A DNA stretch of 64,000 nucleotides, from the sequence record PZ386951.1. The stretch is one strand, 5' to 3'. The translations under genes and the position numbers were made by a program. The notes under the pieces are model-generated. The model was not told the origin of the DNA and searched no databases. It saw only the letters and a list, made by a program, of their open reading frames with translations. Position 1 is the first letter of the stretch. Every line of letters begins with the position of its first letter. The stretch is from a phage. Of the stretch, positions 1 through 64,000 are shown one piece after another.

Positions 1-105
1 CTTTACGATAGTTCCAAGATAAGCTCCATGGTACCAAATATCCCAACCCTCTTGAGTAGGTTCTGCGCAACGACGAAGTTCATTAACAATTTCTAACTTG
101 TTCAT
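1..105 (-). CDS. hypothetical protein, 3' end cut by window edge (gene next to motA)
   Basis: Minus-strand ORF, ATG at 103-105 preceded by GAGGAA RBS; translation MNKLEIVNELRRCAEPTQEGW... runs off the window start. Confidence 0.5.
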   Translation of the reverse strand, partial: MNKLEIVNELRRCAEPTQEGWDIWYHGAYLGTIVK

Positions 106-115
106 TATTTATTCC

Positions 116-751
116 TCACAGTTCAGATGCTACAGTGATTACAGCTTCAATGTTTTCTGCCGAGCGTTTAATGTCAAGATACACATTACCGTTTTTAGCG
201 ATTTTACAAGACATTCCGATATCAGTAAATTTCTGAATATGATGTTCCATCATTTTGTATCCAAAAATTCGCATATTTCCATTGTTGTTAATTTCAAAAT
301 TACGAATTCCGTGAGTGCGTTTTTCTAAAATAGCGAGATAGTTACTGCGATAAGTTTCAATCTTTTTAAGAACAAATCCATTTTCATCTAAAAGTTTTAA
401 CATGAAGTCTTTATCTTCTTCCATATCAGAAGTAATCTCACGAGCTTTACGAGTTGCTCGTTTTTTCAGCAGTTCCGGAGCATTTTCTTGTGCGTATAAA
501 GTTGCTGCATTTGAAATAATATCCTGAGCTTCACCTGTAATGATTAATCCATCACCAGATTTCTCCACCAGGCCTTTTTTAATCAATACCCCAATATTAC
601 TATTAACTACTGCGTTACCTAAATCTGGATGCACCTCACGAACTTCTGCAGCTGTAATGAAATCTTTCTTAGCAATAGTAATTAAAATCGCAGCAGTTTT
701 TTCATTCAGAACAGCGTTAGAAGCTTTGATGATGTAAGTTACTTTAGACAT
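116..751 (-). CDS. motA: MotA middle-transcription activator
   Basis: 211-aa ORF MSKVTYIIKASN...; length and sequence match recalled T4 MotA; lies next to gene 52 as in T4. Confidence 0.9.
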   Translation of the reverse strand: MSKVTYIIKASNAVLNEKTAAILITIAKKDFITAAEVREVHPDLGNAVVNSNIGVLIKKGLVEKSGDGLIITGEAQDIISNAATLYAQENAPELLKKRATRKAREITSDMEEDKDFMLKLLDENGFVLKKIETYRSNYLAILEKRTHGIRNFEINNNGNMRIFGYKMMEHHIQKFTDIGMSCKIAKNGNVYLDIKRSAENIEAVITVASEL

Positions 752-792
752 TTTCTAATCTCCGTAATTCTGTATCAGTAGTTGATAGTTGT

Positions 793-822
793 ATAGTACC
801 ACAGTATGCTTTGGTTGTAAAC
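793..822 (-). promoter_or_regulatory. T4-type early promoter (-10 TGGTACTAT, -35 GTTTAC on minus strand) upstream of motA
   Basis: Plus-strand ATAGTACCA at 793-801 and GTAAAC at 817-822; same architecture recurs at about 17 sites. Confidence 0.6.
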
Positions 823-843
823 CGTTTTGTGAAAAAATTTTTG

Positions 844-873
844 AAATAAAAAAGGGAGAGCCTCGGCTCTCCC
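844..873 (-). terminator. Rho-independent terminator (8-bp GC stem 854-873 followed by U-run on minus transcript)
   Basis: GGGAGAGC/GCTCTCCC stem with 4-nt loop; AAAAAA at 844-849 gives U-run on the minus-strand RNA. Confidence 0.65.
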
Positions 874-878
874 TAAAA

Positions 879-1028
879 TTACTGCATGACTGTGATAACT
901 GTCATGATAACACGTTGAATTCCGAACGCAAGAAGACCTCCTGCTACGGCTGGAACAACACCTAAACCCGCCAGTAAAATGCTACCGGATACTAATGCAG
1001 CGCTTGTAATACCAATGAATGGACTCAT
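879..1028 (-). CDS. small hydrophobic protein (49 aa)
   Basis: ATG overlaps gene 52 stop (ATGA); MSPFIGITSAALVSGSILLAGLGVVPAVAGG... is predicted membrane-spanning. Confidence 0.45.
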   Translation of the reverse strand: MSPFIGITSAALVSGSILLAGLGVVPAVAGGLLAFGIQRVIMTVITVMQ

Positions 1029-2353
1029 TTGATTTCCTCTAAATCTTTGGTGTATTCTGTAACTACATCAGTAGTTTTCCAATATTCGTTTTCTTCTTTT
1101 TTAGCTTTAGCTTCTTCTGCAAGTTTCTTTGCTTCGTCGGAAGTCATATGAAAAATATTCATTCCGACTAGTTTATCAACATAAGAAGAATACATATCGA
1201 TTTTCGAAAGTTCTTCGGTCAGTTCTTTACGAGTTTTACCCTGTACAACAATTTCACCTGAAATTACTTTCTTAATGAAATGCGCCTTGGCAAAGGCTAA
1301 ACGAAAAGCGGACTCAGTTTCTTTAATTTTGTTATCAATTCGTTTTTGGACATAAGTTTTACGAACTTCAACAAAGTCTTTAATTAAATCAACTACGTTA
1401 TCGTAAACTTGTAGTTTTCCTTTCTCATTAATAACGGTAATATTCTGAGAACGACGCTCAATCAACCCGAAGTCTTTCATGATTTTTGCATGGCGTTCTT
1501 CTTCGTTATCGCTCAAAGAGTATTCTTTGCGGAATTTAACTTTAAAGCCAAAACCATGCTCACCACAAGCATCATCCCATGTAATGAAGCCTTTATCTTC
1601 AAGCGGGTCTAAGATTTTACTCACATAAGTTTCACGATCATACTTATACGGAATCTCGGTGATATGCATTTGAGTTCGTGAAGTAAACTTATATGTTCCA
1701 CGAATTTCATATTGCCCATCAATTTCAACGACTTCACCACGAAATTCTGGGAATTCTACCTTCGGTTTAGTTACTTTCTTTCCTTGAAGAGCTTGCAGTA
1801 CAGCTTTCTTGACAGAAGAAACACTATGAGGAAGAATGTAAGTTGCATAACCAGTTGCAATACCGGAAACACCATTAAGAAGAACAGTAGGAATAATAGG
1901 CAAATAGAAAGCAGGCGGAATGTGTTCTTTATCTTGATGTACCGGAGCATATTCAGTATCTTTATATACGTTATAGAAATTTTTACTTACACGAGCAAAA
2001 ATATAACGACTTGCCGCTGCCTTTTGGACAGTACGAGAACCGAAGTTTCCTTGACCATCTAACAGAGGAAAGTTATTATTCCAAGTGTTAGCCATCAAAG
2101 CACCTGCGTCTTGCGCAGAGTTTTCACCATGATGATACCCAAGGTCCGCTACACCACCTGCAATAGAAGCAAGTTTGTGAAACTTATCTTTATTTCCTCG
2201 TGCTAAATCAAGGGCTCGAGCAATAACAAATCGTTGAACTGGCTTAAATCCATCAATCATATTTGGAATGGCACGATTTTCAACCGTGTACATAGCATAA
2301 GCCAATGCTTCATTATCAATGATACTTTTTAAATCGCGATTATTCAGTTGCAT
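1025..2353 (-). CDS. 52: DNA topoisomerase II medium subunit gp52 (GyrA-like)
   Basis: 442-aa ORF, same length as T4 gp52; N-terminus MQLNNRDLKSIIDNEALAYAMYTVENRAIP... is GyrA/ParC-like. Confidence 0.92.
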   Translation of the reverse strand: MQLNNRDLKSIIDNEALAYAMYTVENRAIPNMIDGFKPVQRFVIARALDLARGNKDKFHKLASIAGGVADLGYHHGENSAQDAGALMANTWNNNFPLLDGQGNFGSRTVQKAAASRYIFARVSKNFYNVYKDTEYAPVHQDKEHIPPAFYLPIIPTVLLNGVSGIATGYATYILPHSVSSVKKAVLQALQGKKVTKPKVEFPEFRGEVVEIDGQYEIRGTYKFTSRTQMHITEIPYKYDRETYVSKILDPLEDKGFITWDDACGEHGFGFKVKFRKEYSLSDNEEERHAKIMKDFGLIERRSQNITVINEKGKLQVYDNVVDLIKDFVEVRKTYVQKRIDNKIKETESAFRLAFAKAHFIKKVISGEIVVQGKTRKELTEELSKIDMYSSYVDKLVGMNIFHMTSDEAKKLAEEAKAKKEENEYWKTTDVVTEYTKDLEEIK

Positions 2354-2357
2354 AAAT

Positions 2358-2498
2358 TTACCATACTAGTGAATGTAGTGCCATAATAACATCAGAAATG
2401 AAAAGCACGACTTGAATTAATCCGAACATTACTCCATAATATAGTGCTACCAATAAAGTAGCAAGGGCTAGTGAATAGCCCAAGATTTTCTTAATCAT
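2358..2498 (-). CDS. small membrane protein (46 aa)
   Basis: ATG overlaps ac stop; hydrophobic MIKKILGYSLALATLLVALYYGVMFGLIQVVLF... Confidence 0.4.
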   Translation of the reverse strand: MIKKILGYSLALATLLVALYYGVMFGLIQVVLFISDVIMALHSLVW

Positions 2499-2649
2499 TA
2501 GTAGATAACAGCACAAATGTTAAATATGCACACATACCCTGGGCTAAAGCTTGTGAAAACACACTGCTAGCATCGATACAGATAGTTAAAACACATGCTA
2601 CTATCCAACAAATAAATGAAATAACTCCTAATAATTTTGCGATATTCAT
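2491..2649 (-). CDS. ac: Ac (acriflavine sensitivity) small membrane protein
   Basis: 52-aa hydrophobic ORF MNIAKLLGVISFICWIV... directly next to stp, with GAGGAAAAT RBS; T4 Ac is about 51 aa at this position. Confidence 0.6.
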   Translation of the reverse strand: MNIAKLLGVISFICWIVACVLTICIDASSVFSQALAQGMCAYLTFVLLSTND

Positions 2650-2656
2650 ATTTTCC

Positions 2657-2737
2657 TCACTGGCGTCCGAAGACGCCTTTGGTTTTAAGATTGTTACGAT
2701 AGAACTGCATCACGTGTTCGTTGTGGAAATTACTCAT
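2657..2737 (-). CDS. stp: Stp (suppressor of polynucleotide kinase / PrrC activator peptide)
   Basis: 26-aa [29 protein letters not shown] matches the T4 Stp peptide as I recall it; ATG overlaps ndd stop. Confidence 0.85.
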
Positions 2738-3195
2738 TAATATGCCTGTAAAACAAATTTAAAGTTATCAGCCAACATACGATTCATTTCTTCAAGCGTT
2801 TGATACTCAGAATGATGATTACGAGTAAACGCTAAAGCTAACTGTCCTTTTCCAAATCCCGTCGTCAGAGGTTTCATCTTAGAAGCAGGCAGATAAAATA
2901 CTGTGTATGGAACATTGTTATTTGCAATAGTACGTGCAAGCTGAGACCGACGTTGACGAATATGACTTAGAACTGCGCTGAATCCTTGCTTAGAACGTTG
3001 ATTACCTACATAAAATCGTGCTGACACACATGGATTACTAAATGGACGACCATCTAATTTACTTACTAAAAAGTAAAATCCAGGTTTAGATAAAATATCT
3101 TTATGCGGAGTTCCCAAAAACCACTCACCACCCTTGATTGTACCAATAACAGTAGCGCCTGCGTTGTTCAGATCAGTAACAGTCATGTATTTCAT
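2737..3195 (-). CDS. ndd: Ndd nucleoid disruption protein
   Basis: About 152 aa starting at [11 protein letters not shown] with GGAAA RBS; the track ORF 2737..3243 is over-extended upstream; size and position match T4 ndd. Confidence 0.8.
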
Positions 3196-3255
3196 ATTAA
3201 TTTCCTCTAAATTATTTTCTACTCCAAGGCCGCATGAATACATGCGGCCGATAAA

Positions 3256-3471
3256 TTAATCGTCGCAGTCGACGCTCAATTCCCAAAACTCTTCCACAGT
3301 ATAAGTTTCAGTATCATTTTCAATACAGAAACGTTCATTACTGTTATTTGCTAAAGTAGCATTAACTGTCGGTTTCTCGCTAGTGCTCTTAAGAGGTGAA
3401 ATACGAATTAACTGATCACCGTTATCTAAACAGAAAATTTCACCAACTTTTACATCTTTAAAACTTTTCAT
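3256..3471 (-). CDS. hypothetical protein (71 aa)
   Basis: Minus ORF with ATG start in the ndd-denB small-gene block. Confidence 0.55.
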   Translation of the reverse strand: MKSFKDVKVGEIFCLDNGDQLIRISPLKSTSEKPTVNATLANNSNERFCIENDTETYTVEEFWELSVDCDD

Positions 3472-3586
3472 AATTTACCTCAAGGAGTATAAAATCCGAA
3501 TGCAGTTGTTGACCATCCCATCCAATATGGAAAATTTGCACCAATGTAAAACATAAGAATATAAAACCAAATGTTTAGTAAATTCA

Positions 3587-3784
3587 TCATTTTACACCAT
3601 TCCAAATTGTTTCAACCACAGATTTTAAACCATTTTGATGAATATCCATTCCGACTACCGCCATCAAATAGATTCCAACTACAACTGAACCTAAGGCAAA
3701 AATCAGCATGAAAATGAATAAAGCCGGAAAAATATTATCGAAAAACCATTCAATAAATGTAAAAGCACTGCGTTTACGCTTCAT
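3587..3784 (-). CDS. small membrane protein (about 65 aa)
   Basis: Start moved to internal ATG at 3782-3784 with GAGGAAAAT RBS (track start is TTG); hydrophobic core FPALFIFMLIFALGSVVVGIYLMAVVG. Confidence 0.5.
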   Translation of the reverse strand: MKRKRSAFTFIEWFFDNIFPALFIFMLIFALGSVVVGIYLMAVVGMDIHQNGLKSVVETIWNGVK

Positions 3785-3791
3785 ATTTTCC

Positions 3792-3905
3792 TCACATAAA
3801 TCCAAAGTAAGCGTTTAATACATCAATCATTAAAACGATTGGGAATATACTCAAAACTATTAGTATTATAACTACATTCCATATAACTTTAATAATCTTT
3901 TTCAT
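3792..3905 (-). CDS. small membrane protein (37 aa)
   Basis: MKKIIKVIWNVVIILIVLSIFPIVLMIDVLNAYFGFM; ATG at 3903-3905 with GGAGG RBS, downstream of early promoter 3934-3963; track ORF 3792..4040 is over-extended. Confidence 0.5.
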   Translation of the reverse strand: MKKIIKVIWNVVIILIVLSIFPIVLMIDVLNAYFGFM

Positions 3906-3933
3906 TTTCTGTTCCTCCGTAGTTGATAGGGTA

Positions 3934-3963
3934 ATAGTACCACGGAAGAACAGTCTTGTAAAC
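3934..3963 (-). promoter_or_regulatory. T4-type early promoter
   Basis: ATAGTACCA at 3934-3942 and GTAAAC at 3958-3963 on plus strand. Confidence 0.55.
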
Positions 3964-4148
3964 AACTTTTTTAAAAATATTCGTAATAAATGTGAATACC
4001 AATCACGACTGCCGAAACTTGCGCAACCCACCATGCACAAGCAATAAGTACAGAATTCAAAATTTTCATAATAACCTCATTACAAAAGTAAATGTTAAAC
4101 AAATTACTGGAATACTAATTAACCAAACAAAACACCACCACAATGAAC

Positions 4149-4412
4149 TCATAGTTCAATCTCAGCGATTTTCATTTCATTACTATTAATAGCCGCTTTA
4201 AGACTATCTGAAAGAATTACATCCCAATGGTCATTCATATAACCATTAACTAAACGTGTAATTTCTTCAGGAGTTGAAAAATAAGGCGTATCAGACTCCC
4301 AATGCGATAATCCTAAGCGAGTATAAATCATACCTTCATCATCGCTAGAATATTCAACTGACACAAACTCATCAGTTATTTTATGTTTAGCGTAATAAAA
4401 TTTAAATTTCAT
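4149..4412 (-). CDS. hypothetical protein (87 aa)
   Basis: ATG at 4410-4412 with GGAGG RBS, immediately downstream of early promoter. Confidence 0.6.
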   Translation of the reverse strand: MKFKFYYAKHKITDEFVSVEYSSDDEGMIYTRLGLSHWESDTPYFSTPEEITRLVNGYMNDHWDVILSDSLKAAINSNEMKIAEIEL

Positions 4413-4440
4413 TTTCCGCTCCTCCGTAGTTGATAGTTGT

Positions 4441-4470
4441 ATAGTACCACAGTCCTTGTGGTATGTAAAC
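4441..4470 (-). promoter_or_regulatory. T4-type early promoter
   Basis: ATAGTACCA at 4441-4449, GTAAAC at 4465-4470. Confidence 0.6.
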
Positions 4471-4487
4471 CGTTTTGTGAAAATTTT

Positions 4488-5045
4488 TTAAATGGAAAGA
4501 TACCATCCGTTGTAGTTGCTTTTTCTTACAACCTTACGAAGGTCTTCTCTATCACCGATGAACTTCGGAGTGTACTGGATGACACCTGGGTGAATTTCTT
4601 TAGTGTTGAATATAATTATACAGTCAGCGACCTGATGATTCAGAATGGGCCCTAGATTTATTCCAGAACCATATGGATACTCTCCGCTGCATCCCGTTGT
4701 TACAGAAATCCAACGTGAGTCAGTTTGATGTGTCTTAACTTCTACACGAAGCCCGCAGTATCTTGGATGCGCCAATACATCCCATGCGTATGTATACGGG
4801 TCATTAACGTCCTCTTGGCCTTTGTTAACATACCCGCTTAGCCAATCTGCTACAAAAAACTCTGCGTACACCGCGATACGGCATCTTTCGATAACTTCTG
4901 CTTTATCCTGGTTCGGGTTTTGTTTTAAAGAGTATCTTGCTGTATCAGCAATTTTGACCTTCATTTCACTAGTCAAGTCACTGTTAGATAGGGTAAATGA
5001 CGGAATCTGAAATAGTCTCTGTAAACCCGGATTCGTTTTCTGCAT
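4488..5045 (-). CDS. denB: DenB endonuclease IV
   Basis: 185-aa ORF, same length as T4 DenB, in conserved position between ndd block and rIIB. Confidence 0.8.
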   Translation of the reverse strand: MQKTNPGLQRLFQIPSFTLSNSDLTSEMKVKIADTARYSLKQNPNQDKAEVIERCRIAVYAEFFVADWLSGYVNKGQEDVNDPYTYAWDVLAHPRYCGLRVEVKTHQTDSRWISVTTGCSGEYPYGSGINLGPILNHQVADCIIIFNTKEIHPGVIQYTPKFIGDREDLRKVVRKSNYNGWYLSI

Positions 5046-5111
5046 TTAAACTTTCCTTTATGTCGGAATCACTGATATTCATATAATAAATCATAATTTC
5101 TCTTAAAACAA

Positions 5112-5127
5112 AAGGGCCGAAGCCCTT
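5112..5127 (-). terminator. intercistronic GC stem-loop with UUCG loop on transcript
   Basis: AAGGGC CGAA GCCCTT; minus-strand RNA loop reads UUCG. Confidence 0.5.
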
Positions 5128-5130
5128 ATT

Positions 5131-5325
5131 TTATTTGAATTGTGCAATTCTTTTCTCTAGACATTCAGCATAAGATTTCATTGAAATGAACTGTGAAAGC
5201 AGCAGTTCTTGCTCAACTGTACTAACCGTTAGAAACTTTGCGCTTTCTAAAAATTTGCTCAGTGCATTAATTTTGAGCATTAATTGATCGTATTCTTCTT
5301 TTACTCGTGCTTGATAACCTAACAT
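5131..5325 (-). CDS. hypothetical protein (64 aa)
   Basis: Minus ORF with ATG start, flanked by two UUCG-type hairpins. Confidence 0.55.
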   Translation of the reverse strand: MLGYQARVKEEYDQLMLKINALSKFLESAKFLTVSTVEQELLLSQFISMKSYAECLEKRIAQFK

Positions 5326-5339
5326 AATTTTCCTTAGTT

Positions 5340-5355
5340 AAGGGCCGAAGCCCTT
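5340..5355 (-). terminator. intercistronic GC stem-loop with UUCG loop, directly 3' of rIIB
   Basis: AAGGGCCGAAGCCCTT overlapping rIIB stop codon. Confidence 0.5.
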
Positions 5356-6292
5356 ATTTAAATTGTTCAGTAACGTCTTCAACTACTTCGTATTGGCAGG
5401 TACGCATTTTAGCATCGTTGTAATCAATCGGAATTGATACTACATCACGCGGATGTACTTTAACTTTTACAACTCGGCTAGTTGAACTGCCAAAGTGGCG
5501 AATATAAGATTTAGAACACACATGCAGACCACGAGAACAAGTTTGTGTATCATCGTCATTCACACGAGTACGTGGCATTTTAACTACTTTACCCGGACTG
5601 TTATCAAAGGTGTTTGAGTGACAGTCAAAGTAGTTGTCACGAACTACTTTCCAAGCATAGAAGTAACCATCTTCGGTGATTTCAATATCGTTTGCTACCA
5701 AGAAATCAAAAAGTCGAGATACCGCTTTCTGGCTTGGGTTTTCCAGCAGATTTTCCAAGAACGGAAAATAAAATTCAAAGTTTTCACCTTTTTCCATCGA
5801 GTCAAGAATACGATCAACTAAACCGGACCGCAATTCGATATTTTGATAGAACAAGCTTCCACCTTCAATTCGAACATCGCCGGAAATATATTTTTCAACA
5901 GCGCGACGAACATTAATTTTTTGTGCCGCTTCTTCCAACTTATCTGCTACAAGCAGATTAAGAATTTCCTGGAAGTTTGAATGAGTATTAGGAGTTGCGT
6001 TATAAGTTACACCGTCAACAGTAATTGAAATGAATTTTTTAGAAGCATTCCAAATAATATCAGATTTAGCAACTGGAGCAATAGCTACATCGCTATTAAC
6101 TTTAACTGTAATGTCACCGCTAATAGTAACTGCAGAGCGTTCTGCTTCTTCAGCATTTTTCAAAACACGACGGATTGTGTCAACCGATACACCTTGCCAA
6201 TCAGCCAATTCCTGCTGAGTGTAATTACCACTTGAATACAGTTTAACAATTTCAGCTTGTTCGTTTTTGGTCAGGCATTTAATATTGTACAT
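5354..6292 (-). CDS. rIIB: RIIB
   Basis: 312-aa ORF, same length as T4 rIIB, directly next to the 725-aa rIIA ORF. Confidence 0.88.
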   Translation of the reverse strand: MYNIKCLTKNEQAEIVKLYSSGNYTQQELADWQGVSVDTIRRVLKNAEEAERSAVTISGDITVKVNSDVAIAPVAKSDIIWNASKKFISITVDGVTYNATPNTHSNFQEILNLLVADKLEEAAQKINVRRAVEKYISGDVRIEGGSLFYQNIELRSGLVDRILDSMEKGENFEFYFPFLENLLENPSQKAVSRLFDFLVANDIEITEDGYFYAWKVVRDNYFDCHSNTFDNSPGKVVKMPRTRVNDDDTQTCSRGLHVCSKSYIRHFGSSTSRVVKVKVHPRDVVSIPIDYNDAKMRTCQYEVVEDVTEQFK

Positions 6293-6303
6293 AATTTTCC
6301 TTA

Positions 6304-8481
6304 TTAGGTCGCAAGGGCCTTCATAGTTTTGGCGATTTGGGAAACTTCATCATCACTTAAAGAGTTGCGATATCCGATGAAGTCGGAAACAATACGGAAT
6401 TTCTTGGTAAACTCAGCAACCATTTTATCACTGTTTTTTGAAGCATTATTTGATAATACATCAAAAAGATTAGTTACTGTCCAGATGTCATGACCGATGG
6501 TATCTTTTCCACCGTTGAAATATACACCCTGTAATGAACTAACCATATTAGCGAGTCGTGTATATTCTTCAGAAACTTCATCTACACTGAAGTACTTCAT
6601 CATAAAATCTAACTCAGGATACTTGATAATTTTATCAATATATCGTTTAGCTGAACTTGAATAACCTACATACTTATCATAATCTACATCATCAAAAGCA
6701 TCTACATATAAATCACGCAAAGCTTCAAAAATACATTGGCACTGACCGAGTTCTTTTACCTTTTTCTGTAAAAGCGGACGAATAACATAAAATTCATTAA
6801 TGCCAATAAGATTAGCCATACGAATCAAAATATTCATAGATGGATGACAAAGAGATGTAGTACCATCCATAGAGAAAATATCAGAACGATGCATATACGC
6901 TACATAACCAGTAATTTCATCTGCTTCTGACGTAAGTGTAAATAGTTCCTCTTTTTCCCAGCGCCCGTCTTTAATTTCAAATTTAAATGCTGTAGCAGCT
7001 TTAGGACGAGGAGCTTTACTTTTAATTACCTTTGGAATATAGCTTTTAACTAAAGCTTCAATTTCTGACAAATAATGAATGTTAACTTCATCACTTTCAA
7101 ACATCGCCATAATATCAGGAAGCAAATCAATCTGCGATTCTACTTCCGGATTAATAAACAGAAGACGCTCATTGTGATGAATATTTAAAGTGTTATTAAA
7201 TTCACTATCATCTAACGCATGTGCTAATCCACGGACAATATTAACACGATTTTTAATATTATCAATAACGATATTAATTTTTGTTGTATTAATACCAAAC
7301 AGACGATAACTTGATGCAACGGCTGAAGTTTCATGACTTTGCTTAATGCGTTTCAGTCGAGGGTCAAGATTTACTTCATACACAACCCCTGCATTACATA
7401 ACTTACTATCAGGTTCAAACATACTCTGCATCTTCTTATATGACAGATTTTTAGTCGTGAATTTGACTGAATTACTAATCATATAATCTCGAGCAGAATA
7501 CCCCATCTTCATCAATTCACGATATGTATGACGGGGAGATGTAGATTCTTTAAATCGTTTTACATCTTCATTAAATGCTTTCTCACTGAGTTCTTTAACT
7601 CGTTCAATAATATTTTTACGAGTGCGATCATCTAGTGAAAGAGCCTCGCGAGATGGAGCAATATCAAGTGAACCCATTGGAAACTTAATGTAATTCACTT
7701 CATTGCGAATGCTTAGCCAGTTACGGTCTCTAATAACACCATCGATAGGATAAACAATACCGCCATAGATAGCATATAATCCGCCGCGATCTGGCCAGTA
7801 TCTTTCTGGATTTACACCGTAATAATCATCAAAATCCGGAAAATAATCAATTTCGCGGTCAAGACCATTAATGATAGCCAAATCTTTGAACGGTCGCATG
7901 ATATAAGAAACTTCATAAGCAAAGTTTCTAAAGTCTTTTTCTTCAACTGGAACTACGATTTCAATACCAGTTTTATCATCTGGACCCATTTCTTTTACGA
8001 ATGTAGGTTTAATCTGCGGACCATCGCCATCCATGTAAGCTACATAACCACGAATTTCACCTTTATGATACGAAGTAATACTAAATGTATCAGTATAACT
8101 AAACGGAGATTTAGAACCTAAACCAAATCCGCCAATGAAATCGTTAGATTCAGCCTTAGATGAACTGAAGTATGAATTATACAGCCCAGGAGAATTATCA
8201 TCACCCTGAATATCAAAATCACTCATACCCGGACCAAAATCTCGACAAACAAATCGTGGATCTAAACGTCCAGGAACTTGAATGATAAATTTTTCAGGAT
8301 TTCCATTGAGAGCATGAGCATCAATCATGTTAGTAATTAATTCACGGACTACTGCGCGAATTTTGTTTGTATACAAATCAGATGACAGAATTTTAAATAC
8401 TTTAGGAGATGCTGTGATGCTAAATGCTTTTGATTTAGAACCATTACCAAGAATTGTTTCTTTTTCAGTGGTGATAATCAT
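6304..8481 (-). CDS. rIIA: RIIA
   Basis: 725-aa ORF, same length as T4 rIIA; conserved rIIB-rIIA-39 synteny. Confidence 0.88.
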
Positions 8482-8491
8482 AATTTCCTCA

Positions 8492-8695
8492 TTAATTCAT
8501 ATTACGCTTAATAACTTCAGCAACTTCTAGTAGTTCATCTTTAGTTGCGGTGTCGGATTGAATTTTATCTCTAATATCCTTAAAGCGGTTTTTAAATTCT
8601 TCGGCTTCTCCCATATCGAAAAAGCGTTGAATGATTCTATATTCTCGATGAACTGCTTTATCAAAAAGTTCTAAATTTACTTTATATGATTTCAT
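8492..8695 (-). CDS. hypothetical protein (67 aa), rIIA.1-like position
   Basis: Minus ORF between gene 39 and rIIA, downstream of early promoter. Confidence 0.6.
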
Positions 8696-8720
8696 TCCAA
8701 TATCCTCATTTGCCCAATTA

Positions 8721-8750
8721 ATTATACCACATCCTTGTGGTAAAGTAAAC
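8721..8750 (-). promoter_or_regulatory. T4-type early promoter (consensus TGGTATAAT / GTTTAC)
   Basis: ATTATACCA at 8721-8729, GTAAAC at 8745-8750. Confidence 0.65.
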
Positions 8751-10567
8751 TACTGGCTCATCCATTCTTTACGAAGGTCAGCATTATCTCCCATGAGCAT
8801 TTCAAAAAGCTCTTTCCAGTTCTCAGGAAGTTTAACAACATCATATACTGGATTTTGAATCATTTCACGATATTCAGATTTTTCCAAAGAGCCAAGTCCT
8901 TTAATATAACGGATGCTATGTTTAGGTAGAGCATCTTTGGCACTCTCATATTCAGCGACTGTATAAAACCATTCTTGTTTTTTACCGACCTGAGCGATGA
9001 TTACAGGAGTTTTGACAAAGCGAATTCGTCCTTGCTCAAACAATTCTGGCCAATTACTAAAAAATCCGAGCAGAGAAGGATAAATGCTTCCTAGACCATC
9101 ATAGTCAGCATCAGTCATAATAGCAATATTGCGATAATTCAAGTTTTCAGCTTTTTCACCAAGAACTAGACCAGTGATTGCGCAAATATCAAACAGTTCT
9201 TTGTTTTTAAGCATATCAGCATATGACATACCCCAGCTATTAAGAACTTTACCGCGTAATGGATAACCACCATGAAGTTCTTTATCGCGAACATCAATAA
9301 GATATCCGATAGCAGAATCACCCTCAGTCAAGAAAAGAGTAGTATCAGCATCTTTACCACAAAGATTCGCTTTAATATGTTTATGAACCTTAGCTTTAGA
9401 AGCCTTTTTAGCTGCTTTAGTTTCTGCCGCTTTTTCTGCCGCCAATTTACGAGCTAGTGCAGCTTCAATAATCGGCATCAAAATCGCTTCATTATTCAAA
9501 ATAGCACGTGAAATCTTTTTAGCATCAAGTTGAATATGACTACGGATTTCACCAAATGGAGAAGTCAAACGCTCTTTAGTTTGAGAATCAAATCGCATGT
9601 TTTTCATATCACGAACAAACATAACGATAGTCAAACATTCTTTAACGCGTGCTTTAGTTACATCAATTTTGAACTTACGTTTGATTTGTGGAATAAGGTC
9701 TTCACAAATATCATCCATAACACAATCAATGTGATGGCCACCATTCTTAGTATGAATGTTATTCACATAAGTTAATTGACGAAAACCATCCGGTGAACGA
9801 CCAACCGCAATAGAACAATTTTCTTGCTCTTGAACAATAGCATGTTCATCATACTGTCGTGCATATTTCTTAAAATTGCCCTGAACCTTTTTACCATTAA
9901 AGGTAAATTGAATATCAGGATAAACAACAGCAAGTGTCTGGAGACGATCTAATGTAATGTCAAGATAAACTTGGGACAGCTCATTAGTTTCAAATGTCAT
10001 AAAATCAGGAATGAAAGTAACACGGGTTCCTTTCCATTTTCCAGGAATATCTTCCCATGATTTATTTTCCATGCCATTTGAACAACGAACTACAATATTA
10101 TTTTGACCGTCGCCAGTTTCACCAACAAACATCACAGAAAAAATATTTGTCAAACTAGAACCAACACCATTCATACCGCCAGTGACGCGTTCTTTATCAT
10201 CACCAAAGTTACCACCTGCTTTTGGAATAGTCCATGCAGCAACAGGACCAGGAATTTCTTCACCGGTAGGTGTTTTAACCATCGCCTGTGGAATACCGCG
10301 ACCGTTATCTTCAACTGTTACTTGATTGTTTTTAATAGTAACATTAATTTTATTTGCGAATTTAAACTTAGTACGAATACCTTCATCGACTGAGTTATCG
10401 ATAATTTCATCAATAAGCTTAACAAGACCAGGTACATACTGAACACTTTCCCATTTACCAAACAGAAAGCGCTCATGCATTTCATTAGCTGAAGAGCCAA
10501 TGTACATGCCGCTACGCTTTTTGATATGTTCAATATCGCTCAGAATTTTAATTTCATTCTTAATCAT
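8750..10567 (-). CDS. 39: DNA topoisomerase II large subunit gp39 (GyrB-like ATPase), unsplit form
   Basis: About 605 aa from ATG at 10565-10567 (track start is GTG one codon upstream); MIKNEIKILSDIEHIKKRSGMYIGS... GHKL ATPase; no separate gene 60. Confidence 0.92.
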   Translation of the reverse strand: MIKNEIKILSDIEHIKKRSGMYIGSSANEMHERFLFGKWESVQYVPGLVKLIDEIIDNSVDEGIRTKFKFANKINVTIKNNQVTVEDNGRGIPQAMVKTPTGEEIPGPVAAWTIPKAGGNFGDDKERVTGGMNGVGSSLTNIFSVMFVGETGDGQNNIVVRCSNGMENKSWEDIPGKWKGTRVTFIPDFMTFETNELSQVYLDITLDRLQTLAVVYPDIQFTFNGKKVQGNFKKYARQYDEHAIVQEQENCSIAVGRSPDGFRQLTYVNNIHTKNGGHHIDCVMDDICEDLIPQIKRKFKIDVTKARVKECLTIVMFVRDMKNMRFDSQTKERLTSPFGEIRSHIQLDAKKISRAILNNEAILMPIIEAALARKLAAEKAAETKAAKKASKAKVHKHIKANLCGKDADTTLFLTEGDSAIGYLIDVRDKELHGGYPLRGKVLNSWGMSYADMLKNKELFDICAITGLVLGEKAENLNYRNIAIMTDADYDGLGSIYPSLLGFFSNWPELFEQGRIRFVKTPVIIAQVGKKQEWFYTVAEYESAKDALPKHSIRYIKGLGSLEKSEYREMIQNPVYDVVKLPENWKELFEMLMGDNADLRKEWMSQ

Positions 10568-10594
10568 CACTTATCCTCGTTTGGTTTCGGGAAT

Positions 10595-10619
10595 ATTATA
10601 CTCCAATAATCATAAAGCT
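10595..10619 (-). promoter_or_regulatory. MotA-dependent middle promoter candidate upstream of gene 39
   Basis: Minus strand reads AGCTTTA (MotA-box-like), 12-nt spacer, TATAAT. Confidence 0.5.
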
Positions 10620-10620
10620 A

Positions 10621-10636
10621 AAGGCCCGAAGGCCTT
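10621..10636 (-). terminator. intercistronic GC stem-loop (UUCG loop)
   Basis: AAGGCC CGAA GGCCTT. Confidence 0.5.
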
Positions 10637-10897
10637 TTATTTAAAACGAATAGTCGAATCCTTGAAGAATAGTCCAGAACATACTGTTCCTTCTACTTTC
10701 TGCCCAGTAGGTCCAATAGCACGAAATCCAGTATGCTGGAAATCATTTTCAGAGCAACCGAACCAATTATATCCAGTGATTTCAATATTAGTAAAACCAC
10801 TTGAAGACAAAACTTTGGTTGCATTATCAGCATCAGTACATCCTATTAAAGACACTGCTAATACTAATGCTGCAATAGAACGATTAATATATTTCAT
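10637..10897 (-). CDS. putative lipoprotein (about 86 aa)
   Basis: Signal peptide with lipobox-like LIGC (MKYINRSIAALVLAVSLIGCTD...); track start is GTG. Confidence 0.55.
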   Translation of the reverse strand: MKYINRSIAALVLAVSLIGCTDADNATKVLSSSGFTNIEITGYNWFGCSENDFQHTGFRAIGPTGQKVEGTVCSGLFFKDSTIRFK

Positions 10898-10902
10898 AAT
10901 TT

Positions 10903-11274
10903 TCACTTAAATTTAATGGCTTGAAGAAGACTAATAACTCTCAAGCGGCTTCTTTCATCTTTAACTGTAAAGGAAAGAGGGTCACCAGATTTCATAGTGA
11001 TAGTGCATTCAAAATCAAAATCTTCAGGAACTTCTTCGAAGAAGTCAAATTCTTCATCATAAATTAGAACATTACTTTGAAAACTGTGAAGAATTTTTCC
11101 ATCATTTCCAGATGCTGTACTAATCATTGTAACATTATGGCCTTTCATATCTTCAACGATAAATTCGCTTGTAGATATTACAGCATTAATAGAACCATTC
11201 CTATAAATAGCAGACATTAGATATTTCTTTTCTTCACCTTCGCGAATACGGTATTTCTTACCAATTTTAAACAT
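10903..11274 (-). CDS. hypothetical protein (about 123 aa)
   Basis: Minus ORF; ATG at 11272-11274 two codons inside the track GTG start. Confidence 0.55.
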   Translation of the reverse strand: MFKIGKKYRIREGEEKKYLMSAIYRNGSINAVISTSEFIVEDMKGHNVTMISTASGNDGKILHSFQSNVLIYDEEFDFFEEVPEDFDFECTITMKSGDPLSFTVKDERSRLRVISLLQAIKFK

Positions 11275-11276
11275 AA

Positions 11277-11453
11277 TCACCCTTTAAGTAAATCGTAAAA
11301 ACCACCATTCACATGCTTAGGAGCAGAAACTAACCGAATAGCAATCCGATGACAATCAGGACATACATCAGTATCCCTTTCAGAAATTTTCTTGATTTTT
11401 TCGTATTCTTTTGCACAGTCTTTGGATTGACATTTATAATCATAAAGAGGCAT
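11277..11453 (-). CDS. small zinc-ribbon protein (57 aa)
   Basis: MPLYDYKCQSKDCAKEYEKIKKISERDTDVCPDCHRIAIRL... contains CxxxxC...CxxC; below the ORF track size cut-off. Confidence 0.45.
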   Translation of the reverse strand: MPLYDYKCQSKDCAKEYEKIKKISERDTDVCPDCHRIAIRLVSAPKHVNGGFYDLLKG

Positions 11454-11455
11454 AA

Positions 11456-11875
11456 TTATTCCTTAAAGTGAGCTTTCAACATTTGATACAAGGACCATGC
11501 TTGTTCATTATTTTCAATAGTAACTTTCATTACCGGGAATTCTGTGAAATCTTCTATTTGTTCTTGCTCTTCCTGCTCTTGTTCTTCAGCAGCCTGATAT
11601 GGATTTTCAACTTCATCAAAGAACCCAGCTTCGTTAGTAGAGAGCCAGATAAAGTTTTCGTCAAGGATATCACCACCGGCACAACGTTTGAGCACACCTA
11701 TGGATGTCATAATTTTAGTAGGACGCCCAAGATAATCAGCATCTAAAATTTTAAAAGGCTCCATACCTAAACGTCGTGCATAGATTCCGTTATCAGTATG
11801 GTCTTTAATAAAATTTTCTTGAGCTTGTTTATTTTTAAATTGATACCATTTATTAACTTCAAATTTAATAGCCAT
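11456..11875 (-). CDS. hypothetical protein (139 aa) with acidic [10 protein letters not shown] stretch
   Basis: Minus ORF with ATG start; in goF/cef position of the T4 map, identity not verified. Confidence 0.55.
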
Positions 11876-12093
11876 TAATAAATTTCCTTCCAGTAAGTTG
11901 TGCCATCTTCAGTAATTTCACGAAATACACCGTAAATTGGTTGTTTATCACCGACTTTCTCATACACATAAACCGAAGTCAAGTGAGTAAACTTGCTAGT
12001 ATGTTCCTTTTGAACTACTACCAAATCTGGATCGAATAATACATCTTCAAATTCATCATTAGTGCAATTCTGAACAATTTTACGTTTCATCAT
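11875..12093 (-). CDS. hypothetical protein (72 aa)
   Basis: Minus ORF with ATG start, coupled to downstream ORF. Confidence 0.5.
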
Positions 12094-12263
12094 AATTTCC
12101 TCATTAATTGAACATTGGAGAGATGCGTTTCAGAAGAGTATCAGCACCTTTAACGAATTATCCATTTTATTCTTCAAGTTGTTTTCTGTATCAGTAGTTG
12201 ATATTGATATAGTACCATAATCAACTACTGATGTATATAGTTTTATGAAAAAAATTTTAAACT

Positions 12264-12755
12264 TTATGCATAGCGAGCTTTGCTGTAGTGTTTAATCCAA
12301 CTTTCAGGAATGACTTTGTATGTTCCTAAAAATACCACATTGTACAGCTTAACACCATCTTCTACCCATTGATCAGTAATGTATGCACACATAGCGCGAG
12401 TACGCTGAGGAAGTGGTTGTCCACCTTCGGTAAATTCAAACTCATAAGGAGCAACGAACTTGATAGCTTGACCGAGTTTCCACTTAAAGTCTACACCTAC
12501 GTGCGAAGTATCAATTGTTTCAATTCCTTTAGCAGGAACATCTTTCAAAAACGCAGATTCAAGAAATTTCGCACGAACATAGCCAAACTGAGGTTTAGAC
12601 TTTCCATCTTTAGGAATGATACGAACTTTTACTTCAGAATCTTCATCTTTAACACCATGCTTAAGCTGAATGCTTACAATTTCGACCAATTTTCCTGCTG
12701 CTTTAGAACGGGATTTATCAGATACACGAGCAATTTCACCAATATTAATAATCAT
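12264..12755 (-). CDS. motB: MotB-like protein (163 aa)
   Basis: Length (T4 MotB about 162 aa) and position between gene 39 block and dexA; sequence identity not verified. Confidence 0.5.
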   Translation of the reverse strand: MIINIGEIARVSDKSRSKAAGKLVEIVSIQLKHGVKDEDSEVKVRIIPKDGKSKPQFGYVRAKFLESAFLKDVPAKGIETIDTSHVGVDFKWKLGQAIKFVAPYEFEFTEGGQPLPQRTRAMCAYITDQWVEDGVKLYNVVFLGTYKVIPESWIKHYSKARYA

Positions 12756-12799
12756 AGTTATCTCTCACTTGTTAAAAAGATTTTATACTCCACAGGACC

Positions 12800-12829
12800 A
12801 TTATACTCTGGTCCCAAGAGTTTGTAAAC
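12800..12829 (-). promoter_or_regulatory. T4-type early promoter
   Basis: ATTATA at 12800-12805 and GTAAAC at 12824-12829. Confidence 0.5.
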
Positions 12830-13263
12830 TAGCTTACACGAACATTAATCACTGCGCTGCGAGGAACTACTGAGTACTCTCCAGCATGAACTACATTAAG
12901 AAGTTCAACGCCATCTTCGATCCACTGATCAGTTACCCAACCGCCAATCGGATTCGCGAATGGACGACGAATGTAAACTGCCTTACACAACAAATCAGTC
13001 GGGTCTTCAGGTTTTTCAATTTCTGTCAATAGATTAAAATCTTCTTCATAGATGATGAATGATGATACCCTTCCATAATAGTTTCTAATTTCCATGTACA
13101 CTGTACCAATGAGAATTCCGCTATTAACACTAATAACAGTAAAAGGATATCCGCCAGTTGTACCAAGAAGTTCCCAAAATTTGCTATCAGTCGTATTCGA
13201 CATTGTCTGGAAATCAATTTCAGATGGTTTTTTCATTTGATACGCAGTATTAATTTTAATCAT
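12829..13263 (-). CDS. hypothetical protein (144 aa), paralog of the adjacent MotB-like protein
   Basis: C-terminal motif ...WVTDQWIEDGVELLNVVHAGEYSVVP resembles ...YITDQWVEDGVKLYNVVFLGTYKVIP of 12264..12755. Confidence 0.55.
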   Translation of the reverse strand: MIKINTAYQMKKPSEIDFQTMSNTTDSKFWELLGTTGGYPFTVISVNSGILIGTVYMEIRNYYGRVSSFIIYEEDFNLLTEIEKPEDPTDLLCKAVYIRRPFANPIGGWVTDQWIEDGVELLNVVHAGEYSVVPRSAVINVRVS

Positions 13264-13273
13264 AATTTTCTCT

Positions 13274-13774
13274 TTAGTTTAAGGTAATAAAGCCTTTTAG
13301 TTCGGCATAGGATTTACGGAACATTACTTGATGCCCGCCAACGATAACTTGGTCATCTGGTACTTCGTATATAGCAAGATAAAATCCTTTCGAAGCTAAT
13401 TCTTCACGCTCTTCTCGTGTGAACCATCTCATCATATCATATTCGCTAGCGAAAGCAAAATGATAAAGAGCTATAAACCATCCTGGAATATGATATTCTA
13501 CTCCAACATAATCTTTCTTGAACTTAGTATTAATTACTATATTAGCGTTTTTAACTAATAGTTTATCTTCGTGTGGTAAAGGAATTCTTTTATTATTATC
13601 GCTATGATGCATAAAATTAGGTCTGTCATAACCTACGTGTAATAGCCACTCTTCGCTCCATGAATCTATTATACTCCTGTACGGCGTTATTTGAACACAA
13701 AGATTTCGACGTATTGTTATAGCATCTTCATAATCAAGAATACTAAACGATGATTCAACACGATAAATTTTCAT
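13274..13774 (-). CDS. hypothetical protein (about 166 aa)
   Basis: Start placed at internal ATG 13772-13774 with GAGGA RBS, because the track start lies inside the upstream promoter. Confidence 0.55.
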   Translation of the reverse strand: MKIYRVESSFSILDYEDAITIRRNLCVQITPYRSIIDSWSEEWLLHVGYDRPNFMHHSDNNKRIPLPHEDKLLVKNANIVINTKFKKDYVGVEYHIPGWFIALYHFAFASEYDMMRWFTREEREELASKGFYLAIYEVPDDQVIVGGHQVMFRKSYAELKGFITLN

Positions 13775-13800
13775 TTTATTATCCTCAGTAGCTATGGTGT

Positions 13801-13831
13801 TATAATACCACAACTAACCGAGGAAGTAAAC
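13801..13831 (-). promoter_or_regulatory. T4-type early promoter
   Basis: TATAATACCA at 13801-13810, GTAAAC at 13826-13831. Confidence 0.6.
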
Positions 13832-13837
13832 AACTTT

Positions 13838-14521
13838 TTATCGTTTTGTTGGAAGAGATAGAGGATCGCAATCTTCCTCTGACGGAGCATCTTCAAGACC
13901 CATAGCGTATCGCAAAGCATACTTCATCATCAGGATGTCTTTCGCACAGTCATGAATAGAATCATGCGCAACGAATCCATCTAAAGTTCCTTTTGGAAGA
14001 GGACACGTGGTCATATCACGAACAAGCAGAAGTGCTTCAATTCTGGTACGAATATCACGCTGATTCCAGAATTTACATGGTTCTAACTTAAATGTGTCAA
14101 GTTCATTCTCAGAAACACCATTAAGACGTTGAATATCACGAATGAGATCGACTAAAATTGGAAAATCAAACGACATTCCACGGCACCAGCCTTGAGATTT
14201 CCAAGGATCGATATTATGCGCATTGATGTAATCATTAAATTTTGCAATACCGTCAATAGTGCTTACATCTTCATCTGATGGTGCAATATTTTTTCGAGCT
14301 TCAGGTGATTGATTTTTCCACCATTCGATAGTGCTTTTAGTAAAAAGACGATGTCCTTTTTGGCTTTTTAAATCAAATTTGATTTTAATGCCACGTGAAA
14401 CTAATTCATCAAATGTTTCAACTACTTCTGGATTAGGATCAAAGGCAATAACAGCCAAATCAATAACAGCTGCTTTTTCACCGCTTCCCATTGTTTCAAA
14501 ATCTATAATAAAATCAAACAT
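13838..14521 (-). CDS. dexA: exonuclease A (DEDD-type 3'-5' exonuclease)
   Basis: 227-aa ORF, same length as T4 DexA; N-terminal FDFIIDFETMG is an Exo I-like motif. Confidence 0.85.
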   Translation of the reverse strand: MFDFIIDFETMGSGEKAAVIDLAVIAFDPNPEVVETFDELVSRGIKIKFDLKSQKGHRLFTKSTIEWWKNQSPEARKNIAPSDEDVSTIDGIAKFNDYINAHNIDPWKSQGWCRGMSFDFPILVDLIRDIQRLNGVSENELDTFKLEPCKFWNQRDIRTRIEALLLVRDMTTCPLPKGTLDGFVAHDSIHDCAKDILMMKYALRYAMGLEDAPSEEDCDPLSLPTKR

Positions 14522-14763
14522 TAAATTTTCCTTGCTAAATCGCGAATTTGACCTACAGTATAATCTTGGATATAAACTTTATTAATAGGCTCATCAATAA
14601 ATTTTGCCATAGATTCAATATCTTTTTGCATCTCTTCAAGACTGTATATTATCTTTAAAGCTTTTTCGCGAATAGTAATATTTTCAGGACCAGAATTTTT
14701 CTCAATGACAGCTTTAACATTTGTCATAAGAGATTTAAACTGACACCAACTTAATTCAATCAT
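14521..14763 (-). CDS. hypothetical protein (about 80 aa)
   Basis: Minus ORF (track start GTG; internal ATG at 14761-14763); paralogous to 14756..15016. Confidence 0.5.
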   Translation of the reverse strand: MIELSWCQFKSLMTNVKAVIEKNSGPENITIREKALKIIYSLEEMQKDIESMAKFIDEPINKVYIQDYTVGQIRDLARKI

Positions 14764-15016
14764 TAATAACCGCCTTATAAAGATGGCTAATTTCACCTAA
14801 AACATAATCGCTGATTGTAACAGTTTTTACTTCACCACAAAAGAATTCTAACGCAATCAAATCTCGTTCAATTTCTTCCAATTGAAGCATTAACTTGCCT
14901 GATTCAGTTTTCACATTTTTGCGATTTTTGCTATAAGCTATTTCATAAATTTCGCTTACTTTATCTTGAAGAAGATAAAACTGATCTTTAGTTATTTCCA
15001 CGAATAGCTTCCTCAA
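14756..15016 (-). CDS. hypothetical protein (86 aa)
   Basis: Minus ORF with non-ATG (TTG) track start; shares LEE[IM]..D[IL]... and DY.[VL]G[QE]I motifs with the neighbour. Confidence 0.4.
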   Translation of the reverse strand: MRKLFVEITKDQFYLLQDKVSEIYEIAYSKNRKNVKTESGKLMLQLEEIERDLIALEFFCGEVKTVTISDYVLGEISHLYKAVIND

Positions 15017-15022
15017 ATTTAA

Positions 15023-16342
15023 TCATACATAAAATACATCATAACGACCACGGGTAACACCAACATAAAGAAGTTGTTGAGCTAATTCAGCATCTGCATA
15101 ATGAATACAAGGCGTATAAATGAAAGCACGGTCTACAGACATACCCTGAGCTTTATGGAATGTTGATGCAGGAAGTGCTTTCACTTTACTAAACTGTGAT
15201 TTAGCATCCCAAAAATCACTCCATGGAGCTTTTCCGCCTTTATTCCAGTTCTTATAAGTTTCTGCCGTTTTACCTAAAAATAGGTTAAACTTATACAGCT
15301 CTTCATCAGATGAAATTATTTTAATCTTTTCACGATAATATTCATCATCGCCGTAAGTTTCTACTGTTAAATCCCAATGACGAATTAAGTATTCTCCAGA
15401 AACACCACGAGCTTTAACAAAGGTTGATGTATACTCTGCTTCTATAATACGAACTAATTGTCCGTTATTAAAAATAATTTCTGACACAGGCTTTCCATCA
15501 ATTTTATATGTTTTAATTAATGGTTCCTGCATTACAATAATTTCACCGACAATAAAATCTTTATCAGTTTCAAAAATCTTTTTACGAATAATGCTATTTA
15601 ACTTGTCAACAGATTTATTCGTAAATGCCATTACACGATTTTCAAACAAATCATCTAGTGATTTGACGATTGAAAAATAATTTACCATAAAATCGCGTAA
15701 AGCGGTATCACCAGTAAATCCACGTACTCCATGACCGTCAACAACTTTATCATAAATCCACTTACCGTTGCGAACATCAGTAGCTACATCAATAATAGGA
15801 GCATTACTGCGTTTAACTTCAGTAAGTTCACATTGATAAAAATCTTTATGTGTAAAGAATGGACTGATATAAGCAGTATTTTCTCCTGGATCAACAGGTC
15901 TAATTTGCTTATTATCACCTATTCCAATTATTGTGCACCACGGTGGAATAGTTGAAAGCAAAATTTTGAAGAGCTTTCTATCATACATTGACCCTTCGTC
16001 GCAGATTAATACCCTGCATTTAGCTAAATCTGGTACTTCTTTTTGTTCAAAAAGAACGTTTTCTTCATATGTTACTGGGTTAATTTTAAGAATACTATGA
16101 ATAGTACTCGCTTCTTTCCCTGATAGTTTTGAAAGAATCTTTTTAGCTGCATGAGTAGGAGCTGCTAAAATAATACCAGTTTCACCCGTAGATATTAAAG
16201 CTTCAATGATGAACTTAGTAAGAGTAGTCTTACCGGTACCGGCAGGTCCATTAATAGTTACATGGTGTTTCTTTTCTTTAATAGCCTTCATAACGATGTT
16301 AAAGGCATTTTTCTGGCCTTCGGTCAAATCATCAAATGTCAT
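15023..16342 (-). CDS. dda: Dda DNA helicase (SF1B)
   Basis: 439-aa ORF, same length as T4 Dda; Walker A GPAGTGKT; start MTFDDLTEGQKNAFNIV. Confidence 0.92.
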   Translation of the reverse strand: MTFDDLTEGQKNAFNIVMKAIKEKKHHVTINGPAGTGKTTLTKFIIEALISTGETGIILAAPTHAAKKILSKLSGKEASTIHSILKINPVTYEENVLFEQKEVPDLAKCRVLICDEGSMYDRKLFKILLSTIPPWCTIIGIGDNKQIRPVDPGENTAYISPFFTHKDFYQCELTEVKRSNAPIIDVATDVRNGKWIYDKVVDGHGVRGFTGDTALRDFMVNYFSIVKSLDDLFENRVMAFTNKSVDKLNSIIRKKIFETDKDFIVGEIIVMQEPLIKTYKIDGKPVSEIIFNNGQLVRIIEAEYTSTFVKARGVSGEYLIRHWDLTVETYGDDEYYREKIKIISSDEELYKFNLFLGKTAETYKNWNKGGKAPWSDFWDAKSQFSKVKALPASTFHKAQGMSVDRAFIYTPCIHYADAELAQQLLYVGVTRGRYDVFYV

Positions 16343-16650
16343 CGTAAATTCCCTGCAATTGGTATACTAACAATACGCCCAGTATCTAAAATTCGCTGAT
16401 ATAATCTTTGTGTGTCTACGTCAGGCTTAACATGTTTAACTTCTATTTTATTAAACCAAAACTTGCGTGGAGTCTCAACTAATCTTGGAATTCCCTTACC
16501 TAAAGCTAGTTGATACTGCTCTTTAAGAGTGGTAAATACTTTATCAGCAATCTTCCATTCAAAAAATACAGCAGGACGATGTTCATCAAGCGGAACTGGC
16601 GCAGTAAATCCGTCTTTGTCTCGGTAAACTATCGCATATACATAAACCAT
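16339..16650 (-). CDS. hypothetical protein (103 aa), dda.1 position
   Basis: Minus ORF coupled (4-nt overlap) to dda. Confidence 0.6.
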   Translation of the reverse strand: MVYVYAIVYRDKDGFTAPVPLDEHRPAVFFEWKIADKVFTTLKEQYQLALGKGIPRLVETPRKFWFNKIEVKHVKPDVDTQRLYQRILDTGRIVSIPIAGNLR

Positions 16651-16651
16651 A

Positions 16652-17398
16652 TTATCCTCGGATAAGTTTAAAAATTGAACAATTTAGCGGGTATCCTCTT
16701 TTCAGTTTAAGTTTATCAATAAATGATAAGTTTTGAAACCGCTCTACACCTTGAATAATTTTATCACACATATCATATTGCATTTCTGCTTCTGACAACT
16801 TTTTCACAATTTTCCAATCCGAACCTTTAAGAAGAACGTTCAGTTTAACAACTTCAGCGCCTTCTGCTATACGAGAACCATCAATACGAGCTTTAAGTGC
16901 TACAATAGTTAATTTAATATCAGCGGTTTGTTTTGATTTAGAAAGCTGAGAAATGTGTTCAATTCGATTTTCACGCTTTTTCTGTATAGCTTTAATTTGA
17001 TTATAAGTCTTTTTGATTTTAGCCCATTTCTTTTCATCTAAATTTAGTTTATGAACTTTTTTCGCAGATGAACGACCAATTCGCAAAGCAAATAAATCAC
17101 GCTTTTCAATCAACTCTTCTAAAGTATAATCAGAACGAAATGTATTATACTTTTTCTTTACTGCAATAACATTCCCTTTAATGTATCCAACGTTATTATC
17201 AAAACGTTCTAATGATAATTTCTCTCCTTCAATACGATTATCAAAAGGTTCTCCCGAGTAAGCACAAACTTTTTGATCTAAAATGTTCTTAATGTAATTG
17301 AAGTCTAAGTTAAAATCTTTAGAACGTCTTTGTGCAGATGCCTGAGTGTGCTCTAAACGACGTTTAATTTTACGAATTTGATTATTAGACAGTTTCAT
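16652..17398 (-). CDS. srd: Srd-like protein (248 aa)
   Basis: Size and position (between dda and modA) match T4 srd; sequence identity not verified. Confidence 0.55.
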   Translation of the reverse strand: MKLSNNQIRKIKRRLEHTQASAQRRSKDFNLDFNYIKNILDQKVCAYSGEPFDNRIEGEKLSLERFDNNVGYIKGNVIAVKKKYNTFRSDYTLEELIEKRDLFALRIGRSSAKKVHKLNLDEKKWAKIKKTYNQIKAIQKKRENRIEHISQLSKSKQTADIKLTIVALKARIDGSRIAEGAEVVKLNVLLKGSDWKIVKKLSEAEMQYDMCDKIIQGVERFQNLSFIDKLKLKRGYPLNCSIFKLIRG

Positions 17399-17436
17399 AT
17401 TTTTCTCACATCTTACGGACGATTTAATACTTTATT

Positions 17437-17466
17437 ACTATAACATTTTTACCTTAACTTGTAAAC
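17437..17466 (-). promoter_or_regulatory. T4-type early promoter (weaker -10 TATAGT)
   Basis: ACTATA at 17437-17442 and GTAAAC at 17461-17466. Confidence 0.45.
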
Positions 17467-17523
17467 AACTTTATGTAAAAATGCTTTAAAACTTTCATGG
17501 TATAATGAATCTAAGTCCTTCCA

Positions 17524-18126
17524 TTATAGATTAAATCCTTCAAAATCAAGAGTATAGATAGTGTATGCTGAATACTTTTTGTACTCATATCTATCTGCAA
17601 TTCTAAATACACTTCCAGCTGGTATCATTACTTCTTGTTCATCTGAAACTAATTCCATATTACGATAACGATGGCTATCCGGAAACTTAAAGTTTGGATT
17701 GTATTCTTTACAGCGTAGAGCTTTTATAGCATACTCCTGGAAATTGAATACCATAGGAGCTTTGAATTCAAAAATAACTTGTGTGTTATACTCTAAACCG
17801 GAAGCAAAATGTAGAGCTATATTTTTATCATATGAAGCTGATACGACTTTATCAAATGTAATAATATCAATTCCTTGATTTAATACTTGCTTAGTCTCAG
17901 CTGGAACACCTCTCCAAAGAGGTTTATCGTTTGGGACCAAACGAGATTTGATTATTTCATTTAACCAAGTATGGTCATCTGGCTTATTAGTAATACAATG
18001 AATTAAAAGTTCAATTTCAGATAAATTAAACCCTTCAGAAAGTAATTCTTCACGAATAGAAGCACGCACCGATGCATCCATTGATTTTATTTTAAAATCT
18101 TTTAGTTGCATTACTGAGTATTTCAT
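17524..18126 (-). CDS. modA: ModA ADP-ribosyltransferase
   Basis: 200-aa ORF, same length as T4 ModA, adjacent and coupled to the 207-aa ModB-sized ORF. Confidence 0.7.
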   Translation of the reverse strand: MKYSVMQLKDFKIKSMDASVRASIREELLSEGFNLSEIELLIHCITNKPDDHTWLNEIIKSRLVPNDKPLWRGVPAETKQVLNQGIDIITFDKVVSASYDKNIALHFASGLEYNTQVIFEFKAPMVFNFQEYAIKALRCKEYNPNFKFPDSHRYRNMELVSDEQEVMIPAGSVFRIADRYEYKKYSAYTIYTLDFEGFNL

Positions 18127-18746
18127 TCAACTACCTCAATATCATAAACTTTAAATGTTCCAAACGAATCGTGTAATTTTTCTTTTGAAATAGAAGTTAT
18201 TCTATACTTTCCAATTGGAATCATCCATTCTTGTTCACGCACAATCATCATTAAGTTATCAGTACGCTCTGAATCTAGCCCATCAGTATCTTCATACGTG
18301 TACTTGAACTCAGTATTAGGAGAAGAAAGTATAATATCGCTGATATGGTCAGAATAATTAAAAGCTTTATCAGTTTTTAAGCGAAATATTATTTCAGTGA
18401 AATACTCAACATAAGAAAAACCACATGCTGTGAGTAAACTAGTAGTAAATGAATCTACCCTGTTCGTTGAAAACACTTCTCCAACTTGTAAATCTTTAAT
18501 AAGTTCTTCTGTTGATTTTGATATACCACGATATAACTGATAAGGCGATTTAGTTAAATGCTTTTTAACGATTTTATTCAACTGCTGATGAAGAGCTTCA
18601 TTCTTTTTGGCTTCCATACATTGCCAAAGAATTGACTGTTCAAAGTCAGTAAATTTTTCACAGACCTTTTTATACATATCATATTGAAAATCAACACTTT
18701 CAGCTTTTATAGATAACTGTTCAACATCTGCAAGATTAATAATCAT
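18123..18746 (-). CDS. modB: ModB ADP-ribosyltransferase
   Basis: 207-aa ORF, same length as T4 ModB; 4-nt overlap with modA. Confidence 0.7.
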   Translation of the reverse strand: MIINLADVEQLSIKAESVDFQYDMYKKVCEKFTDFEQSILWQCMEAKKNEALHQQLNKIVKKHLTKSPYQLYRGISKSTEELIKDLQVGEVFSTNRVDSFTTSLLTACGFSYVEYFTEIIFRLKTDKAFNYSDHISDIILSSPNTEFKYTYEDTDGLDSERTDNLMMIVREQEWMIPIGKYRITSISKEKLHDSFGTFKVYDIEVVE

Positions 18747-18813
18747 GATAGCCTCCGTATACTTCAGAAGCTATCATATCATCGTTAGAAAGGAAAGTAA
18801 ACAACTTTTTGAA

Positions 18814-18996
18814 TTATTTTGCCCAGGGAGCCCAGGGCGGAGGGTCAAGATGGTATGAAGCTAGTTCTTCTAGAAGAGCATCTGGGGCTTCAATTCCATA
18901 ATTCTGTAATACTATACGGTACTCTTTCTTATAATCACTAGAATCATTCTGGATATTCGTAGAATGATTATCTTCTAACATCTCAAATAAATCCAT
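18814..18996 (-). CDS. hypothetical protein (60 aa)
   Basis: Minus ORF with ATG start. Confidence 0.5.
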   Translation of the reverse strand: MDLFEMLEDNHSTNIQNDSSDYKKEYRIVLQNYGIEAPDALLEELASYHLDPPPWAPWAK

Positions 18997-19004
18997 ATTA
19001 ATTC

Positions 19005-19475
19005 CTAGCGATAAAAACCAAAGTGACGATTAGTTTCAATGATCTTTCTTTCTTCTTCGGACATTCTCCAGCGTAGTCCAACATCAAAATGAGCCCAGAC
19101 CATCTTAACAAATGCGTGTATGTCTTTAATATCTTCAATAATGAATGTTTTACTTTTCGAAGGTTGACTCGCTAATTTAACTTTATCATCTTCAAACAGG
19201 TCAAAAAGACCATATTCATGAGCTCTTTTATAGCCTTTAATAGCTAAAGCTTCAGAAGAAGAAAACGGTGAATCAGTATTCTGCAAAATATCTTCAGTAT
19301 GCTTTATAATTAGAATAATATTTTCTGGATATTTTCTTTCTTTTATATCTTTAATTAAAAAATCCGGATTTTCTGCTAAAGGAATAATCAATGAGCAATT
19401 TTTATCAAGCGTATTTACTGATTTACCTTCTTTGGACATAAATTCTATTGAATAGTGTTTTGCTACTTCAATCAT
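19005..19475 (-). CDS. hypothetical protein (156 aa)
   Basis: Minus ORF with ATG start. Confidence 0.55.
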
Positions 19476-19632
19476 GTGATTTCCTTTTGCCTACTAATGG
19501 ACCATCAGGAATTTTGTTTTCCTGGATATATTTCTCATTTTCTTCCATCATTTTACTACCTATTTTAAGAAGCAAATCCATTGCTTCATTTGCTTTTGCT
19601 TTAGCCTCTTCCAATGTCATATCTTTGTTCAT
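19468..19632 (-). CDS. hypothetical protein (54 aa)
   Basis: Minus ORF, ATG overlapping upstream stop (ATGA); below track cut-off. Confidence 0.4.
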
Positions 19633-19832
19633 GATTTATCACCATAGATGTCTCTTATCAATTTAAGCGCTGAGCGTTCTAATTTCTTTTCTTTCTCAGC
19701 ACTAATCATTGATTTCATCCATTCTTCCGATTCGTTCTGCATTTCTTTATTTGCCTGTTCAACCCAACCATCATCAATATACATTGAGTTTGGTCTATTG
19801 AACCATTCAAACATTTTCTTCAGAACTTTCAT
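19629..19832 (-). CDS. hypothetical protein (67 aa)
   Basis: Minus ORF with ATG start. Confidence 0.5.
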
Positions 19833-20292
19833 TTGTTTTACCTAAAACAATAGTAGGATTATCATCAAATTCATGAATTTTGAGTAAATTTGGATTTAAA
19901 CTATTCCATACAGAAGAAATAAAGTATGATAAAGCATCTTCACTCACAATTATAAACTTATTTCCTTTATCTATTTTCCAACTATATACCGAATCATATG
20001 AATAGAAAGATAAAGGTTTATCATTATATTTTTCTGTGTTAACATTAATGTATTCGGATTTAGTAAATGCTTCAATTGCTCTAAACGGAATATTTGGCAC
20101 AGTTTCAATAATTCCGATCTTTTTAAGTTTTATTTCAGCATCTTCTGGAACTGGCATTGAAACGAAATTTTCTACGAGATACATTGGGTCACAATAACCC
20201 TTATCAATCATTACGGCTACAGTAATTGGAACATCTTTAGCAAACGACATGCTATTACTGCTAATATACATTTCAAACAAAATCGCTTCCAT
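19807..20292 (-). CDS. hypothetical protein (161 aa), Mrh-sized
   Basis: Start at ATG 20290-20292 with GAGGAAAA RBS (track start is TTG); 161 aa equals recalled T4 Mrh length. Confidence 0.5.
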
Positions 20293-20300
20293 AATTTTCC

Positions 20301-20642
20301 TCAATCACAAGATGTAGATGAACAACTAGAATCACAAGAACTTCCACATGAATCGCCCGTCCATACATGAACAGGAACATTAGTATCATATGAATCAGAA
20401 CTAGACTGTGTATTCTGTGTGTTAGATGATGTAGTAGGTACTGACCAGCGCCAAGGATTTTTATAATATTCTTGGGCTTCTTCATAAGTCATAGTAACTG
20501 CTTCTATTGTTCCATCTCCCATATAAACATACTCAACTACAGTTAAAGGAAGGTAGTCATTTGAAATAGGAACTACACCTTCCCCAGGAGTTGTAAAGAA
20601 AAAATCCGTAAAGAAACTTTTAAACCAATTAAAGATAAACAT
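20301..20642 (-). CDS. hypothetical protein with Cys/Ser-rich C-terminal tail
   Basis: About 113 aa; hydrophobic N-terminus, C-terminus ...[20 protein letters not shown]. Confidence 0.5.
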
Positions 20643-20854
20643 CACAAAAATCCTCTTTGAAATTCGACTCTTTGAAATCCACCCCAGTCAGTATATCGCA
20701 TTTCAGCATTGAACTCGACTGAACCATCTGTATGCATCATGAATGAATGCGTGACGACATCACAATCCCAGCTTTTCATACCCCATTTATCAGCGATAGC
20801 TTTATCAAGAACCTTCTGGAGGTCTTCATTTGGTTTAATCCAACGATTTAACAT
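20642..20854 (-). CDS. hypothetical protein (70 aa)
   Basis: ATG with AGAGGAGA RBS, downstream of early promoter. Confidence 0.55.
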   Translation of the reverse strand: MLNRWIKPNEDLQKVLDKAIADKWGMKSWDCDVVTHSFMMHTDGSVEFNAEMRYTDWGGFQRVEFQRGFL

Positions 20855-20880
20855 AGTGTTCTCCTCTATAAGATATTTTT

Positions 20881-20910
20881 ATTATACCACACTCATTTTG
20901 ACATGTAAAC
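20881..20910 (-). promoter_or_regulatory. T4-type early promoter (consensus)
   Basis: ATTATACCA at 20881-20889, GTAAAC at 20905-20910. Confidence 0.6.
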
Positions 20911-20924
20911 CATAAAATGAAAAA

Positions 20925-20944
20925 AGGAACCCCGAAGGATTCCT
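20925..20944 (-). terminator. stem-loop 3' of soc (UUCG loop, one mismatch)
   Basis: AGGAACC CGAA GGATTCCT. Confidence 0.45.
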
Positions 20945-20950
20945 TAAATT

Positions 20951-21208
20951 TTAACCACCAATACCTGGAGTTGGCGTAACAGTCCAAAGACCTTCATTTG
21001 CAGTAATCCAATCAGCACGCTGATTTTCTTCATATACTGTTGAATATGCTGCTTTTTCTGAAGGAAATGTCTGATAATGAGCCCCAGAAATTTTGTGAAC
21101 ATCAGAATAAAGAGGGAAAGCTACAGAAATTTCTTTACCCTGAATTTTACCACCGTTAACTGCTTGGTCAAATGTTTTAATATTAACATAACCGCGAGTA
21201 CTAGCCAT
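20951..21208 (-). CDS. soc: Soc small outer capsid protein
   Basis: MASTRGYVNIKTF...ISVAFPLYSDVHKISGAHYQTFPSEKAAYSTVYEENQR matches recalled T4 Soc; late promoter immediately upstream. Confidence 0.9.
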   Translation of the reverse strand: MASTRGYVNIKTFDQAVNGGKIQGKEISVAFPLYSDVHKISGAHYQTFPSEKAAYSTVYEENQRADWITANEGLWTVTPTPGIGG

Positions 21209-21238
21209 GTAATTCTCCTTTTATTTAAATTACATGAC

Positions 21239-21246
21239 TATTTATA
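21239..21246 (-). promoter_or_regulatory. T4 late promoter TATAAATA upstream of soc
   Basis: Plus TATTTATA = minus TATAAATA, about 30 nt upstream of soc ATG with AAGGAGA RBS between. Confidence 0.7.
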
Positions 21247-21276
21247 ATAAATTCTCGCGGCTTTTAAGACGAGCTG

Positions 21277-21795
21277 TTAATAACCTCGGTCTTGACGTGC
21301 GAAATTTTCAGCATTTTTCAGATAATAAAGTTTAAAGATTTCTTCTGCTGTAAGACCAAGACCCTGGAACATATTCAGAACGAAATGAAGAATATCAATC
21401 ATTTCAAACTTAATTTCCAGTTGGTCTTGTGGAGACAAATCAGTAATCAGAGTTTCACGACGTTCACCATGCTGCGACTTCCAAGGTTTCCATACAGCAG
21501 ATGCGTCTTTTTCACCATTACTCATACCACCAAGAGAAGTCAGAAGTTCACGGAATTCATCATCAATATAATCTTTCTGATTACGCAGCCAATCAACAAC
21601 TTCACCTGCAGTAGCCAAATCATCAGGATGACGGTTATATTCAGGTTTATCTTTAGCTAAACGAATCTGCAGAGATTTCTGCATGTCAAGCATTACCTGC
21701 AGCGGGTCTTTTTCATCACCGAGAATATCCCAATATTCATTTTGAGCTTTATCAGCGCCTTCAATCAGTTGTGAACATTCGTTAAAGTAAGCCAT
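21277..21795 (-). CDS. 56: dCTP pyrophosphatase gp56
   Basis: About 172 aa from MAYFNEC (AAAGGAAAA RBS); MazG-like sequence, position next to soc as in T-even phages. Confidence 0.8.
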   Translation of the reverse strand: MAYFNECSQLIEGADKAQNEYWDILGDEKDPLQVMLDMQKSLQIRLAKDKPEYNRHPDDLATAGEVVDWLRNQKDYIDDEFRELLTSLGGMSNGEKDASAVWKPWKSQHGERRETLITDLSPQDQLEIKFEMIDILHFVLNMFQGLGLTAEEIFKLYYLKNAENFARQDRGY

Positions 21796-21855
21796 TATTT
21801 TTCCTTTCAATTCATCAATAAGTTAAATAATTATATCATTTGAGTATGTAAGCAA

Positions 21856-23195
<1,340 letters not shown>

Positions 23196-23220
23196 TATAT
23201 CATCCTCAGCAATTTATTTT

Positions 23221-23250
23221 ATAATACCATAACAAGCTGAGAAAGTAAAC
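23221..23250 (-). promoter_or_regulatory. T4-type early promoter for the 186-aa ORF / dam operon
   Basis: ATAATACCA at 23221-23229, GTAAAC at 23245-23250. Confidence 0.6.
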
Positions 23251-23285
23251 AAATTTATGATAAATATTAATTTAAAGGAGGACAT

Positions 23286-23486
23286 ATGGTACAAAAATTA
23301 ATGGCACTTGTTAATGCCATAAAAGGTAATAAGAAACGTATAGCTTTTACTATTTCTGCTATGATAGGAATTTTACTTTGGAATTTTGTTTTATCGCCAG
23401 TTGCTATTGCTCATGGCGTTAGTATTCCAGTAGTTACTCTTGATACATTCGTAGATTTAGCATTTGCTTTAGTTGGGTTAATTTAA
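23286..23486 (+). CDS. small membrane protein (66 aa), plus strand
   Basis: Strong SD AAAGGAGG 5 nt before ATG; two hydrophobic segments; sits in a 290-bp gap between minus-strand genes. Confidence 0.4.
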   Translation: MVQKLMALVNAIKGNKKRIAFTISAMIGILLWNFVLSPVAIAHGVSIPVVTLDTFVDLAFALVGLI

Positions 23487-24511
23487 ATCTTAGCATATTT
23501 AGATAGCCGCATTTTAGCCATTAACCCCTGGGCAATATTATTTTTCATATATTCCATAATTTGTTCAGGGGTTGCACCTTCCTTTCTAATCATATCATTA
23601 ACATCTTTTGATTTCCAGGGAGATTTATCCCAAAACATAACCCTTTCTCCTGCATCAACTAATTTAGTCATTCGCTTAATAGTGTCAGGATGACGAGGTT
23701 CATTATCTAAAACCCACACACGTCTATCTTTAAATGGAACAACTTCTAGGTCTAATTGACCACCCGTAATAGCTATACCATTTTCAATAAAAAGTGAATC
23801 TATAGGTCCTTCTAGAACATATACATCACCATCTTTAACTCGTTCGACTCCATAGATTTTTGTTGCCTCAGGATAAGCTTTGATGGTGATATATTTTTGA
23901 GGAGCATCTTTCTTTAATGCACGCCCTTGAAAAGACTCAGCTTTTCCATTAGCATTATAAATTGGAATAACAAGACGAGGCTCAGAAATTTCCATTTTAT
24001 ATGTTCCCGGTGCTATGCTATTAACCAATTTAGGCCATTCGGTTGTAAACCAAAGATATTTCCATTTATCCTTTGGAATACAACGAGCTTTTACATATTT
24101 TATAATTGGATGGTCTTCCGCCAGTTTATCTAATCTAACACATGACGGAAGAGATTTAATTATTTTCTTCTCAAGTTGTTTAGGAAGTTCTTTAGGTTTT
24201 TCTACTGGACGACTTTTACCTTTTTCTTTTCTTATTTCAAAGATATACTCACGATATAAATCAGGTTCAAACTCCTTTAAATATATTCCGATTGGTGCAT
24301 GATAGTTACAGTTATAACAATGAATATTTCCTTCATTATTATCACCATAATACCATCCACGGGCTTTATTTTGGTCGGTTTTTGAATCTCCACACACTGG
24401 GCATCTAAACCGTAATTTAAAAGTTGAACTATTATTTACTTGTGTGAATTTAGGTAAATGAGCTAATGCACGGTATGCAAACTCATTATCAATCCAAGGT
24501 ATTGATGACAT
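23483..24511 (-). CDS. 61: DNA primase gp61
   Basis: 342-aa ORF, same length as T4 gp61; N-terminal zinc ribbon CPVCGDS...CYNC. Confidence 0.9.
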   Translation of the reverse strand: MSSIPWIDNEFAYRALAHLPKFTQVNNSSTFKLRFRCPVCGDSKTDQNKARGWYYGDNNEGNIHCYNCNYHAPIGIYLKEFEPDLYREYIFEIRKEKGKSRPVEKPKELPKQLEKKIIKSLPSCVRLDKLAEDHPIIKYVKARCIPKDKWKYLWFTTEWPKLVNSIAPGTYKMEISEPRLVIPIYNANGKAESFQGRALKKDAPQKYITIKAYPEATKIYGVERVKDGDVYVLEGPIDSLFIENGIAITGGQLDLEVVPFKDRRVWVLDNEPRHPDTIKRMTKLVDAGERVMFWDKSPWKSKDVNDMIRKEGATPEQIMEYMKNNIAQGLMAKMRLSKYAKI

Positions 24512-24513
24512 TT

Positions 24514-24678
24514 TTACTCTTCTTTTTCTTTAGATTCCTCTTTTTTCTTTTTAGGAATCTGTTCAGGACCTTTATTTACTACAGCGCCTGATGTTGTTCC
24601 AGTAGAGATATTTTCAGGACTACCACCTGAATCTCCAGCGACCATATCTTCTTTGATAAATTCTTTATATGTTTTCAT
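24514..24678 (-). CDS. hypothetical protein (54 aa), K/E-rich C-terminus
   Basis: MKTYKEFIKEDMVAGDSGGSPENIS...KKKKEESKEKEE; below track cut-off. Confidence 0.4.
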   Translation of the reverse strand: MKTYKEFIKEDMVAGDSGGSPENISTGTTSGAVVNKGPEQIPKKKKEESKEKEE

Positions 24679-24690
24679 ATTAGCCTCTAA

Positions 24691-24984
24691 TTATTCACCT
24701 ACCACTTCAGCGATGATATTTTTATTATTGAAGTTTTTATCACAATACAGAACGTAATTATACTGCATTACACCACCAGACTTAAGCTGTTTTTGTACTT
24801 CAGCTTTCATTTCAGGGCGATCACGCTCAACGATATTCATAATATCTGCTTCAATCTGAGTTTCAACCTCAGTCTGATCTGCAGTCATAGACCATTCGCA
24901 CAAATCTTTATCATAACCTGCCATAGCAGGCTGAGCAGCACAAGAAGCTAAAGCAAAAATTGCAGCAAAAACAAATTTTTTCAT
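24691..24984 (-). CDS. sp: Spackle-like periplasmic protein
   Basis: 97 aa with cleavable signal peptide MKKFVFAAIFALASCAAQPAMA; T4 Sp is 97 aa at this locus (identity from memory). Confidence 0.55.
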   Translation of the reverse strand: MKKFVFAAIFALASCAAQPAMAGYDKDLCEWSMTADQTEVETQIEADIMNIVERDRPEMKAEVQKQLKSGGVMQYNYVLYCDKNFNNKNIIAEVVGE

Positions 24985-25044
24985 GATAATCTCCTCAGTA
25001 GTTTATGTTTATATAGTATCTCAATTTCCAACAAAAGTAAACAG

Positions 25045-25302
25045 TTATTTTAAAACTTCTGCATAATCACATGTTACAAACTGTTTCTCTAGCTTGACGA
25101 TTTTACGAAAGTATCTTTTGCATTGACGAATCTGCCGCTTCGTAGGACGTACAGCAAACTTAATAAATTCCACTCGACCAAATGGAGGACTTTCTTCTGC
25201 TGGAATATCTAACACCAATTCCCACGTATCCGCAATAAGTGCCTTGAATTGAGTATTTTTCCTAACATTATACGGAGTAGGTTTAAATAAAACAATATGC
25301 AT
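25045..25302 (-). CDS. hypothetical protein (85 aa)
   Basis: Minus ORF with ATG start between sp and dmd. Confidence 0.5.
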   Translation of the reverse strand: MHIVLFKPTPYNVRKNTQFKALIADTWELVLDIPAEESPPFGRVEFIKFAVRPTKRQIRQCKRYFRKIVKLEKQFVTCDYAEVLK

Positions 25303-25303
25303 A

Positions 25304-25486
25304 TTATCCTCGGCAATCTACTTCATATACTTTCTTGTCATCAATGAAAGCTTTAACTAATGCTTTATTAACTTCAGCATATTGCGTAGTAGCCCATTGA
25401 ACGTCATCTTTCATCATTGTGATTTCTTTAGTAAACATGCTTTCATTCTTAAACCACCCCATAAAAACTACCTTTACCAATTCCAT
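25304..25486 (-). CDS. dmd: Dmd (antitoxin against host RnlA/LsoA)
   Basis: 60-aa ORF MELVKVVFMGWFKNESMFTKEI... matches recalled T4 Dmd length and position next to gene 41. Confidence 0.75.
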   Translation of the reverse strand: MELVKVVFMGWFKNESMFTKEITMMKDDVQWATTQYAEVNKALVKAFIDDKKVYEVDCRG

Positions 25487-25504
25487 AACAATCTCCTCAT
25501 TTAA

Positions 25505-25535
25505 CCAACAAGACTACTATACCATAGTCTTGTCA
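25505..25535 (-). promoter_or_regulatory. T4-type early promoter upstream of dmd
   Basis: TACTATACCA at 25505-25514, GTAAAC at 25530-25535. Confidence 0.6.
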
Positions 25536-25544
25536 GCTTGTAAA

Positions 25545-26972
25545 CTAAAATTTTAATTCATTTGCCAAAGCATCTAACTGAGCTCGAGTGGATTCATTTC
25601 TTTGATAGCGATTCTGCTCAGCTTGTATCTGTTGTGAACCTGCTACCTCACTCACTTCAGTTGGAGTAGAATCTTGCTCAATTTCTACCCATTTTTGATT
25701 TCCTTTTTGAACACCCATCAAAAACTTATTCCACTTATTCTTATCACCATATCGTGATTTGATTTGCTTAATGAGTTGTTGTTCAGCAGCTGCTAGCTCC
25801 TCGGTTTCAATGACCGCAAGCATAAAATCAGCTGTTGCTGGAAGACCAGCAGATTCTGCGATATCACTCATGTTAACATCAGAAGAATCCCAAGCTTGTT
25901 TGCCGACCTGCGCTGCAGTCCAAAGAACAGTTTCAGTTTCAACAGCAAGAGCACGCAATTCCTCTGCAATAGCTTTAACAGTTGTGTAACTATTTTCTGA
26001 ATAAACTCTGATGCGGCAAGATTTACAAATACCTAGATAGTCGACAATAATGATTGTTGGAACAAAATTCTTTTTGAGCTTCAATTCATTCAAGAGAGAC
26101 CTGAATGTGTTAGCATCTGCCCCACCAGTAGGGTACTGTTTAACAATTAAACGACCGAGAGTAGATTTCTCACGCCATTTTTCCATTTTTCCTTTATACT
26201 CAGCGTAAGAAATGTGTCCATCATCAATGTCATCAAGAGAAACATCAAGCATATTAGCATCAATACGCTTAGCACAGACTTCTTCTGCCATTTCCATGGA
26301 AATGTAAAGAACATTATGTCCGAGCTGCAAATAATCTGCTGCCAATGAACACAGACCTAATGACTTACCAACGTTAACGCCAGCCATTAAAACGTTCAGT
26401 GTTCCAGTTTCAGCTCCGCCTTTCGTAATTTTGTTTAGAATTCTGAGTTTAAATGGAACCTTACGAGCTTTATTCATATAAGATAGCCAACGTGCTTCGT
26501 AGTCATCCATCCAATCATGACCAACGTAACTATCAAATGAAATAGATAATGCCTGGCGCATGATGTCAGGAATAGCACCAACATCCGGCATTTTCTTATT
26601 TCGTTTTTCCGGAGGAAGTTCAGCATTAGTTTGAATTTCGATTATTTTAGACGTAGCATTAAACATCGCCCTTTGCTGAACATATTTTTCTGTTTCTTTT
26701 ACTAACCAGCTGTGGTCTTCCGGAGAATCAGCCAGTTTTGAAATAAGTGTTTTTACACCAGAATATTCTGTTTCAGTAAATGAACTATTTTCTAATGCAA
26801 CATTTAACGCATTAATAGATGGAACGCTATGATACTCATTAACATGAGATTTAATTAATTTGAATGTATTTTTAGCTGGACCACTTTCAAAATATTCTGA
26901 ATCCATATATGGCCAAACTTTTGAAAAATAAGCTTGATCAAATATGAGATGAGAAAGAATAATTTCTACCAC
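25545..26972 (-). CDS. 41: replicative DNA helicase gp41
   Basis: 475-aa ORF, same length as T4 gp41; Walker A GVNVGKS, DnaB-family; GTG start. Confidence 0.92.
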   Translation of the reverse strand: MVEIILSHLIFDQAYFSKVWPYMDSEYFESGPAKNTFKLIKSHVNEYHSVPSINALNVALENSSFTETEYSGVKTLISKLADSPEDHSWLVKETEKYVQQRAMFNATSKIIEIQTNAELPPEKRNKKMPDVGAIPDIMRQALSISFDSYVGHDWMDDYEARWLSYMNKARKVPFKLRILNKITKGGAETGTLNVLMAGVNVGKSLGLCSLAADYLQLGHNVLYISMEMAEEVCAKRIDANMLDVSLDDIDDGHISYAEYKGKMEKWREKSTLGRLIVKQYPTGGADANTFRSLLNELKLKKNFVPTIIIVDYLGICKSCRIRVYSENSYTTVKAIAEELRALAVETETVLWTAAQVGKQAWDSSDVNMSDIAESAGLPATADFMLAVIETEELAAAEQQLIKQIKSRYGDKNKWNKFLMGVQKGNQKWVEIEQDSTPTEVSEVAGSQQIQAEQNRYQRNESTRAQLDALANELKF

Positions 26973-26981
26973 ACTTACTCC

Positions 26982-27344
26982 TTAAAAGAATTTAAATTTT
27001 TTCTTTGACCTTTTATTAAATGCATCTTGTAGTTGCATTGTAATACATTTTTCTACATGAGGAGCTAACTCAGCTTTTCTTTCTTGGTCAAGAACAGCAA
27101 AGTCCATTACAACCTTTCCATCAACCCAATCTAATTTTGTCACATATACAATGTGTGTAGAACCATCTTCTAGTTTAATGACAATCTCCTGGATAACATT
27201 TTCCATAGCGGATTTAATTATCTTAAGAGACTCATTAAAAAGACGTTCTTTTCTTTCTTCTTCCCCCTCCGAAGAGGGGGATTCATCGATAATTTCTAGA
27301 TCTAAATCTAAATCATCTTTATTCATTAAATTCTTCCATATCAC
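26982..27344 (-). CDS. hypothetical protein, gp40 position
   Basis: 120 aa from GTG (or 114 aa from ATG 27324-27326); overlaps uvsX 3' end; a GC hairpin lies inside its 5' region. Confidence 0.5.
   Translation of the reverse strand: MIWKNLMNKDDLDLDLEIIDESPSSEGEEERKERLFNESLKIIKSAMENVIQEIVIKLEDGSTHIVYVTKLDWVDGKVVMDFAVLDQERKAELAPHVEKCITMQLQDAFNKRSKKKFKFF
27273..27292 (-). other. GC stem-loop (CCCCCTC CGAA GAGGGGG) just 3' of uvsX stop, inside the following ORF
   Basis: 7-bp perfect stem with CGAA/UUCG loop. Confidence 0.45.
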
Positions 27345-28500
27345 TTAACTGTTCTAGGTCAGTTTCTAAATCAGCTGCTGATTTACTTTTACTTTCTGGA
27401 GATTTAAATTTTTCAACCTTTGAGTTAATTAATTCATCGACTTCAGCTTCAACAATTTCATTACTATCAATAGCACCTAACTGATAAGCACGTTTAATAG
27501 CATCTCGGAATGGCTGATGTTTAAATAAAGGACCCCAGAATGTAGTGCAGTTAGTATCTTTTGCACGCCAAGATTTTTCTTCGCGAATCATCTCGCCAGT
27601 TTCTTCGTCAAGAAATTCACGAGCATACCAACCATTTTTAGGTTTTACAACAAATCCTAATTCTAGAGCCATATCTAACAATCCAGAATAAGGATCGATG
27701 CCACCGTCAAATTTAACATCAATAAAGAATTTACTTTTTTCTTTAACGGTACGAGATTTTTCTACATTTAGAACAAATTGATACCCCTGAAGATCAGAAC
27801 CATCTTTAATCTGACGTTTACCGATAATGAATACGGTATCAGCCGAATACATTACGCCTGTACCACCTGTCATCACGGTTTTACTAAACATTTCAATTGT
27901 TTCAATTGTATGGTTAACCGCAACACATGGAATATTTTTAATGCTAAAGTAAGGAGTAACAATACGGAATAATGACTTCAGTGATTTAGCACGAGTCATA
28001 TCTGCCACAGATTTTTCATTCAAGGCATCTTCCGTTTCTTTCTTAGAAGCCATATTACCAATTGAATCGATGAATACAATAACTTTTTCACCACGCTCAA
28101 TAGCTTCAAGCTGGTTCACCATATCAATTTTCAGCTGTTCAACTGACTGAATTGGCGTATGAATTACTCGTTCCGGGTCAACTCCCATGGATCGCAAATA
28201 AGCTGGAGTAATACCAAATTCGCTATCATAGAATAGACAAACCGCGTCAGGATATTTGTTCAAATATGCCGCAACCATAGTCAAAGACATATTTGATTTA
28301 AAGTGTTTAGAAGGCCCTGCGAAAATAGTTAAACCAGACTGCATACCGCCATCAATCGCACCAGAAATAGCAATATTAAGCATTGGGATTTTTGTACGGA
28401 TTACATCCTTTTCATTAAAGAATTTAGATGTAGTCAGTTCAGCAGTCATTTTAGAAGTGGAAGCTTTAATCAAACGGGATTTTAAATCTGCAATAGACAT
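27319..28500 (-). CDS. uvsX: UvsX recombinase (RecA-like)
   Basis: 393-aa ORF; MSIADLKSRLIKASTSK... matches recalled T4 UvsX. Confidence 0.92.
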   Translation of the reverse strand: MSIADLKSRLIKASTSKMTAELTTSKFFNEKDVIRTKIPMLNIAISGAIDGGMQSGLTIFAGPSKHFKSNMSLTMVAAYLNKYPDAVCLFYDSEFGITPAYLRSMGVDPERVIHTPIQSVEQLKIDMVNQLEAIERGEKVIVFIDSIGNMASKKETEDALNEKSVADMTRAKSLKSLFRIVTPYFSIKNIPCVAVNHTIETIEMFSKTVMTGGTGVMYSADTVFIIGKRQIKDGSDLQGYQFVLNVEKSRTVKEKSKFFIDVKFDGGIDPYSGLLDMALELGFVVKPKNGWYAREFLDEETGEMIREEKSWRAKDTNCTTFWGPLFKHQPFRDAIKRAYQLGAIDSNEIVEAEVDELINSKVEKFKSPESKSKSAADLETDLEQLSDMEEFNE

Positions 28501-28577
28501 TCATTTTTTCCATAGGCATCATTATATTTTCCTCACTGGTTAAAGATAGAGTAATTATAACACAATAAATTTAGGCA

Positions 28578-29420
28578 TTAATCAACTGCTATTGGATGAA
28601 TAGCATTAAACTTATGAAATGCTTCTGATTTTTCTTTACGCGAAACACACATGCGAAGAACCTTTAGTGGTTCATCTTCTTCACCCAACGATTTTCGTTT
28701 TTCAATATTTGAAGTTTTCCAACGAGCTTGCTCTGGAAACTCTCTATTGATTTGCTCGAGCGCTCTATTATGTTTAGAATTACTACGAATTGAACTGCAC
28801 CCGCCAGGAGCTTGTGCTTTTCCAGATACAACTAGATATTTGAACAAGGCCAAATGCGGATAACCTTGATTAATTAAATTGAGAAATGCATACATATCTT
28901 CACATAAATCAATTTTTCCATACCCAATTTGTTCTGTCGTAAGTTTTCCGAGGTCATACCATGTATTCGTGAATCCATATGAGTTTTCACGATAATTACC
29001 CCAAGATGAAGTAATTTTAAAAATTGGTAGACGAGCATGGCCATGATAATACCCGCAATCCATGGCATCCTCAACGTATTGAATCAATTCATAGAACTGT
29101 TCACGAGTCAATTGATTGACTTTATCTACACATCGGCGATCATCTCTTTTTCGCATTGAACTCATACGAATAGTAGTATCATCGTCAATCATCCAGATTC
29201 GTTGACCTGCATACATATCAGTAATTGCTTTACGAGTACCGGCAATTCCATTAACATCATCAGGAATAGTTACAATTTTAGCTTTAGACCCATAGGCATC
29301 ATAATAAGCTTTTTCTTCATGTTCACGCACTACAATATGCGGTTCATAATCAGTCGGAAACATATCAAGGGCAGAAACTGCCCCTACGCGTTGATAGCTT
29401 GGAATTACGAATTGAATCAT
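28578..29420 (-). CDS. GT-A-fold glycosyltransferase at the beta-gt locus (candidate DNA hmC-glucose modifying enzyme)
   Basis: About 280 aa from MIQFVIPSYQRVG (GT2-like N-terminus) with DxD motif IWMIDDDTTI; does not resemble recalled T4 beta-gt. Confidence 0.6.
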   Translation of the reverse strand: MIQFVIPSYQRVGAVSALDMFPTDYEPHIVVREHEEKAYYDAYGSKAKIVTIPDDVNGIAGTRKAITDMYAGQRIWMIDDDTTIRMSSMRKRDDRRCVDKVNQLTREQFYELIQYVEDAMDCGYYHGHARLPIFKITSSWGNYRENSYGFTNTWYDLGKLTTEQIGYGKIDLCEDMYAFLNLINQGYPHLALFKYLVVSGKAQAPGGCSSIRSNSKHNRALEQINREFPEQARWKTSNIEKRKSLGEEDEPLKVLRMCVSRKEKSEAFHKFNAIHPIAVD

Positions 29421-30157
29421 TTCCACTCACCGTTATAATCTTTTTTCACAATATGAGTTTCGCCAGTATTCCACCAATGATCAACCAAGTAAAAATGACG
29501 AGAATATACATGAAGACTTCCAACATTCCATATAATAGAACCTGCTTTATACTGACGAGTTGAATCGCCTGCATTCAAATCAGATACTAATTTATCTAAT
29601 ACGTATTTTTGCCATGCATAATCATTACGGAATCCGAAGACCACGTCATTTGAGCGCATGCTTACTACTGCATTGACTTTCTTATCACGAATCAGGTACT
29701 GTACTGTATTCGTACACATGAAATCTGACATACCATCTTTATTGTAGTCAAATTGCATGGATGGACGAGTATAAATCATGATACCACGTCGAGAATCAGG
29801 ATTTTGACCAAGTTCAGCTAAACACATGTCATATTGAGCATAGTTATCTTCTGACCAGATAGCCCAACCATAATTCGAGTTAATTTCACCTTTAGAAGAT
29901 GCTACCTGCTGCCAAATCTTTGGTGTTTCACCCGGAATATCTTTAACGAACAAGCTCTTAGATTTATACCATTCAAGTTCACGCTGAATGTATTCATCAT
30001 TAAGAGCGCCAAAAATAAACGGTTCATCTGCTACAAATGATGCGCCAATAATTTCAATAGTTTTAACACCAGTTTTATCAACTACGAAATCTTTTTCTTT
30101 TAATGCAAGCCCCAAATGAAGACGGATTTCTTCAACTGTCATAGAGTCACTAATCAT
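29417..30157 (-). CDS. 42: dCMP hydroxymethylase gp42
   Basis: 246-aa ORF, same length as T4 gp42; thymidylate-synthase-like fold. Confidence 0.9.
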   Translation of the reverse strand: MISDSMTVEEIRLHLGLALKEKDFVVDKTGVKTIEIIGASFVADEPFIFGALNDEYIQRELEWYKSKSLFVKDIPGETPKIWQQVASSKGEINSNYGWAIWSEDNYAQYDMCLAELGQNPDSRRGIMIYTRPSMQFDYNKDGMSDFMCTNTVQYLIRDKKVNAVVSMRSNDVVFGFRNDYAWQKYVLDKLVSDLNAGDSTRQYKAGSIIWNVGSLHVYSRHFYLVDHWWNTGETHIVKKDYNGEWK

Positions 30158-30166
30158 TTAAACCTC

Positions 30167-30314
30167 AATTGATACATTCATATTTAACTTGTAACAGTAA
30201 TAAACCCCAACCTAAAATAATAGTTGGAATCATAAGAGGAACCGTTACACTATAGTATATACTTATTATAACCATCAAGATTAAAAGCAATGCTGCTATA
30301 ATTTTGCTTTTCAT
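30167..30314 (-). CDS. small membrane protein (49 aa)
   Basis: MKSKIIAALLLILMVIISIYYSVTVPLMIPTIILGWGLLLLQ...; ATG overlaps imm stop; below track cut-off. Confidence 0.4.
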
Positions 30315-30562
30315 TCCTTCTCTCTGATGATAATTACCTGATTTGGCTGCGCAGACTTTTTAGTTTCACCTGCAATTGACCAAATAAATGTAATAAACCA
30401 ACCAATAATTGACCAGTTAAACAGTAAAGATGTGAAAAAGATTCCTACTGTCGATTTTGACCCACGCATCAAGGCGATAAACCATGGAAGCATGTATATA
30501 ATAATAGCCAACACGCCTGAAACTAAAACCATAAAAATTGAACCTGCTACTAAAGTTTCCAT
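30311..30562 (-). CDS. imm: Imm superinfection immunity membrane protein
   Basis: 83-aa two-TM protein, same length and position (between 42 and 43) as T4 Imm. Confidence 0.75.
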   Translation of the reverse strand: METLVAGSIFMVLVSGVLAIIIYMLPWFIALMRGSKSTVGIFFTSLLFNWSIIGWFITFIWSIAGETKKSAQPNQVIIIREKE

Positions 30563-30569
30563 GTTTTCC

Positions 30570-30950
30570 TCACTTAGTCAAATTTTTTACACATGAATTA
30601 TAAGAATTCACTACATACTCCATCGGAGCATTTTTACCTGTACGCCATTGATAATTATTAGCCCAATTTGCCCAAAGTTCTGCACAGTAGTTTTCAATTT
30701 TTTCTTCGTGTGTAATTACATCCGAATTACGATATGCTTGAGCAGATTCATCTGGACGAATAGCTTCGTCAAAATTCGCCTGCATTTGTTCTACTGTCTG
30801 CTTTGGAGCTTCTTTATAACACTTGACATTAGGATTATAAAATTTGCTTGAACAGTTTACAATTTTTCCTACATCAGACTGATTTACTACCGGTCCTTGA
30901 GCTACACAACCAGTAAGACCTAATGCAATAATCAAAATAGCGATTTTCAT
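30570..30950 (-). CDS. putative lipoprotein (about 126 aa)
   Basis: Start at ATG 30948-30950 with GGAGAA RBS (track start TTG); signal peptide MKIAILIIALGLTGC. Confidence 0.6.
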   Translation of the reverse strand: MKIAILIIALGLTGCVAQGPVVNQSDVGKIVNCSSKFYNPNVKCYKEAPKQTVEQMQANFDEAIRPDESAQAYRNSDVITHEEKIENYCAELWANWANNYQWRTGKNAPMEYVVNSYNSCVKNLTK

Positions 30951-30986
30951 TTCATTCTCCAAATCTGTATCAGTAGTTGATAGTTG

Positions 30987-31017
30987 TATAATACCACAGA
31001 GGAACAGTCTTGTAAAC
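30987..31017 (-). promoter_or_regulatory. T4-type early promoter
   Basis: TATAATACCA at 30987-30996, GTAAAC at 31012-31017. Confidence 0.6.
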
Positions 31018-31104
31018 AGTTTTGTGAAAATTTTTTAGGGAATTCTAAAGGTCCAGAATCATCTGTTTTTCATAAGTATAGATTTATATTACTTGTATGA
31101 AAAA

Positions 31105-31120
31105 GGGACCCGGAGGTCCC
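31105..31120 (-). terminator. GC stem-loop 3' of gene 43
   Basis: GGGACC CGGA GGTCCC. Confidence 0.5.
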
Positions 31121-31133
31121 TAGATTTATTCTA

Positions 31134-33830
31134 TCAGCCAAACAGGAAGTCTAACGAAGCTTTTTCTTCATAGTCCATACCAGCCGATTCACACATGCCT
31201 GCAAGCGGTTTAACAAACGATTTTTGGAACAAAGTTGAGTAGTCAATCCAAGACAGTACGTCAGAACGAATTTCTTTTGGAAGTTCTGTACCCGACGGCC
31301 AAGCAATGCATTTGTCACCAAATGGATTTCCTTCACGTAATGGAAGAACCATTACTTTATTTCCATCCAAAATTGGAGCTACACCTAAACCGCTAACAGC
31401 TCGACGATAAGTTAACACCCCACGAATATGGAACGGGCATTTAAATCCTGGCCAACCTTTATCATCATATTTCGCTATATCGTTCGCAGTTTTTACTTCA
31501 GCGATAACTTTATAGTCAAGTTGACGATATTCTTTCTCAAAGTTCTTATAATATTCTTGAACAGACTCTTCGCCTTCTTGAAGAATACGACGGATACTTT
31601 CTTCAAGAGCTTCTTGGACCGCTTTAGGCGTTGAACTCTGCTGAGTTTCCATACCCATGATTTTTAGATGCGGTTCAGCAAATCGCTTATCTTCCATATC
31701 ATAAACGTTCAGAGCATAACGCTTTTTCGCTTTCCAAAATCCACCGACACCCTTTGAACCAAGCGGAGGACAAGAAATAGCTTCACGGTCCATATGCATC
31801 AGATGCTCGCGATTATTCATATAATCACATAACTCACGATATGCAACATCAATCATAGGTTCCATCTTTTTCTTACCGAACTGATTCATGAATTCAACTA
31901 AATCGTTCTGCTCTTTGAATCGGTCAAGACCTACTTTTTCAATAACTTTATCTACACAAACATATACCGAATCAGTATCACCTGCTGCGATGAAATCTTC
32001 ACCATTAGTTCCACATACTTTATTCAGATACTCATTAATTTTACGAGCAATCCACTGAATACCAACTTGGCCGAAAATTGTGATAGCAGTAGCATTTCGC
32101 AAATCATAGTAACGGAAATGAATATTACCAAGAGCACCGTAAAGACTGTTAATAAGAATTTTACGGTTTAGCTGATTTGTATTAGCAAGTGTAGCTGCTT
32201 TTTCACATTCTTCAATCAAACTATTGAGAACAGATTCAGTATAATTCGATAGTTCATTTAAGAAATCATCACTGAACTTAACATATCGTTCAACTTCAGG
32301 TTTAGTTGAACAAGACCCTGCGCCTTTCATAATAATCTTTTTAATAGCTTCGGCATTCATTTCTTCAGCGAACATTTTCTTTTTCCAATCTTTACGCTGG
32401 AAAAATACTTTAGCGATTTCCTTTGGAATGATACCTTCTTGATGCTTATCATACATCCATCCATTCGGAGAACAAGAATATTCATCACTCGGTTTAGGAG
32501 CTGTTCCTGCGATATATTCATGAATTGGATGAACTTTAAACTGCCCACGAATAGTCTCAGGACTAATGTTAACCTGACGAATAATGCTAGGATACAGAGA
32601 CGTCAAGTCAAAACTCATAATATATCGACGAGCAATTGGTTTAGGTTCAAACACAAATGCACCCGGAAAACTTTGTTTAACGTGCGAACCTTGTTGAGGA
32701 ATAACCTTATGTTCACCTTTCAATGAGTTAAAAATAATAGCATCCCAAGTTTTAATAGGACTCATTACACCAGAAAAAGGCATTTTAGCATAATAAGACA
32801 TACTTAAAACTAGATCGATAAACCCGCGAATTTTATCAATTGCTTGAACTGATTCTACGTCAATGATGTTATAACTAATATATCGTTGATGATTAGTCTC
32901 ACGAAGTTTATTAATAGGACCGTCGTATGGTAATTTACCTTTTTTGGTTTCATGTTGAGCAACTGATTCCAAAGAGAATGACGGCAAATTAGTAAAAGCG
33001 AATTTCTTGTACAAATCTAAATAATCAAGAATAGATACGCCATCAATAGAATAAATTTCTTTGCTACCGTACATATTTTGGATAAGTTTAGATTTTACTC
33101 GACCGATTGGAGAGAAGCGTTTCATACTACGTTCACCGAGAACCATTTTAACGCGATTCATGATATACGGAACGTCAAATCCCTCAATATTCCAACCGGT
33201 AAAAATAGCAGGTCGTTTCTGTTCCCAGAGATTAATATATTCCATGAGCATATCACGCTCATTATCAAATGGCATATAAATTACTCGGTCAAGAATTTCT
33301 TGAGGAACTTCATCACCACCTTCACAGTCAAGCTTAGCAGCTAACTTTGCATCCCATTTTGATACTGAACCGTACATTGAATTCAAAAGATCAAAAACAT
33401 AAAAACGATCATCAATTGAATCGTAATGAGTGATAGCATCAATTTCATATTCAGCTTTCATTGGGTCAGGAAATTTATCACCAGTAACCTCAATGTCACA
33501 GTTAGCTACACGAACAAATTTTCGGTCATAAACAATTTCTGAACCATATGTATCACTGATGTAAGCGAGTTTAAAATCGTTCATACCGAGAGCTTCGAGA
33601 CCGATGTCTTCCATTCGTTTCATCCAATCTCGAGCATCTTTCATTGATGGAAATTTTTGAGGAGCACAATTTTTACCATAAATGTCTTTGTACTTTGACT
33701 CTTCCTTACAATGCCTAAACATAGTCGGAAGATATTCTACTTCACGAGTACGTTCCTTTCCGTTTTCATCAATATAACGTTCAACAATGTTATTTCCGAC
33801 TGTTTCAATAGAGATATAAAATTCTTTCAT
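31134..33830 (-). CDS. 43: DNA polymerase gp43 (family B)
   Basis: 898-aa ORF, same length as T4 gp43; exonuclease and polymerase motifs (YGDTDS-like AAGDTDSVYV). Confidence 0.95.
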   Translation of the reverse strand: MKEFYISIETVGNNIVERYIDENGKERTREVEYLPTMFRHCKEESKYKDIYGKNCAPQKFPSMKDARDWMKRMEDIGLEALGMNDFKLAYISDTYGSEIVYDRKFVRVANCDIEVTGDKFPDPMKAEYEIDAITHYDSIDDRFYVFDLLNSMYGSVSKWDAKLAAKLDCEGGDEVPQEILDRVIYMPFDNERDMLMEYINLWEQKRPAIFTGWNIEGFDVPYIMNRVKMVLGERSMKRFSPIGRVKSKLIQNMYGSKEIYSIDGVSILDYLDLYKKFAFTNLPSFSLESVAQHETKKGKLPYDGPINKLRETNHQRYISYNIIDVESVQAIDKIRGFIDLVLSMSYYAKMPFSGVMSPIKTWDAIIFNSLKGEHKVIPQQGSHVKQSFPGAFVFEPKPIARRYIMSFDLTSLYPSIIRQVNISPETIRGQFKVHPIHEYIAGTAPKPSDEYSCSPNGWMYDKHQEGIIPKEIAKVFFQRKDWKKKMFAEEMNAEAIKKIIMKGAGSCSTKPEVERYVKFSDDFLNELSNYTESVLNSLIEECEKAATLANTNQLNRKILINSLYGALGNIHFRYYDLRNATAITIFGQVGIQWIARKINEYLNKVCGTNGEDFIAAGDTDSVYVCVDKVIEKVGLDRFKEQNDLVEFMNQFGKKKMEPMIDVAYRELCDYMNNREHLMHMDREAISCPPLGSKGVGGFWKAKKRYALNVYDMEDKRFAEPHLKIMGMETQQSSTPKAVQEALEESIRRILQEGEESVQEYYKNFEKEYRQLDYKVIAEVKTANDIAKYDDKGWPGFKCPFHIRGVLTYRRAVSGLGVAPILDGNKVMVLPLREGNPFGDKCIAWPSGTELPKEIRSDVLSWIDYSTLFQKSFVKPLAGMCESAGMDYEEKASLDFLFG

Positions 33831-33890
33831 AGATATTCCTTAGTTTATAGCCCGAGTTATTAGGCTCTTGATATATTATACTCCAAATAA

Positions 33891-33904
33891 GGGGCCGAAG
33901 CCCC
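33891..33904 (-). terminator. GC stem-loop (UUCG loop) 3' of regA
   Basis: GGGGC CGAA GCCCC. Confidence 0.5.
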
Positions 33905-33908
33905 TTGC

Positions 33909-34277
33909 TTAATTACCAATCGTATATTTAGGAACGAGTTTCCATTCATGTTTTTGTTTAAAAGAAATAACTCGGAAGTTATTAGTTAAATCTTTCATAA
34001 AAGTTCTTTGTCCAGGAACGATTTCAATCAGTCCCCAATCTTCTAACAGCCATGCAATCGAATCACGACGAACTTCATCTTCTTCTGTCATTTCAACTTG
34101 ACGGCCATCCATACGAAGCATTTCTTTAAAATGAACGATATAGTATAGTCCTTTTTTCTGAAGAATATGACAGGACTGATACAGAACTTTATCTTTATTA
34201 TTAGCAATTCCCATACGAGTCAAAGTTTCTTTTACTTTCAGAAAATCTTCAGGTTTTTTAAGAGTAATTTCAATCAT
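33909..34277 (-). CDS. regA: RegA translational repressor
   Basis: 122-aa ORF, same length and position (62-regA-43) as T4 RegA. Confidence 0.88.
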   Translation of the reverse strand: MIEITLKKPEDFLKVKETLTRMGIANNKDKVLYQSCHILQKKGLYYIVHFKEMLRMDGRQVEMTEEDEVRRDSIAWLLEDWGLIEIVPGQRTFMKDLTNNFRVISFKQKHEWKLVPKYTIGN

Positions 34278-34278
34278 T

Positions 34279-34842
34279 TTACCATTCCAATGCTAGTTTT
34301 TTGAGTTGTTTCTGTTCTTTTACGTTCTTAGTCACTTCTTTCAAAAAATCATCCGTGACTAAACCTTTTAGTTCTTTTAATACTAAAGGTAGTTTTCCAT
34401 TTTTAGTAAGAATTGATTTATAGTTAATTGCATCATTTGTGTTAACTTGATACCGTTTAGCAAGTAACTTAATAATCAATACTTCGGTGGAATCTTCAAC
34501 TAGTTTTGCCCATTTACCATATCTTTTACCACGAGGAACTGCAGCCATTAGATAATTAAAATGGGCTTCATCACTTAAGCCTGATCCAATTAAATTCATA
34601 GCATATACGGCTGGCATGCACTCCGGAAATTGTGATAATGCATTTTCAACCATGAATTTTGAATAATCTTTTTGAGCAATAGAGCATTTAGTTTTATTAT
34701 TAATAGCTCCAATTATTTCAAAAAATTCATTTTCAGCTTTTTCTTTAAAAGAATCAGCAGCGGATTGAACAGCTGTCCAATCTTTTGAATACCAAGCAAC
34801 TTGATGCTCGTTTAATTGAATATCATCTTCAAATAAGCTCAT
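34279..34842 (-). CDS. 62: clamp-loader subunit gp62
   Basis: 187-aa ORF directly downstream of gene 44. Confidence 0.88.
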
Positions 34843-34843
34843 A

Positions 34844-35803
34844 TCACTTCCACTGCATTTCGCATGCCAATTGAATGAAAAGATATGCTAAATGTAACTC
34901 AGTATTAGCCGCAATTCCATGATACTGGTTATTTTCACCAACAATTTCATACATACGAATAATACTTTGCGGAGTTACACGTGTATAGATTTCTTCGGCA
35001 AGTTTACCCACGAACCACGAATAATCGGCTGCATATTTTGGTGCTAAAGCTCTGAGTTGTTTAACATCTTTATTTTTGAGAGACTCAAGAACATCATCAA
35101 TAGCACCACGATCGTTAGTAACCAGTGATAAAATACCAGCATCCAAAACACCTTTAGATGAATAACTATCGAGCTCACCAATAGTTTTACGAAAATCAGG
35201 AAAATTCTTTTTAACCAAAGCTGCTACAACTTTCATATCAGCTATAGCAATACCTTCATGTTTACAGATTTCAGTCAATCGACGAATCATCTGCTTCATC
35301 ATTTCAATTTTATCTTCATCGGTCGGTTGACCGAACGTAATAACTCGGCAGCGTGACTGAAGTGGTTTAATAATACCATCAATATTGTTAGCAGTAATAA
35401 TAATACTACAGTTTGAACTATAAGCTTCCATAAAGGAACGAAGATGTCGCTGAGACTCTGCTAGCCCTGAGCGGTCAAATTCATCAATAACAATTACTTT
35501 TTGACGACCATCAAATGAAGCTGCACTAGCAAAATTAGTCAAAGGACCGCGAACAAAATCAATTTTACAATCTGATCCATTCACAAACATCATATCAGCA
35601 TTTACATCATGACACAATGCTTTTGCTACAGTTGTTTTACCTGTTCCTGGAGAAGGAGAATGAAGAATAATATGTGGAATCTTACCTTTACTTGTAATAG
35701 ATTTAAAGGTTTCTTTATCAAAGGCGGGAAGAATACATTCATCGATAGTAGATGGACGATATTTCTGTTCAAGAATGTGTTCTTTTTCATTTACGGTAAT
35801 CAT
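34844..35803 (-). CDS. 44: clamp-loader ATPase gp44 (RFC-like AAA+)
   Basis: 319 aa from [11 protein letters not shown] (GAGGAAA RBS); Walker A SPGTGKTT; track ORF begins 5 codons upstream. Confidence 0.9.
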
Positions 35804-35838
35804 AATTTCCTCATTCAAGTTTTAGTGTAAATTATAAA

Positions 35839-35850
35839 GGGCCGAAGCCC
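35839..35850 (-). terminator. GC stem-loop (UUCG loop) 3' of gene 45
   Basis: GGGC CGAA GCCC. Confidence 0.45.
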
Positions 35851-35854
35851 TCTA

Positions 35855-36541
35855 TTAAAAATCGTGGGTAGAATCAGCTTCAAGAGCTACTACATAATTC
35901 GCGTGTTCACCTTCAAATTTAGCAGCACCTTGTTTACCTTTTGCCCAGAGCAGAAGTTTATAATTTCCTGGTTGCATTTTCATATTTGCCATATTGATAA
36001 TGAAATTAAATGTATTTTCACCATCATAATCACCAAGAGTCAAAGAATATTTAACACGGGTCAGAGCAGAATCTTCTACTTTATTAAAACCGTTAATTAC
36101 GATTTTACCTTCTTTTACCGTGATAGCAATTGTATCAATTTGCAGACCACGAGATACACGCAACAGTTGTTGAAGGTCTTCAGCTTTAATTTCAGTAACA
36201 ACAGATGCTACCGGGAATGGAATTGGTTTATTAGGAGCAACTACTGTACTCGGATCGGCTGCTGGCCAAAAAATTGTTGAGCGGGCATCAGCAATTTTAA
36301 TATTTCCATCTTCTGACTGAGAAATTTCTGCATCATCATTAACTAAAGACAGAATACCGAGAAAACCGTTCAAATCGTAAATTGCTACATCAAAATCAAT
36401 AACGTCAGAAATATTTGCTTCCGCATAAGTTGTACCATTAACTGCGCGAGTCATAATAAATTGACCGGATTTAAGCATAATACCAGAGTTAATAGTAGCG
36501 AAATTTTTCAAAATATTCAGTGTGTCTTTAGATAATTTCAT
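35855..36541 (-). CDS. 45: sliding clamp gp45
   Basis: 228-aa ORF, same length as T4 gp45. Confidence 0.92.
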   Translation of the reverse strand: MKLSKDTLNILKNFATINSGIMLKSGQFIMTRAVNGTTYAEANISDVIDFDVAIYDLNGFLGILSLVNDDAEISQSEDGNIKIADARSTIFWPAADPSTVVAPNKPIPFPVASVVTEIKAEDLQQLLRVSRGLQIDTIAITVKEGKIVINGFNKVEDSALTRVKYSLTLGDYDGENTFNFIINMANMKMQPGNYKLLLWAKGKQGAAKFEGEHANYVVALEADSTHDF

Positions 36542-37425
36542 TTCAATTTCCTATTTACATAATAGTTAGACCAGGACCGTACAGCACCCTGATAAGATTC
36601 GTCGTTAAACCCATTAGCTACTGCAATTTTACGAAATTTATTATAACTTGGTTTTCCGTAAGCATGCCATAAAGATTTTAATTCATCTTCATGTTCAATC
36701 CAAGTTCCTCTAGCTTTAGATTTTCTAAATTTTGATTTGAATTCCGGTAAATTATTTCTAACAGTTGCTTGAATTGAAGCTCTCTGTCTTCTTTTAGCAT
36801 TATTCCATAATTCTTTTTGAGATTTAGAAATTTTTGATCTTACACTTTCTGAATTCATTATATCACTAAACTTTTTAGCATAACTACAATCAAGATATTT
36901 CAATTTCATCTTATTTGAGAGTTTAAGCTTTTTCTCATCGGTCCAGTGATTCTTCATTGAATTAGATATTTTGTATTTTACTTCAGAACTATGTTTGTAA
37001 CCTTTACGAATACCGACATACTCAGGCGTAATTTCAGATTGCGAAAGCTTTACAATTTTTCCAGTTAAAACATTTTTATATGTTCCATATCCTTTAGCAC
37101 CAATTAAAGTATTTTCATCTGCGTATGCTTTATTAAAATATTTTATATTACTTTTTGCTTTAACTTTTAATTGAAAAAATCTCTCCAATTTTCTTGGATC
37201 TAATATAGTTTCAGCTAAAATTTTGACGGTATATTTAGTGGTTTTAATAAGTTCAAAATATTCATCGCTATAACTCGATGACACGCTTCCAGTATAAATC
37301 TTTCCAGCTGAATCAATTATATTTGTTCCATCGAAAATTGCGTTAATTTTTGAACCTATATAATAACACGGAAAAATATTTTTAGCTTCCCGCTCTGGAA
37401 AGCTAATAAGATATACTAAATTCAT
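36538..37425 (-). CDS. GIY-YIG homing endonuclease (Seg-like) with NUMOD-like DNA-binding repeats
   Basis: N-terminus VYLISF...CYYIGSK (GIY-YIG variant); repeats [18 protein letters not shown] and [14 protein letters not shown]; overlaps gene 45 start and rpbA stop by 4 nt each. Confidence 0.7.
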
Positions 37426-37811
37426 TTATTAAACTCGGCCACAATTGTTTCCGCAACAATTTGTGCAGCAACAATCAGACGTTCATCTGCATTACCACAA
37501 TAATCATCTTCAAGGCGTTCACCGCATGAAGTCATAATAAATTTAGCACCGGCGTTTAGGGATTCTGTAGTATGTTTGCGCATTAGTTCAATCCATTTAT
37601 TACTTACTTCACGATCGATAGCTTCATAATACGCATGACGAGCAGGTGCAGATTTAATTTTGTTCTGAATAACTTCCATTGCGTTATCAGAAAGAGACAA
37701 AACCCATGCTCGACGAATTTTATTTTGGTTTTGTGGATTTGATTCAGAACGCACGTGTTTTGGCTGAATATCTTTTACGTCAACAGTATAATTCACAGTA
37801 ATTTTAGTCAT
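37422..37811 (-). CDS. rpbA: RpbA RNA-polymerase-binding protein
   Basis: 129-aa ORF, same length as T4 RpbA, in the 45-46 interval. Confidence 0.75.
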
Positions 37812-37820
37812 AATACACCT

Positions 37821-38009
37821 TTAGTCATAATAATCAGTAACAGTCCAAGCTTCATTTCTATTGGACATTATTTTTGTATATTCTGCTTTAAATGCATTCC
37901 TAAGCATAGATTCAGTAACTATATGCTCTTCATTAGAAAAATTATTTCTCAGAATATATCGTTTTATTTCAGGAATAGTTAATAGATGCTGTCCAGTTGA
38001 ATATTCCAT
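37821..38009 (-). CDS. hypothetical protein (62 aa)
   Basis: ATG with GGAGGA RBS downstream of middle promoter. Confidence 0.5.
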   Translation of the reverse strand: MEYSTGQHLLTIPEIKRYILRNNFSNEEHIVTESMLRNAFKAEYTKIMSNRNEAWTVTDYYD

Positions 38010-38026
38010 GTTTTTCCTCCATAGAG

Positions 38027-38050
38027 ATTATACTCTAATAAATTAAAGCA
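38027..38050 (-). promoter_or_regulatory. MotA-dependent middle promoter (MotA box TGCTTTA, 11-nt spacer, TATAAT)
   Basis: Minus strand reads ttaTGCTTTAatttattagagTATAAT. Confidence 0.6.
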
Positions 38051-38064
38051 TAATCTCTTATAAA

Positions 38065-39747
38065 TTAAACCATTACAGTAAATCGACCGACTTTCTTCAT
38101 TTGAAGATGCTGACCATATTCTTGCGGGTCATGGTCTTTATGCGAAATTATAAAAACATTAGTGTTTTTCATTGAATTTATAATATTAGCTACACCTTTA
38201 ATACCTTCGGCATCAAATGACCCATCAAACACTTCATCAAGAATTAATGTACTAATACTAACACCAGATACGATAGAAGCAATATCACGCCAAGTAAATA
38301 AAAGAGCAATATCGATTCGTGCCTTTTCACCTTCACTAAATGAAGCATAACTAAAATCTTCACGACCACGGGATTTAATTGTCTCATTAAATTCTTCATC
38401 TAATGTAAACACATAATCCGCTTCCATTATTTTAAGATAATGGTTAATCTGCTTATTAAATAATGGAATGTACTTTTTAATAATAGCACCTTTAATACCA
38501 GAATCTTTGAGCATATCAGTCAAAATTCCTCGGTGATATTTTTCCATTACTAAATTAGTTTTTGTCTTAACAATTTTATCAAGTTCTTCTTGAAGCAGTG
38601 CTATTTCGTCAGCATGGTCAATAAACTCAGAAGATGCTTTTTCTATAGCTGCTTTAACTTTTTTGGCTTTATCTACCGTCGTGATTAGAGATTGCTTTTT
38701 ATTGCGAATATCATTTGCCAACGACTGCTGGGTTTTAATATTATCTCGGTATTCATCAACAAGAACTTTTAAATTATCACGATGTGTTGAAAGCTGTTCA
38801 AACGAATGCGTACATTCAGAAACTTTATCTTTAATTTTAGAAACAACTTTATCACCGGAACTCAATTGTGACAAACAGGTTGGACATAATCCACCTTCGT
38901 GATACATATTAATGACTTTATTATATGAGTCAATTTTTGATTTAATTAAAAATGCTTCTTGACCGATTTTATTAAATGCATCAGTCGGGTCTTCATCCAA
39001 AACAATATTAACTAATCTTTCATTAGCTTCTTCTATTTCCGATTTTAGCGTTCTAGCTTCTTTTGCCAAATCATCATACATATTTTGTAGACGAGTAAGG
39101 TTGTCACCCGTTAATTTTTTCTGGCGTTCAACGTTATCATTATATATTTTAATTTGTTGGATAATACTATCTTTTTTAACATCAAGCACTTGGTTTTGTG
39201 AATTTAATTCACGTATTAGTGCTTTATTAAGCTTATCCATTTCAGCTAATGTTCCTACCTCAAGCAGGTCTTCCACAAGCTTTCTTCGCGCAGGGGTCGA
39301 CAAACCCATGAAAGGGGTATACCCTGCTGTACCAAGGACAACAATCTGCTTGAAACTGGCATATGACATTCCGATAAGCTGTTCAAATTCTGCTTGGAAA
39401 TCTTTACTGCTGGCAGATTCATTAAGACGTGTACCGTTAACGGTGATTTCGAAAACGTTTGGTTTTTGTCCTCTTTTGATATAGTACTTTTTCTCATCAT
39501 ATTCCATCCACAGTTCAACTAAAAGTTCTTTCTTATTTGTGCTGTTTATTAATTGACCTTTCTTTACATCACGGAATGGCTTGCCAAAAAGCCCAAATGT
39601 GATGGCTTCTAACATAGTAGACTTACCACCGCCATTTCGTCCAGTAATAAGAGTTTTTTGAACCTTATCTAATTGAATGTCAATCCCATTTTGACCAACT
39701 GACATTATATTTTTATATTTTACTCTATTAAGTTTAAAATTCTTCAC
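38065..39747 (-). CDS. 46: recombination nuclease subunit gp46 (SbcC/Rad50-like)
   Basis: 560-aa ORF, same length as T4 gp46; Walker A GRNGGGKST; coiled-coil middle; CPTC zinc hook. Confidence 0.92.
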   Translation of the reverse strand: MKNFKLNRVKYKNIMSVGQNGIDIQLDKVQKTLITGRNGGGKSTMLEAITFGLFGKPFRDVKKGQLINSTNKKELLVELWMEYDEKKYYIKRGQKPNVFEITVNGTRLNESASSKDFQAEFEQLIGMSYASFKQIVVLGTAGYTPFMGLSTPARRKLVEDLLEVGTLAEMDKLNKALIRELNSQNQVLDVKKDSIIQQIKIYNDNVERQKKLTGDNLTRLQNMYDDLAKEARTLKSEIEEANERLVNIVLDEDPTDAFNKIGQEAFLIKSKIDSYNKVINMYHEGGLCPTCLSQLSSGDKVVSKIKDKVSECTHSFEQLSTHRDNLKVLVDEYRDNIKTQQSLANDIRNKKQSLITTVDKAKKVKAAIEKASSEFIDHADEIALLQEELDKIVKTKTNLVMEKYHRGILTDMLKDSGIKGAIIKKYIPLFNKQINHYLKIMEADYVFTLDEEFNETIKSRGREDFSYASFSEGEKARIDIALLFTWRDIASIVSGVSISTLILDEVFDGSFDAEGIKGVANIINSMKNTNVFIISHKDHDPQEYGQHLQMKKVGRFTVMV

Positions 39748-40007
39748 AAAAGATTCCTTTTAATGTATCTTTTAGACCATTCTATCATATCATCATAATC
39801 TAAAAAGTATTCATCAAATTCAGCCATGCAAACAACGCCTTGTGCTGTTTTTGATGTGATATAAATTATTCCAACATATCTAGAATCTTCTTCGGTATAA
39901 TCAATGTTTGCTATGAATTCATCATTAATGTCAAATGTCGAAAACTTCACAGTATGCATCCTTAATACAAGATACAGCCATATCTCGTAATGATTTAGGT
40001 GTGTCAT
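39744..40007 (-). CDS. hypothetical protein (87 aa)
   Basis: Minus ORF between 47 and 46. Confidence 0.5.
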   Translation of the reverse strand: MTHLNHYEIWLYLVLRMHTVKFSTFDINDEFIANIDYTEEDSRYVGIIYITSKTAQGVVCMAEFDEYFLDYDDMIEWSKRYIKRNLL

Positions 40008-40194
40008 TATCTAAAATGTTGAAGTTAAAAGATACAGCCCAGTCAGTGCAGACTGTAACCTTTTTAATACAATTATCTTCAACCTCTAACGGTTCAAACC
40101 AGTATTCAATAATTTCTTTATGCCCAATATCATCTTTTACTTCGCATTCAAAATGCTGACTCATCATAACATTTTTAAATTCATCAAAAGTCAT
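39931..40194 (-). CDS. hypothetical protein (87 aa)
   Basis: Minus ORF; overlaps previous ORF in another frame, so start of one may be mis-set. Confidence 0.45.
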   Translation of the reverse strand: MTFDEFKNVMMSQHFECEVKDDIGHKEIIEYWFEPLEVEDNCIKKVTVCTDWAVSFNFNILDNDTPKSLRDMAVSCIKDAYCEVFDI

Positions 40195-41210
40195 TGTGTT
40201 GCCTCTACATATAACTGATTTGCATATTGAATAAGTGCTTCACGGTCAGAATCAGTGATGTCTGGAATTGCATTAATATACTCTTCCATTAATGTCTGAA
40301 GCGATTGAACTTCAACTTCTTCACTGTCATCTGACTCGACAGAGTTATCAATCTTTGACACAACTCGTAATGAATGCACAACTTTTTCTAGTTCAGATTC
40401 GAACTTCGTCAGATTTTTGTCTACCTCAGTTACTATAACACGTACTGATAGATTTGTAAAATCTTTATAGTCAATTTTTCCTTTAAATGGATAATGAATT
40501 CTACGATGCCAGGTAGTGTTGTTTGGAATAAATTCCATTCGTTCTGTTTCTGTATCAAACATCCAGAACCCACGAGGGTCATTCTCGTCACCTGCAGTTA
40601 GTGTCCATGGTGTACCAATATATCTGACGTTAGCAGCCTCAGAGATAGTATGGAAGTGACCAGACCACACTTCTTTATAAGTCTTAAGGAAATCAGGTTC
40701 AAGACCGTGAGATTTCATTCCTTTATAAAAATAAAATCCATTCAGCTCCCAGTGACCAACACAAAAAGAAGCAGATGAAGTTTTGATGTGTTCAAGAATT
40801 TCACCAGTATTTTCTTCACACATCCAAGGAATTAAATCAATTAAACATCCGTCAAAATCTACTGTAGTAGGCTTATCATATACTTTAACATTAGGATATT
40901 TAGCCAAAAGCTCAGTAGAGGCATTTGGATGCATTACATTTTTGTAGTGGAGATCGTGATTTCCTACAATAGTATGTAATGTGATTCCAGCACCATCAAG
41001 CATTTGAACTATTTCACGGGCAAACTCCATAGTTTTATGCGTGATTGCTTTTCGCACATCAAAAATATCACCATATTGAATCCATACAGTAATTCCATTT
41101 TTCTTAGAATATTCTATCGCTTGCTTAATTCCATCAATTTGAATACCGCGAATCCACTCATCATCAGCTTTAACGCCTAAATGCCAATCACCTAAATTTA
41201 AAATTTTCAT
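40191..41210 (-). CDS. 47: recombination nuclease subunit gp47 (SbcD/Mre11-like phosphoesterase)
   Basis: 339-aa ORF, same length as T4 gp47; metallophosphatase motifs DWHLG, GNHD. Confidence 0.92.
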   Translation of the reverse strand: MKILNLGDWHLGVKADDEWIRGIQIDGIKQAIEYSKKNGITVWIQYGDIFDVRKAITHKTMEFAREIVQMLDGAGITLHTIVGNHDLHYKNVMHPNASTELLAKYPNVKVYDKPTTVDFDGCLIDLIPWMCEENTGEILEHIKTSSASFCVGHWELNGFYFYKGMKSHGLEPDFLKTYKEVWSGHFHTISEAANVRYIGTPWTLTAGDENDPRGFWMFDTETERMEFIPNNTTWHRRIHYPFKGKIDYKDFTNLSVRVIVTEVDKNLTKFESELEKVVHSLRVVSKIDNSVESDDSEEVEVQSLQTLMEEYINAIPDITDSDREALIQYANQLYVEATQ

Positions 41211-41347
41211 ATATCAAGAACCGTCATTGAAATGCAAAATAAAATTATTGAAATAAACCCATCTGGGGTGCTAAAGAACCCAATCCAACATGCTCTAGTG
41301 AATAGATAAAATGCGAGAAAAAGTATCACATATCCAAGAAATATCAT
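41207..41347 (-). CDS. small membrane protein (46 aa)
   Basis: MIFLGYVILFLAFYLFTRACWIGFFSTPDGFISIILFCISMTVLDI; ATG overlaps gene 47 start region; weak call. Confidence 0.3.
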   Translation of the reverse strand: MIFLGYVILFLAFYLFTRACWIGFFSTPDGFISIILFCISMTVLDI

Positions 41348-41370
41348 TATATCAAACTCCGTATAAAGCT
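41346..41370 (-). promoter_or_regulatory. middle-promoter-like element (AGCTTTA, 12 nt, TATAAT)
   Basis: Pattern match only; its -10 overlaps the small ORF start, so function is uncertain. Confidence 0.3.
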
Positions 41371-41388
41371 AAAGGGCCGAAGCCCTTT
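41371..41388 (-). terminator. GC stem-loop (UUCG loop) 3' of a-gt
   Basis: AAAGGGC CGAA GCCCTTT overlapping a-gt stop. Confidence 0.5.
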
Positions 41389-42589
41389 ATTTTGTAATAA
41401 TGTCAAACTGCTCTTTAAAGCAGAAGCTTGAATCTTGATGCTGATACAAAAATTCATATGCTTTTTCTCGCTCACGGTCATAAAGAGCTCGGTCAGATGA
41501 CAGTTCTTTAATACGCTCGAATGTTGATTCCATGTCATTTTCATCAAACCAAATGATACCGCTATCATGAGAAATTAATGGAGTGTTATCAACACGGAAT
41601 TTTAAATTTTCGCCCGTAGATTTCCAAAATACCGGAATTGTTCCACATGCACCAAGCTCGAGATGAGTATATTCTAAAGAGCGCTGTAGATATTTTTTAT
41701 CCAACTTACTCAACTGATAACCAAAACCGGATTTACTCATACGTTCAAGCATTTCGCTATTTACATAACGGTCAAGAATTTGCGTTGGCAAATTAGGAGC
41801 AATTTTAATTTGGTCTACTTGATGAAGACGATAATACTCGTATGGAATTCCTTTTTCTTTAATAGGAATGAACGCTGGAGAACGTTCTAGACCTTCCATA
41901 ATAGTACTTAGTCCTGCAGGTTTAAGATATTTTTCATGAAAATCAAACATCTGATAAAAACCTTTCCATGTAGTCGTACGACCAATCCAACGATTGATAT
42001 TCATGTTAATTTCAGAAACATCTTTCCAGTATGTTGATCGAACCTTTGCAATATCCATCGGAGGCTGAAAGTTATATACGGTCGGTGCTTCTTCAATATC
42101 ATCAAACAGAGAAACAGTTTCTGGATACCACTCTTTCATCAGAACTTTATTAAAATCACCATTATCAGAATGGCTAAAAATAACATCAGCCCGACGAACA
42201 GTTTCTTCTAATCCCAAATTTCGACGCAAAGAAAGAGAAGAATGGTCATGCTGATAAACTACAACACGAACCGAAGGTTTAATGTTATCAATAATTTTTT
42301 TATAGTTATTAATTGTGTCTTCTTCAACTGAAGTAGCAGGAACTGAATTGATAATTAGAATATCACAATCATTTACCAGCTTAAGTGTTTTATCGTATTC
42401 TTTTGCCAATAAAACAGGAATTGAAAATGATTTATAATCATGTGCACAGTTACGAGTAAATGATTTATCTTTAGCATAAACCAAAGTTACTTCATGACCA
42501 TTTTTAATAAACCAATCACGTTGCTCAAGAGAAAATTTAGTTACACCACAACCTTCAAGACCTCGAGCCATAAAAATACATACTTTCAT
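41387..42589 (-). CDS. a-gt: DNA alpha-glucosyltransferase
   Basis: 400-aa ORF; MKVCIFMARGLEGCGVTKFSLEQRDWFIKNGHEVTLVYAKDKSF matches recalled T4 alpha-gt. Confidence 0.9.
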   Translation of the reverse strand: MKVCIFMARGLEGCGVTKFSLEQRDWFIKNGHEVTLVYAKDKSFTRNCAHDYKSFSIPVLLAKEYDKTLKLVNDCDILIINSVPATSVEEDTINNYKKIIDNIKPSVRVVVYQHDHSSLSLRRNLGLEETVRRADVIFSHSDNGDFNKVLMKEWYPETVSLFDDIEEAPTVYNFQPPMDIAKVRSTYWKDVSEINMNINRWIGRTTTWKGFYQMFDFHEKYLKPAGLSTIMEGLERSPAFIPIKEKGIPYEYYRLHQVDQIKIAPNLPTQILDRYVNSEMLERMSKSGFGYQLSKLDKKYLQRSLEYTHLELGACGTIPVFWKSTGENLKFRVDNTPLISHDSGIIWFDENDMESTFERIKELSSDRALYDREREKAYEFLYQHQDSSFCFKEQFDIITK

Positions 42590-42640
42590 TTAATATCCTC
42601 TTTGTTTTGGTTTATTTTACCAAAAATTTATAAAGCAATA

Positions 42641-42658
42641 TAGGAGCCGAAGCTCCTA
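42641..42658 (-). other. GC stem-loop (UUCG loop)
   Basis: TAGGAGC CGAA GCTCCTA. Confidence 0.45.
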
Positions 42659-42832
42659 TCCACATAATACACCGTATAGAGGCTCATTAGAGCTTCTAAA
42701 TTTTCTGCGCTTATATGTTATAGTTCCTTCTGCTTTAGCTTTATCATGAGACTCTTTAAAGCGTCTCATCATTTCCTCTTTAGAGGAACGAATTTTATTA
42801 TAATCTATTTCAGAAGTCTGGGTGTTCATCTT

Positions 42833-43039
42833 TCATAACTGCCACCATTTTTTGACTTGATAAGAATCAACCCACACTTTCATATTAGGGTTTGCTCTTA
42901 CAATAGGAGGATTAACTTCTTTAATTGAACTATCGTGGTATTCTTTTTCAGAAATTTTCACACAAAGATGACCATTCAAAGATTCAGTAAATCCTGCATT
43001 AATTTTAAGACGCTTGAATTTTACGTGTGTAAGCATCAA
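42833..43039 (-). CDS. hypothetical protein (68 aa)
   Basis: Minus ORF with ATG start. Confidence 0.5.
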   Translation of the reverse strand: MMLTHVKFKRLKINAGFTESLNGHLCVKISEKEYHDSSIKEVNPPIVRANPNMKVWVDSYQVKKWWQL

Positions 43040-43322
43040 TCATATCCTCAATCTGCGATCTAGTAGTCTTCCAAAGAATACTGATGAGTTCATCGTTATA
43101 TGGCTGTTTTAGAATATCCCGACTTTTCTTGATAGCATATTCGTATTGAGCAAAATTATTATTTTCAGCTGCAATCTGAGCGTGCTTATAAAGACGATTC
43201 AGTTCACGTTTGTTTTTAGACAATAACTTATTTGCTTTTCTTTCTGCTTCAAGACGGTTCTTTTCTTCAATAGAAGAAATAAGCTTTTCCACTTCATCAT
43301 TAATTTCGGGTTTATCAGTCAT
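43005..43322 (-). CDS. hypothetical protein (105 aa)
   Basis: Minus ORF with ATG start. Confidence 0.5.
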   Translation of the reverse strand: MTDKPEINDEVEKLISSIEEKNRLEAERKANKLLSKNKRELNRLYKHAQIAAENNNFAQYEYAIKKSRDILKQPYNDELISILWKTTRSQIEDMIDAYTRKIQAS

Positions 43323-43323
43323 A

Positions 43324-43542
43324 TTATTTCTCTAATATAAAATAAAAATCATCATCTGTTAAATGATACCGATAGTTTAATTCTACACCATTAGATTTAA
43401 AAGCGGTATCATACGGATTTTCTGGATCAATATCAATGTCAAGAGCTAAAACTTCCCTGAGATACATTTTAAGTAAATAGGGAATAGCTTCAACTTCAGG
43501 TATTTCTTCCAAGAATCCGGAGAGGTTAATCGTTAGCCTCAT
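43324..43542 (-). CDS. hypothetical protein (72 aa)
   Basis: Minus ORF immediately downstream of gene 55. Confidence 0.5.
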
Positions 43543-44083
43543 ATAAAAAATCCAAACTAGGAGAATCGTCTACAACACTTTTCTTTTCAGCCCCCGGTGT
43601 TCTATAAGTTGATTCTTCGTAATGCGTCATTTTATCGTAGATGTCTTGAATAAAAGTTTCATCTACTAACGCAACCATATCGTCGTCACGACTGTCATAG
43701 ACATTGTGAACGAAGTAACTATATTTCTTTGCAACTTCCTTACGTTCTTTTTTAATACGTTGGACGAATGCATTAAAACAAGCTTGAGTTATATATGCAT
43801 GTGGGTTTTTATATTTCGTTTCATCAAAATTATGAAGCCCCTTAATAGAAGCTTCTATACCGTCTGCAATCATTTCTTGTTTCCAAGACTGGGTGTATCC
43901 TGAAAAGTTGAAACGTTTAGATAAGCCTTCTGCAATAAGCATAATGGCTAATCCGATAGTATCATTCTGACGAACTACTTTATTTGGGTCTTTATTATTT
44001 GCTAATTCTGTTTTCCAATCAATAATAGCTTGTAAAAGCTCTTTATTGTTTACGTAATTATATTTAGGCTTAGTTTCTGACAT
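43526..44083 (-). CDS. 55: late sigma factor gp55
   Basis: 185 aa from [17 protein letters not shown] (GAGGTGA RBS), same length as T4 gp55. Confidence 0.88.
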
Positions 44084-44165
44084 TTTCACCTCTTAGCTCA
44101 ATTCATAGATCTATTATATCATAATATTTGAAGATCTATCTTAAAGCATAGAGGATGAATCAATT

Positions 44166-44381
44166 TCAAGAATTCATCAGCTTAGCCGCTCCAAGAGCTG
44201 CATCTAGTGAATCAAATTGGTCAACATATTCAATCAATTCGCCGTAATTAGCGTATAACCACCATTGGCTAAATTCATACTCAAGGATGAATCCATTTCC
44301 TTCAATTTGAGTTAAACCATTGCCGTTTGTATTTACTTCATATCCGGCAAGACGTAAATCGTTAATAAGAGCTTCGTTCAT
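44166..44381 (-). CDS. hypothetical protein (71 aa)
   Basis: Minus ORF with ATG start. Confidence 0.5.
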   Translation of the reverse strand: MNEALINDLRLAGYEVNTNGNGLTQIEGNGFILEYEFSQWWLYANYGELIEYVDQFDSLDAALGAAKLMNS

Positions 44382-44383
44382 AA

Positions 44384-44710
44384 TTATACCTTAGTAATTT
44401 TCAGGTCTGCAAATTTTTTCTTGCGTTGATTTTTCATGCGACGAATAGTTTTATCGGAAATTTCATGCTTTTGATAAGCTTTAGATTCTACACCAAAAGC
44501 TTTAACATCAAATTCTGACAAGATATATTGAACCAACAATTCACGGACAGTATTGCGTCCAATCTTCTGATCATTCTGTTTCATCGTCTGATGAAGCTCT
44601 TTTTCCCATTTATCCAAAATTTGAGGAGTTACAATATCGCCTTTTTCTAGCAAAGAAACTACTTTATCATATGCGTAAGAATTGATGGCGTTTTTAATTT
44701 GAATAGTCAT
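44384..44710 (-). CDS. hypothetical protein (108 aa)
   Basis: Minus ORF with ATG start. Confidence 0.55.
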   Translation of the reverse strand: MTIQIKNAINSYAYDKVVSLLEKGDIVTPQILDKWEKELHQTMKQNDQKIGRNTVRELLVQYILSEFDVKAFGVESKAYQKHEISDKTIRRMKNQRKKKFADLKITKV

Positions 44711-44747
44711 ACATTATCCTCAATTACGTTAAAATTTTATTATCCAA

Positions 44748-44764
44748 AAAGGGCCGAAGCCCTT
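44748..44764 (-). terminator. GC stem-loop (UUCG loop)
   Basis: AAAGGGC CGAA GCCCTT. Confidence 0.5.
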
Positions 44765-44963
44765 AGCTAAACTTTTTGGCACCCTTCCAGCCTTCATACA
44801 TCATTGCGGCTGATATTAATATTGCTCCTGAGCAACTTGAATATTTGTGATTCCAAAACCAGTTTAGAAAAACTTCATCGTCAATACCTTGGGCTATCAT
44901 ATTTTCAAAGAACTGACGACGAGATTCGGCAATTCGTTGTGATAATTTAGATTCAGGATTCAT
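44763..44963 (-). CDS. hypothetical protein (66 aa)
   Basis: Minus ORF with ATG start. Confidence 0.5.
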   Translation of the reverse strand: MNPESKLSQRIAESRRQFFENMIAQGIDDEVFLNWFWNHKYSSCSGAILISAAMMYEGWKGAKKFS

Positions 44964-45095
44964 TTAAATTTTCCAGTTACCGTTTTCATCAATAAATTTA
45001 ATCCAGTCATTTACTGACCACTTAGTTGTATCACCTTTTGGAGTAACATTTAAAGTGTATAACCCCTGCTTAAAAAGCATTCGTTTGATATTCAT
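44964..45095 (-). CDS. hypothetical protein (about 43 aa)
   Basis: Start set at internal ATG 45093-45095 with GAGGAAAA RBS; track ORF 44964..45179 overlaps the next gene. Confidence 0.35.
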   Translation of the reverse strand: MNIKRMLFKQGLYTLNVTPKGDTTKWSVNDWIKFIDENGNWKI

Positions 45096-45102
45096 ATTTT
45101 CC

Positions 45103-45396
45103 TCAGCTGTAACGATAACACTCGTTTGATTTACGTTTAGCAACTCGTTGAGAAGTATTATAATCAAAATCATCGTCAATGTAAACTGATTTTTTCAACT
45201 TTCTTACTTCACCACGTAATTGGCGATTTAGCTCATCTTTAACTTCTGAATCAATGCCTTTCATTCTACGCCATTTATCCGAGCGAAAAATGTTTTCAAC
45301 CATATCTTTATGACTTACCCCATCAGGAGCTTTACGCTTTCCGAAATAGTCATAATCACGCACTTTTAAGTCTTTACGACGATACGTTTTACCCAT
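45103..45396 (-). CDS. hypothetical basic protein (about 97 aa)
   Basis: Start at ATG 45394-45396 with AAGGAAA RBS; K/R-rich. Confidence 0.5.
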   Translation of the reverse strand: MGKTYRRKDLKVRDYDYFGKRKAPDGVSHKDMVENIFRSDKWRRMKGIDSEVKDELNRQLRGEVRKLKKSVYIDDDFDYNTSQRVAKRKSNECYRYS

Positions 45397-45571
45397 GGAG
45401 TTTAATTTCCTTAGCAACTGAACTAAATACAGCACGATCACAAATCATGCGTTTATGTAACTTGAGTATAATATAGCAAACTTCAAAACTATTTACATGA
45501 ATAACACGAACAGCATTACCATTAATGAGATAATACTGTCCCTTTTTAATTTCTTTATCAACCACAACCAT
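45389..45571 (-). CDS. hypothetical protein (60 aa)
   Basis: Minus ORF downstream of early promoter. Confidence 0.5.
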   Translation of the reverse strand: MVVVDKEIKKGQYYLINGNAVRVIHVNSFEVCYIILKLHKRMICDRAVFSSVAKEIKLHG

Positions 45572-45600
45572 ATCAATTCCTCAAAGGTAATTCATATGTT

Positions 45601-45632
45601 AATAATACCACGGTTTGAACTTGTTGTAAACA
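45601..45632 (-). promoter_or_regulatory. T4-type early promoter
   Basis: AATAATACCA at 45601-45610, GTAAAC at 45627-45632. Confidence 0.6.
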
Positions 45633-45712
45633 ACTTTGTGAAAAATATTTTAGGGAATGACAAGAAGGGAACGATAGCTTAGAATGGTAATATACAGAAT
45701 GCGAGAAAGAAA

Positions 45713-45725
45713 GGCCCAGAGGGCC
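45713..45725 (-). terminator. GC stem-loop 3' of nrdH
   Basis: GGCCC AGA GGGCC. Confidence 0.45.
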
Positions 45726-45729
45726 CGTC

Positions 45730-46038
45730 TTAATCTTCTATGATATCTCTATCATATCCAAGTGAAATGAGAGTTTCTTTGAAGTGTTTAATGTTCTTTT
45801 GTCTAGAATCATTAATGAAAATGACCGGATAACGAATGTTAAGAGATGTGAATCCAGCGCGTTTAGCAAGAGATACAATCAGCGGACGATCATACTCAAT
45901 CTTACCATTATTTGTAAGAACTTTATAGAAAGTAAAAGGAGCATTGAGCTCCTTTAGAAGTTTTGTAACTGATTGACATCCAGGACAACGACCTACTTCA
46001 TCTGGAATTCCATAGACTTCAATCTTATTTTGTTTCAC
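45730..46038 (-). CDS. nrdH: NrdH glutaredoxin-like protein
   Basis: 102 aa with CPGC redox motif; GTG start in track. Confidence 0.75.
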   Translation of the reverse strand: MKQNKIEVYGIPDEVGRCPGCQSVTKLLKELNAPFTFYKVLTNNGKIEYDRPLIVSLAKRAGFTSLNIRYPVIFINDSRQKNIKHFKETLISLGYDRDIIED

Positions 46039-46040
46039 AA

Positions 46041-46253
46041 CTATTCCTTACTAAGAGCAGCATTCAGCTTGTTAGTAATTTTATCCAGACGCTTATTGAA
46101 CTCACTAGAAGATAAGCCCTTTTCTGGAGAAATTAAACTAATAACGAAAAATACAACAATAAAAGGAATAAGGAAAATAGCTCCAACTGCCATAAACAGA
46201 AAGAATGTTACAGTTGTAAGAAAATCAGCTAAACCTTTACGAAATTTATACAT
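46041..46253 (-). CDS. small membrane protein (70 aa)
   Basis: Hydrophobic core FFLFMAVGAIFLIPFIVVFFVISLI. Confidence 0.5.
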   Translation of the reverse strand: MYKFRKGLADFLTTVTFFLFMAVGAIFLIPFIVVFFVISLISPEKGLSSSEFNKRLDKITNKLNAALSKE

Positions 46254-46368
46254 ATTTTACCCTTAATTGATTAACCAAGCATTGATAAGCACTAAACTAT
46301 ATTGCGAATAAAATTCTGGACCAAAATGAAAAATCATATCATTTATAGTATCCATAATGTAATTCAAT

Positions 46369-46839
46369 TTAATCATGTGTCCACACCCCATCGGTATTTG
46401 ACCAAAGTCGCTGATTATCTGATCCTCGCCACAGCTTTTTAGTCGGAAGATTTTTCTCATACTTCCCATCAATAATAACATCAACATATTTAAGCATTTC
46501 TAGTTGTTTAATATCTTCAAACTTATATCCTGTCCACAACCAAATGCTTTTATTGGGATAAAGATTTTTAATAGTTTGAACCACAGAGTGAATCACGTCT
46601 CTGTTATCAGGATAAAGAGGGTCACCTCCGGTTATAGTTAATCCTTCTATATAATCATTATTCAAACATTCAATTAATTGTTCTAGTGTTTCACCAGTGA
46701 ATGGAATACCATTTCTAGCATTCCATGTTGATTTATTATAACACCCTTCACATTTATGCAAACAACCTGTAACGAAAAGAACGACCCTGCAACCAGGGCC
46801 ATTAACAAAATCGCAAGGATAAAATCTATCATAATTCAT
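46369..46839 (-). CDS. nrdG: anaerobic ribonucleotide reductase activase NrdG (radical SAM)
   Basis: 156-aa ORF with cysteine cluster CLHKCEGC; 4-nt overlap with nrdD. Confidence 0.9.
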   Translation of the reverse strand: MNYDRFYPCDFVNGPGCRVVLFVTGCLHKCEGCYNKSTWNARNGIPFTGETLEQLIECLNNDYIEGLTITGGDPLYPDNRDVIHSVVQTIKNLYPNKSIWLWTGYKFEDIKQLEMLKYVDVIIDGKYEKNLPTKKLWRGSDNQRLWSNTDGVWTHD

Positions 46840-48653
46840 TGGTGTTTAACCCTATGCATGATTTCTTTATTTTTGCCAAGATTAAATCCGCGTTCGTTCG
46901 GATTTCCCAAATAACCACATGTTCTTCTTATTGTGTTCATCTTTTTAGGATCAGTTTCTCCACAAATAGAACAAACAAATCCGTTTTCAGTAGGAGTCAT
47001 TTCATGGGTACTTCCGCATGTAAAACATTTATCTACTGGCATATTAACACCAAAATAATCTAAATGTTGTGCGGCATAATCCCATACAGCCTCAAGACCT
47101 TTTAAGTTATTTTTCATATCAGGAAGTTCAACATAAGAAATGTGACCACCTGTCGCAATGAAATGATATGGCGCTTCACGAGAAATCTTTTCAAACGGAG
47201 TAATATTTTCTTCTACTGAAACATGGAAACTGTTAGTGTACCAGCCTTTATCAGTAACATCCTTTACACTTCCATATTTTTCAGTATCAAGTTTACAGAA
47301 ACGATAACAAAGGTTTTCAGCAGGAGTCGAATATAAACTAAAAGCAAATCCAGTTCTTTCAGTCCACTGTTTAAGATGAGCATTCATTTTAGTTAAAATT
47401 TCTTGTCCAATATCACGACCGACAAGAATATTCAATTCGTGAATACCAATGTATCCTAGGGACACTGAACTTCTACCGTTTTTAAATAACTCAATTATAT
47501 CATCATCAGGTTTAAGACGAACCCCAAATGCACCTTCTTGGTAAAGAATAGGAGCAACAGTTGCTTTAACTCCTTTTAAGGAACTAATTCTACACATCAA
47601 AGCTTCAAAACATAAATCCATTCGTTCATTGAACAATTCAGTAAATTTCTGTTCATTGAACTGTGTTCCAATATAAGAATCTAATGCGATACGAGGAAGA
47701 TTCAGTGTTACAACACCAAGATTATTACGTCCATCAAGAATTTCATTACCAGTCGAATCTTTCCATACGCTCAAGAAACTACGGCAACCCATCGGAGAAA
47801 CAGGAACAGATGAACCAGTGATAGCTTTATTGTTCTTAGCTGAAATAATATCAGGATACATCCTTTTGCTTGCGCACTCTAGAGCAAGCTGTTTAATATC
47901 ATAGTTCGGATCGTCTTTGTAAAGATTAACACCTTCTTCAACGAACATAACAAGCTTAGGGAAAATAGGAGTTATCCCATCACGACCGAGACCTTTAATA
48001 CGATTTTTCAGAATTGCTTTCTGAATCATTCGTTCAGTCCAGTCAGTTCCCGTACCAAATGTAATTGTTACAAAAGGCGTTTGTCCGTTTGAACTAAAGA
48101 GAGTATTTACTTCATATTCATAAGCTTGGAATGCATCGTATACGTCTTTTTCTGTTTTAGATTGAGCATAATTCAACGCATCGGCGATTTGCCATTTTTC
48201 TGCATCCTCAATATGTTTTGCATAGGTGCGTTTAACATAAGGAGAAAGTACTTTATCTACATTCGCAAAAGTCGTTCCGCCGTATTGATGGGAAGCAACC
48301 TGTGCAGTAATTTGTGCCATAATTGCAGTAGCAACACCGATTGATTTAGGAGTTTCAATCTGTGCATTACCAAGCTTAAATCCGTTCTCAAGCATTCCTT
48401 TTAAATCTACTAAACAACAATTAGTAAATGGAAGAGCAGGGGAATAATCAATATCATGGAAATGAATAATTCCGCTTTCATGTGCTTTCATAATAAAAGA
48501 CGGGACCATATTTTTGGCAATGTGTTTAGACACAATACCAGCCATAAGGTCCCGTTGAGTTGGAAAAACACGAGAATCTTTATTAGCATTCTCGTTCAAA
48601 AGGTCTTTATTAGTTTTATGAATCAATCCTTCAATTTCTTTTTCAATTGTCAT
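46836..48653 (-). CDS. nrdD: anaerobic ribonucleotide reductase NrdD, uninterrupted
   Basis: 605-aa continuous ORF with C-terminal glycyl-radical/zinc region (CFTCGSTHE...CSICG). Confidence 0.93.
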   Translation of the reverse strand: MTIEKEIEGLIHKTNKDLLNENANKDSRVFPTQRDLMAGIVSKHIAKNMVPSFIMKAHESGIIHFHDIDYSPALPFTNCCLVDLKGMLENGFKLGNAQIETPKSIGVATAIMAQITAQVASHQYGGTTFANVDKVLSPYVKRTYAKHIEDAEKWQIADALNYAQSKTEKDVYDAFQAYEYEVNTLFSSNGQTPFVTITFGTGTDWTERMIQKAILKNRIKGLGRDGITPIFPKLVMFVEEGVNLYKDDPNYDIKQLALECASKRMYPDIISAKNNKAITGSSVPVSPMGCRSFLSVWKDSTGNEILDGRNNLGVVTLNLPRIALDSYIGTQFNEQKFTELFNERMDLCFEALMCRISSLKGVKATVAPILYQEGAFGVRLKPDDDIIELFKNGRSSVSLGYIGIHELNILVGRDIGQEILTKMNAHLKQWTERTGFAFSLYSTPAENLCYRFCKLDTEKYGSVKDVTDKGWYTNSFHVSVEENITPFEKISREAPYHFIATGGHISYVELPDMKNNLKGLEAVWDYAAQHLDYFGVNMPVDKCFTCGSTHEMTPTENGFVCSICGETDPKKMNTIRRTCGYLGNPNERGFNLGKNKEIMHRVKHQ

Positions 48654-49123
48654 TTTAAACTCTTTCTAAGCTGCTTCTTAAATGAAGCTATTAATTGTGT
48701 TTTGGTGTCAGATTCATTATATTCAAATCCTCTTTGAAGCATCTCGGCCATCATTTCCTCTTTTCCTAAACGAGAAAATTCCTTTGATTTATCTCCAACA
48801 AAGTTAGGGTGAATATTATTTTGGGTGTAATCGGATTTTAAATAAGTAAGTAAATTTTCTAACCATTCAAGATAATCAACACCTTGTCCCTTTAAGCCAG
48901 AACGATTAAATTTATGCTTCATTTGACCTTCTGCAGCATTGCATAGATTACAAAGCAATCCACGTACCTTTCCTGCTTTTGGTCCATTTAATTCATGGTC
49001 ATGGTCGAGGTGATTAGCTTGAACATCAGGATTTAGTTCTCGTTGGCAAATTAAGCATTTACCGTTTTGTGCATCATAAAATTTCTGTTTTTCTTCTTTA
49101 TATAATTTGCCAGTCAATAACAT
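48650..49123 (-). CDS. 49: endonuclease VII gp49 (Holliday junction resolvase)
   Basis: 157-aa ORF, same length as T4 gp49; zinc-binding CLIC...CNLC. Confidence 0.9.
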   Translation of the reverse strand: MLLTGKLYKEEKQKFYDAQNGKCLICQRELNPDVQANHLDHDHELNGPKAGKVRGLLCNLCNAAEGQMKHKFNRSGLKGQGVDYLEWLENLLTYLKSDYTQNNIHPNFVGDKSKEFSRLGKEEMMAEMLQRGFEYNESDTKTQLIASFKKQLRKSLK

Positions 49124-49165
49124 AATAAAACCCTTACCTTAAATAGATAAGGGTATTTATTATTT

Positions 49166-49651
49166 TCAAGTATTGTAAAACATTTGATTCAATCGCTTAT
49201 ATTGCCGAATCTTTTGGTCAGAAAAAGAAATTTGAGTTTCAAGCCATTCAATATATTCTGCCGCAGCTTGCATCAAATTTCCTTCATAGCCATCGTTATT
49301 TTCTTGTGCAGCTAATTTAGCTAATGCATATGAAATACGTTCACCTTGAAAATCGGCTTTAGGCTTCTGAACAACTTGATTAGTTCGCTCTACAACTTCT
49401 TCAATTTCGCCATTTTCGACTGATTCAGTATTCCACAAGCACCAATACGTAATTGGCTTATCGTAGATGTTAATAATCTTTCCATCAGAAAGTTCAATTT
49501 CAATAATTCCAGTATCAGGCTCTATATCATCTTCGCATTCTTTTGCAAGTTCACGAACTTTAAAGACGGTGCCTGCACTAAGTTCCGGCCAGTAATTACA
49601 CAGCCCTGTATCAGCACGATTAATTCTAAACCACTTATCTACTGTAATCAT
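49166..49651 (-). CDS. pin: Pin-sized protein (protease inhibitor position)
   Basis: 161 aa from internal ATG (MITVDKWF...), equal to recalled T4 Pin length; position next to gene 49. Confidence 0.55.
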   Translation of the reverse strand: MITVDKWFRINRADTGLCNYWPELSAGTVFKVRELAKECEDDIEPDTGIIEIELSDGKIINIYDKPITYWCLWNTESVENGEIEEVVERTNQVVQKPKADFQGERISYALAKLAAQENNDGYEGNLMQAAAEYIEWLETQISFSDQKIRQYKRLNQMFYNT

Positions 49652-49774
49652 GTCCCATCTCCATATCAATTAAGTCATTTATCGTTGGTTCATTATATAC
49701 TGTTTCTTCATCAGTGTAAACCGGTTCTTCCGGCTCTGACTCTACAGTTTCCCATCTAGCCGCCCACCAAGGTT

Positions 49775-50095
49775 TTATAGCGTAATCCATTCTCGTACTG
49801 TCTGAGTTACTACACGTTCACGGGGCTCGACTAGTTCAACAGTCGGAACTGCATAATACCAGTCAGAATGATAAGAACCTGACCGAGATTCATTTACCGC
49901 TACATGTACATTATGTTTTGGACTAAAGTAAACACACTGACGATATTGGCATTTACCATCTTGCACCCAGTCTTCTATTTCAACAGGTTTAAGATAATCG
50001 GAAAAATCGAAATCATAGTTTTCCGAAAATGCATCATGGTCTTCAATGATTTCGCTCAGAACTGCATCAACATCTAATTTATTTTCAATAGTCAT
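49775..50095 (-). CDS. hypothetical protein (106 aa)
   Basis: Minus ORF with ATG start. Confidence 0.5.
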   Translation of the reverse strand: MTIENKLDVDAVLSEIIEDHDAFSENYDFDFSDYLKPVEIEDWVQDGKCQYRQCVYFSPKHNVHVAVNESRSGSYHSDWYYAVPTVELVEPRERVVTQTVREWITL

Positions 50096-50105
50096 TTTTC
50101 ACCAA

Positions 50106-50275
50106 TTAATTTCGCAATTTATTAAGTTCTTCATCATCAATCCAGGATTCTAGTCCTGATGGCAGGGCACATTCAATTTCCCAAAGAAGTTCTTCAATTT
50201 TATGAAGACGATCTAGTTCTTCAGCAGGAATAGTAACCATTGACGGAGCTCGTGATACATTAATATCGTAAATCA
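50106..50275 (-). CDS. hypothetical protein (56 aa)
   Basis: Minus ORF MIYDINVSRAPSMVTIPAEELDRLHKIEELLWEIE...; below track cut-off. Confidence 0.35.
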
Positions 50276-50278
50276 TAT

Positions 50279-50494
50279 TTACCCCAATTTAACCATACAA
50301 TCGCCGTATTTCCACTTAGAAATAGACTTTTCACCATTAGAATAATAAACTTCGAGTTTAGCACGATTATTTTTAATTTGAATAACCTTTGCTGTCATCA
50401 AAGTTCCATACCCATAATAAACTGCAACTTCATCACCTACATATACCGCGCTTCCGCGGTAATCATGAATATAGTCATTTCCTTCGAGCATCAT
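50279..50494 (-). CDS. hypothetical protein (71 aa)
   Basis: Minus ORF, 4-nt overlap with nrdC. Confidence 0.5.
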   Translation of the reverse strand: MMLEGNDYIHDYRGSAVYVGDEVAVYYGYGTLMTAKVIQIKNNRAKLEVYYSNGEKSISKWKYGDCMVKLG

Positions 50495-50754
50495 TTAAAA
50501 TATTCTCGCAGTTGGTCAAATCCACCAATATGACTTCCATCAGGAGCAAATACTTGAGGCATCGTCAAGCCGATTTGAGTATCACGACCTAGTTTAGTCA
50601 GAAGCTCAGCAATTTTCTCATCATCAAAAACACCTTTTTCCGGCATAATGTTGATAAATTCAAACGGCTGTTTCTTCACGGTCAAAAGACGTTTTGCATT
50701 ATCACAATACACACATTTGTGGATGTTGCTATCATAACCATATACTTTAAACAT
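50491..50754 (-). CDS. nrdC: NrdC thioredoxin/glutaredoxin
   Basis: 87-aa ORF with CVYC active site, same length as T4 NrdC. Confidence 0.85.
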   Translation of the reverse strand: MFKVYGYDSNIHKCVYCDNAKRLLTVKKQPFEFINIMPEKGVFDDEKIAELLTKLGRDTQIGLTMPQVFAPDGSHIGGFDQLREYFK

Positions 50755-50755
50755 A

Positions 50756-50996
50756 TTATTCCTTAATTCCTAGTACTTGTTTAAAAGTCTCGTCGTAATC
50801 AAGACTTTGGCCCGTTTGTTCTTTATGTTTGTATATAATATCACTTACTTCTGATAGCATATTTTTATATGAACGAGTTAAAGCAGATTTAAGCACGCTG
50901 TATCTATCAGGAAATTTACCATGTTCATTATAATAAGCTATTACTAATTCACGGACTGCCTTTTCAGCAGTCTCCATATATTCTTTACGCTTGGTC
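50756..50996 (-). CDS. hypothetical protein (about 80 aa)
   Basis: Start at internal ATG ([13 protein letters not shown]...); track ORF extended upstream overlaps the next gene. Confidence 0.5.
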
Positions 50997-51281
50997 ATTT
51001 TCTTCTCGGTCAAATCGGTGTTTACAATGGCGACATTTATAACGAAGATTATTAGTCTGCCAATGGACCAATTGCACCTGTTCAGTTCCACATTCAGGGC
51101 AATTAGGAACGTTTTTAGAAGCCCTTTCGCGACGCTTAACCATAGCCATAATGGCATCCCATGCTGGAGGTTTAAAATCTAAATCGTCAGTAACTAGCAG
51201 TCCTTTATCAAACCCAGCGCATGGAGTCCATTCAGGAAAATCTGAAGCTTCGGCAATATCTTCTAATAAACGCTTTTTCAT
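50985..51281 (-). CDS. zinc-finger protein (98 aa)
   Basis: CPECG...CRHCKH four-Cys pattern. Confidence 0.55.
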
Positions 51282-52204
51282 TTCAGTATCTCAATAGCAT
51301 CACGTAAACCATTTGCTTTGGCGGTTAAAGCCTTAAGAACTTTAGTATGCTCTTCAATCTGTTTTTCAACTTCAATCAAACGAGCATTGAGATATTCGCG
51401 TTCTTCTTTCATAGTATCATTCCCATGATTGGATTTTGGTGTAGGTTTAAATTCACTAGGGTCCTTTAATTTAATAACAAATTTAGTTTCAAACAGTGAA
51501 AGACCATAATTCGTATTATCATCAAAGGATTTGACTACATCCATATCAGATAATAACACGCGTAAATTATAAGCCAAAGAACTAATAGTTTCATTGTGTT
51601 TATTAGCTTCGCGTGGTTTCATATACGGAAGATTTTTATATATCTCGTGCGGAGCACAAACAATAATTGACAATTCAAATTGCCCATTCTGGGACGATGG
51701 AGTGAATTTAGCCGTAACCCAGTCTTTTACATTCACATTAATAGTACGGTTATCACCATGACAAAACAGTCTACGAGAATGCTTAAAAAGCATATTCACG
51801 TTATTATTGAATTCGTGTGAAAATTCACTAGCAAATTTTTCTTTACTATCTTTAGAAAACCATTCTTCTAAATAAGTTCTTTTCACGTCGTTAATAATAT
51901 TAAATGTAACAACACTAGCATTTGATACATTAGTCTCAATGTAGCTTGGATACATAAATTTTTTAACATTATTAACAGCTATCACAGAAGATAGTAATCG
52001 GGAACGTTTGAACCACTCTAGCAAAGAACCAAGAGAATGTGAATATGCATTTTGTGTATCTTTACAAATATGGTTTTCCCATCCAATATAGTCTAAAAAA
52101 TCACGAAGAATATTATTGATTACTGCTCTGTGTCCAATCTGATAATTACGGTGTTTAGTAATAAGACTGTCAAAATAATCAATATAATGTTTACGAGTTT
52201 TCAT
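51278..52204 (-). CDS. hypothetical protein, tandem-paralog family member A, C-terminal coiled coil
   Basis: 308 aa; N-terminus MKTRKHYIDYFDSLI; C-terminal heptad-like [42 protein letters not shown]. Confidence 0.6.
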   Translation of the reverse strand: MKTRKHYIDYFDSLITKHRNYQIGHRAVINNILRDFLDYIGWENHICKDTQNAYSHSLGSLLEWFKRSRLLSSVIAVNNVKKFMYPSYIETNVSNASVVTFNIINDVKRTYLEEWFSKDSKEKFASEFSHEFNNNVNMLFKHSRRLFCHGDNRTINVNVKDWVTAKFTPSSQNGQFELSIIVCAPHEIYKNLPYMKPREANKHNETISSLAYNLRVLLSDMDVVKSFDDNTNYGLSLFETKFVIKLKDPSEFKPTPKSNHGNDTMKEEREYLNARLIEVEKQIEEHTKVLKALTAKANGLRDAIEILK

Positions 52205-52256
52205 GTTCTTCTCACTTGGTTAATGATTTATACTCCGAGCCATCCTTGGCTTTAAA

Positions 52257-53258
52257 TTACTTAATTAACTGTAAAGCTTGTTCAAGACGATCAAGACGAT
52301 TAACGGATTCTTCCCAAATCTTTTTAGCCTGCTCATATTCTTTCTGCGCTTTATTAGAAATTTCTAGAGCTTCTTTATAAGCTTTTTCTAGTGCAATAAC
52401 TTCTGGACGAATTTCTATCGGTTCAGGTGAATCGTCAAGACATTCCATTAGTTCCTCAAGGGTAGTTTCTTCTTTAGGAGTATTCACAATTTCATCACAT
52501 TTTTGTTGATAAATTTCTTTATCAGTAGGTGAGTACGCGCACTTTACTTCACGAAGACTAATTACAATTTTATATCCTTCCCAACCGCATATATTCTTAA
52601 AAGGATAAGTATGAATATTTTCTACTGTTTCCATACAAAGTAATGCGGTCTCTAATTGACGAGTTATAGTGCTAGCAATTGAGAAAAATTTATTAATATT
52701 CTTTTGGTTAGTTTCTGGTGTAAAAAATCCATAATTCACAAAAATAGATACTTTATTTTTATCAAGTTCATATTCTTTTATGATAATCATATCAGAAGCC
52801 AAAGGATGAATTTGACGATAATCGCCATAACATAATTTAGAAGCTGATTTTAGAATCTGTCCTTTGAAAAGTCTGAAATTACTAATCCAACGACGAGTAA
52901 AAATATTCTCAGGGTCTTCTTTATTATTAAGATGATAAGAATTAACATCACCGAACCAATTATATCCTACTACATCTTTGGTTCGTTTAATTTCTTTCCC
53001 AAAATTACCAAGAATATCCCGATTAACCAAATATGAAAGAAGACGAGACTCTTTAAAGGTTTTCTTGATAAGATCTTTATCTACACGGCTAGAAATTTTA
53101 CGAATTTCATGAATAAATTTAGTAGAAGAAACAATACTTGCATCAACACTATTGAGCCATTGATTGATAATAGAAAGAACGATATTTTGACCAAACATCG
53201 GTATAGCTTTATCATCAATAACGCTATTGAATGATTTGATATATTCGTTACGAGTCAT
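52257..53258 (-). CDS. hypothetical protein, tandem-paralog family member B
   Basis: About 333 aa from MTRNEYIKSFNSVI (GAGGAG RBS); C-terminal coiled coil ...EKAYKEALEISNKAQKEYEQAKKIWEESVNRLDRLEQALQLIK. Confidence 0.6.
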   Translation of the reverse strand: MTRNEYIKSFNSVIDDKAIPMFGQNIVLSIINQWLNSVDASIVSSTKFIHEIRKISSRVDKDLIKKTFKESRLLSYLVNRDILGNFGKEIKRTKDVVGYNWFGDVNSYHLNNKEDPENIFTRRWISNFRLFKGQILKSASKLCYGDYRQIHPLASDMIIIKEYELDKNKVSIFVNYGFFTPETNQKNINKFFSIASTITRQLETALLCMETVENIHTYPFKNICGWEGYKIVISLREVKCAYSPTDKEIYQQKCDEIVNTPKEETTLEELMECLDDSPEPIEIRPEVIALEKAYKEALEISNKAQKEYEQAKKIWEESVNRLDRLEQALQLIK

Positions 53259-53286
53259 ATTAATCTCCTCAGTAGAAAGTAAGAAC

Positions 53287-53316
53287 ATTATACCACATCC
53301 TTGTGGCAAAGTAAAC
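53287..53316 (-). promoter_or_regulatory. T4-type early promoter inside the paralog array
   Basis: CATTATACCA at 53287-53295, GTAAAC at 53311-53316. Confidence 0.55.
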
Positions 53317-54344
53317 TAGTTCAGTGCATTTAGTGCATTGTTCAGTTTAGAACGTTGCTTTGTCAGATTTTGAACCCTTGACTGAGCTTGTTCTAACACC
53401 TTTTCAGCTTCTAGCACTTCATTAGTTGCTTTAACGAGTTCATCATCTACTGCCTTAAGAGACTTCTCAATCGCGTCAGCGTGCCATTTTTCTACAGGTT
53501 TAAAATTTGAATTTTCAGTAGGAAGAAAACTCACTTTATTAAGTTTACATGCATCTATATTGCTTGAGCTATACATCCAAAATTTAGGATCGTTTGATAA
53601 GTAATTGGATAAATTTAAATTTAAGTTATCTTGTACTTCCTGCTTTTTCTCTTGCGGGACTTCGTCCTTTCTCAAAAAATCGTATTTAAATGAAACGATC
53701 ATATCAAGTTCATATGATGTTGTATCTAATTTAAATCGTTCAAAACGAGGTAAAATCTTAGATTGAACAGCAGCAACAACATCCATATACTTAAATGCTT
53801 CTGTCAACTGTGATTTAAGGCATTCACAAATTGAAAGAGAATTTTTTGTATTAGGTTTAAAACTAATTCGCGCAGTTCTATTATTTTCTTTTAACGGTCT
53901 TACTTCCATCTGAAGAGTATAACCATCAAATTTCAGATTCTTTAAGTTAATATCAGAGCCTTTTAATCGACTAGAAGTAGACAAAATTTGCTTTAATTGT
54001 TTACGGAATAGAGCAATAAATCTCCATTCAATACGATAATGATTTGGATTGAAAAATCCAGATGATAAATCGACCTTACTCTGACCAACACCTTGAACAA
54101 ATAGAGGATTTTTATAATCAATAGTTTTACAGAAATCGGTGAGCTGCTCACGAGCAGTCATTTGCGTAATATACCCTGCTTTACTAAAATTACGCACCCA
54201 TTCACTGCTATTCGTATACTTAAAGTGATGAATAACACGATTAACTTTATCAGGGTCTAAATTATTTTCACACAAAAATGTCATAACATCACGAGTATAA
54301 CTGGCATTACGAACCATATCTTCAATTTGAGAACGAGTTTTCAT
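53316..54344 (-). CDS. hypothetical protein, tandem-paralog family member C
   Basis: 342 aa; N-terminus MKTRSQIEDMV; C-terminal coiled coil ...LEAEKVLEQAQSRVQNLTKQRSKLNNALNALN. Confidence 0.6.
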   Translation of the reverse strand: MKTRSQIEDMVRNASYTRDVMTFLCENNLDPDKVNRVIHHFKYTNSSEWVRNFSKAGYITQMTAREQLTDFCKTIDYKNPLFVQGVGQSKVDLSSGFFNPNHYRIEWRFIALFRKQLKQILSTSSRLKGSDINLKNLKFDGYTLQMEVRPLKENNRTARISFKPNTKNSLSICECLKSQLTEAFKYMDVVAAVQSKILPRFERFKLDTTSYELDMIVSFKYDFLRKDEVPQEKKQEVQDNLNLNLSNYLSNDPKFWMYSSSNIDACKLNKVSFLPTENSNFKPVEKWHADAIEKSLKAVDDELVKATNEVLEAEKVLEQAQSRVQNLTKQRSKLNNALNALN

Positions 54345-54352
54345 AGTGTTCC

Positions 54353-55240
54353 TTAAGATTTAAGTAAATCAACAATTTTAATTAACTTTTCACGCTCAGA
54401 TTTAGCTTTACTACTCAATCCAGATAGTCTGAAAATTTCATCGTCATACTGTTGAATAGAAATATTCAGCTCTTCAATTTGCTTATTAAAATAATCAATT
54501 TGTTCAGAATGTTTTTCGTTACTACGAACTGGTACATGTTTTGTAGGTAATTTAGATGAACTGGATTCATCCGGGCGATAAATTAAAATACAACTTGAAC
54601 CAATCGGGCATTTTGCACCAGACGAATATTCTAATGTTCCGGCTTCTTTTAAAACTTCAAAAGCTAAACAGAGATGATGTCCCATATTAACATAATCTGT
54701 AGAGCGAGCTCTGATATAATAATCATCGCCGCGAATACTAAATTTAAAGCATTTAAGGTCTTCTGTATTATTGGTCTTAAAAATCATTTGTTTATCTAGA
54801 CCTTTAGCTAATCGAGCGCCTAATGCTAATAATCGTCGTTGATTTTCCCACAAATCTGCGATCATTTGGTCAAATGATAATTTCGGCATTAGTCGACCGT
54901 AAAGATCATAGCCTTTATTATAATTGCGAAGGATTTCACTCGCATTAATACGAGACAACGCTCCAATTTTATTAAGGGCTTTCATAATGCGATTAGATAA
55001 ACCCATTCCAGACCCGTTTGTTCGTTGTAAATGTTTATCTAATCCAAACCCAATATCAACTTTAAATTTATCTAAAATTTCAGCATGAACATCTCTGTCA
55101 ATAACATTCAAATCCAAAGTTGGGTTAAATCTATGAAAAAATTTATCTGGCTCTCCACGACGAAGTACAGTCCATTCATTCAATTTTTTATTAACTAAAG
55201 ATTTAATTACTGCATTGACATTATTAATTACGACTGACAT
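54353..55240 (-). CDS. hypothetical protein, tandem-paralog family member D
   Basis: About 295 aa from ATG 55238-55240 (GAGGAAAAT RBS; track start TTG); C-terminal coiled coil ...QIEELNISIQQYDDEIFRLSGLSSKAKSEREKLIKIVDLLKS. Confidence 0.55.
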   Translation of the reverse strand: MSVVINNVNAVIKSLVNKKLNEWTVLRRGEPDKFFHRFNPTLDLNVIDRDVHAEILDKFKVDIGFGLDKHLQRTNGSGMGLSNRIMKALNKIGALSRINASEILRNYNKGYDLYGRLMPKLSFDQMIADLWENQRRLLALGARLAKGLDKQMIFKTNNTEDLKCFKFSIRGDDYYIRARSTDYVNMGHHLCLAFEVLKEAGTLEYSSGAKCPIGSSCILIYRPDESSSSKLPTKHVPVRSNEKHSEQIDYFNKQIEELNISIQQYDDEIFRLSGLSSKAKSEREKLIKIVDLLKS

Positions 55241-55247
55241 ATTTTCC

Positions 55248-55655
55248 TCACTCAATTTCAATTTTACTAAATATACAGAATAAGATGGAACAGACTATAT
55301 AAGCACCACACACAGATTGAACTAATACCATTCCAAAGAACCAAATAATATTATCAAACAATGTCTGTTTTACGTCGAAAGGACGTAAACTTACAGTAAT
55401 ATTATCACCTTTTTCTATTGAAGAATACATCTCTGGGGAAATATATTCACTAAATCTATAACCGTCTTTGAGTTCATATACAGCAATAAATGATAAACTA
55501 GACCCCTTTCCTTGAGTTCCTGTAATGGTATTAACTACAGTAACATCATAATCTTTATAATGCATATAATCATTAATTGCGTAATAACCATATGCAATTA
55601 CTATACATAAACAACATATCAATAAATTCAATCTTTTAATTATCAACCGTTTCAT
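55248..55655 (-). CDS. membrane protein (135 aa), N- and C-terminal TM segments
   Basis: LLICCLCIVIAYGYYAI and IIWFFGMVLVQSVCGAYIVCSILFCIF hydrophobic segments. Confidence 0.55.
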   Translation of the reverse strand: MKRLIIKRLNLLICCLCIVIAYGYYAINDYMHYKDYDVTVVNTITGTQGKGSSLSFIAVYELKDGYRFSEYISPEMYSSIEKGDNITVSLRPFDVKQTLFDNIIWFFGMVLVQSVCGAYIVCSILFCIFSKIEIE

Positions 55656-55710
55656 AATAATCTCAATTAAAAGGGCTTAGAACCATTATACCATCCTTGG
55701 TATAAAGCGG

Positions 55711-56238
55711 TTATGCGAGTACCGTCTTTAACCGTTCTTCAAACTTCCGAAGAGTATTTTGGCGTTCAGCTCTTTGCTTTTTGTAAGTTTCAATACGCTC
55801 TGAAATGAGAGTGTATCGTTCATTTACTGATTCTTTCATAAAATCAGGAATTTCACGAGAAGTTTTAATCTCGTCAAATTTATCAATAACAGCTTGCTCT
55901 TCAGCAATTAAGTTATCATACATCAAAATATCTTTCTTGATGAACTCAATATCTTCTTGAGTTACACGAGATAATTTAGATGCTTTATCCTTTTTGTACT
56001 GTTCGTTAGTATCACGAGACCAGTGTAATGTACGATTTTTATTCGTATTCTTGTAAATTTCTACAATACCAATCTCATCGATAATAACGATCCAATTCCA
56101 ACGGGATTTGTAAATTTGTCCTCCATCAACAGTGATTTCACCTCCGATTGAGATGTCATTAAAGAACTTGCTTTGTGCTTCTGATTTAAATTTACCATCG
56201 TTGTAATTTACCAGGTTGAAAATATCTTTAGCGTTCAT
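55711..56238 (-). CDS. hypothetical protein (175 aa) with C-terminal coiled coil
   Basis: ATG with GGAGG RBS downstream of early promoter. Confidence 0.6.
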   Translation of the reverse strand: MNAKDIFNLVNYNDGKFKSEAQSKFFNDISIGGEITVDGGQIYKSRWNWIVIIDEIGIVEIYKNTNKNRTLHWSRDTNEQYKKDKASKLSRVTQEDIEFIKKDILMYDNLIAEEQAVIDKFDEIKTSREIPDFMKESVNERYTLISERIETYKKQRAERQNTLRKFEERLKTVLA

Positions 56239-56263
56239 TTTGTGTTCCTCCGTAGTTGATAGT

Positions 56264-56294
56264 TGTATAGTACCACAGAGGAACAGTCTTGTAA
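56264..56294 (-). promoter_or_regulatory. T4-type early promoter
   Basis: TATAGTACCA at 56264-56273, GTAAAC at 56289-56294. Confidence 0.6.
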
Positions 56295-56298
56295 ACCA

Positions 56299-56613
56299 CT
56301 AAAAGAAACTTCTTTCACAATTTTTTCCACTGAACCATGCGCTCACTGCTTTCTTAGTCTCAGGAGCGGTGTTATCCATAAACCATTCAAAGGCAGCCTT
56401 TTTATGATTCTGGAGGGCTTCTCGGGCTTTAATCTGCTCACGGTCTATTAACACTAACATATGAGCCTTTCTTGTCACCAAGGGCTTCTTATGATTTTTT
56501 GAATACTCCCAATCATTTGTCCATCGCATCGTTGTTGCGAATTGAAATACAGCTTCTTTAATTTTAGTTTCGTAAATTTCACGAGCCTTTGAGTATAACA
56601 TCACTACCTCCAT
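56299..56613 (-). CDS. hypothetical protein (104 aa)
   Basis: Minus ORF with ATG start. Confidence 0.5.
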   Translation of the reverse strand: MEVVMLYSKAREIYETKIKEAVFQFATTMRWTNDWEYSKNHKKPLVTRKAHMLVLIDREQIKAREALQNHKKAAFEWFMDNTAPETKKAVSAWFSGKNCERSFF

Positions 56614-56703
56614 TTACCAGTTTAATTCTAATCATCTTTTTGATGGCAGTCCATATAATCTATTTCTGAACTGCCTTTTTGTCATAGAAGTCCTCTTATG
56701 AAT

Positions 56704-57672
56704 TTATTTCAGAAGAGTAACCTCAGCAATTTCTTCCCAACCGTTTTTGTCGGTCATAATAAAGTCAGCAAGATAAAGTGCAGTACGCAGTGAAACATTG
56801 CGTAAACGATTAACATTGACTTTCATCCATGATAATGCTTTATAAGTTTCTTCATCAGAAAGACCGCGCTTTTGCATCATGTCAGTTGAAAGAATAACAT
56901 CTTCAACCCTGACCATAATTTCTTCATTAGTGTGAACACCCAAATCCAAATAAACTGAGCGGGACACTAATGCTTGTAAATGTGGAGCAAGTTTAGTACC
57001 ACGGTCTAATTCGCGGTCAATGTCAACGTTTGTGATAAAAACAATCGTTCCTTTAAATTCAAACTCACGCTCAATGCCTTTTTCTTCTAAGTAAGAAGAT
57101 GCAGTGCTCCAGCAGACTTTACGGGTCTCTCCGGTGTCCAGAGCAGCTTTCAGAAGATTAAGAATGTCCATATCAGAGAAAACATCCACATCATCAATCA
57201 AAAGGACAGAATTCTCTTCACGATTATTCCAGAGCTGTTCATAAAGACCGATACCAGAGATTTTACCGTTAATGCTTTTATACTCAATGTATCCAATATC
57301 ATTTGCTTTATTTAAAGCTTTATCTAAAGAATACGTTTTACCAATACCCGCCGCACCAGAGATAATTAATGAACGAATGTTTCCGTTAATAATACCATTC
57401 GTCATCATTCCCATAACATTAAATCTTTTATTAATGCGGGTTTTCATATCTTCATATGATTCTTTAACTTCTTCAACTTTTACACCATCATATGAAATGT
57501 CTGATTTGTAAACCCAAACACCACGACGTTTACCGTCAATTTCAACAAAAACTTTACCATCTCCTTGTGCATCTACCGGAGCATTATCTGGGAACCATTC
57601 GCCTAAGAGCTCAAAAGTTCCAGAGATTTCTTTACCGAAGTAGATACCCTTATTGATAGTTACAGTTTTCAT
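56704..57672 (-). CDS. AAA+/P-loop ATPase (DnaC/IstB-like Walker motifs)
   Basis: About 322 aa from MKTVTINKG (GGAGAA RBS); Walker A GAAGIGKT, Walker B LLIDDVD, sensor-like FITNVD. Confidence 0.65.
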   Translation of the reverse strand: MKTVTINKGIYFGKEISGTFELLGEWFPDNAPVDAQGDGKVFVEIDGKRRGVWVYKSDISYDGVKVEEVKESYEDMKTRINKRFNVMGMMTNGIINGNIRSLIISGAAGIGKTYSLDKALNKANDIGYIEYKSINGKISGIGLYEQLWNNREENSVLLIDDVDVFSDMDILNLLKAALDTGETRKVCWSTASSYLEEKGIEREFEFKGTIVFITNVDIDRELDRGTKLAPHLQALVSRSVYLDLGVHTNEEIMVRVEDVILSTDMMQKRGLSDEETYKALSWMKVNVNRLRNVSLRTALYLADFIMTDKNGWEEIAEVTLLK

Positions 57673-57710
57673 TTTTATTCTCCAAATCTGTATCAGTAGT
57701 TGATAGTTGT

Positions 57711-57740
57711 ATAGTACCATAAAGCTTTATGCTTGTAAAC
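57711..57740 (-). promoter_or_regulatory. T4-type early promoter upstream of the ATPase gene
   Basis: ATAGTACCA at 57711-57719, GTAAAC at 57735-57740. Confidence 0.6.
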
Positions 57741-57770
57741 AACTTTGTGAAAAATTTTTGAAATAAAAAT

Positions 57771-57786
57771 GGAGCCCGAAGGCTCC
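57771..57786 (-). terminator. GC stem-loop (UUCG loop) 3' of the nucleotidyltransferase gene
   Basis: GGAGCC CGAA GGCTCC. Confidence 0.5.
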
Positions 57787-57789
57787 CTA

Positions 57790-58803
57790 TCATTTATAAT
57801 AACTTCGGTGGTTTTCAAGATAGACCTTCTCAAGGAAGTCATCCCAGAAACTCATGTCTACTTTTTGCTGCATACCGTTCTTAGAAGCTTCAGTAGATGC
57901 TGCTTCTACTTGATCGACCACATCTTCCAAAAACTCTTGAACCGTTTTAAATGGATGTTTACCCAACTTCACGTCGAGAATAAATGGAGCATCTTGGAGT
58001 GGATAAACTAAGTCGCCAGTTTTGTAAATTTCCAATAGTTGGAGTCCACCACGGCAAGCATGACTCAGAGCTTTCCAGTCAATACCTTCATTGGCTTCGG
58101 CCTTACGAGCACGTTCACCATATTCAGCATCTAATTTGTTCAGTGACTGCTTAAGCTCAATAAGAGAAAGCGTTGTCTGATATTTACGACCCAACACAGT
58201 GTAGAACGTTTGTGGGCCTGTTTTCTCATGATTATGGAACACCCATTCACAGAATTCGTTTTCTGGAAGACGATGCTTAATATCTTCAACTTTAGTGCGA
58301 CGCTGCTTAATGGAACCGTCTTCTTGGTAATCAACCCATTGCTCGGGGATTTGATTAACTACTTTCAATACATCACGTAATGCAGCCAAACGAGAACCCT
58401 TGACACCGTATTTAGAAGCTTGCTTGCGGACATATCCTAAATAGGATTTCATGTTAGTCGTATAAAAACGAGAACGGTTGTCTTGAATAAACTTCCACAC
58501 GTCAGGCAAATCAGATTTAACAACTAGTTCAGGTGGAGTGTGGAGCATATCCAATGCTACAGTTTCACCATCTGCTGCTAATTTAAAGAAATACTTAAGA
58601 CTATACAATTCGTGGTCAATATCATCTTTAGTGTTTTTAGATGATGTGTTGTTGGTATTTTTACTCATATGCTCTTTAACATTTCCGATAAGAATATCGC
58701 GAGCAGGAGGAATAAAGATTTCTTTAAAATCTACATCAGATTCTGGAGTAGAAGTTCCATAAAGATGACTACCAAAATAGCTTTTCATTACTGTTTTCAT
58801 CAT
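57790..58803 (-). CDS. Pol-beta-superfamily nucleotidyltransferase-like protein
   Basis: 337 aa; N-terminal FGSHLYGTSTPESDVDF fits the GS-x(9-13)-DxD NTase signature, with downstream acidic candidates (DIDHE, ALDMLH). Confidence 0.6.
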   Translation of the reverse strand: MMKTVMKSYFGSHLYGTSTPESDVDFKEIFIPPARDILIGNVKEHMSKNTNNTSSKNTKDDIDHELYSLKYFFKLAADGETVALDMLHTPPELVVKSDLPDVWKFIQDNRSRFYTTNMKSYLGYVRKQASKYGVKGSRLAALRDVLKVVNQIPEQWVDYQEDGSIKQRRTKVEDIKHRLPENEFCEWVFHNHEKTGPQTFYTVLGRKYQTTLSLIELKQSLNKLDAEYGERARKAEANEGIDWKALSHACRGGLQLLEIYKTGDLVYPLQDAPFILDVKLGKHPFKTVQEFLEDVVDQVEAASTEASKNGMQQKVDMSFWDDFLEKVYLENHRSYYK

Positions 58804-59261
58804 TCAGCCTTATATTCAATAACAGGACATACTTTAGCTTTACGCGCTTTTAAAAATTCGACGATAACCGATTTCTTGGGTTGAATAGGAGGTAAACCCT
58901 TATACGCCCTATCAATATTTTCTACATGTAAAGCATAATCCTTTTTCCATTTATAATCTTTATATTTTTCATGCAGTTGTGCAGGAATAACAAATGAACC
59001 AATAATAAGTAAAACAAGCAAAATGGCAAGTATAAATGCTGATGGAATAAGAGTCCATAAACTACCAAAAATAAGCCATTTCTGTATGATTTCTGCGCAG
59101 ATAATAGTTAGACCTGCGAGTATAGTACATCCGAAAAAAGAAACGAAAAATGTAGGAATAACAATAGACCAAAAGTATGCACACAGTGTCTTAGGTCGTT
59201 TCCATTCGTCGTTAAACATTTTGAATAATTTATAATGCCAAGAGCTTTCATTAATAATCAT
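58800..59261 (-). CDS. membrane protein (153 aa, two TM segments), translationally coupled to the NTase gene
   Basis: Stop overlaps NTase ATG (ATGA); hydrophobic segments FWSIVIPTFFVSFFGCTILAGLTIICA and LIPSAFILAILLVLLIIGSFVI. Confidence 0.55.
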   Translation of the reverse strand: MIINESSWHYKLFKMFNDEWKRPKTLCAYFWSIVIPTFFVSFFGCTILAGLTIICAEIIQKWLIFGSLWTLIPSAFILAILLVLLIIGSFVIPAQLHEKYKDYKWKKDYALHVENIDRAYKGLPPIQPKKSVIVEFLKARKAKVCPVIEYKAE

Positions 59262-59263
59262 AA

Positions 59264-59785
59264 TTATCCTTTCATTGAAGGTGTAACAGTTGTTAAATAC
59301 TTAATCATAGCTTCAGCTTCTGATTTTGACAATGAAATTTCTCCATTGTTTTGACGAATAGAAATAAAATCCGGATGACGGTCACCACCAGCTTTTAAAA
59401 CACACATATAAGTATCAGTTTCATCTTCAATATCTGAAATGATTGAAGCAGTTCCGCATGAATGTGGTTTTTGATAAATCAATGCAGCTTTTCTTCCACC
59501 GTTTGACTGTTCATAAACTTTTAACACATCAAACAAATCACTTCTTTTATCAATAGCTAAGATGTTGTTTTCATCTTCAATGTTAAATCCTTCGGATACT
59601 TCATAAAGTGTCACCCATAAATCGCCAATATCAATGACAGCATTCACCTTTCCATGATTTTCAAGAGCATTACAAATTTTCTTAATTTCATCATAACTCA
59701 TTTTAATAATATCATCTCCTTGAATAAAGAAGATGTCATTTTTAAATTCAACGCGAATTAAACCACTTTCACTTGAAATAAACAT
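59264..59785 (-). CDS. hypothetical protein (173 aa), paralog pair member
   Basis: GAGGAAATAT RBS; C-terminus ISLSKSEAEAMIKYLTTVTPSM resembles that of 59792..60325. Confidence 0.55.
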   Translation of the reverse strand: MFISSESGLIRVEFKNDIFFIQGDDIIKMSYDEIKKICNALENHGKVNAVIDIGDLWVTLYEVSEGFNIEDENNILAIDKRSDLFDVLKVYEQSNGGRKAALIYQKPHSCGTASIISDIEDETDTYMCVLKAGGDRHPDFISIRQNNGEISLSKSEAEAMIKYLTTVTPSMKG

Positions 59786-59791
59786 ATTTCC

Positions 59792-60325
59792 TCACTTTGA
59801 AATCATAGTTGGAATGACAGAATCAAGATAAGTCTTTAGCGCAATAGCTTCGTCTTTGGTAAATGTGACAATATGCGATCGAAAATCGTCAATTTGACGA
59901 ATAGTTAAGACATCTCCCTCTTCATAACATTTTGATACATTTAAAAGAGTTTCATCATTCTGATTGCAAGCGTTAGTAATAATAGCATTGCAATTTTTGA
60001 GCCATTTTAAACTATGTTTTCTTTCATTAGAATAATAAAAATATTTAATCTTAGCTATAAAACTATCCCAATGGATAACTGATAAACACATTGACTCACT
60101 TTTAATATTAAATCCTGGGCATGAAGAATAAAAATGAATTTTGTGCTCATCATTGATGCTTACTATTTTATCAGTATAAGGATATTCAATTTGGGTTAAA
60201 TGAATAATTTCACTAGGTGTAAAATACATCATATCGTCTTCTTGCGTCAAACGATACATATTATTTACTTTTTCTATAGCCAATTCACCAAAAAGTGGAC
60301 TAACTTCTAATACTAATCGTTTCAT
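59792..60325 (-). CDS. hypothetical protein (about 177 aa), paralog pair member
   Basis: Start at first ATG (MKRLVLEV...; track start GTG); C-terminus VTFTKDEAIALKTYLDSVIPTM. Confidence 0.5.
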   Translation of the reverse strand: MKRLVLEVSPLFGELAIEKVNNMYRLTQEDDMMYFTPSEIIHLTQIEYPYTDKIVSINDEHKIHFYSSCPGFNIKSESMCLSVIHWDSFIAKIKYFYYSNERKHSLKWLKNCNAIITNACNQNDETLLNVSKCYEEGDVLTIRQIDDFRSHIVTFTKDEAIALKTYLDSVIPTMISK

Positions 60326-60493
60326 ATTGATTCTCTTCGACTCGCTCACAATTACATACTCCTTTGAATCATATCAATAATATTGTTCACCAAATTATAA
60401 GTAAACATTGGGTAATTATATTGAATCATCACATACACAACAAACAAAATTTTCATTCTCTTCTCCTTGACAGTTGGCAAGATTACTATACCA

Positions 60494-60524
60494 TAACCTT
60501 GCCAACTTGTAAACCATTAAATGA
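60494..60524 (-). promoter_or_regulatory. T4-type early promoter
   Basis: TACTATACCA at 60494-60503, GTAAAC at 60519-60524. Confidence 0.55.
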
Positions 60525-60679
60525 CGTTTTCAATAAAATTCTGAAGCTTTGTATGAGCATCAACCATGATTTTCATTTCTTCCTTTGCGAAAGCTGTACC
60601 TCTTTCCCGAGCAGAATACTCATAGTCAGAAACTGCATTAGCATATTCTTCAATTAGTTTCATTAAAAACATCTGCTTT

Positions 60680-60874
60680 TCAGTTTTCATTATTCCACCT
60701 AATCATTTCAAGGTATTGAACTAACTTAGCTTTGGATTTATCCAAATCCTTTTTAGCTGCTTCTATACCGTCGTATGAATATCCTTCACAATGCTCAACT
60801 GCTAATTGATATGAATCTATTTCAATATCACGTGCTAATTTAATGATTTTTTCAAACTGTTCGCGTGTTAGCAT
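60680..60874 (-). CDS. hypothetical protein (64 aa)
   Basis: Minus ORF with ATG start. Confidence 0.5.
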   Translation of the reverse strand: MLTREQFEKIIKLARDIEIDSYQLAVEHCEGYSYDGIEAAKKDLDKSKAKLVQYLEMIRWNNEN

Positions 60875-60876
60875 AC

Positions 60877-61080
60877 TTAAACTCTCGTATTATGATCGAT
60901 AATTTCATCAAGAAACATATCTAACGCTTCTAAAGCATTATCAACTTTAGCTTCAAGTTCATCAATACCTTTATTTGCAATGCCTGACGAAAACCAAGCA
61001 AAGTCACTAAGTTCCTCATCTGCTTTACGAATTGAAGCCACTAATTCCTTGATTTTATCTGCTTGCTCTATACTAATCAT
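60877..61080 (-). CDS. hypothetical protein (about 67 aa)
   Basis: Start at ATG 61078-61080 overlapping upstream stop (ATGA); track start GTG. Confidence 0.45.
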   Translation of the reverse strand: MISIEQADKIKELVASIRKADEELSDFAWFSSGIANKGIDELEAKVDNALEALDMFLDEIIDHNTRV

Positions 61081-61268
61081 TATTCCACCACATATGAAAG
61101 AGAGAATATTGCACACGCCATGTGAGTTGCAACTTCATCACACATATTATAACGTTTCTTAAGAAGTTCTACAAGTTCTTCACTAGTGACTTCATCCATG
61201 TCGACGAAAAAATCGCCATTAATGATGACATAGATATTTCCTTCTTGATTAAGTGCTTCAATTTTCAT
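61080..61268 (-). CDS. hypothetical protein (62 aa)
   Basis: ATG start downstream of early promoter. Confidence 0.5.
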
Positions 61269-61295
61269 GATGTTCTCCTCTTTATCCGATGGTTG

Positions 61296-61326
61296 TATAG
61301 TACCGCGGCTCAGACGGAAAGTAAAC
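61296..61326 (-). promoter_or_regulatory. T4-type early promoter
   Basis: TATAGTACC at 61296-61304, GTAAAC at 61321-61326. Confidence 0.5.
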
Positions 61327-61342
61327 CGGTAAAATGAAAAAA

Positions 61343-61358
61343 GTCTCCCGAAGGAGAC
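61343..61358 (-). terminator. GC stem-loop (UUCG loop) 3' of rI.-1
   Basis: GTCTCC CGAA GGAGAC. Confidence 0.5.
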
Positions 61359-61363
61359 TAATG

Positions 61364-61750
61364 TTATTCGAGGGAAAGAAGATACTTACTCTGGTAAAAC
61401 ATTCCAGTAATATCATCTATCGTGCTTTGGATGGCTGGAGGCATTTCTTTATAAATGCTGTTAGATTGGTCTAGTATGCGATCAATCATTTTAATTGTGT
61501 CGGTAGGAAGTTTACTGGCATCTGGAATTGAAGGCGTGTATTTTCTACCAGAATACCCCAAATATTGCTCACCAAATTTATCAATCAAATCTGGCAACTC
61601 GGAGAAAATAAAATCGTATGCTTTGTGTCTAGCATAACTTTTAGTTTCAAAATGTGCAGAATGAAAATAAGCTTGTGCAGCCATTAATAAACCTAAGTAT
61701 TCATCTGCCTTTGAAGGTTTTCCACTTTGTGAAAAGTCGCTGAATTTCAT
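61364..61750 (-). CDS. hypothetical protein (128 aa), rI.-1 position
   Basis: Minus ORF, 4-nt overlap with rI. Confidence 0.55.
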
Positions 61751-62040
61751 TCAGTCTCCAATTTAATGTTCATAATTCTAGCGTATGATTGTGCCATCTC
61801 CGCGCCTCGTTCTATACATTCAAAATCAGAAGAGCACGGGTCATTTTTATAGGTCGTTCTCATAAAACTATAGAATTGTTCAGACGATTCTACGCTTTTA
61901 TTTTCAAAAAGCATATAAACGTGCCTAATACCAGATTCCATAAATTTATCAAAATGAGGATCGACATTCGCTTCAATCGATGGAGATAAAACAAATGACA
62001 ATCCTAGCATGGCAAATAGTGCCGTTGCTTTTAAGGCCAT
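61747..62040 (-). CDS. rI: RI lysis-inhibition regulator
   Basis: 97 aa with N-terminal signal-anchor MALKATALFAMLGLSFVLSPSIEA; same length and position (next to tk) as T4 RI. Confidence 0.8.
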   Translation of the reverse strand: MALKATALFAMLGLSFVLSPSIEANVDPHFDKFMESGIRHVYMLFENKSVESSEQFYSFMRTTYKNDPCSSDFECIERGAEMAQSYARIMNIKLETE

Positions 62041-62052
62041 AAAGGCCTCCTA

Positions 62053-62265
62053 TCATTTTTGCCCTGTATTTACTTTATGCCGATGCACGGCCTTAACTTT
62101 ATCAAGGTATTTTTCAAAATTTCGCAATCTAGTATAGTCTGCCGGAGATTGGTTGAGTGATACTTCTCGACGCAAAGCTGAAATGATATTTCCAACTTCC
62201 CTACGAATTTCATCTAATTGAAGAACAGTAAGATTGCGAAGTTGCTTTTCAGTTAATTGTAGCAT
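62053..62265 (-). CDS. hypothetical protein (70 aa), rI.1 position
   Basis: ATG with AAAGGGG RBS about 26 nt downstream of a TATAAATA late promoter. Confidence 0.55.
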
Positions 62266-62290
62266 ATATACCCCTTTAGTTAGATAAACT

Positions 62291-62298
62291 TATTTATA
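62291..62298 (-). promoter_or_regulatory. T4 late promoter TATAAATA
   Basis: Plus TATTTATA = minus TATAAATA upstream of 62053..62265 and rI. Confidence 0.6.
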
Positions 62299-62307
62299 AC
62301 TTTTGCA

Positions 62308-62889
62308 CTAACCGAGCTTTTTAGTTAATTCATTCCAATGTTTTCTACACAAAGAAACATAAATTTCATCACCAATACAGATTTGATTACCTTCTTTAAC
62401 GGGTGTTCCATCTTCCATTAATCGAGCTGTCATAATCGCTTTTTTTCCGCAATGACAAACTGCCTTCAGTTCAATAAGTTTATCTGCAATCGCTAAAAGT
62501 TCTTTAGAACCTTCAAATAATTTTCCGGCGAAATCAGTCCTTAATCCATAAGCCATAACAGGAACATTATATGTATCAACAATTCGGCTCAATTGATGCA
62601 CTTGTTCAGTTTTTAAAAACTGAGCTTCATCTACAAATACGCAATGAATATCTTTTTGTGCTTCAGCCCATTTATAGAACTCGAAAATATCCATATCATC
62701 TGTAATAATATTCGCTTCCTGTTTAATTCCAATGCGAGAAACAACTTCACAGACAGAATCGCGAGTATCAATAGCAGGCTTAAGAACTAATACACTCATT
62801 CCACGCTCTTTATAATTATGAGCAGCAGTCAAAAGAGAAGCAGATTTTCCAGCATTCATTGCTGCATAAGTAAAAATTAAACTCGCCAT
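62308..62889 (-). CDS. tk: thymidine kinase
   Basis: 193-aa ORF, same length as T4 Tk; P-loop AAMNAGKS; C-terminal zinc cysteines. Confidence 0.92.
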   Translation of the reverse strand: MASLIFTYAAMNAGKSASLLTAAHNYKERGMSVLVLKPAIDTRDSVCEVVSRIGIKQEANIITDDMDIFEFYKWAEAQKDIHCVFVDEAQFLKTEQVHQLSRIVDTYNVPVMAYGLRTDFAGKLFEGSKELLAIADKLIELKAVCHCGKKAIMTARLMEDGTPVKEGNQICIGDEIYVSLCRKHWNELTKKLG

Positions 62890-62898
62890 ATCACCTTC

Positions 62899-63084
62899 TT
62901 AAAGCGTATTCACATAAGCTATTAATTCATTTTCTTTCTTATCAAACCGATCAGCAAATTCTTCCTGCTGTTCGGGAGATAGCGGGCCGTATTCATCATA
63001 AAAGGTGTTTGCTTCTGTATGCTCATCTAGAAGTTCATGGATAAGCTCAAACAATTTATCTTTTTGTTCTTTACTCAGACTCAT
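62899..63084 (-). CDS. hypothetical acidic protein (about 61 aa)
   Basis: Start at ATG overlapping upstream stop (track start TTG). Confidence 0.45.
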   Translation of the reverse strand: MSLSKEQKDKLFELIHELLDEHTEANTFYDEYGPLSPEQQEEFADRFDKKENELIAYVNTL

Positions 63085-63293
63085 AACCATGTCACCTTTA
63101 AGCAATATTCTTCTACATGTTGTTTACGACCTTTCTTATCAATAAAGGTATATTCAACGAATGTTCCAATGTAGTCTTTATCTACATCATGTGGACTATT
63201 AATTGGACATTTAGTACGGCAAATGCGTTCCCATTGACGAATAATTACTGCTTTGTTTTTAGGATCAAACGGATGTGGGTAATGTACTTTCAT
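63081..63293 (-). CDS. hypothetical protein (70 aa)
   Basis: Minus ORF with ATG start. Confidence 0.5.
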   Translation of the reverse strand: MKVHYPHPFDPKNKAVIIRQWERICRTKCPINSPHDVDKDYIGTFVEYTFIDKKGRKQHVEEYCLKVTWL

Positions 63294-63744
63294 AATCCAC
63301 CACTATTAAATCAATATCAGGAGTAAACATGTCGATTAATTTAGAAACCTTATCCCAATCACCGCCAGCAATACCACAACCTATGCGTGGAATGTAAATT
63401 ACCGGTTTAAACAAAAGGGTTTCTGCCTGTAGATTTAATTCTATCATGCAGTTTACTAAAGCACCATAATCAAGATTAGGACCTGGTTCGTATTGCGTAT
63501 ACAAGTTATAACATATGCCAAAACCATTAGGTTTATGTTTAAAAACAATAGACATATCGCCTAATTTATCACGAGAACCGTACTCAGTAGTGGTTTTATC
63601 TATTTCTAAAATTTTGGGATAGGCTCTTGCTAATTGACCCGCTACACCTGAACCCATAGTATGAAAACAATTGCACCCGTGCGCAATAATATTACCTTCA
63701 AGAAAGAGGGCGACAATATCGCCCTTGATATATTTTACAATCAT
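63265..63744 (-). CDS. macro-domain-like protein (candidate ADP-ribose binding / hydrolase)
   Basis: 159 aa; YIKGDIV...IAHGCNCFHTMGSGVAGQLARAYP resembles the macro-domain GDI[TV]...NAAN...GGGVAGAI signature. Confidence 0.55.
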   Translation of the reverse strand: MIVKYIKGDIVALFLEGNIIAHGCNCFHTMGSGVAGQLARAYPKILEIDKTTTEYGSRDKLGDMSIVFKHKPNGFGICYNLYTQYEPGPNLDYGALVNCMIELNLQAETLLFKPVIYIPRIGCGIAGGDWDKVSKLIDMFTPDIDLIVVDYESTLPTSV

Positions 63745-64000
63745 CTAGTACTCAATCCTCGATTATAAGAATCTACCAAACGGTCAACCATTGAATGACA
63801 AGCGGCTTTATCTTTCTCCTCCGCAACTGAACATTCTAAAGTATTCCACTTTTTAGCATATCGTTTTAATAATGTATCGTTTTTGTATCTGCTTGATTTA
63901 TCTCTTTCTCCGTCTTTATATGCATATATTAATTTCTGTGCAAATTCAGCTTGGCATGCTTTATTTTTCCCACAATAATCTGCCGCAGTGCGGTTTACAT
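63741..64000 (-). CDS. hypothetical protein, 5' end cut by window edge
   Basis: Open minus-strand frame ending with TGA at 63741-63743 (ATGA overlap with next gene); N-terminus outside window. Confidence 0.45.
   Translation of the reverse strand, partial: VNRTAADYCGKNKACQAEFAQKLIYAYKDGERDKSSRYKNDTLLKRYAKKWNTLECSVAEEKDKAACHSMVDRLVDSYNRGLSTR

Follow-up and report, generated by a model that had tools for sequence, protein, structure and literature searches.

Profile comparisons place nrdC.3–nrdC.6 of T4-like phages in one diverged superfamily with a putative counter-defence function

T4 is the best-studied phage and about half of its genes are functionally obscure. Four consecutive minus-strand genes of a T4-like phage raise the question of whether such genes, when they lie side by side, are related to one another and what they do. 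The window, by which we mean the whole 64,000-nucleotide stretch analysed (record PZ386951.1), comes from a Tequatrovirus and has ~96% nucleotide identity to T4 over nrdC–nrdC.8. An earlier note, made from the letters alone, had described the four genes as tandem paralogs, each ending in a coiled coil, and had guessed that they might be the T4 nrdC.x ORFs.

Identity and family assignment of the four genes

Four consecutive minus-strand ORFs of 295–342 aa were found where the earlier note had placed them, and its guess was correct, as identity to T4 names them nrdC.3–nrdC.6. These genes, with a promoter-like site and a neighbouring gene, are as follows:

51278..52204, minus strand: nrdC.3, 308 aa, N-terminus MKTRKHYIDYF; assigned to the superfamily, with nrdC.4 as closest paralog
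52257..53258, minus strand: nrdC.4, 333 aa from ATG, N-terminus MTRNEYIKSF; assigned to the superfamily
53287..53315, minus strand: promoter-like site, TTTACT-17-TATAAT with a TG upstream, immediately 5' to nrdC.4; consensus scan only
53316..54344, minus strand: nrdC.5, 342 aa, N-terminus MKTRSQIEDMV; assigned member with a published anti-Dsr1 function
54353..55240, minus strand: nrdC.6, 295 aa from ATG; the most divergent assigned member
55711..56238, minus strand: nrdC.8, 175 aa; neighbouring gene without homology to the array

The window proteins have 92%, 98% and 95% identity to T4 NrdC.3, NrdC.4 and NrdC.5, respectively, while the longest ORF of nrdC.6 opens at a TTG start at 55261. All four genes lie on the strand bearing the T4 early genes, and the site at 53287..53315 is a candidate early promoter within the array. 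The earlier note also listed a fifth, downstream coiled-coil protein. This is nrdC.8, which does have a helical tail but is unrelated to the family (hhalign E 0.03–0.2 against the superfamily) and was therefore ruled out as a member; 173 of its 175 residues (99%) are the same as in Bas37_0203.

Many GenBank records name the products of these genes thioredoxin or glutaredoxin, but no Thioredoxin or Glutaredoxin Pfam match was found in any of the four and the CxxC active-site motif is absent from all four translations. This label is carried over from the locus name 'nrdC.N'. With membership defined as a full-length HMM match above the gathering score of 30 bits, nrdC.5 belongs to Pfam DUF7235 (PF23882; 397 bits, E 8e-119, residues 1–342) and is the ortholog of T4 NrdC.5. 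In the same scan nrdC.3, nrdC.4 and nrdC.6 had no match to the DUF7235 model and are therefore outside that family at family level; relative to T4 NrdC.5 they appear to be remote homologs of the same architecture that fall below the model. PHROG 1435 is common to nrdC.3 (E 2e-100) and nrdC.4 (E 1.6e-168), and nrdC.6 matches PHROG 2257 (E 1.2e-151). Among precomputed assignments, PF26897 (Phage_T4_Y04OP) is present on 64/64 nrdC.4 homologs and also on a protein with an nrdC.3-like C-terminal half, and PF26899 (Phage_T4_Y05B) on 105 nrdC.6 homologs, including 98%-identical ones. Searches of PDB sequences, NCBIfam and Pfam gave nothing informative on the array, and profiles of nrdC.5 and nrdC.6 matched no PDB chain at E ≤1 except for a chance ribosomal protein (E 0.06). 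The superfamily is without a matching solved fold or known domain.

Homology and shared architecture

Pairwise BLASTP proved insufficient as a test of homology among the four, as only a single weak match between nrdC.3 and nrdC.4 was visible (24% over 168 aa, E 0.02). Profile–profile comparison of the families using hhalign and enriched alignments was, in contrast, significant for nrdC.3–nrdC.4 (probability 98.3%, E 2.4e-14), nrdC.4–nrdC.5 (93.5%, E 2.3e-7) and nrdC.3–nrdC.5 (92.4%, E 5e-7). When the coiled coil was removed the first two pairs gave 98% (E 6e-14) and 92% (E 5e-7), while nrdC.3–nrdC.5 fell to 44% (E 2.4e-4). With the first, shallow alignments nrdC.4–nrdC.5 had reached E 2.8e-4 and nrdC.6 had no link to any family, and the gain came only after orthologs from other genera were added.

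The position of nrdC.6 needs separate consideration, since against each single family of nrdC.3, nrdC.4 and nrdC.5 it gave no significant hhalign match (E 0.006–0.04, probability 1–6%), and a Foldseek search of BFVD with its predicted structure returned nrdC.6-type proteins from many T4-like phages but none of nrdC.3, nrdC.4 or nrdC.5. Both results would fit an unrelated family with a converged architecture that was recruited to the same slot, making the array three paralogs and an analog. However, a profile of nrdC.6 with its Karamvirus relatives matched one of nrdC.3, nrdC.4, nrdC.5, Winklervirus and Jiaodavirus sequences at 96.6% probability (E 5.5e-10, nrdC.6 residues 81–212) and nrdC.6 by itself matched the latter at E 9e-9, whereas the controls gave E 0.06 with one side of the alignment reversed and a minimum of E 0.19 in 20 column shuffles. 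Karamvirus and Jiaodavirus profiles also align with one another (E 1.3e-4 over 238 colinear columns), the secondary structure elements follow the same order and the motifs align, and in CC31 an nrdC.6-like gene fills the slot directly upstream of nrdC.2 that elsewhere holds nrdC.3 or nrdC.4. We therefore regard convergence as improbable, and these profiles place nrdC.6 in the group at superfamily level only.

As an independent check, a core HMM made solely from window and database sequences found the single-copy genes of Jiaodavirus, Winklervirus, Kagamiyamavirus and Karamvirus (E 3e-12 to 4e-5). Core profile–profile similarity extends beyond the coiled coil and was measured alongside negative controls, and by these comparisons nrdC.3–nrdC.6 are classed as strongly diverged paralogs of one superfamily of T4-like phages (Tevenvirinae). 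The genes themselves were already known, and uniting them in one superfamily is modestly new. DNA repeats between the copies amount to only 12 nt, at the nrdC.3 and nrdC.5 start codons, which indicates that the duplications are ancient and rules out a recent one.

A common architecture is found in the four proteins. The N-terminal part is helical and is followed by a core of β-hairpin, helix and β-hairpin, then by a linker that is disordered and changes rapidly, and an amphipathic helix lies at the C-terminus. The resemblance between N-termini reported previously holds throughout the superfamily as a conserved motif, K-T-R-x-x-Y-I-x-x-F, and the core carries the motifs F[KR][KR]S[RG]xL...A...L..F, N...IL....RL..GD.R and L..AL..MDVV. 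AlphaFold2 models of nrdC.5 (pLDDT 50 from a 25-sequence alignment, and thus poor) and nrdC.6 (pLDDT 78, usable) have the same order of elements, and these coincide in the sequence alignment. Comparison of the nrdC.5 model with BFVD was unreliable (TM ~0.2), although its top match, a 346-aa protein of Serratia phage CBH8, is a true relative according to the later HMM. The C-terminal helices, all on the minus strand, are given below with a heptad score that is home-made and crude and was ranked over the 66 ORFs of the window:

51281..51421, minus strand: nrdC.3, amphipathic heptad-like helix, ~residues 262–308; heptad score 0.78 at 270–304, third of 66 ORFs
52260..52406, minus strand: nrdC.4, helix, ~residues 285–333, from joint alignment with the nrdC.3 and nrdC.5 helices; heptad regularity only moderate
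53322..53495, minus strand: nrdC.5, long helix, residues 284–341, seven continuous heptads; AlphaFold2 pLDDT 80–91; heptad score 0.88, first of 66 ORFs
54359..54517, minus strand: nrdC.6, helix-break-helix, residues 242–271 and 277–294; AlphaFold2 pLDDT 84–92; DDEIxRLxGL motif

These helices are among the best-conserved blocks inside each family. A terminal motif, L-x-x-A-[IL]-x-x-L-[KN], is common to nrdC.3, nrdC.4 and nrdC.5, and the DDEIxRLxGL motif of nrdC.6 is kept in its Mosigvirus, Gaprivervirus and Karamvirus relatives. The heptad-like tails proposed from the letters are predicted to be helices in all four proteins, with high heptad regularity in nrdC.5 and nrdC.3, but this is moderate and less regular in nrdC.4 and nrdC.6. 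From the models and heptad patterns, the C-terminal helix would be expected to form a coiled coil.

Distribution, selection and dispensability

A profile search of 1.84 billion proteins found 23 representatives with an E value of at most 1e-3, all named members being from T4-like phages. Remote members fall below threshold at that database size. Nine coliphage genomes that were fetched contain 2–4 copies and four sampled phages of other genera contain one each, with possibly a single copy in ACG-C40, and both Morganella phage Rgz1 and Klebsiella phage Matisse lack the genes. Related phages therefore have between zero and four copies, in combinations that include nrdC.3 with nrdC.6, nrdC.3 with nrdC.5 and nrdC.6, and nrdC.4 with nrdC.5 and nrdC.6. 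Together with the profile–profile homology, this variation supports the tandem duplication and diversification put forward in the earlier note. Natural deletion and fusion variants also exist, and nrdC.3 occurs as two allele classes, of at least 90% versus roughly 60% identity or less.

Gene-wide dN/dS was 0.10–0.30, which shows purifying selection, though relaxed compared with the flanks, and indicates that the genes are functional. Arms-race selection, which had been suggested for the array, is consistent with the allele replacement, the variable linker and the copy-number changes, but gene-wide dN/dS gave no sign of positive selection. Transposon insertions in T4 occupy 91/94, 97/101, 82/82 and 79/82 TA sites of nrdC.3, nrdC.4, nrdC.5 and nrdC.6, respectively, and all four genes are dispensable on laboratory hosts (K-12).

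Probable counter-defence function and its alternatives

Complementation with T4 nrdC.5 brings back plating on an MG1655 host that carries the ECOR17 dsr1 gene (Srikant et al. 2022, eLife, PMC9391042). This published anti-Dsr1 activity is genetic and comes from a single complementation experiment, and the sequence of the window NrdC.5 suggests that it shares the activity. The array also lies within what we take to be an anti-defence island, because in addition to nrdC.5 the segment holds nrdC.1, which inhibits Septu, gp49.2, which inhibits OLD, and nrdC.8, whose ortholog Bas37_0203 inhibits Druantia type III and gave a knockout-validated HIDEN-SEQ log2FC of -5.80 on isolate CFE303. Like the array genes, gp49.2, nrdC.1 and nrdC.8/Bas37_0203 are on the same strand of the island, are non-essential on K-12 and encode proteins without recognisable domains; unlike them, they are much smaller (80–175 aa) and unrelated in sequence (by hhalign for nrdC.8). 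The host-interaction or anti-defence role foreseen for the array is therefore borne out for T4 nrdC.5 against Dsr1, with a neighbourhood that agrees, while for nrdC.3, nrdC.4 and nrdC.6 we infer it from a paralog that overcomes Dsr1, which makes them good candidates for immune evasion. The Bas37 orthologs of nrdC.3–nrdC.6 had no significant HIDEN-SEQ fitness effect on uropathogenic CFT073, CFE299 and CFE303. Taken as a whole, the explanation that we favour, with moderate confidence, is that these are old Tevenvirinae paralogs in a counter-defence island whose most likely function is counter-defence.

By such a mechanism NrdC.5 would neutralise the sirtuin immune protein Dsr1, and NrdC.3, NrdC.4 and NrdC.6 would act in the same way on further immune proteins of the host, or on other variants of the Dsr1/Avs7 type. 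The array proteins may oligomerise through the coiled coil and would inhibit the host protein by direct contact, through stoichiometric binding that precedes its triggering. The proposed binding is modelled by analogy on DSAD1, a protein of SPbeta-like phages that binds directly to the sirtuin DSR2 and so inhibits it. In both cases a phage protein would disarm a sirtuin of the host defence, although host, phage family and target all differ (DSR2, versus Dsr1 for NrdC.5). DSR2–DSAD1 complexes are deposited in the PDB. A DSAD1-like inhibitor recognisable by sequence was rejected on the PDB chain search given above, with profiles of nrdC.5 and nrdC.6 and in a set that presumably includes DSAD1. 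The T-even internal proteins offer a second likeness, as they retain a common module, diverge elsewhere, and have different members that counter GmrSD, an ECOR17 system and McrBC. However, the internal proteins go into the phage head and have only an N-terminal targeting signal in common, whereas the nrdC.3–nrdC.6 proteins are encoded on the strand of the early genes, are far larger, have a conserved core and a coiled coil in common, and carry no capsid-targeting sequence.

A different function, which we consider rather unlikely, is that the four serve host takeover or housekeeping as accessory proteins whose conserved core has a single common activity, for instance binding the same host or phage partner, and that the anti-Dsr1 effect is indirect. 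The core motifs are kept across all paralogs and genera and would suit one non-immune function equally well, and both the purifying dN/dS and the absence of a conditional phenotype for the orthologs on the three clinical isolates are in line with this. Such an activity is, however, harder to reconcile with the dispensability of all four genes on K-12, with copy numbers that fall to zero among related phages, with surrounding genes that are dedicated inhibitors, and with the rescue of plating by NrdC.5 alone, specifically on the Dsr1 host. We likewise give little credence to the four proteins forming one hetero-oligomeric complex in place of independent inhibitors, since, despite adjoining genes on the same strand and C-terminal helices that are similar and well conserved per family, relatives have one, two or three members in differing combinations, several genera have a single copy, and NrdC.5 expressed alone complements a deletion clone, which may still retain other paralogs.

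Within the counter-defence explanation, a more tentative possibility is that the superfamily is a modular inhibitor scaffold, in which a conserved core and an oligomerisation helix are combined with an N-terminal segment and a linker that evolve fast and determine the target. Each paralog might then disarm a different immune sensor, one option being the Avs7-type family that includes Dsr1, and the expansion in coliphages from one to up to four copies might track the diversity of E. coli sensors.

Remote paralogy to the anti-Dsr1 gene nrdC.5 makes the orphan ORFs nrdC.3, nrdC.4 and nrdC.6 specific and cheaply testable counter-defence candidates, and the same applies to the single-copy orphans in T4-like phages of Klebsiella, Enterobacter, Serratia, Erwinia, Salmonella and probably Acinetobacter. 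The core motifs and variable linker are now defined and can steer mutagenesis on how NrdC.5 blocks Dsr1. The picture of the pin–nrdC.11 segment as an anti-defence island is also extended, which is relevant to host-range engineering of therapeutic T-even phages.

Gene content of the nrdC region

The phage is a Tequatrovirus, and positions 50400-56300 of the window match many T-even phages at 96-97% identity, with 96% identity to T4 (AF158101 48127-53947). The open reading frames confirmed the coordinates, lengths and N-terminal strings which the earlier note had given for four tandem genes, and its suggestion that these might be T4 nrdC.x ORFs was correct, the four being nrdC.3 to nrdC.6. They are T4 ORFs annotated long ago, one of which has a function already published.

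Genes of the nrdC region (window positions)
50491-50754, minus strand, nrdC
minus strand, nrdC.1
50985-51281, minus strand, nrdC.2, zinc ribbon
51278-52204, minus strand, nrdC.3, 308 aa
52257-53258, minus strand, nrdC.4, 333 aa
53316-54344, minus strand, nrdC.5, 342 aa
54353-55240, minus strand, nrdC.6, 295 aa
minus strand, nrdC.7, membrane protein
55711-56238, minus strand, nrdC.8, 175 aa
minus strand, nrdC.9
56704-57720, minus strand, nrdC.10, AAA-like (weak AAA/STAND-NTPase matches)
57790-58803, minus strand, nrdC.11, RlaP-type nucleotidyltransferase

A strong terminator-like hairpin lies between nrdC.10 and nrdC.11 (57771-57786), and nrdC.11 is spread across the Straboviridae (1505 phage records), a far wider distribution than that of the nrdC.3-nrdC.6 array. 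The array is divided between PHROG 1435 (nrdC.3 and nrdC.4), 2351 (nrdC.5) and 2257 (nrdC.6), and in Pfam between PF26897 'Phage_T4_Y04OP' (nrdC.3/nrdC.4), DUF7235 (nrdC.5) and PF26899 'Phage_T4_Y05B' (nrdC.6). Many phage GenBank records label homologs of nrdC.3-nrdC.11 as 'thioredoxin', for example 'thioredoxin (x9)'; this product name has been carried over from locus labels of the type nrdC.N, and thioredoxin and glutaredoxin domains are absent from all four array proteins.

Relationship and architecture of the array proteins

Pairwise BLASTP among the four proteins returned nothing except a weak match between NrdC.3 and NrdC.4 (24% over 168 aa, E 0.02). Family alignments were built from protein-search homologs together with orthologs from RB69, JS09, ESCO47, VR25, P479, EcWhh-1 and VIPECOOM03, and using hhalign we detected clear relationships between nrdC.3 and nrdC.4 (probability 98.3%, E 2.4e-14), nrdC.3 and nrdC.5 (92.4%, E 5e-7), and nrdC.4 and nrdC.5 (93.5%, E 2.3e-7). 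After removal of the coiled coil, the nrdC.3-nrdC.4 (98%, E 6e-14) and nrdC.4-nrdC.5 (92%, E 5e-7) matches held, while nrdC.3-nrdC.5 fell to 44% (E 2.4e-4). There are no DNA repeats common to the paralogs, which argues that the duplications are old.

Against each of these single families nrdC.6 gave no significant match (E 0.006-0.04), as might be seen with a convergent analog, a reading that we consider quite improbable in view of its superfamily-level match. Other Tevenvirinae genera carry, at the same genome position, one gene whose product has 315-350 aa and a coiled coil at its C-terminus, and we included those of Gelderlandvirus CGG4-1, Jiaodavirus FRZ284 and Metamorpho, Winklervirus Vettismorki, Kagamiyamavirus EcS1, and Karamvirus myPSH1140, CC31 and fGh-Ecl01. 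In profile comparisons these single-copy genes bridge the families, linking Winklervirus to nrdC.5 (E 3e-9) and Jiaodavirus (E 1.5e-8), Jiaodavirus to nrdC.4 (E 2e-5), and Karamvirus to nrdC.6 (E 7e-6) and Jiaodavirus (E 1.3e-4, 238 colinear columns). When two superfamily profiles were built independently, nrdC.6 plus Karamvirus matched nrdC.3, nrdC.4 and nrdC.5 plus Winklervirus and Jiaodavirus at 96.6% (E 5.5e-10; nrdC.6 residues 81-212, nrdC.4 residues 60-224), and nrdC.6 alone matched the latter profile with E 9e-9; reversing one side gave E 0.06 and the best of 20 column shuffles E 0.19. Likewise, a core HMM made from window and database sequences only detected the single-copy genes of the other genera with E 3e-12 to 4e-5, values that refer to that small sequence set. 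On the strength of the superfamily-profile match, its controls and the core-HMM recognition, we accept nrdC.3, nrdC.4, nrdC.5 and nrdC.6 as one superfamily by sequence profile, with nrdC.6 as its outlier. The earlier note's claim that the four proteins are related was therefore upheld, for nrdC.6 at superfamily level only. Membership of nrdC.8 was considered and rejected.

The AlphaFold2 model of NrdC.6 (pLDDT 78) has helices up to residue 151, a core of β165-170, β173-178, α186-199, β204-209 and β217-221, a disordered linker (227-241) and terminal helices at 242-271 and 277-294. AlphaFold2 modelled NrdC.5 poorly (pLDDT 50), though with its elements in the same order and with one long helix predicted confidently (284-341); the predicted elements of both proteins fall together in the joint sequence alignment. 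This alignment has an N-terminal block, K-T-R-x-x-Y-I-x-x-F, the further blocks F[KR][KR]S[RG]xL...A...L..F, N...IL....RL..GD.R and L..AL..MDVV, and a terminal block, L-x-x-A-[IL]-x-x-L-[KN]. Within families the core blocks and C-terminal helix are best conserved, and the N-terminal 20-60 residues and linker most variable.

Two further observations were made among the relatives. A 336-aa nrdC.6-like gene of Enterobacter phage myPSH1140 (MG999954.1 45926-46933; comparison sequence L011 1124-2134) is missing from the GenBank annotation and present in the RefSeq copy, and its CC31 ortholog lies directly upstream of nrdC.2, the nrdC.3/nrdC.4 slot in coliphages. Immediately upstream of the single-copy member lies a conserved gene of ~260 aa, without a coiled coil and with 65-74% identity across four genera (comparison sequences L009 13418-14200, Gelderlandvirus; L010 14144-14932, Jiaodavirus; L011 2836-3612, Karamvirus; L014 3717-4490, Winklervirus), which is not at the corresponding position in the window.

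Distribution, diverged alleles and irregular copies

Searching 1.84 billion representative proteins with a profile gave just 23 representatives within a threshold of E 1e-3, and all named members belong to T4-like phages. Foldseek comparison of the NrdC.6 model with BFVD returned proteins of 300-375 aa (E 2.5e-6 to 1.7e-3) from T4-like phages of Enterobacter, Pectobacterium, Acinetobacter, Yersinia, Erwinia and Citrobacter. There are four copies in T4, the window phage, Bas37, Bas38, Bas41 and Bas44, three in RB69 and JS09 (nrdC.3, nrdC.5, nrdC.6) and in VR25, P479 and EcWhh-1 (nrdC.4, nrdC.5, nrdC.6), two in ESCO47, one in the Gelderlandvirus, Jiaodavirus, Winklervirus, Kagamiyamavirus and Karamvirus phages sampled, and none in Morganella phage Rgz1 or Klebsiella phage Matisse; that the array proteins form an obligate hetero-oligomer is, in our estimate, very unlikely. 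By tblastn, the number of phage records with a match was 742 for nrdC.6, 654 for nrdC.3, 554 for nrdC.4 and 532 for nrdC.5.

The nrdC.3 gene falls into two deeply diverged allele classes: 138 records reach at least 90% identity and 514 lie no higher than about 61%, the lower class including Tequatrovirus alleles (~59-62%) and Mosigvirus orthologs (~54%). Between the window and VIPECOOM03, dS is ~1.0 in nrdC.3 and 0.13 in the adjoining nrdC.4, a difference which indicates, at sequence level, allele replacement by recombination. The nrdC.3 alleles of the window (51278-52204) and comparison sequence L005 (6001-6930) share ~60% amino acid identity, in Tequatroviruses otherwise 92-97% identical. 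The array genes are under purifying but relaxed selection, with gene-wide dN/dS of 0.10-0.30 compared with 0-0.09 for nrdC, nrdC.10 and nrdC.11.

In the T4 reference, nrdC.6 (AF158101; L001 7940-8767; 275 aa) has a 1-nt deletion relative to window 54353-55240 (GCTGAATATT to GCTG-ATATT), which shifts the frame so that the coiled coil is lost from the annotated protein, although the downstream DNA still encodes it. The gene is full length (295-296 aa) in other T4 records, among them that of the T4 in HIDEN-SEQ, a transposon-insertion fitness screen, and the deletion arose either by sequencing error or by mutation of a laboratory strain. RB69p097 'nrdC.5' (L002 6973-7875) has an annotated C-terminus out of frame with the JS09 ortholog and, after several linker-region indels, a coiled coil intact in another frame, the result of a frameshift in the gene or of an error in the sequence. 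In metagenomic T4-like genomes (protein P0120; L019 3570-4900, L020 1931-3261) an nrdC.5 fragment (residues ~147 to ~270) is naturally fused, with the junction out of register, to the last 60% of an nrdC.3-type gene; nrdC.4 has been lost by deletion, and upstream there remains an ORF of 115 aa that stands apart. Some Tequatroviruses keep the C-terminal coiled-coil fragment alone of nrdC.3, nrdC.6 or nrdC.4 (ACG-C40, NC_019399.1 47512-47724; Pinarejo, PP925831.1 50018-50158; Manna, PP987310.1 50891-51139), which suggests internal array deletions ending inside genes.

Counter-defence roles, published and proposed

An evolved T4 deletion clone no longer infected ECOR17; infection was restored by deletion of dsr1 from this host, cloned dsr1 made MG1655 resistant to this clone, and expression of T4 nrdC.5 restored plating (Srikant et al., eLife 2022). 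The SIR2 protein Dsr1 carries a sensor of the Avs7 type, which recognises the major capsid protein in other phages. NrdC.5 of the window differs from that of T4 by 5%, mostly in the linker, and probably acts against Dsr1 in the same way.

The HIDEN-SEQ preprint found T4 nrdC.3-nrdC.6 non-essential on K-12, and attributed inhibition of Septu to nrdC.1 and of Druantia III to bas37_0203; gp49.2, encoded a few genes downstream, inhibits OLD. By Bas37 annotation, gene order and alignment, bas37_0203 is the nrdC.8 ortholog (173/175 residues identical to the window protein), an orthology which the preprint does not name in describing this Druantia type III inhibitor. With these three inhibitors nearby, the array lies within an anti-defence island.

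For none of the nrdC.3-nrdC.6 orthologs of Bas37 did the HIDEN-SEQ screen detect a significant effect on the hosts CFT073, CFE299 and CFE303, which is expected if each paralog is needed against one particular system only, and fits equally well with no immune role. A conserved core with a shared non-immune function seems unlikely to us, and we infer that NrdC.3, NrdC.4 and NrdC.6 counter other immune proteins. For such inhibitors, the C-terminal helix would drive oligomerisation, inhibition may be by direct stoichiometric binding, by analogy with DSAD1 and DSR2, and specificity would be set by the variable N-terminus and linker. The observation in the earlier note was real, and its interpretation largely right.

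No statement uniting nrdC.3-nrdC.6 with the Tevenvirinae single-copy orphans was found in the literature searched, and the present analysis adds this union, in a single superfamily for which motifs and a linker that varies have been defined. For T4, nrdC.3, nrdC.4 and nrdC.6 become three concrete new counter-defence candidates, of an unsurprising kind.

Follow-up and report, generated by a model that had tools for sequence, protein, structure and literature searches.

RNA repair was first discovered in bacteriophage T4, where Pnkp and the RNA ligase Rnl1 act against the anticodon nuclease PrrC. Nucleases of the RloC type remove a nucleotide, and simple religation then yields a dead tRNA. Canonical RlaP nucleotidyltransferases (NTases) from Pseudomonas add one or two NMPs onto RNA 3′-OH ends and improve the aminoacylation of repaired tRNA that is missing a nucleotide (bioRxiv 10.64898/2025.12.29.696909). 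In that work, T4 NrdC.11 is listed among the RlaPs, in SSN cluster 5, with no function assigned to it. In jumbo phages, the distribution of RlaP mirrors that of RNA ligases (PMC7824862). The idea of a repair role for NrdC.11/RlaP has already been published (Burroughs and Aravind, as cited in PMC7824862; bioRxiv 10.64898/2025.12.29.696909). Searches of the literature for nrdC.10, nrdC.11, and the UniProt-style names Y05G and Y05H turned up no work on their function. That NrdC.11 is an NTase of the RlaP family is already known, and nrdC.11 and nrdC.10 are known T4 genes; what we add here is that NrdC.11 represents a long subfamily of its own, whose cellular members often stand next to canonical RlaP, as a tandem pair, in repair loci, and that its two neighbors appear not to be functionally tied to it.

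The window (the whole stretch of phage DNA that we analyzed, 64,000 nucleotides of sequence record PZ386951.1) shares 97 to 98% identity with Tequatrovirus genomes and comes from a T4-like phage. Three genes on the minus strand, in the order membrane-protein gene, nrdC.11, and nrdC.10, are listed in Table 1 together with the signals that lie between them. The latter two encode proteins 98 to 100% identical to NrdC.11 and NrdC.10 of T4 and T2 (T4 NrdC.11, 98%, 337 aa; T4 NrdC.10, 99.7%, 322 aa), which confirms an identity that a preliminary description of this DNA had suggested. The 337-aa and 153-aa open reading frames and the overlap of start and stop codons reported there are all present. 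At the junction, GAATGATGAAA, the first ATG of the NTase gene overlaps the upstream TGA stop by 4 nt; a second ATG, from which relatives are annotated to start (336 aa), overlaps that TGA by 1 nt. The longest nrdC.10 frame is 56704..57720 (338 aa), and the 322-aa form begins at the ATG at 57672, for which there is a GGAG Shine-Dalgarno sequence and which annotations of relatives also use.

A UUCG hairpin followed by an early promoter had been described between nrdC.11 and nrdC.10. The hairpin is present, and a scan for terminator-like sites yielded 10 where 2.3 were expected. The promoter is a consensus match, and because promoter-like sites are not enriched as a class (29 observed, 28.8 expected) the T4-early-like site is weak evidence when taken alone.

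Table 1. Genes and candidate signals at the nrdC.11 locus, with positions in the window
Feature	Position	Strand	Basis
Membrane-protein gene, 153 aa, PHROG 944	58800..59261	-	ORF, hydropathy, PHROG match
nrdC.11, 337 aa, PF10127 NTase, start MMKTVMKSYFGSHLYGTSTPESDVDF	57790..58803	-	ORF list
Terminator-like hairpin GGAGCC-UUCG-GGCUCC (57786..57771) with U-run AUUUUUAUUU	57761..57786	-	4 nt past nrdC.11 stop
T4-early-like promoter candidate, TTTACA-17-TACTAT, TG upstream, before nrdC.10	57711..57739	-	Consensus match only
nrdC.10, 322-aa AAA+ ATPase	56704..57672	-	T4 identity, motifs, model, Foldseek

NrdC.11 is a Pol-β nucleotidyltransferase of the RlaP family. It matches the Pfam model PF10127 (RlaP) with E = 1.9e-11 (44.6 bits, cut-off 23), and this model is present in the precomputed annotation of all its close and distant relatives. 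Residues G11, S12, D23, D25, D61, and D63 are invariant across 56 diverse relatives, and a profile-profile alignment pairs D23, D25, D63, and D85 with the invariant D49, D51, D88, and E110 of canonical RlaP. D25 and D63 sit in predicted β-strands (24-31 and 62-68). Judged from its sequence, NrdC.11 carries the Pol-β signature of hG[GS], DxD, and a third carboxylate on a predicted neighboring strand. The earlier reading of this protein as a Pol-β NTase with a GS...DxD motif is thus upheld by a PF10127 match far beyond chance and by the invariance of the catalytic residues.

The likeness to canonical RlaP is confined to the N-terminal core. PF10127 matches NrdC.11 at profile positions 23-142 of 249, and hhalign aligns residues 3-129 alone with canonical RlaP; the canonical RlaP neighbors found in cells match positions 5-248 with 175-212 bits. 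Full-length likeness to canonical RlaP, including the C-terminal helical domain, was not found for NrdC.11, and canonical RlaP is 60 to 80 residues shorter. Because the match is limited to the N-terminal core, we place NrdC.11 in a distinct “long” RlaP subfamily. Its C-terminal 200 residues, the expected substrate binder, are unaligned with canonical RlaP; therefore, the biochemistry of PfRlaP is not simply transferable. A search of the window for canonical RlaP returned none besides nrdC.11 itself, PDB sequence searches with NrdC.11 and with profiles of long and canonical RlaP gave nothing useful, and a search of NCBIfam gave only noise.

NrdC.11 is predicted to consist of an N-terminal NTase core (~1-130), a variable β insert (~155-210), and a C-terminal helical domain. 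The top fold matches of its AlphaFold model (pLDDT 86) are the nucleotidyltransferases HalB and 3c18, in agreement with the preliminary assignment. Kinship with cGAS/DncV-like enzymes (CD-NTases), named there among the families that share the signature, is not borne out: the 50 to 60 best fold matches include no structure of cGAS, DncV, or OAS, and neither PADLOC nor Pfam gives a CD-NTase match. A CD-NTase of the CBASS type was rejected on these sequence and fold results and on the lack of an obligate effector. A CCA-adding enzyme was also considered and rejected, as Pfam and fold searches matched no CCA-enzyme family or structure; T4 tRNA maturation relies on the host CCA enzyme.

The cellular relatives of NrdC.11 place it among RNA-repair genes. 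Our sample comprised the 80 closest cellular homologs, which align over their full length at 32 to 54% identity. Genes for Pnkp, RtcB, Hen1, Ro60/TROVE, or PrfH occur in the flanks of 19 of the 80 loci, several abutting the NTase gene on the same strand, and canonical RlaP lies directly downstream of the long form in 20. Since each partner is present in one to two copies per genome and the 16-kb interval examined is <1% of a genome, we infer that both associations are far above random placement. The tandem arrangement of long and canonical RlaP in cells suggests that the two forms do different things.

On this evidence, we think it probable that the locus holds three separately inherited accessory genes and that nrdC.11 encodes a long RlaP that adds untemplated nucleotides to the 3′-OH of damaged RNA. 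NrdC.11 would add one or a few such nucleotides before ligation, typically to a tRNA in which a host anticodon nuclease has cleaved and shortened the anticodon loop. The T4 polynucleotide kinase-phosphatase (Pnkp) would heal the cut ends, NrdC.11 would restore the lost nucleotide or nucleotides, and T4 RNA ligase 1 or 2 would seal the break. We infer that RNA 3′ ends would be the substrate of NrdC.11, that it would cooperate with Pnkp and Rnl, and that it would have a counterdefense role. The region nrdC.11-mobD.3 of T4 is deletable (PMC9825161), as expected of an accessory counterdefense gene.

The phage loci speak to the proposed role in part. In phiM12, the NrdC.11 homolog is flanked by two RNA ligase genes, and on one 168-kb viral contig RtcB lies 2.4 kb downstream of the homolog. 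Neither in the window nor in T4 does nrdC.11 have a ligase or Pnkp gene nearby, and pseT, rnlA, and rnlB are not adjacent to it in T-even phages, so that the phage context there gives no direct support. NrdC.11 is the obvious candidate to supply the missing “refill” step against RloC-type nucleases, and T4 genetics allows a direct test of the idea. A more specific version, which we hold tentatively, is that the long RlaP has an activity distinct from that of the canonical enzymes and may provide the missing rebuilding, in T4, of anticodon nucleotides removed by RloC-type nucleases. We ranked this version as likelier than a Hailong-like pairing of NrdC.11 with the membrane protein.

An acceptor other than RNA seems rather unlikely to us, be it DNA 3′ ends or a protein-primed oligonucleotide as with HalB, a protein that is AMPylated as by MNT antitoxins, or a small molecule as with aminoglycoside and lincosamide NTases. 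The fold neighbors of NrdC.11 do span a wide range (HalB, kanamycin NTase, LinB, AadA, glutamine-synthetase adenylyltransferase, DrrA, and MNT), its C-terminal domain differs from the canonical one, leaving substrate choice unconstrained by the enzymes studied so far, and the examined flanks of 48 of the 80 cellular loci contain neither an RNA-repair gene nor canonical RlaP. Against this stand the repair-gene and canonical-RlaP associations described above, which we take to exceed random placement, and the surroundings of the homologs, in which no HEPN toxin, resistance, or glutamine-synthetase context was seen. The MntA model, moreover, scores NrdC.11 at 13.2 bits with a cut-off of 60; given this score, the length of 337 aa, and the lack of an adjacent HEPN gene, an MNT-HEPN type VII toxin-antitoxin system was rejected.

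NrdC.10 is an AAA+ ATPase, as judged by its Walker A and B motifs, sensor residues, and α/β core with a lid. Besides a helical lid, the protein has an N-terminal β domain (residues 1-62) and the Walker motifs GAAGIGKT (A, 106-113) and LLIDD (B, 157-161). Both motifs on which a P-loop ATPase had been proposed (GAAGIGKT and LLIDDVD) are thus found, and they are invariant or nearly so in 45 relatives; the invariant residues include G106, G109, G111, K112, D160, D161, N215, and R238, with SRS at 237-239. A Foldseek search with its AF2 model (pLDDT 88.9) returned ORC/Cdc6, dynein AAA, RFC, RuvB, and Hda (E ~1e-5, probability 1.0) with TM-scores of only ~0.4. No sequence model places NrdC.10 in a named AAA+ family: every Pfam AAA model stays under its cut-off (the best, AAA_14, reaches 23.4 bits with a cut-off of 27), the Hda model gives 14.7 bits with a cut-off of 194.8, and the match to Cdc6 in a PDB sequence search is not significant (E = 0.12). 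NrdC.10 falls in PHROG 1250 (unknown function).

Linkage of the three genes was assessed in 80 viral NrdC.11 loci. NrdC.10 is nearby in 38 of these, the membrane gene in ~45 (and thus absent near the NTase gene in ~35), both in 37, and thymidine kinase in 52; linkage of NrdC.10 or of the membrane gene to NrdC.11 is no stronger than that of thymidine kinase. In T-even genera, the membrane gene and nrdC.10 stay near nrdC.11 down to ~52% NTase identity, so some functional link among the three genes may exist. In most genera the membrane gene is separated from nrdC.11 by another gene, and the gap between nrdC.11 and nrdC.10 in relatives ranges from 110 bp to 2.3 kb, in which other genes may lie. 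In T4, mobD (a homing endonuclease gene) occupies the site of the membrane gene and nrdC.11 is intact.

These data bear on whether NrdC.10 and NrdC.11 cooperate without the membrane protein, the ATPase, for example, delivering or remodeling damaged tRNA or ribosomes. We regard this as unlikely. It would fit the accessory nature of both genes and the 38 of 80 viral loci, from Escherichia, Klebsiella, Acinetobacter, and other T4-like phages, in which NrdC.10 lies 0.1 to 2.3 kb downstream on the same strand. The two are, however, also found apart: the NTase lacks a nearby NrdC.10 in RB43/RB16-like phages, Aeromonas phages, phi-ST2, KPN8, and phiM12, and in vibriophages and jumbo phages NrdC.10 is present with no NTase near it (in Vibrio phage D491s, between ribonucleotide reductase and topoisomerase II; in Asteriusvirus UE-S1, in a shorter form). 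Neither nrdC.10 nor the membrane gene accompanies any of the 80 cellular homologs. In the window, a terminator-like hairpin and then a promoter-like site of its own precede NrdC.10, whose fold most resembles those of AAA+ proteins that handle DNA (ORC/Cdc6, RFC, RuvB, and Hda).

The third gene encodes a small accessory membrane protein that adjoins nrdC.11 in many T-even phages. Kyte-Doolittle analysis of the 153-aa protein bears out the two transmembrane segments claimed for it, with two long hydrophobic stretches (~25-60 and 62-98), and the C-terminal tail is basic (net charge +6). The protein matches PHROG 944 “membrane protein” (E = 2.3e-49), and its gene is present in 861 phage records. 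A tblastn search of the T4 locus gave no match, no Pfam match lies above cut-off, and no PDB chain was found at E ≤ 10.

The preliminary description had likened the arrangement of NTase, membrane protein, and ATPase to signaling or abortive-infection modules. In such a module, of all three genes or of the NTase and membrane protein, the membrane protein would be under the control of an oligonucleotide or cyclic nucleotide produced by the NTase, the ATPase would act as a sensor or regulator, and the whole might serve the phage in superinfection exclusion, lysis timing, or abortive infection. The recurrence of the gene order in T-even-like genera (both partners in 37 of the 80 viral loci) and the overlapping stop and start codons of the membrane gene and nrdC.11 in the window speak for such a module. 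We nevertheless consider it very unlikely. T4 keeps an intact nrdC.11 with mobD in place of the membrane gene, other genes intervene in most genera (up to 2.3 kb before nrdC.10), linkage is weaker than that of thymidine kinase, the cellular relatives are free of both partners, and the terminator-like hairpin and promoter-like site part nrdC.11 from nrdC.10. In addition, PADLOC matched none of the three proteins to a family at E ≤ 1, and no sequence-level kinship to HalB or HalA was found. The signaling or abortive-infection reading can be set aside; the three genes look like neighbors by shared ancestry rather than a signaling or suicide module. Very unlikely, too, is a phage-borne Hailong-like pair in which an oligonucleotide made by NrdC.11 gates or regulates the membrane protein; if true, it could serve, for instance, lysis timing or the exclusion of superinfecting phage, and the cellular RNA-repair context would mean that the enzyme scaffold is put to another use there.

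CBASS CD-NTases belong to the same Pol-β superfamily as NrdC.11 and can pair with a small transmembrane effector, but the neighbors of NrdC.11 contain no cyclic-nucleotide-sensing domain. Kanamycin and other aminoglycoside NTases and MNT-HEPN proteins resemble it in having an NTase core and a helical, HEPN-like C-terminal bundle (1kny, 6nlt, 4nqf, and 2hsb). HalB of Hailong shares the generic NTase core at 14% identity; it is, however, ~217 aa long compared with 337 for NrdC.11, shows no relation to it at the sequence level, and makes DNA oligomers rather than the RNA extensions proposed here. The two-TM protein resembles no solved chain, HalA included, and is not co-inherited with the NTase. 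Hailong is, furthermore, a host antiphage defense, whereas the genes described here are encoded by a phage, and T4 dispenses with the membrane gene. NrdC.10 has the AAA+ α/β core and lid in common with the ORC/Cdc6, Hda/DnaA, RFC, and RuvB clades and differs from them in an N-terminal β domain specific to its family. Closest to NrdC.11 is canonical RlaP, with the same NTase core of GS, DxD, a third Asp, and a further acidic residue, and with Pnkp, RtcB, and Hen1 adjoining the cellular relatives of NrdC.11. NrdC.11 departs from it in its β insert and unaligned C-terminal domain and, in T-even phages, in its location away from ligase genes; in cells, the long form sits beside the canonical enzyme as an adjacent paralog.

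By its sequence the phage is T4-like, and many Tequatrovirus genomes (e.g., U115, Sf21, and UFV13) are 97 to 98% identical to the 4.4 kb around the genes considered here. ORF listing places all genes of the region on the minus strand, in the order of transcription of a y05I-like pair, a gene for a two-transmembrane (2-TM) protein, nrdC.11, nrdC.10, nrdC.9, and nrdC.8. The preliminary description had guessed that the nucleotidyltransferase (NTase) and ATPase genes were ORFs of the nrdC.10/nrdC.11 type, and they do carry these names in annotated relatives and in T4; NrdC.11 shares 98.2% identity with its T4 counterpart and 99.1% with that of T2, and NrdC.10 shares 99.7% with the T4 protein. Every element described there (overlap junction, 2-TM protein, hairpin, promoter-like site, and ATPase) is present in the window. 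In the 2-TM protein, a basic tail accompanies two long hydrophobic stretches; the junction of its gene with nrdC.11 reads GAATGATGAAA, so that the start codon of the NTase gene overlaps the stop of the gene before it. Misleading names are widespread in public records: NrdC.10 and NrdC.11 proteins appear as "thioredoxin" (carried over from nrdC), "putative HNH homing endonuclease", or "processivity clamp loader", and MobD.1 as [quoted passage not shown].

Coordinates of genes, signals, and comparison loci (L-numbers are fetched loci carrying relatives of NrdC.11 or of its neighbors)
Feature	Source	Coordinates	Strand	Remarks
Two tandem y05I-like paralogues	Window	59792..60349 and 59264..59785	Minus	Pfam PF24449 and PF24448
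Membrane-protein gene (2-TM), 153 aa	Window	58800..59261	Minus	ORF
nrdC.11 (NTase)	Window	57790..58803	Minus	ORF; named as in annotated relatives and T4
nrdC.10 (ATPase, 322 aa)	Window	56704..57672	Minus	ORF; named as in annotated relatives and T4
nrdC.9, nrdC.8, and further genes	Window		Minus	After nrdC.10 in the direction of transcription
Second UUCG-loop terminator-like hairpin	Window	61342..61359	Minus	Downstream of MobD.6-like gene
Second promoter-like site	Window	56267..56295	Minus	Ahead of nrdC.8
T4 locus	L166	2613-3392		
NrdC.10 homologue, Vibrio phage D491s	L167	7989-8993		
Shorter NrdC.10 homologue, Asteriusvirus UE-S1	L168	7977-8750		
Tandem cassette (example), long then canonical	L061	8001-8984, then 8981-9802		Cellular
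All tandem-cassette loci	L010, L012, L023, L026, L028, L035-L037, L049, L056, L058, L061, L062, L068, L069, L072, L074, L078, L080, L081			Cellular
Locus features, Sinorhizobium phage phiM12	L002	645-1709, 4995-6020, 10515 to locus end		
Locus features, 168-kb IMG/VR viral contig	L165	7998-8942 and 11317-12513		

Assignment of the 337-aa ORF as an NTase proved right. NrdC.11 matches Pfam PF10127 (RlaP, "RNA repair pathway DNA polymerase beta family") with E = 1.9e-11 and 44.6 bits (cut-off 23), the match being confined to residues 7 through 135 (profile positions 23 through 142 of 249). The family is large, with 2898 matches in a 90%-clustered database and 3450 clusters at 50% identity, mostly full length at ∼320 aa. 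In an alignment of 56 sequences (28 to 99% identity), G11, S12, D23, D25, K27, N57, D61, and D63 are among the residues invariant in 56/56, as is a block in the C-terminal half (Y228, G229, R231, W243, K244, H248, and R251). The AlphaFold model built from this alignment (mean pLDDT 86) comprises an NTase core, a β insert (∼155 through 210), and a helical C-terminal domain. Its Foldseek matches are weak and all NTases (kanamycin NTase, E = 4.6e-3, then 3c18, HalB, Tam41, and AadA); cGAS, DncV, and OAS structures are absent from both fold-match lists.

In the cellular relatives, the next gene after the NrdC.11-like one is often another NTase gene, a shorter one (254 to 277 aa). The product of this gene matches PF10127 from end to end (175 to 212 bits), and its long partner matches PF10127 over the N-terminal half only (42 to 61 bits). 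The tandem cassette, long NTase then canonical RlaP on the same strand, occurs in 20/80 cellular loci and suggests different, cooperating roles for the two forms. When profiles of the two groups are compared with each other, only the NTase core aligns (residues 3 through 129, probability 91.6%), with D23, D25, D63, and D85 of NrdC.11 falling on the canonical invariant D49, D51, D88, and E110; the catalytic core is therefore common to both, and the substrate-binding half is not recognizably alike. These comparisons place NrdC.11 in a distinct long RlaP subfamily. The long form is found in 1519 phage records and the canonical form in only 80, all from jumbo phages of Pseudomonas, Brevundimonas, Caulobacter, and similar hosts, with no Escherichia phage among the 80.

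To survey the cellular neighborhoods, flanking ORFs of the 80 loci were clustered and representatives scanned against Pfam. Recurrent neighbors are bacterial Pnkp (PF16542), RtcB (PF01139), Hen1 (PF12623), Ro60/TROVE (PF05731), a PrfH-like release factor, and a RecQ-like helicase. At least one of Pnkp, RtcB, Hen1, Ro60/TROVE, and the PrfH-like factor is present in 19/80 loci, and an RNA-repair neighbor, a tandem canonical RlaP, or both in 32/80. Several loci, L052, L061, L069, and L082 among them, have both Pnkp and the NTase gene on one strand, the end of the first no more than a few bases away from the start of the second. We infer that the association is far above chance, since the neighbors are one- or two-copy genes and the flanks make up well under 1% of a genome. 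The two-paralogue cassette is itself conserved, often beside Pnkp, Hen1, or RtcB. In phage phiM12, the NrdC.11 homologue is flanked by two RNA ligase genes. These putative ligases (pfam09414 and pfam09511 types) are ∼4 kb to either side, and a MutT/Nudix gene is just downstream; in the IMG/VR contig, an RtcB-like gene follows the NrdC.11 homologue at a distance of 2.4 kb.

The preliminary description had read NTase, 2-TM protein, and ATPase as a signaling or abortive-infection module. Flanks of up to 8 kb were searched in 80 viral and 80 cellular loci encoding a NrdC.11 relative, with unrelated genes of the same region as the yardstick in the viral set. The 2-TM gene (upstream) is within 8 kb of NrdC.11 in about 45/80 viral loci and NrdC.10 (downstream) in 38/80; the macro-domain gene, thymidine kinase, and MobD.6 reach 53, 52, and 49 of 80. 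Both partners accompany the NTase only in T-even-like lineages (NTase identity of at least ∼52%); neither is near it in RB43/RB16-like and Aeromonas phages, phi-ST2, KPN8, or phiM12, and neither occurs in the cellular loci (0/80). The nrdC.11-to-nrdC.10 gap ranges from 110 bp to 2.3 kb, and an extra gene often separates the membrane gene from nrdC.11. Because the counts do not exceed those of unrelated neighbors, are lineage-limited, and come with variable gaps, the linkage is ordinary synteny of the T-even accessory region. PADLOC defense models match none of the three proteins, and the module reading is not supported. It also counts against the module that T4 lacks the 2-TM gene and that NrdC.10 travels alone elsewhere. 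In T4, the HNH homing endonuclease gene mobD stands where this phage has a 173-aa y05I-like gene and the membrane gene, neither of which tblastn detects in the T4 locus; the pattern suggests a polymorphism that arose by insertion of, or replacement with, a homing endonuclease. Only the MobD.1-like member of the two y05I-like paralogues is kept there.

NrdC.10 is a genuine AAA+ ATPase that fits no assigned family. In its model (pLDDT 88.9), an N-terminal β domain precedes the AAA+ core and lid; invariant residues include Walker A, Walker B, N215, and an SRS motif (237 through 239). Foldseek returns ORC/Cdc6, dynein AAA modules, RFC, RuvB, and Hda (E about 1e-5, TM about 0.4); no sequence-level match to AAA+ families is significant (Hda, 14.7 bits; Cdc6, E = 0.12). 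LLIDDVD (157 through 163) and the invariant ALVSRS (234 through 239) resemble the Walker B and box VII motifs found in initiators of the DnaA/Hda/DnaC type, a likeness for which the Hda and Cdc6 matches just given are weak and non-significant. Vibrio phage D491s encodes NrdC.10 between ribonucleotide reductase genes and topoisomerase II, and Asteriusvirus UE-S1 a shorter form, without the N-terminal β domain, among unrelated genes; NrdC.11 is near neither. The vibriophage context hints at a role not in RNA repair but in DNA or nucleotide metabolism.

A hairpin (GGAGCC-UUCG-GGCUCC plus U-run) lies 4 bases past the nrdC.11 stop; next come TTTACA-17-TACTAT with an upstream TG, a GGAG ribosome-binding site, and the ATPase start codon (ATG). 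The region is enriched in terminator-like sites (10 found vs. 2.3 expected) and not in promoter-like ones (29 vs. 28.8), so the nrdC.10 promoter call draws only on good fit and position. Several short early transcription units appear to divide the region. Elsewhere in it are a second such hairpin (AGUCUCC-UUCG-GGAGACU plus U-run) and a second TTTACA-17-TACTAT site with upstream TG.

Both genes are known and carry annotations, and earlier publications already assign nrdC.11 to the RlaP family; the value left lies in its predicted function and in the long-versus-canonical distinction. Nolan et al. (2006; PMC1524935) noted the NTase (COG3541) match of nrdC.11 and the AAA match of nrdC.10, the latter gene in only 3/6 T4-like phages, and the nrdC.11-mobD.3 segment is deletable from T4 (PMC9825161). 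Iyer et al. (2021; PMC7824862) summarize the prediction that RlaP restores nucleotides lost to nucleases such as RloC before ligation, and report matching distributions of RlaP and RNA ligases among jumbo phages. A preprint by Carruthers, Fatma, and Huang (bioRxiv 10.64898/2025.12.29.696909) on two canonical Pseudomonas RlaPs shows addition of 1 or 2 NMPs to RNA 3′-OH ends, with Mn2+ preferred and DNA and protein inactive as substrates; with these enzymes, aminoacylation increases for a tRNA repaired after loss of a nucleotide. The authors explicitly list T4 NrdC.11 as an RlaP, in a separate cluster of sequences and with its function unknown.

The most likely mechanism proposed for NrdC.11 is tRNA repair. 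A host anticodon nuclease would cut and trim tRNA, T4 Pnkp would turn the trimmed ends into 3′-OH and 5′-phosphate, NrdC.11 would refill the missing nucleotide(s), and T4 RNA ligase 1 or 2 would seal, part of the products regaining function. Weak points of this predicted role are the C-terminal domain, which is unlike that of the assayed canonical enzymes, and the cellular tandems of long and canonical RlaP, which hint that the long subfamily does something distinct. The end-chemistry problem that the same preprint raises for RtcB, which needs a 3′-phosphate, does not arise with the 5′-phosphate ligases of T4.

What the first reader, a model, noticed from the sequence alone, without database searches (positions are those of the whole stretch)
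63265..63744. Macro-domain-like protein downstream of tk
The 159-aa ORF has YIKGDIV near the N-terminus and IAHGCNCFHTMGSGVAGQLARAYP, which parallels the macro-domain signature for ADP-ribose binding/hydrolysis. T-even phages encode ADP-ribosyltransferases (modA and modB are in this window), and bacterial defence systems use ADP-ribosylation or NAD-derived signals, so a phage macro domain could reverse or sense such marks.
Basis: partly seen in the sequence, partly recalled or inferred. Interest (0 to 1): 0.5.

Follow-up and report, generated by a model that had tools for sequence, protein, structure and literature searches.

The report
Phage T4-type macrodomain gene tk.4 (AdfM)
This is a real and well-conserved macrodomain (ADP-ribose-removing) gene of a T4-like phage, the counterpart of T4 tk.4, which was recently shown to protect T4 from the bacterial DarTG2 defence, so the call is correct but it is already known.

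Summary

The window is a Tequatrovirus. The ORF sits between tk.3 and vs, which makes it the positional orthologue of T4 tk.4. GenBank records already call this protein "macro domain protein" or "phosphatase". A 2025 preprint names T4 tk.4 AdfM, because deleting it sensitises T4 to DarTG2.

Two points may be new, as I found neither stated in the papers I read:
- The family has an invariant Gln84 where DarG and TARG1 have their catalytic lysine. That matches the thymidine-ADP-ribose DNA hydrolase SCO6735. It is therefore not a captured DarG, unlike PhiKZ AdfM.
- This allele is only 58% identical to T4 Tk.4, although the flanking genes are 96-100% identical. The gene has been swapped as a cassette.

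Most likely function: removal of DarT2-added ADP-ribose from thymidines in phage ssDNA. No biochemistry exists for either T-even allele. Novelty: already known. Interest is low.

The parts
63265..63744 (-). tk.4 / adfM-type macrodomain CDS (159 aa, stop codon included). Family-invariant residues are H22 G23 N25 C26 G33 A35 D49 N80 Y82 Q84 P119 G122 G124 W130. The ADP-ribose-binding loops are G31-S-G-V-A35 and G122-C-G-I-A-G-G128.
63290..63710 (-). Divergent allelic cassette. Nucleotide identity to T4 falls to 30-80% here (90% in one bin, 63650-63679) and is 97-100% on both sides, apart from 77-93% transition bins at 63200-63289. Over the 465 nt of the CDS aligned with T4, nucleotide identity is 63% and amino-acid identity 58%.
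63756..63760 (-). GAGGA Shine-Dalgarno-like motif 11 nt upstream of the ATG, lying inside the 3' end of vs.
   Evidence: read directly from the sequence
63741..64000 (-). 3' part of vs (valyl-tRNA synthetase modifier), cut off by the window end. It is 100% aa identical to T4 Vs residues 31-115. Its stop overlaps the tk.4 start (ATGA), as in the T4 annotation.
63081..63293 (-). tk.3 homologue (70 aa, 95.7% identical to T4 Tk.3). It overlaps the 3' end of tk.4 by 29 nt.
62902..63084 (-). tk.2-like small ORF (61 aa; 54% identical to T4 Tk.2, 100% to slur02 gp212).
62308..62889 (-). tk, thymidine kinase (99.5% identical to T4 Tk), transcribed after tk.4.
63707..63725 (-). 8-bp G+C-rich hairpin followed by a U-rich tract, inside codons 7-13 of tk.4 and within the stretch that is 100% identical to T4. 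The equivalent position is annotated as a predicted rho-independent terminator in another phage record. Its function is unknown.

Best explanation
The ORF is the tk.4 / adfM gene of a T4-like coliphage. It encodes a stand-alone macrodomain ADP-ribosylglycohydrolase of the ALC1/TARG1-like class, in an early-region gene run (vs > tk.4 > tk.3 > tk.2 > tk). The proposed mechanism has four steps. (1) On infection of a DarTG2-carrying host, the DarT2 toxin ADP-ribosylates thymidines in single-stranded phage DNA and blocks replication. (2) The macrodomain binds the ADP-ribose through its two glycine-rich loops (G31-A35 and G122-G128). (3) It hydrolyses the thymine-ribose bond using the Gln-type active site described for SCO6735, rather than the catalytic lysine of DarG and TARG1. 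In that active site, Gln84 is held by Asn25 and positions the distal ribose, and a backbone-held water acts. (4) This releases free ADP-ribose and restores the DNA. What is shown here: the gene, the fold, the class, the active-site residue pattern, and synteny with T4 tk.4. What is shown by others: T4 tk.4 is needed on DarTG2 hosts (genetics only); SCO6735, which has the same Gln, cleaves thymidine-linked ADP-ribose from DNA and rescues DarT toxicity; PhiKZ AdfM, a distant macrodomain, does the same. What is inferred: that this 58%-identical allele has the same phenotype, and that either T-even allele acts catalytically on DNA.
For: Fold and class. Orthology: the ORF lies between tk.3 and vs as T4 tk.4 does, with 58% identity over the full length and E=4e-70. 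All 14 residues invariant in an alignment of the window ORF, T4 Tk.4 and 57 homologues down to 39% identity are therefore present in both T-even alleles. Active site: in the profile alignment to TARG1, family T83-Q84 pairs with TARG1 T83-K84 (LYTQ against LITK), and A126 pairs with D125. BT1257 also has Gln at this column. PMC9411070 reports that SCO6735 Gln85 is the structural equivalent of DarG K80 and TARG1 K84, that Q85A is inactive and N27S nearly so, and that the enzyme removes thymidine-linked ADP-ribose from DNA and rescues E. coli from DarT. Genetics in T4. Biochemical precedent for a phage macrodomain reversing DarT2 marks: PMC13309987. Purifying selection: dN/dS 0.29. The acidic pI (5.07) is no objection, because the proven DNA hydrolase PhiKZ AdfM has pI 5.05.
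Against: No biochemical assay exists for any T-even Tk.4, and the T4 evidence is a preprint with genetics only. This allele differs from the tested one at 42% of positions, including the diphosphate loop (GCGIAGGDW here, GAGIGKGNW in T4). The protein scores only 28 bits against DarG models, where PhiKZ AdfM scores 133-138, so similarity to DarG alone would not predict the substrate. The equivalence to SCO6735 residues is established by transitivity through TARG1 and BT1257, not by a direct alignment that I could print. The long-standing database label (A1pp / Poa1p-like phosphatase) points to a small-molecule substrate instead.
Confidence: 0.7

Rival explanations
1. It is a small-molecule ADP-ribose derivative hydrolase, as the historical annotation says: a Poa1p-like ADP-ribose-1''-phosphate phosphatase and/or O-acetyl-ADP-ribose deacetylase. 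It would clear NAD-derived metabolites or toxic or signalling ADP-ribose derivatives during infection.
Against: The label comes from homology only. The one genetic phenotype known for the T4 gene is specific to DarTG2, a DNA-modifying system. The nearest characterised protein with the same Gln active site acts on DNA and protein substrates.
Confidence: 0.1
2. It neutralises DarT2 mainly by binding the toxin (interaction-inhibition), with hydrolysis secondary or dispensable.
For: Catalytically dead SCO6735 Q85A, DarG K80A and TARG1 K84A all inhibit DarT in vitro, and SCO6735 does so most strongly (PMC9411070). Cassette-like allele replacement at this locus is the pattern expected for a protein co-evolving with a variable binding partner.
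Against: The active-site residues H22, N25 and Q84 and both Gly loops are invariant across homologues down to 39% identity, which argues that catalysis is under selection. The protein lacks the C-terminal DarT-binding domain of DarG; it is 159 aa and matches only positions 3-144 of the 329-position DarG model.
Confidence: 0.08
3. Its main substrates are ADP-ribosylated RNA bases or other nucleic-acid marks made by toxins other than DarT2. The DarTG2 phenotype would be one facet of a broader eraser.
For: TARG1, DarG and SCO6735 also reverse uracil-linked ADP-ribosylation of ssRNA (PMC13036486). T-even phages meet RNA-targeting ADP-ribosyltransferase defences such as CmdTAC.
Against: CmdT's adenine modification is described as irreversible so far. 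CmdTAC defends robustly against wild-type T4, which carries tk.4, so tk.4 does not neutralise it. SCO6735 is inactive on 2'-OH ADP-ribosylated RNA, and its activity on phosphate-linked marks is reported inconsistently within PMC11833690 (inactive in the results section, active in the discussion).
Confidence: 0.07
4. It reverses or tunes the phage's own ADP-ribosylation by Alt, ModA or ModB (protein Arg-ADP-ribose or RNAylation).
For: modA and modB are in the same genome. Both they and tk.4 lie in early regions.
Against: There is no linkage: the genes are about 45 kb apart. No genetic evidence exists. By established knowledge, arginine-linked ADP-ribose is normally removed by ARH/DraG-type enzymes, and only a specialised macrodomain clade (MavL) does so; that is not the ALC1/TARG1-like class found here. 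Homologues also occur in many phage groups outside the T4-like phages, such as Pseudomonas pakpunaviruses and Erwinia phages; I did not check whether those carry Mod/Alt.
Confidence: 0.03
5. It is a non-catalytic binder, sponge or sensor of ADP-ribose-derived immune signals (for example Thoeris gcADPR).
For: Some macrodomains are readers only. A macro domain in ThsA binds Thoeris signals, and the ThsA macro domain is a detectable structural neighbour.
Confidence: 0.02

Closest known systems
T4 Tk.4 = AdfM (anti-DarT factor Macrodomain), bioRxiv 10.1101/2025.11.20.689424
   Same: Same locus between tk.3 and vs, and the same length class (159 aa against 155). Identity is 58% over the full length with no gaps. 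The first 14 residues are identical, and all family-invariant residues are shared, including H22, N25 and Q84.
   Different: 42% of residues differ, although the flanking genes are 96-100% identical, so this is a separate allele class. The window-type allele occurs at 90% identity or more in 319 phage records; the T4 type occurs at 90% or more in 224, plus 159 at 80-90%. Only the T4 allele has been tested, and only genetically.
SCO6735 (Streptomyces coelicolor) and BT1257 (Bacteroides thetaiotaomicron): orphan Gln-type ALC1/TARG1-like macrodomains
   Different: These are cellular proteins at only about 25-29% identity. The DNA-binding lysines reported for SCO6735 (K34, K89) have no obvious counterparts here (tentative offset mapping). 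SCO6735 Val25 corresponds to an invariant Gly23. BT1257 has no known function.
DarG antitoxin macrodomain (M. tuberculosis 5M3I, T. aquaticus 5M31/5M3E)
   Different: It has Gln in place of the catalytic Lys80, no C-terminal DarT-binding domain, no adjacent darT, and scores 27.8 bits against the 250-bit NCBIfam cut-off.
PhiKZ gp104 AdfM (Cell Rep 2026, PMC13309987)
   Same: A phage-encoded orphan macrodomain with the same name and the same role against DarTG2. Its removal of ADP-ribose from DarT2-modified DNA is proven.
   Different: It belongs to a different lineage. PhiKZ AdfM keeps the DarG-type P-T-K lysine motif and scores 133-138 bits on DarG models, against 28 bits here. Identity to this family is 22%. 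Two papers gave the name AdfM independently to non-orthologous proteins.
Human TARG1 (OARD1/C6orf130)
   Same: Top Foldseek hit (E=2.4e-10, TM 0.72-0.82). It also removes thymidine-linked ADP-ribose from DNA.
   Different: The TARG1 catalytic dyad K84/D125 is replaced by Q84/A126.
Yeast Poa1p (ADP-ribose-1''-phosphate phosphatase)
   Different: It is a eukaryotic enzyme of tRNA-splicing by-product metabolism, about 24% identical. No evidence links the phage protein to that substrate.

Membership tests
Macro domain superfamily (Pfam PF01661) | Sequence score above the curated gathering threshold across the whole domain | tested here: met
   33.1 bits against a cut-off of 22, profile positions 2-117 of 118
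Macro domain superfamily (Pfam PF01661) | Three-layer alpha/beta macro fold | tested here: met
Macro domain superfamily (Pfam PF01661) | Glycine-rich ADP-ribose/diphosphate-binding loops (GxG after strand 2; G-x-G...G-G before the last helix) | tested here: met
   G31-S-G33-V-A35 and G122-C-G124-I-A-G-G128. G33, G122 and G124 are invariant in 58 of 58 homologues.
Macro domain superfamily (Pfam PF01661) | Binds ADP-ribose | not testable with these tools
   Needs ITC, a thermal-shift assay or a co-crystal
ALC1/TARG1-like macrodomain class (TARG1, DarG, SCO6735, BT1257, Poa1p) | Closest structural and sequence neighbours are members of this class, clearly separated from the MacroD, PARG and viral Mac1 classes | tested here: met
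DarG antitoxin (NCBIfam NF048014 equivalog; PADLOC DarG) | Score above the equivalog cut-off | tested here: not met
   27.8 bits against a cut-off of 250; 27.7 bits on the PADLOC DarG model
DarG antitoxin (NCBIfam NF048014 equivalog; PADLOC DarG) | Catalytic lysine (Taq/Mtb DarG K80) | tested here: not met
   An invariant Gln84 occupies the column that aligns with TARG1 K84. PMC9411070 equates TARG1 K84, DarG K80 and SCO6735 Q85.
DarG antitoxin (NCBIfam NF048014 equivalog; PADLOC DarG) | C-terminal DarT-binding domain and an adjacent darT gene | tested here: not met
   The protein is 159 aa and matches only positions 3-144 of the 329-position model. Its neighbours are vs and tk.3.
TARG1-type hydrolase | Lys84/Asp125 catalytic dyad | tested here: not met
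   Q84 and A126 occupy the aligned columns
SCO6735/BT1257-like Gln-type macrodomains | Gln at the catalytic-lysine position, held by the conserved Asn, with His two residues before the backbone-water residue | tested here: met
   H22, N25 and Q84 are invariant in 58 of 58. BT1257 has Gln in the same column. The roles of SCO6735 H24, N27 and Q85 come from PMC9411070. Equivalence to SCO6735 is by transitivity, not by a printed direct alignment.
SCO6735/BT1257-like Gln-type macrodomains | Hydrolysis of thymidine-linked ADP-ribose on ssDNA | not testable with these tools
   Needs a gel-shift or AMP-Glo assay on a DarT2-modified oligonucleotide
T-even Tk.4 / AdfM orthologue group | Conserved position between tk.3 and vs, and full-length homology to T4 Tk.4 | tested here: met
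   Synteny; 58% identity, E=4e-70, no gaps
T-even Tk.4 / AdfM orthologue group | Required for growth on DarTG2-expressing hosts | not testable with these tools
   Shown only for the T4 allele
PhiKZ-type AdfM (DarG2-like phage macrodomain) | Close DarG-macrodomain homology with the catalytic P-T-K lysine | tested here: not met
   PhiKZ gp104 scores 133-138 bits on DarG models, against 28 bits here. hhalign gives 96% probability but 22% identity. The motif is FPTK in gp104 and LYTQ here.
Poa1p-like ADP-ribose-1''-phosphate phosphatase | Appr1p phosphatase activity | not testable with these tools
   Only motif and fold similarity is available. H22 aligns with Poa1p H23, which was mutated in PDB 6LFS.

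The most novel reading that the evidence does not exclude
The T-even 'AdfM' is not a captured DarG antitoxin. It is a Gln-type (SCO6735/BT1257-like) macrodomain with a lysine-independent mechanism. Its deeply diverged alleles (58% aa) are exchanged as cassettes between otherwise near-identical genomes. On this reading the alleles differ functionally, for example in which DarT2 variants or which ADP-ribosylated bases (T in DNA, U in RNA) they counter, or in evading a host factor that targets the macrodomain.
Probability: 0.15. Interest if true: 0.5.

Novelty: already known. Interest (0 to 1): 0.15.

Why it matters
The gene adds to the picture that T-even phages carry a set of erasers and inhibitors against DNA ADP-ribosylating defences: AdfA and AdfN against DarT1, and AdfM against DarT2. 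In practice, this window's allele is the commoner one among sequenced T4-like coliphages but is untested. Its presence would predict resistance of such phages, including therapeutic candidates, to DarTG2-bearing E. coli. The Gln-for-Lys active site means inhibitors or mechanistic models built on DarG K80 may not transfer. None of this changes the field, because the family, the fold and the likely role are already in the literature and in GenBank annotation.

Tried and rejected
I re-ran it without that sequence.
2. I could not print a direct residue-level alignment to DarG or SCO6735, because the PDB sequence tool shows only the top five hits. The Gln/Lys equivalence therefore rests on the TARG1 and BT1257 alignments plus the structure-based statement in PMC9411070.
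3. The hhalign alignment to PhiKZ gp104 is unreliable around the catalytic motif (register shifted, no confidence marks), so I did not use it for residue equivalence.
4. The sigma-70 promoter scan found no more sites than shuffled sequence does (6 against 8.1 expected), so I make no promoter claim.
5. The hairpin at the start of the CDS is not significantly more stable than shuffles (z = -1.2). I list it only as a passing note.
6. I looked for a DarT partner next to one bacterial homologue (Pelagimonas phthalicica, P0095) and found none, so that copy is an orphan. I did not run a systematic survey of bacterial contexts.
7. The CmdTAC paper contains nothing on a T4 macrodomain reversing CmdT.
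8. Full-text searches found no paper with biochemistry on T4 Tk.4.
9. An acidic pI as an argument against DNA binding was rejected, because PhiKZ AdfM is equally acidic.

Full report
**Observation.** The ORF listing finds a 159-aa ATG ORF at 63265..63744 on the minus strand. A GAGGA motif lies 11 nt upstream of the ATG, and the ATG overlaps the stop of the preceding gene as ATGA. Because the gene is on the minus strand at higher coordinates than tk (62308..62889, minus), it is transcribed before tk. The title's 'downstream of tk' holds only in plus-strand coordinates.

**It is a real gene and a real macrodomain.**
- Pfam Macro (PF01661) matches at 33.1 bits against a curated cut-off of 22, across profile positions 2-117 of 118.
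- PHROG 335 matches at E=1.6e-71.
- tblastn finds homologues in 2774 of 50,697 phage records.
- dN/dS against the T4 allele is 0.29, with third codon positions the most diverged.
- An AlphaFold2 model built on 58 homologues has mean pLDDT 94.4 and pTM 0.89.
- Foldseek against the PDB returns TARG1, BT1257, Poa1p, DarG and SCO6735, all at probability 1.0 and TM about 0.7-0.8.

The protein therefore belongs to the ALC1/TARG1-like class of macrodomains.

**What the locus is.** The window is a Tequatrovirus. It is 98.6% identical over 2 kb to phages slur02 and slur04, and 97.2% identical over 24 kb to Shigella phage Phaginator. The ORF product is 100% identical to one encoded by phage IME340. The gene order here is vs > this ORF > tk.3 > tk.2-like > tk, the same as in T4, where the gene between vs and tk.3 is tk.4. 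T4 tk.4 is annotated 'phosphatase; contains A1pp phosphatase motif'. Near-identical proteins in other records are annotated 'macro domain protein', 'Poa1p-like family protein' or 'phosphatase'. The macrodomain identification is thus already in public annotation.

**What is known about function.** A November 2025 preprint (10.1101/2025.11.20.689424) screened a T4 transposon library on E. coli expressing DarTG2. It found tk.4 as the single significant hit, and a clean knock-out sensitised T4 to DarTG2. The authors renamed the gene adfM and proposed that it removes DarT2's ADP-ribose from DNA. No enzymology was reported. Independently, a 2026 Cell Reports paper (PMC13309987) used the same name for PhiKZ gp104. 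That paper showed biochemically that gp104 removes ADP-ribose from DarT2-modified DNA and that an active-site Asn mutation reduces this activity. Full-text searches found no other work on Tk.4.

**Addition 1: the active site.** I did not find this point stated in the papers I read. In an alignment of the window ORF, T4 Tk.4 and 57 homologues reaching down to 39% identity, H22, G23, N25, C26, G33, A35, D49, N80, Y82, Q84, P119, G122, G124 and W130 are invariant.
- In the profile alignment to human TARG1, family L-Y-T-Q pairs with TARG1 L-I-T-K. Gln84 therefore sits at the catalytic Lys84 position, and Ala126 sits at the TARG1 Asp125 position.
- PMC9411070 reports from structural superposition that SCO6735 Gln85 is the equivalent of TARG1 K84 and DarG K80. 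It also reports that Q85A is dead and N27S nearly dead, and that SCO6735 cleaves thymidine-linked ADP-ribose from DNA and rescues E. coli from DarT. The proposed mechanism is lysine-independent and uses a backbone-positioned water.
- The T-even Tk.4 family has this His/Asn/Gln pattern.
- PhiKZ AdfM, by contrast, keeps the DarG-type F-P-T-K lysine motif. It scores 133-138 bits on the PADLOC and NCBIfam DarG models, where T4 Tk.4 scores 30-36 bits and this ORF 28 bits. hhalign gives 22% identity between the two families.

So the two proteins called AdfM are not orthologues. The T-even one is better described as an orphan SCO6735/BT1257-like enzyme than as a captured DarG. It fails every DarG membership test I could run: score, catalytic lysine, C-terminal domain and adjacency to darT. 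It still most probably works on the same substrate.

**Addition 2: the allele.** I did not find this point stated in the papers I read either. The protein is only 58% identical to T4 Tk.4. The flanking products are 99.5% (Tk), 95.7% (Tk.3) and 100% (Vs) identical. In 30-nt bins, nucleotide identity to T4 is 97-100% outside the gene. It falls to 30-80% (90% in one bin) across 63290-63710, with 77-93% transition bins at 63200-63289, and returns to 100% for the first 35 nt or so of the CDS and all of vs. This is a cassette-like allelic replacement. The window-type allele (90% identity or more) is in 319 phage records, with 122 more at 60-80%. The T4-type is in 224 at 90% or more, with 159 at 80-90%. 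Several allele classes therefore circulate in T4-like phages, and the experimentally tested one is not the commonest. All invariant residues are shared, so I infer that function is conserved. The diphosphate loop does differ (GCGIAGGDW here, GAGIGKGNW in T4), and nothing has been tested for this allele.

**Mechanism and rivals.** The best-supported reading (confidence 0.7) is a catalytic eraser of DarT2's thymidine-ADP-ribose on phage ssDNA, with a Gln-type active site. The rivals are:
- a small-molecule Appr1p or OAADPr hydrolase, which is the historical label and rests on homology only;
- stoichiometric inhibition of DarT2, which has an SCO6735 precedent but is opposed by the invariant catalytic residues;
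- broader nucleic-acid erasure such as U-ADPr on RNA (TARG1, DarG and SCO6735 all do this);
- reversal of the phage's own Mod/Alt marks, for which there is no evidence;

One bacterial homologue I examined (Pelagimonas) is an orphan among housekeeping genes with no DarT nearby. That fits an origin from stand-alone protective hydrolases.

**Verdict.** Residual interest lies in the lysine-independent active site and in the untested, cassette-swapped allele.

Noticed in passing
window 24514-24984 (region 23483-25486): T4 gene 61.2 (adfA, the anti-DarT1 factor) is absent. Gene 61.1 (24514-24678, -) is followed directly by sp (24691-24984, -), then 61.4 and dmd. tblastn with T4 gp61.2 finds nothing in the window at E<=1e-3. 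This phage therefore lacks one of the known anti-DarT factors while keeping the tk.4 macrodomain.
   Followed up: partly
window 63707-63725 (-): There is an 8-bp G+C-rich hairpin (AGGGCGAUAUUGUCGCCCU) followed by CUUUCUU inside codons 7-13 of tk.4. It lies in the short 5' stretch that is 100% identical to T4 even though the rest of the gene is diverged. The equivalent site is annotated as a predicted rho-independent terminator in OL631480. The fold of the surrounding 71 nt is not significantly better than shuffles (z=-1.2).
   Followed up: partly
window 62890-63084: The small-ORF content between tk and tk.3 is variable. The window has one tk.2-like ORF (62902-63084, 54% identical to T4 Tk.2). 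It has no T4 tk.1 homologue and lacks two small ORFs present in slur02 (gp213, gp214), which accounts for the roughly 373-bp length difference seen in the megablast hits.
   Followed up: partly
window 17527-18746 (-): modA (17527-18126) and modB (18126-18746) are present, abutting, and mutually about 29-30% identical paralogues, as in T4. srd lies just downstream at 16655-17398.
   Followed up: yes
literature (PMC13309987 and bioRxiv 10.1101/2025.11.20.689424): Two groups gave the name AdfM independently to non-orthologous macrodomains. PhiKZ gp104 is the DarG-like Lys type (133-138 bits on DarG models). T4 Tk.4 is the Gln type (30-36 bits). This invites annotation confusion.
   Followed up: yes
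L005 6001-6459 (Pelagimonas phthalicica chromosome): A 40%-identical bacterial homologue sits alone among housekeeping genes (peptidase M23, Trp halogenase, peptidase U32), with no DarT or other transferase nearby.
   Followed up: no
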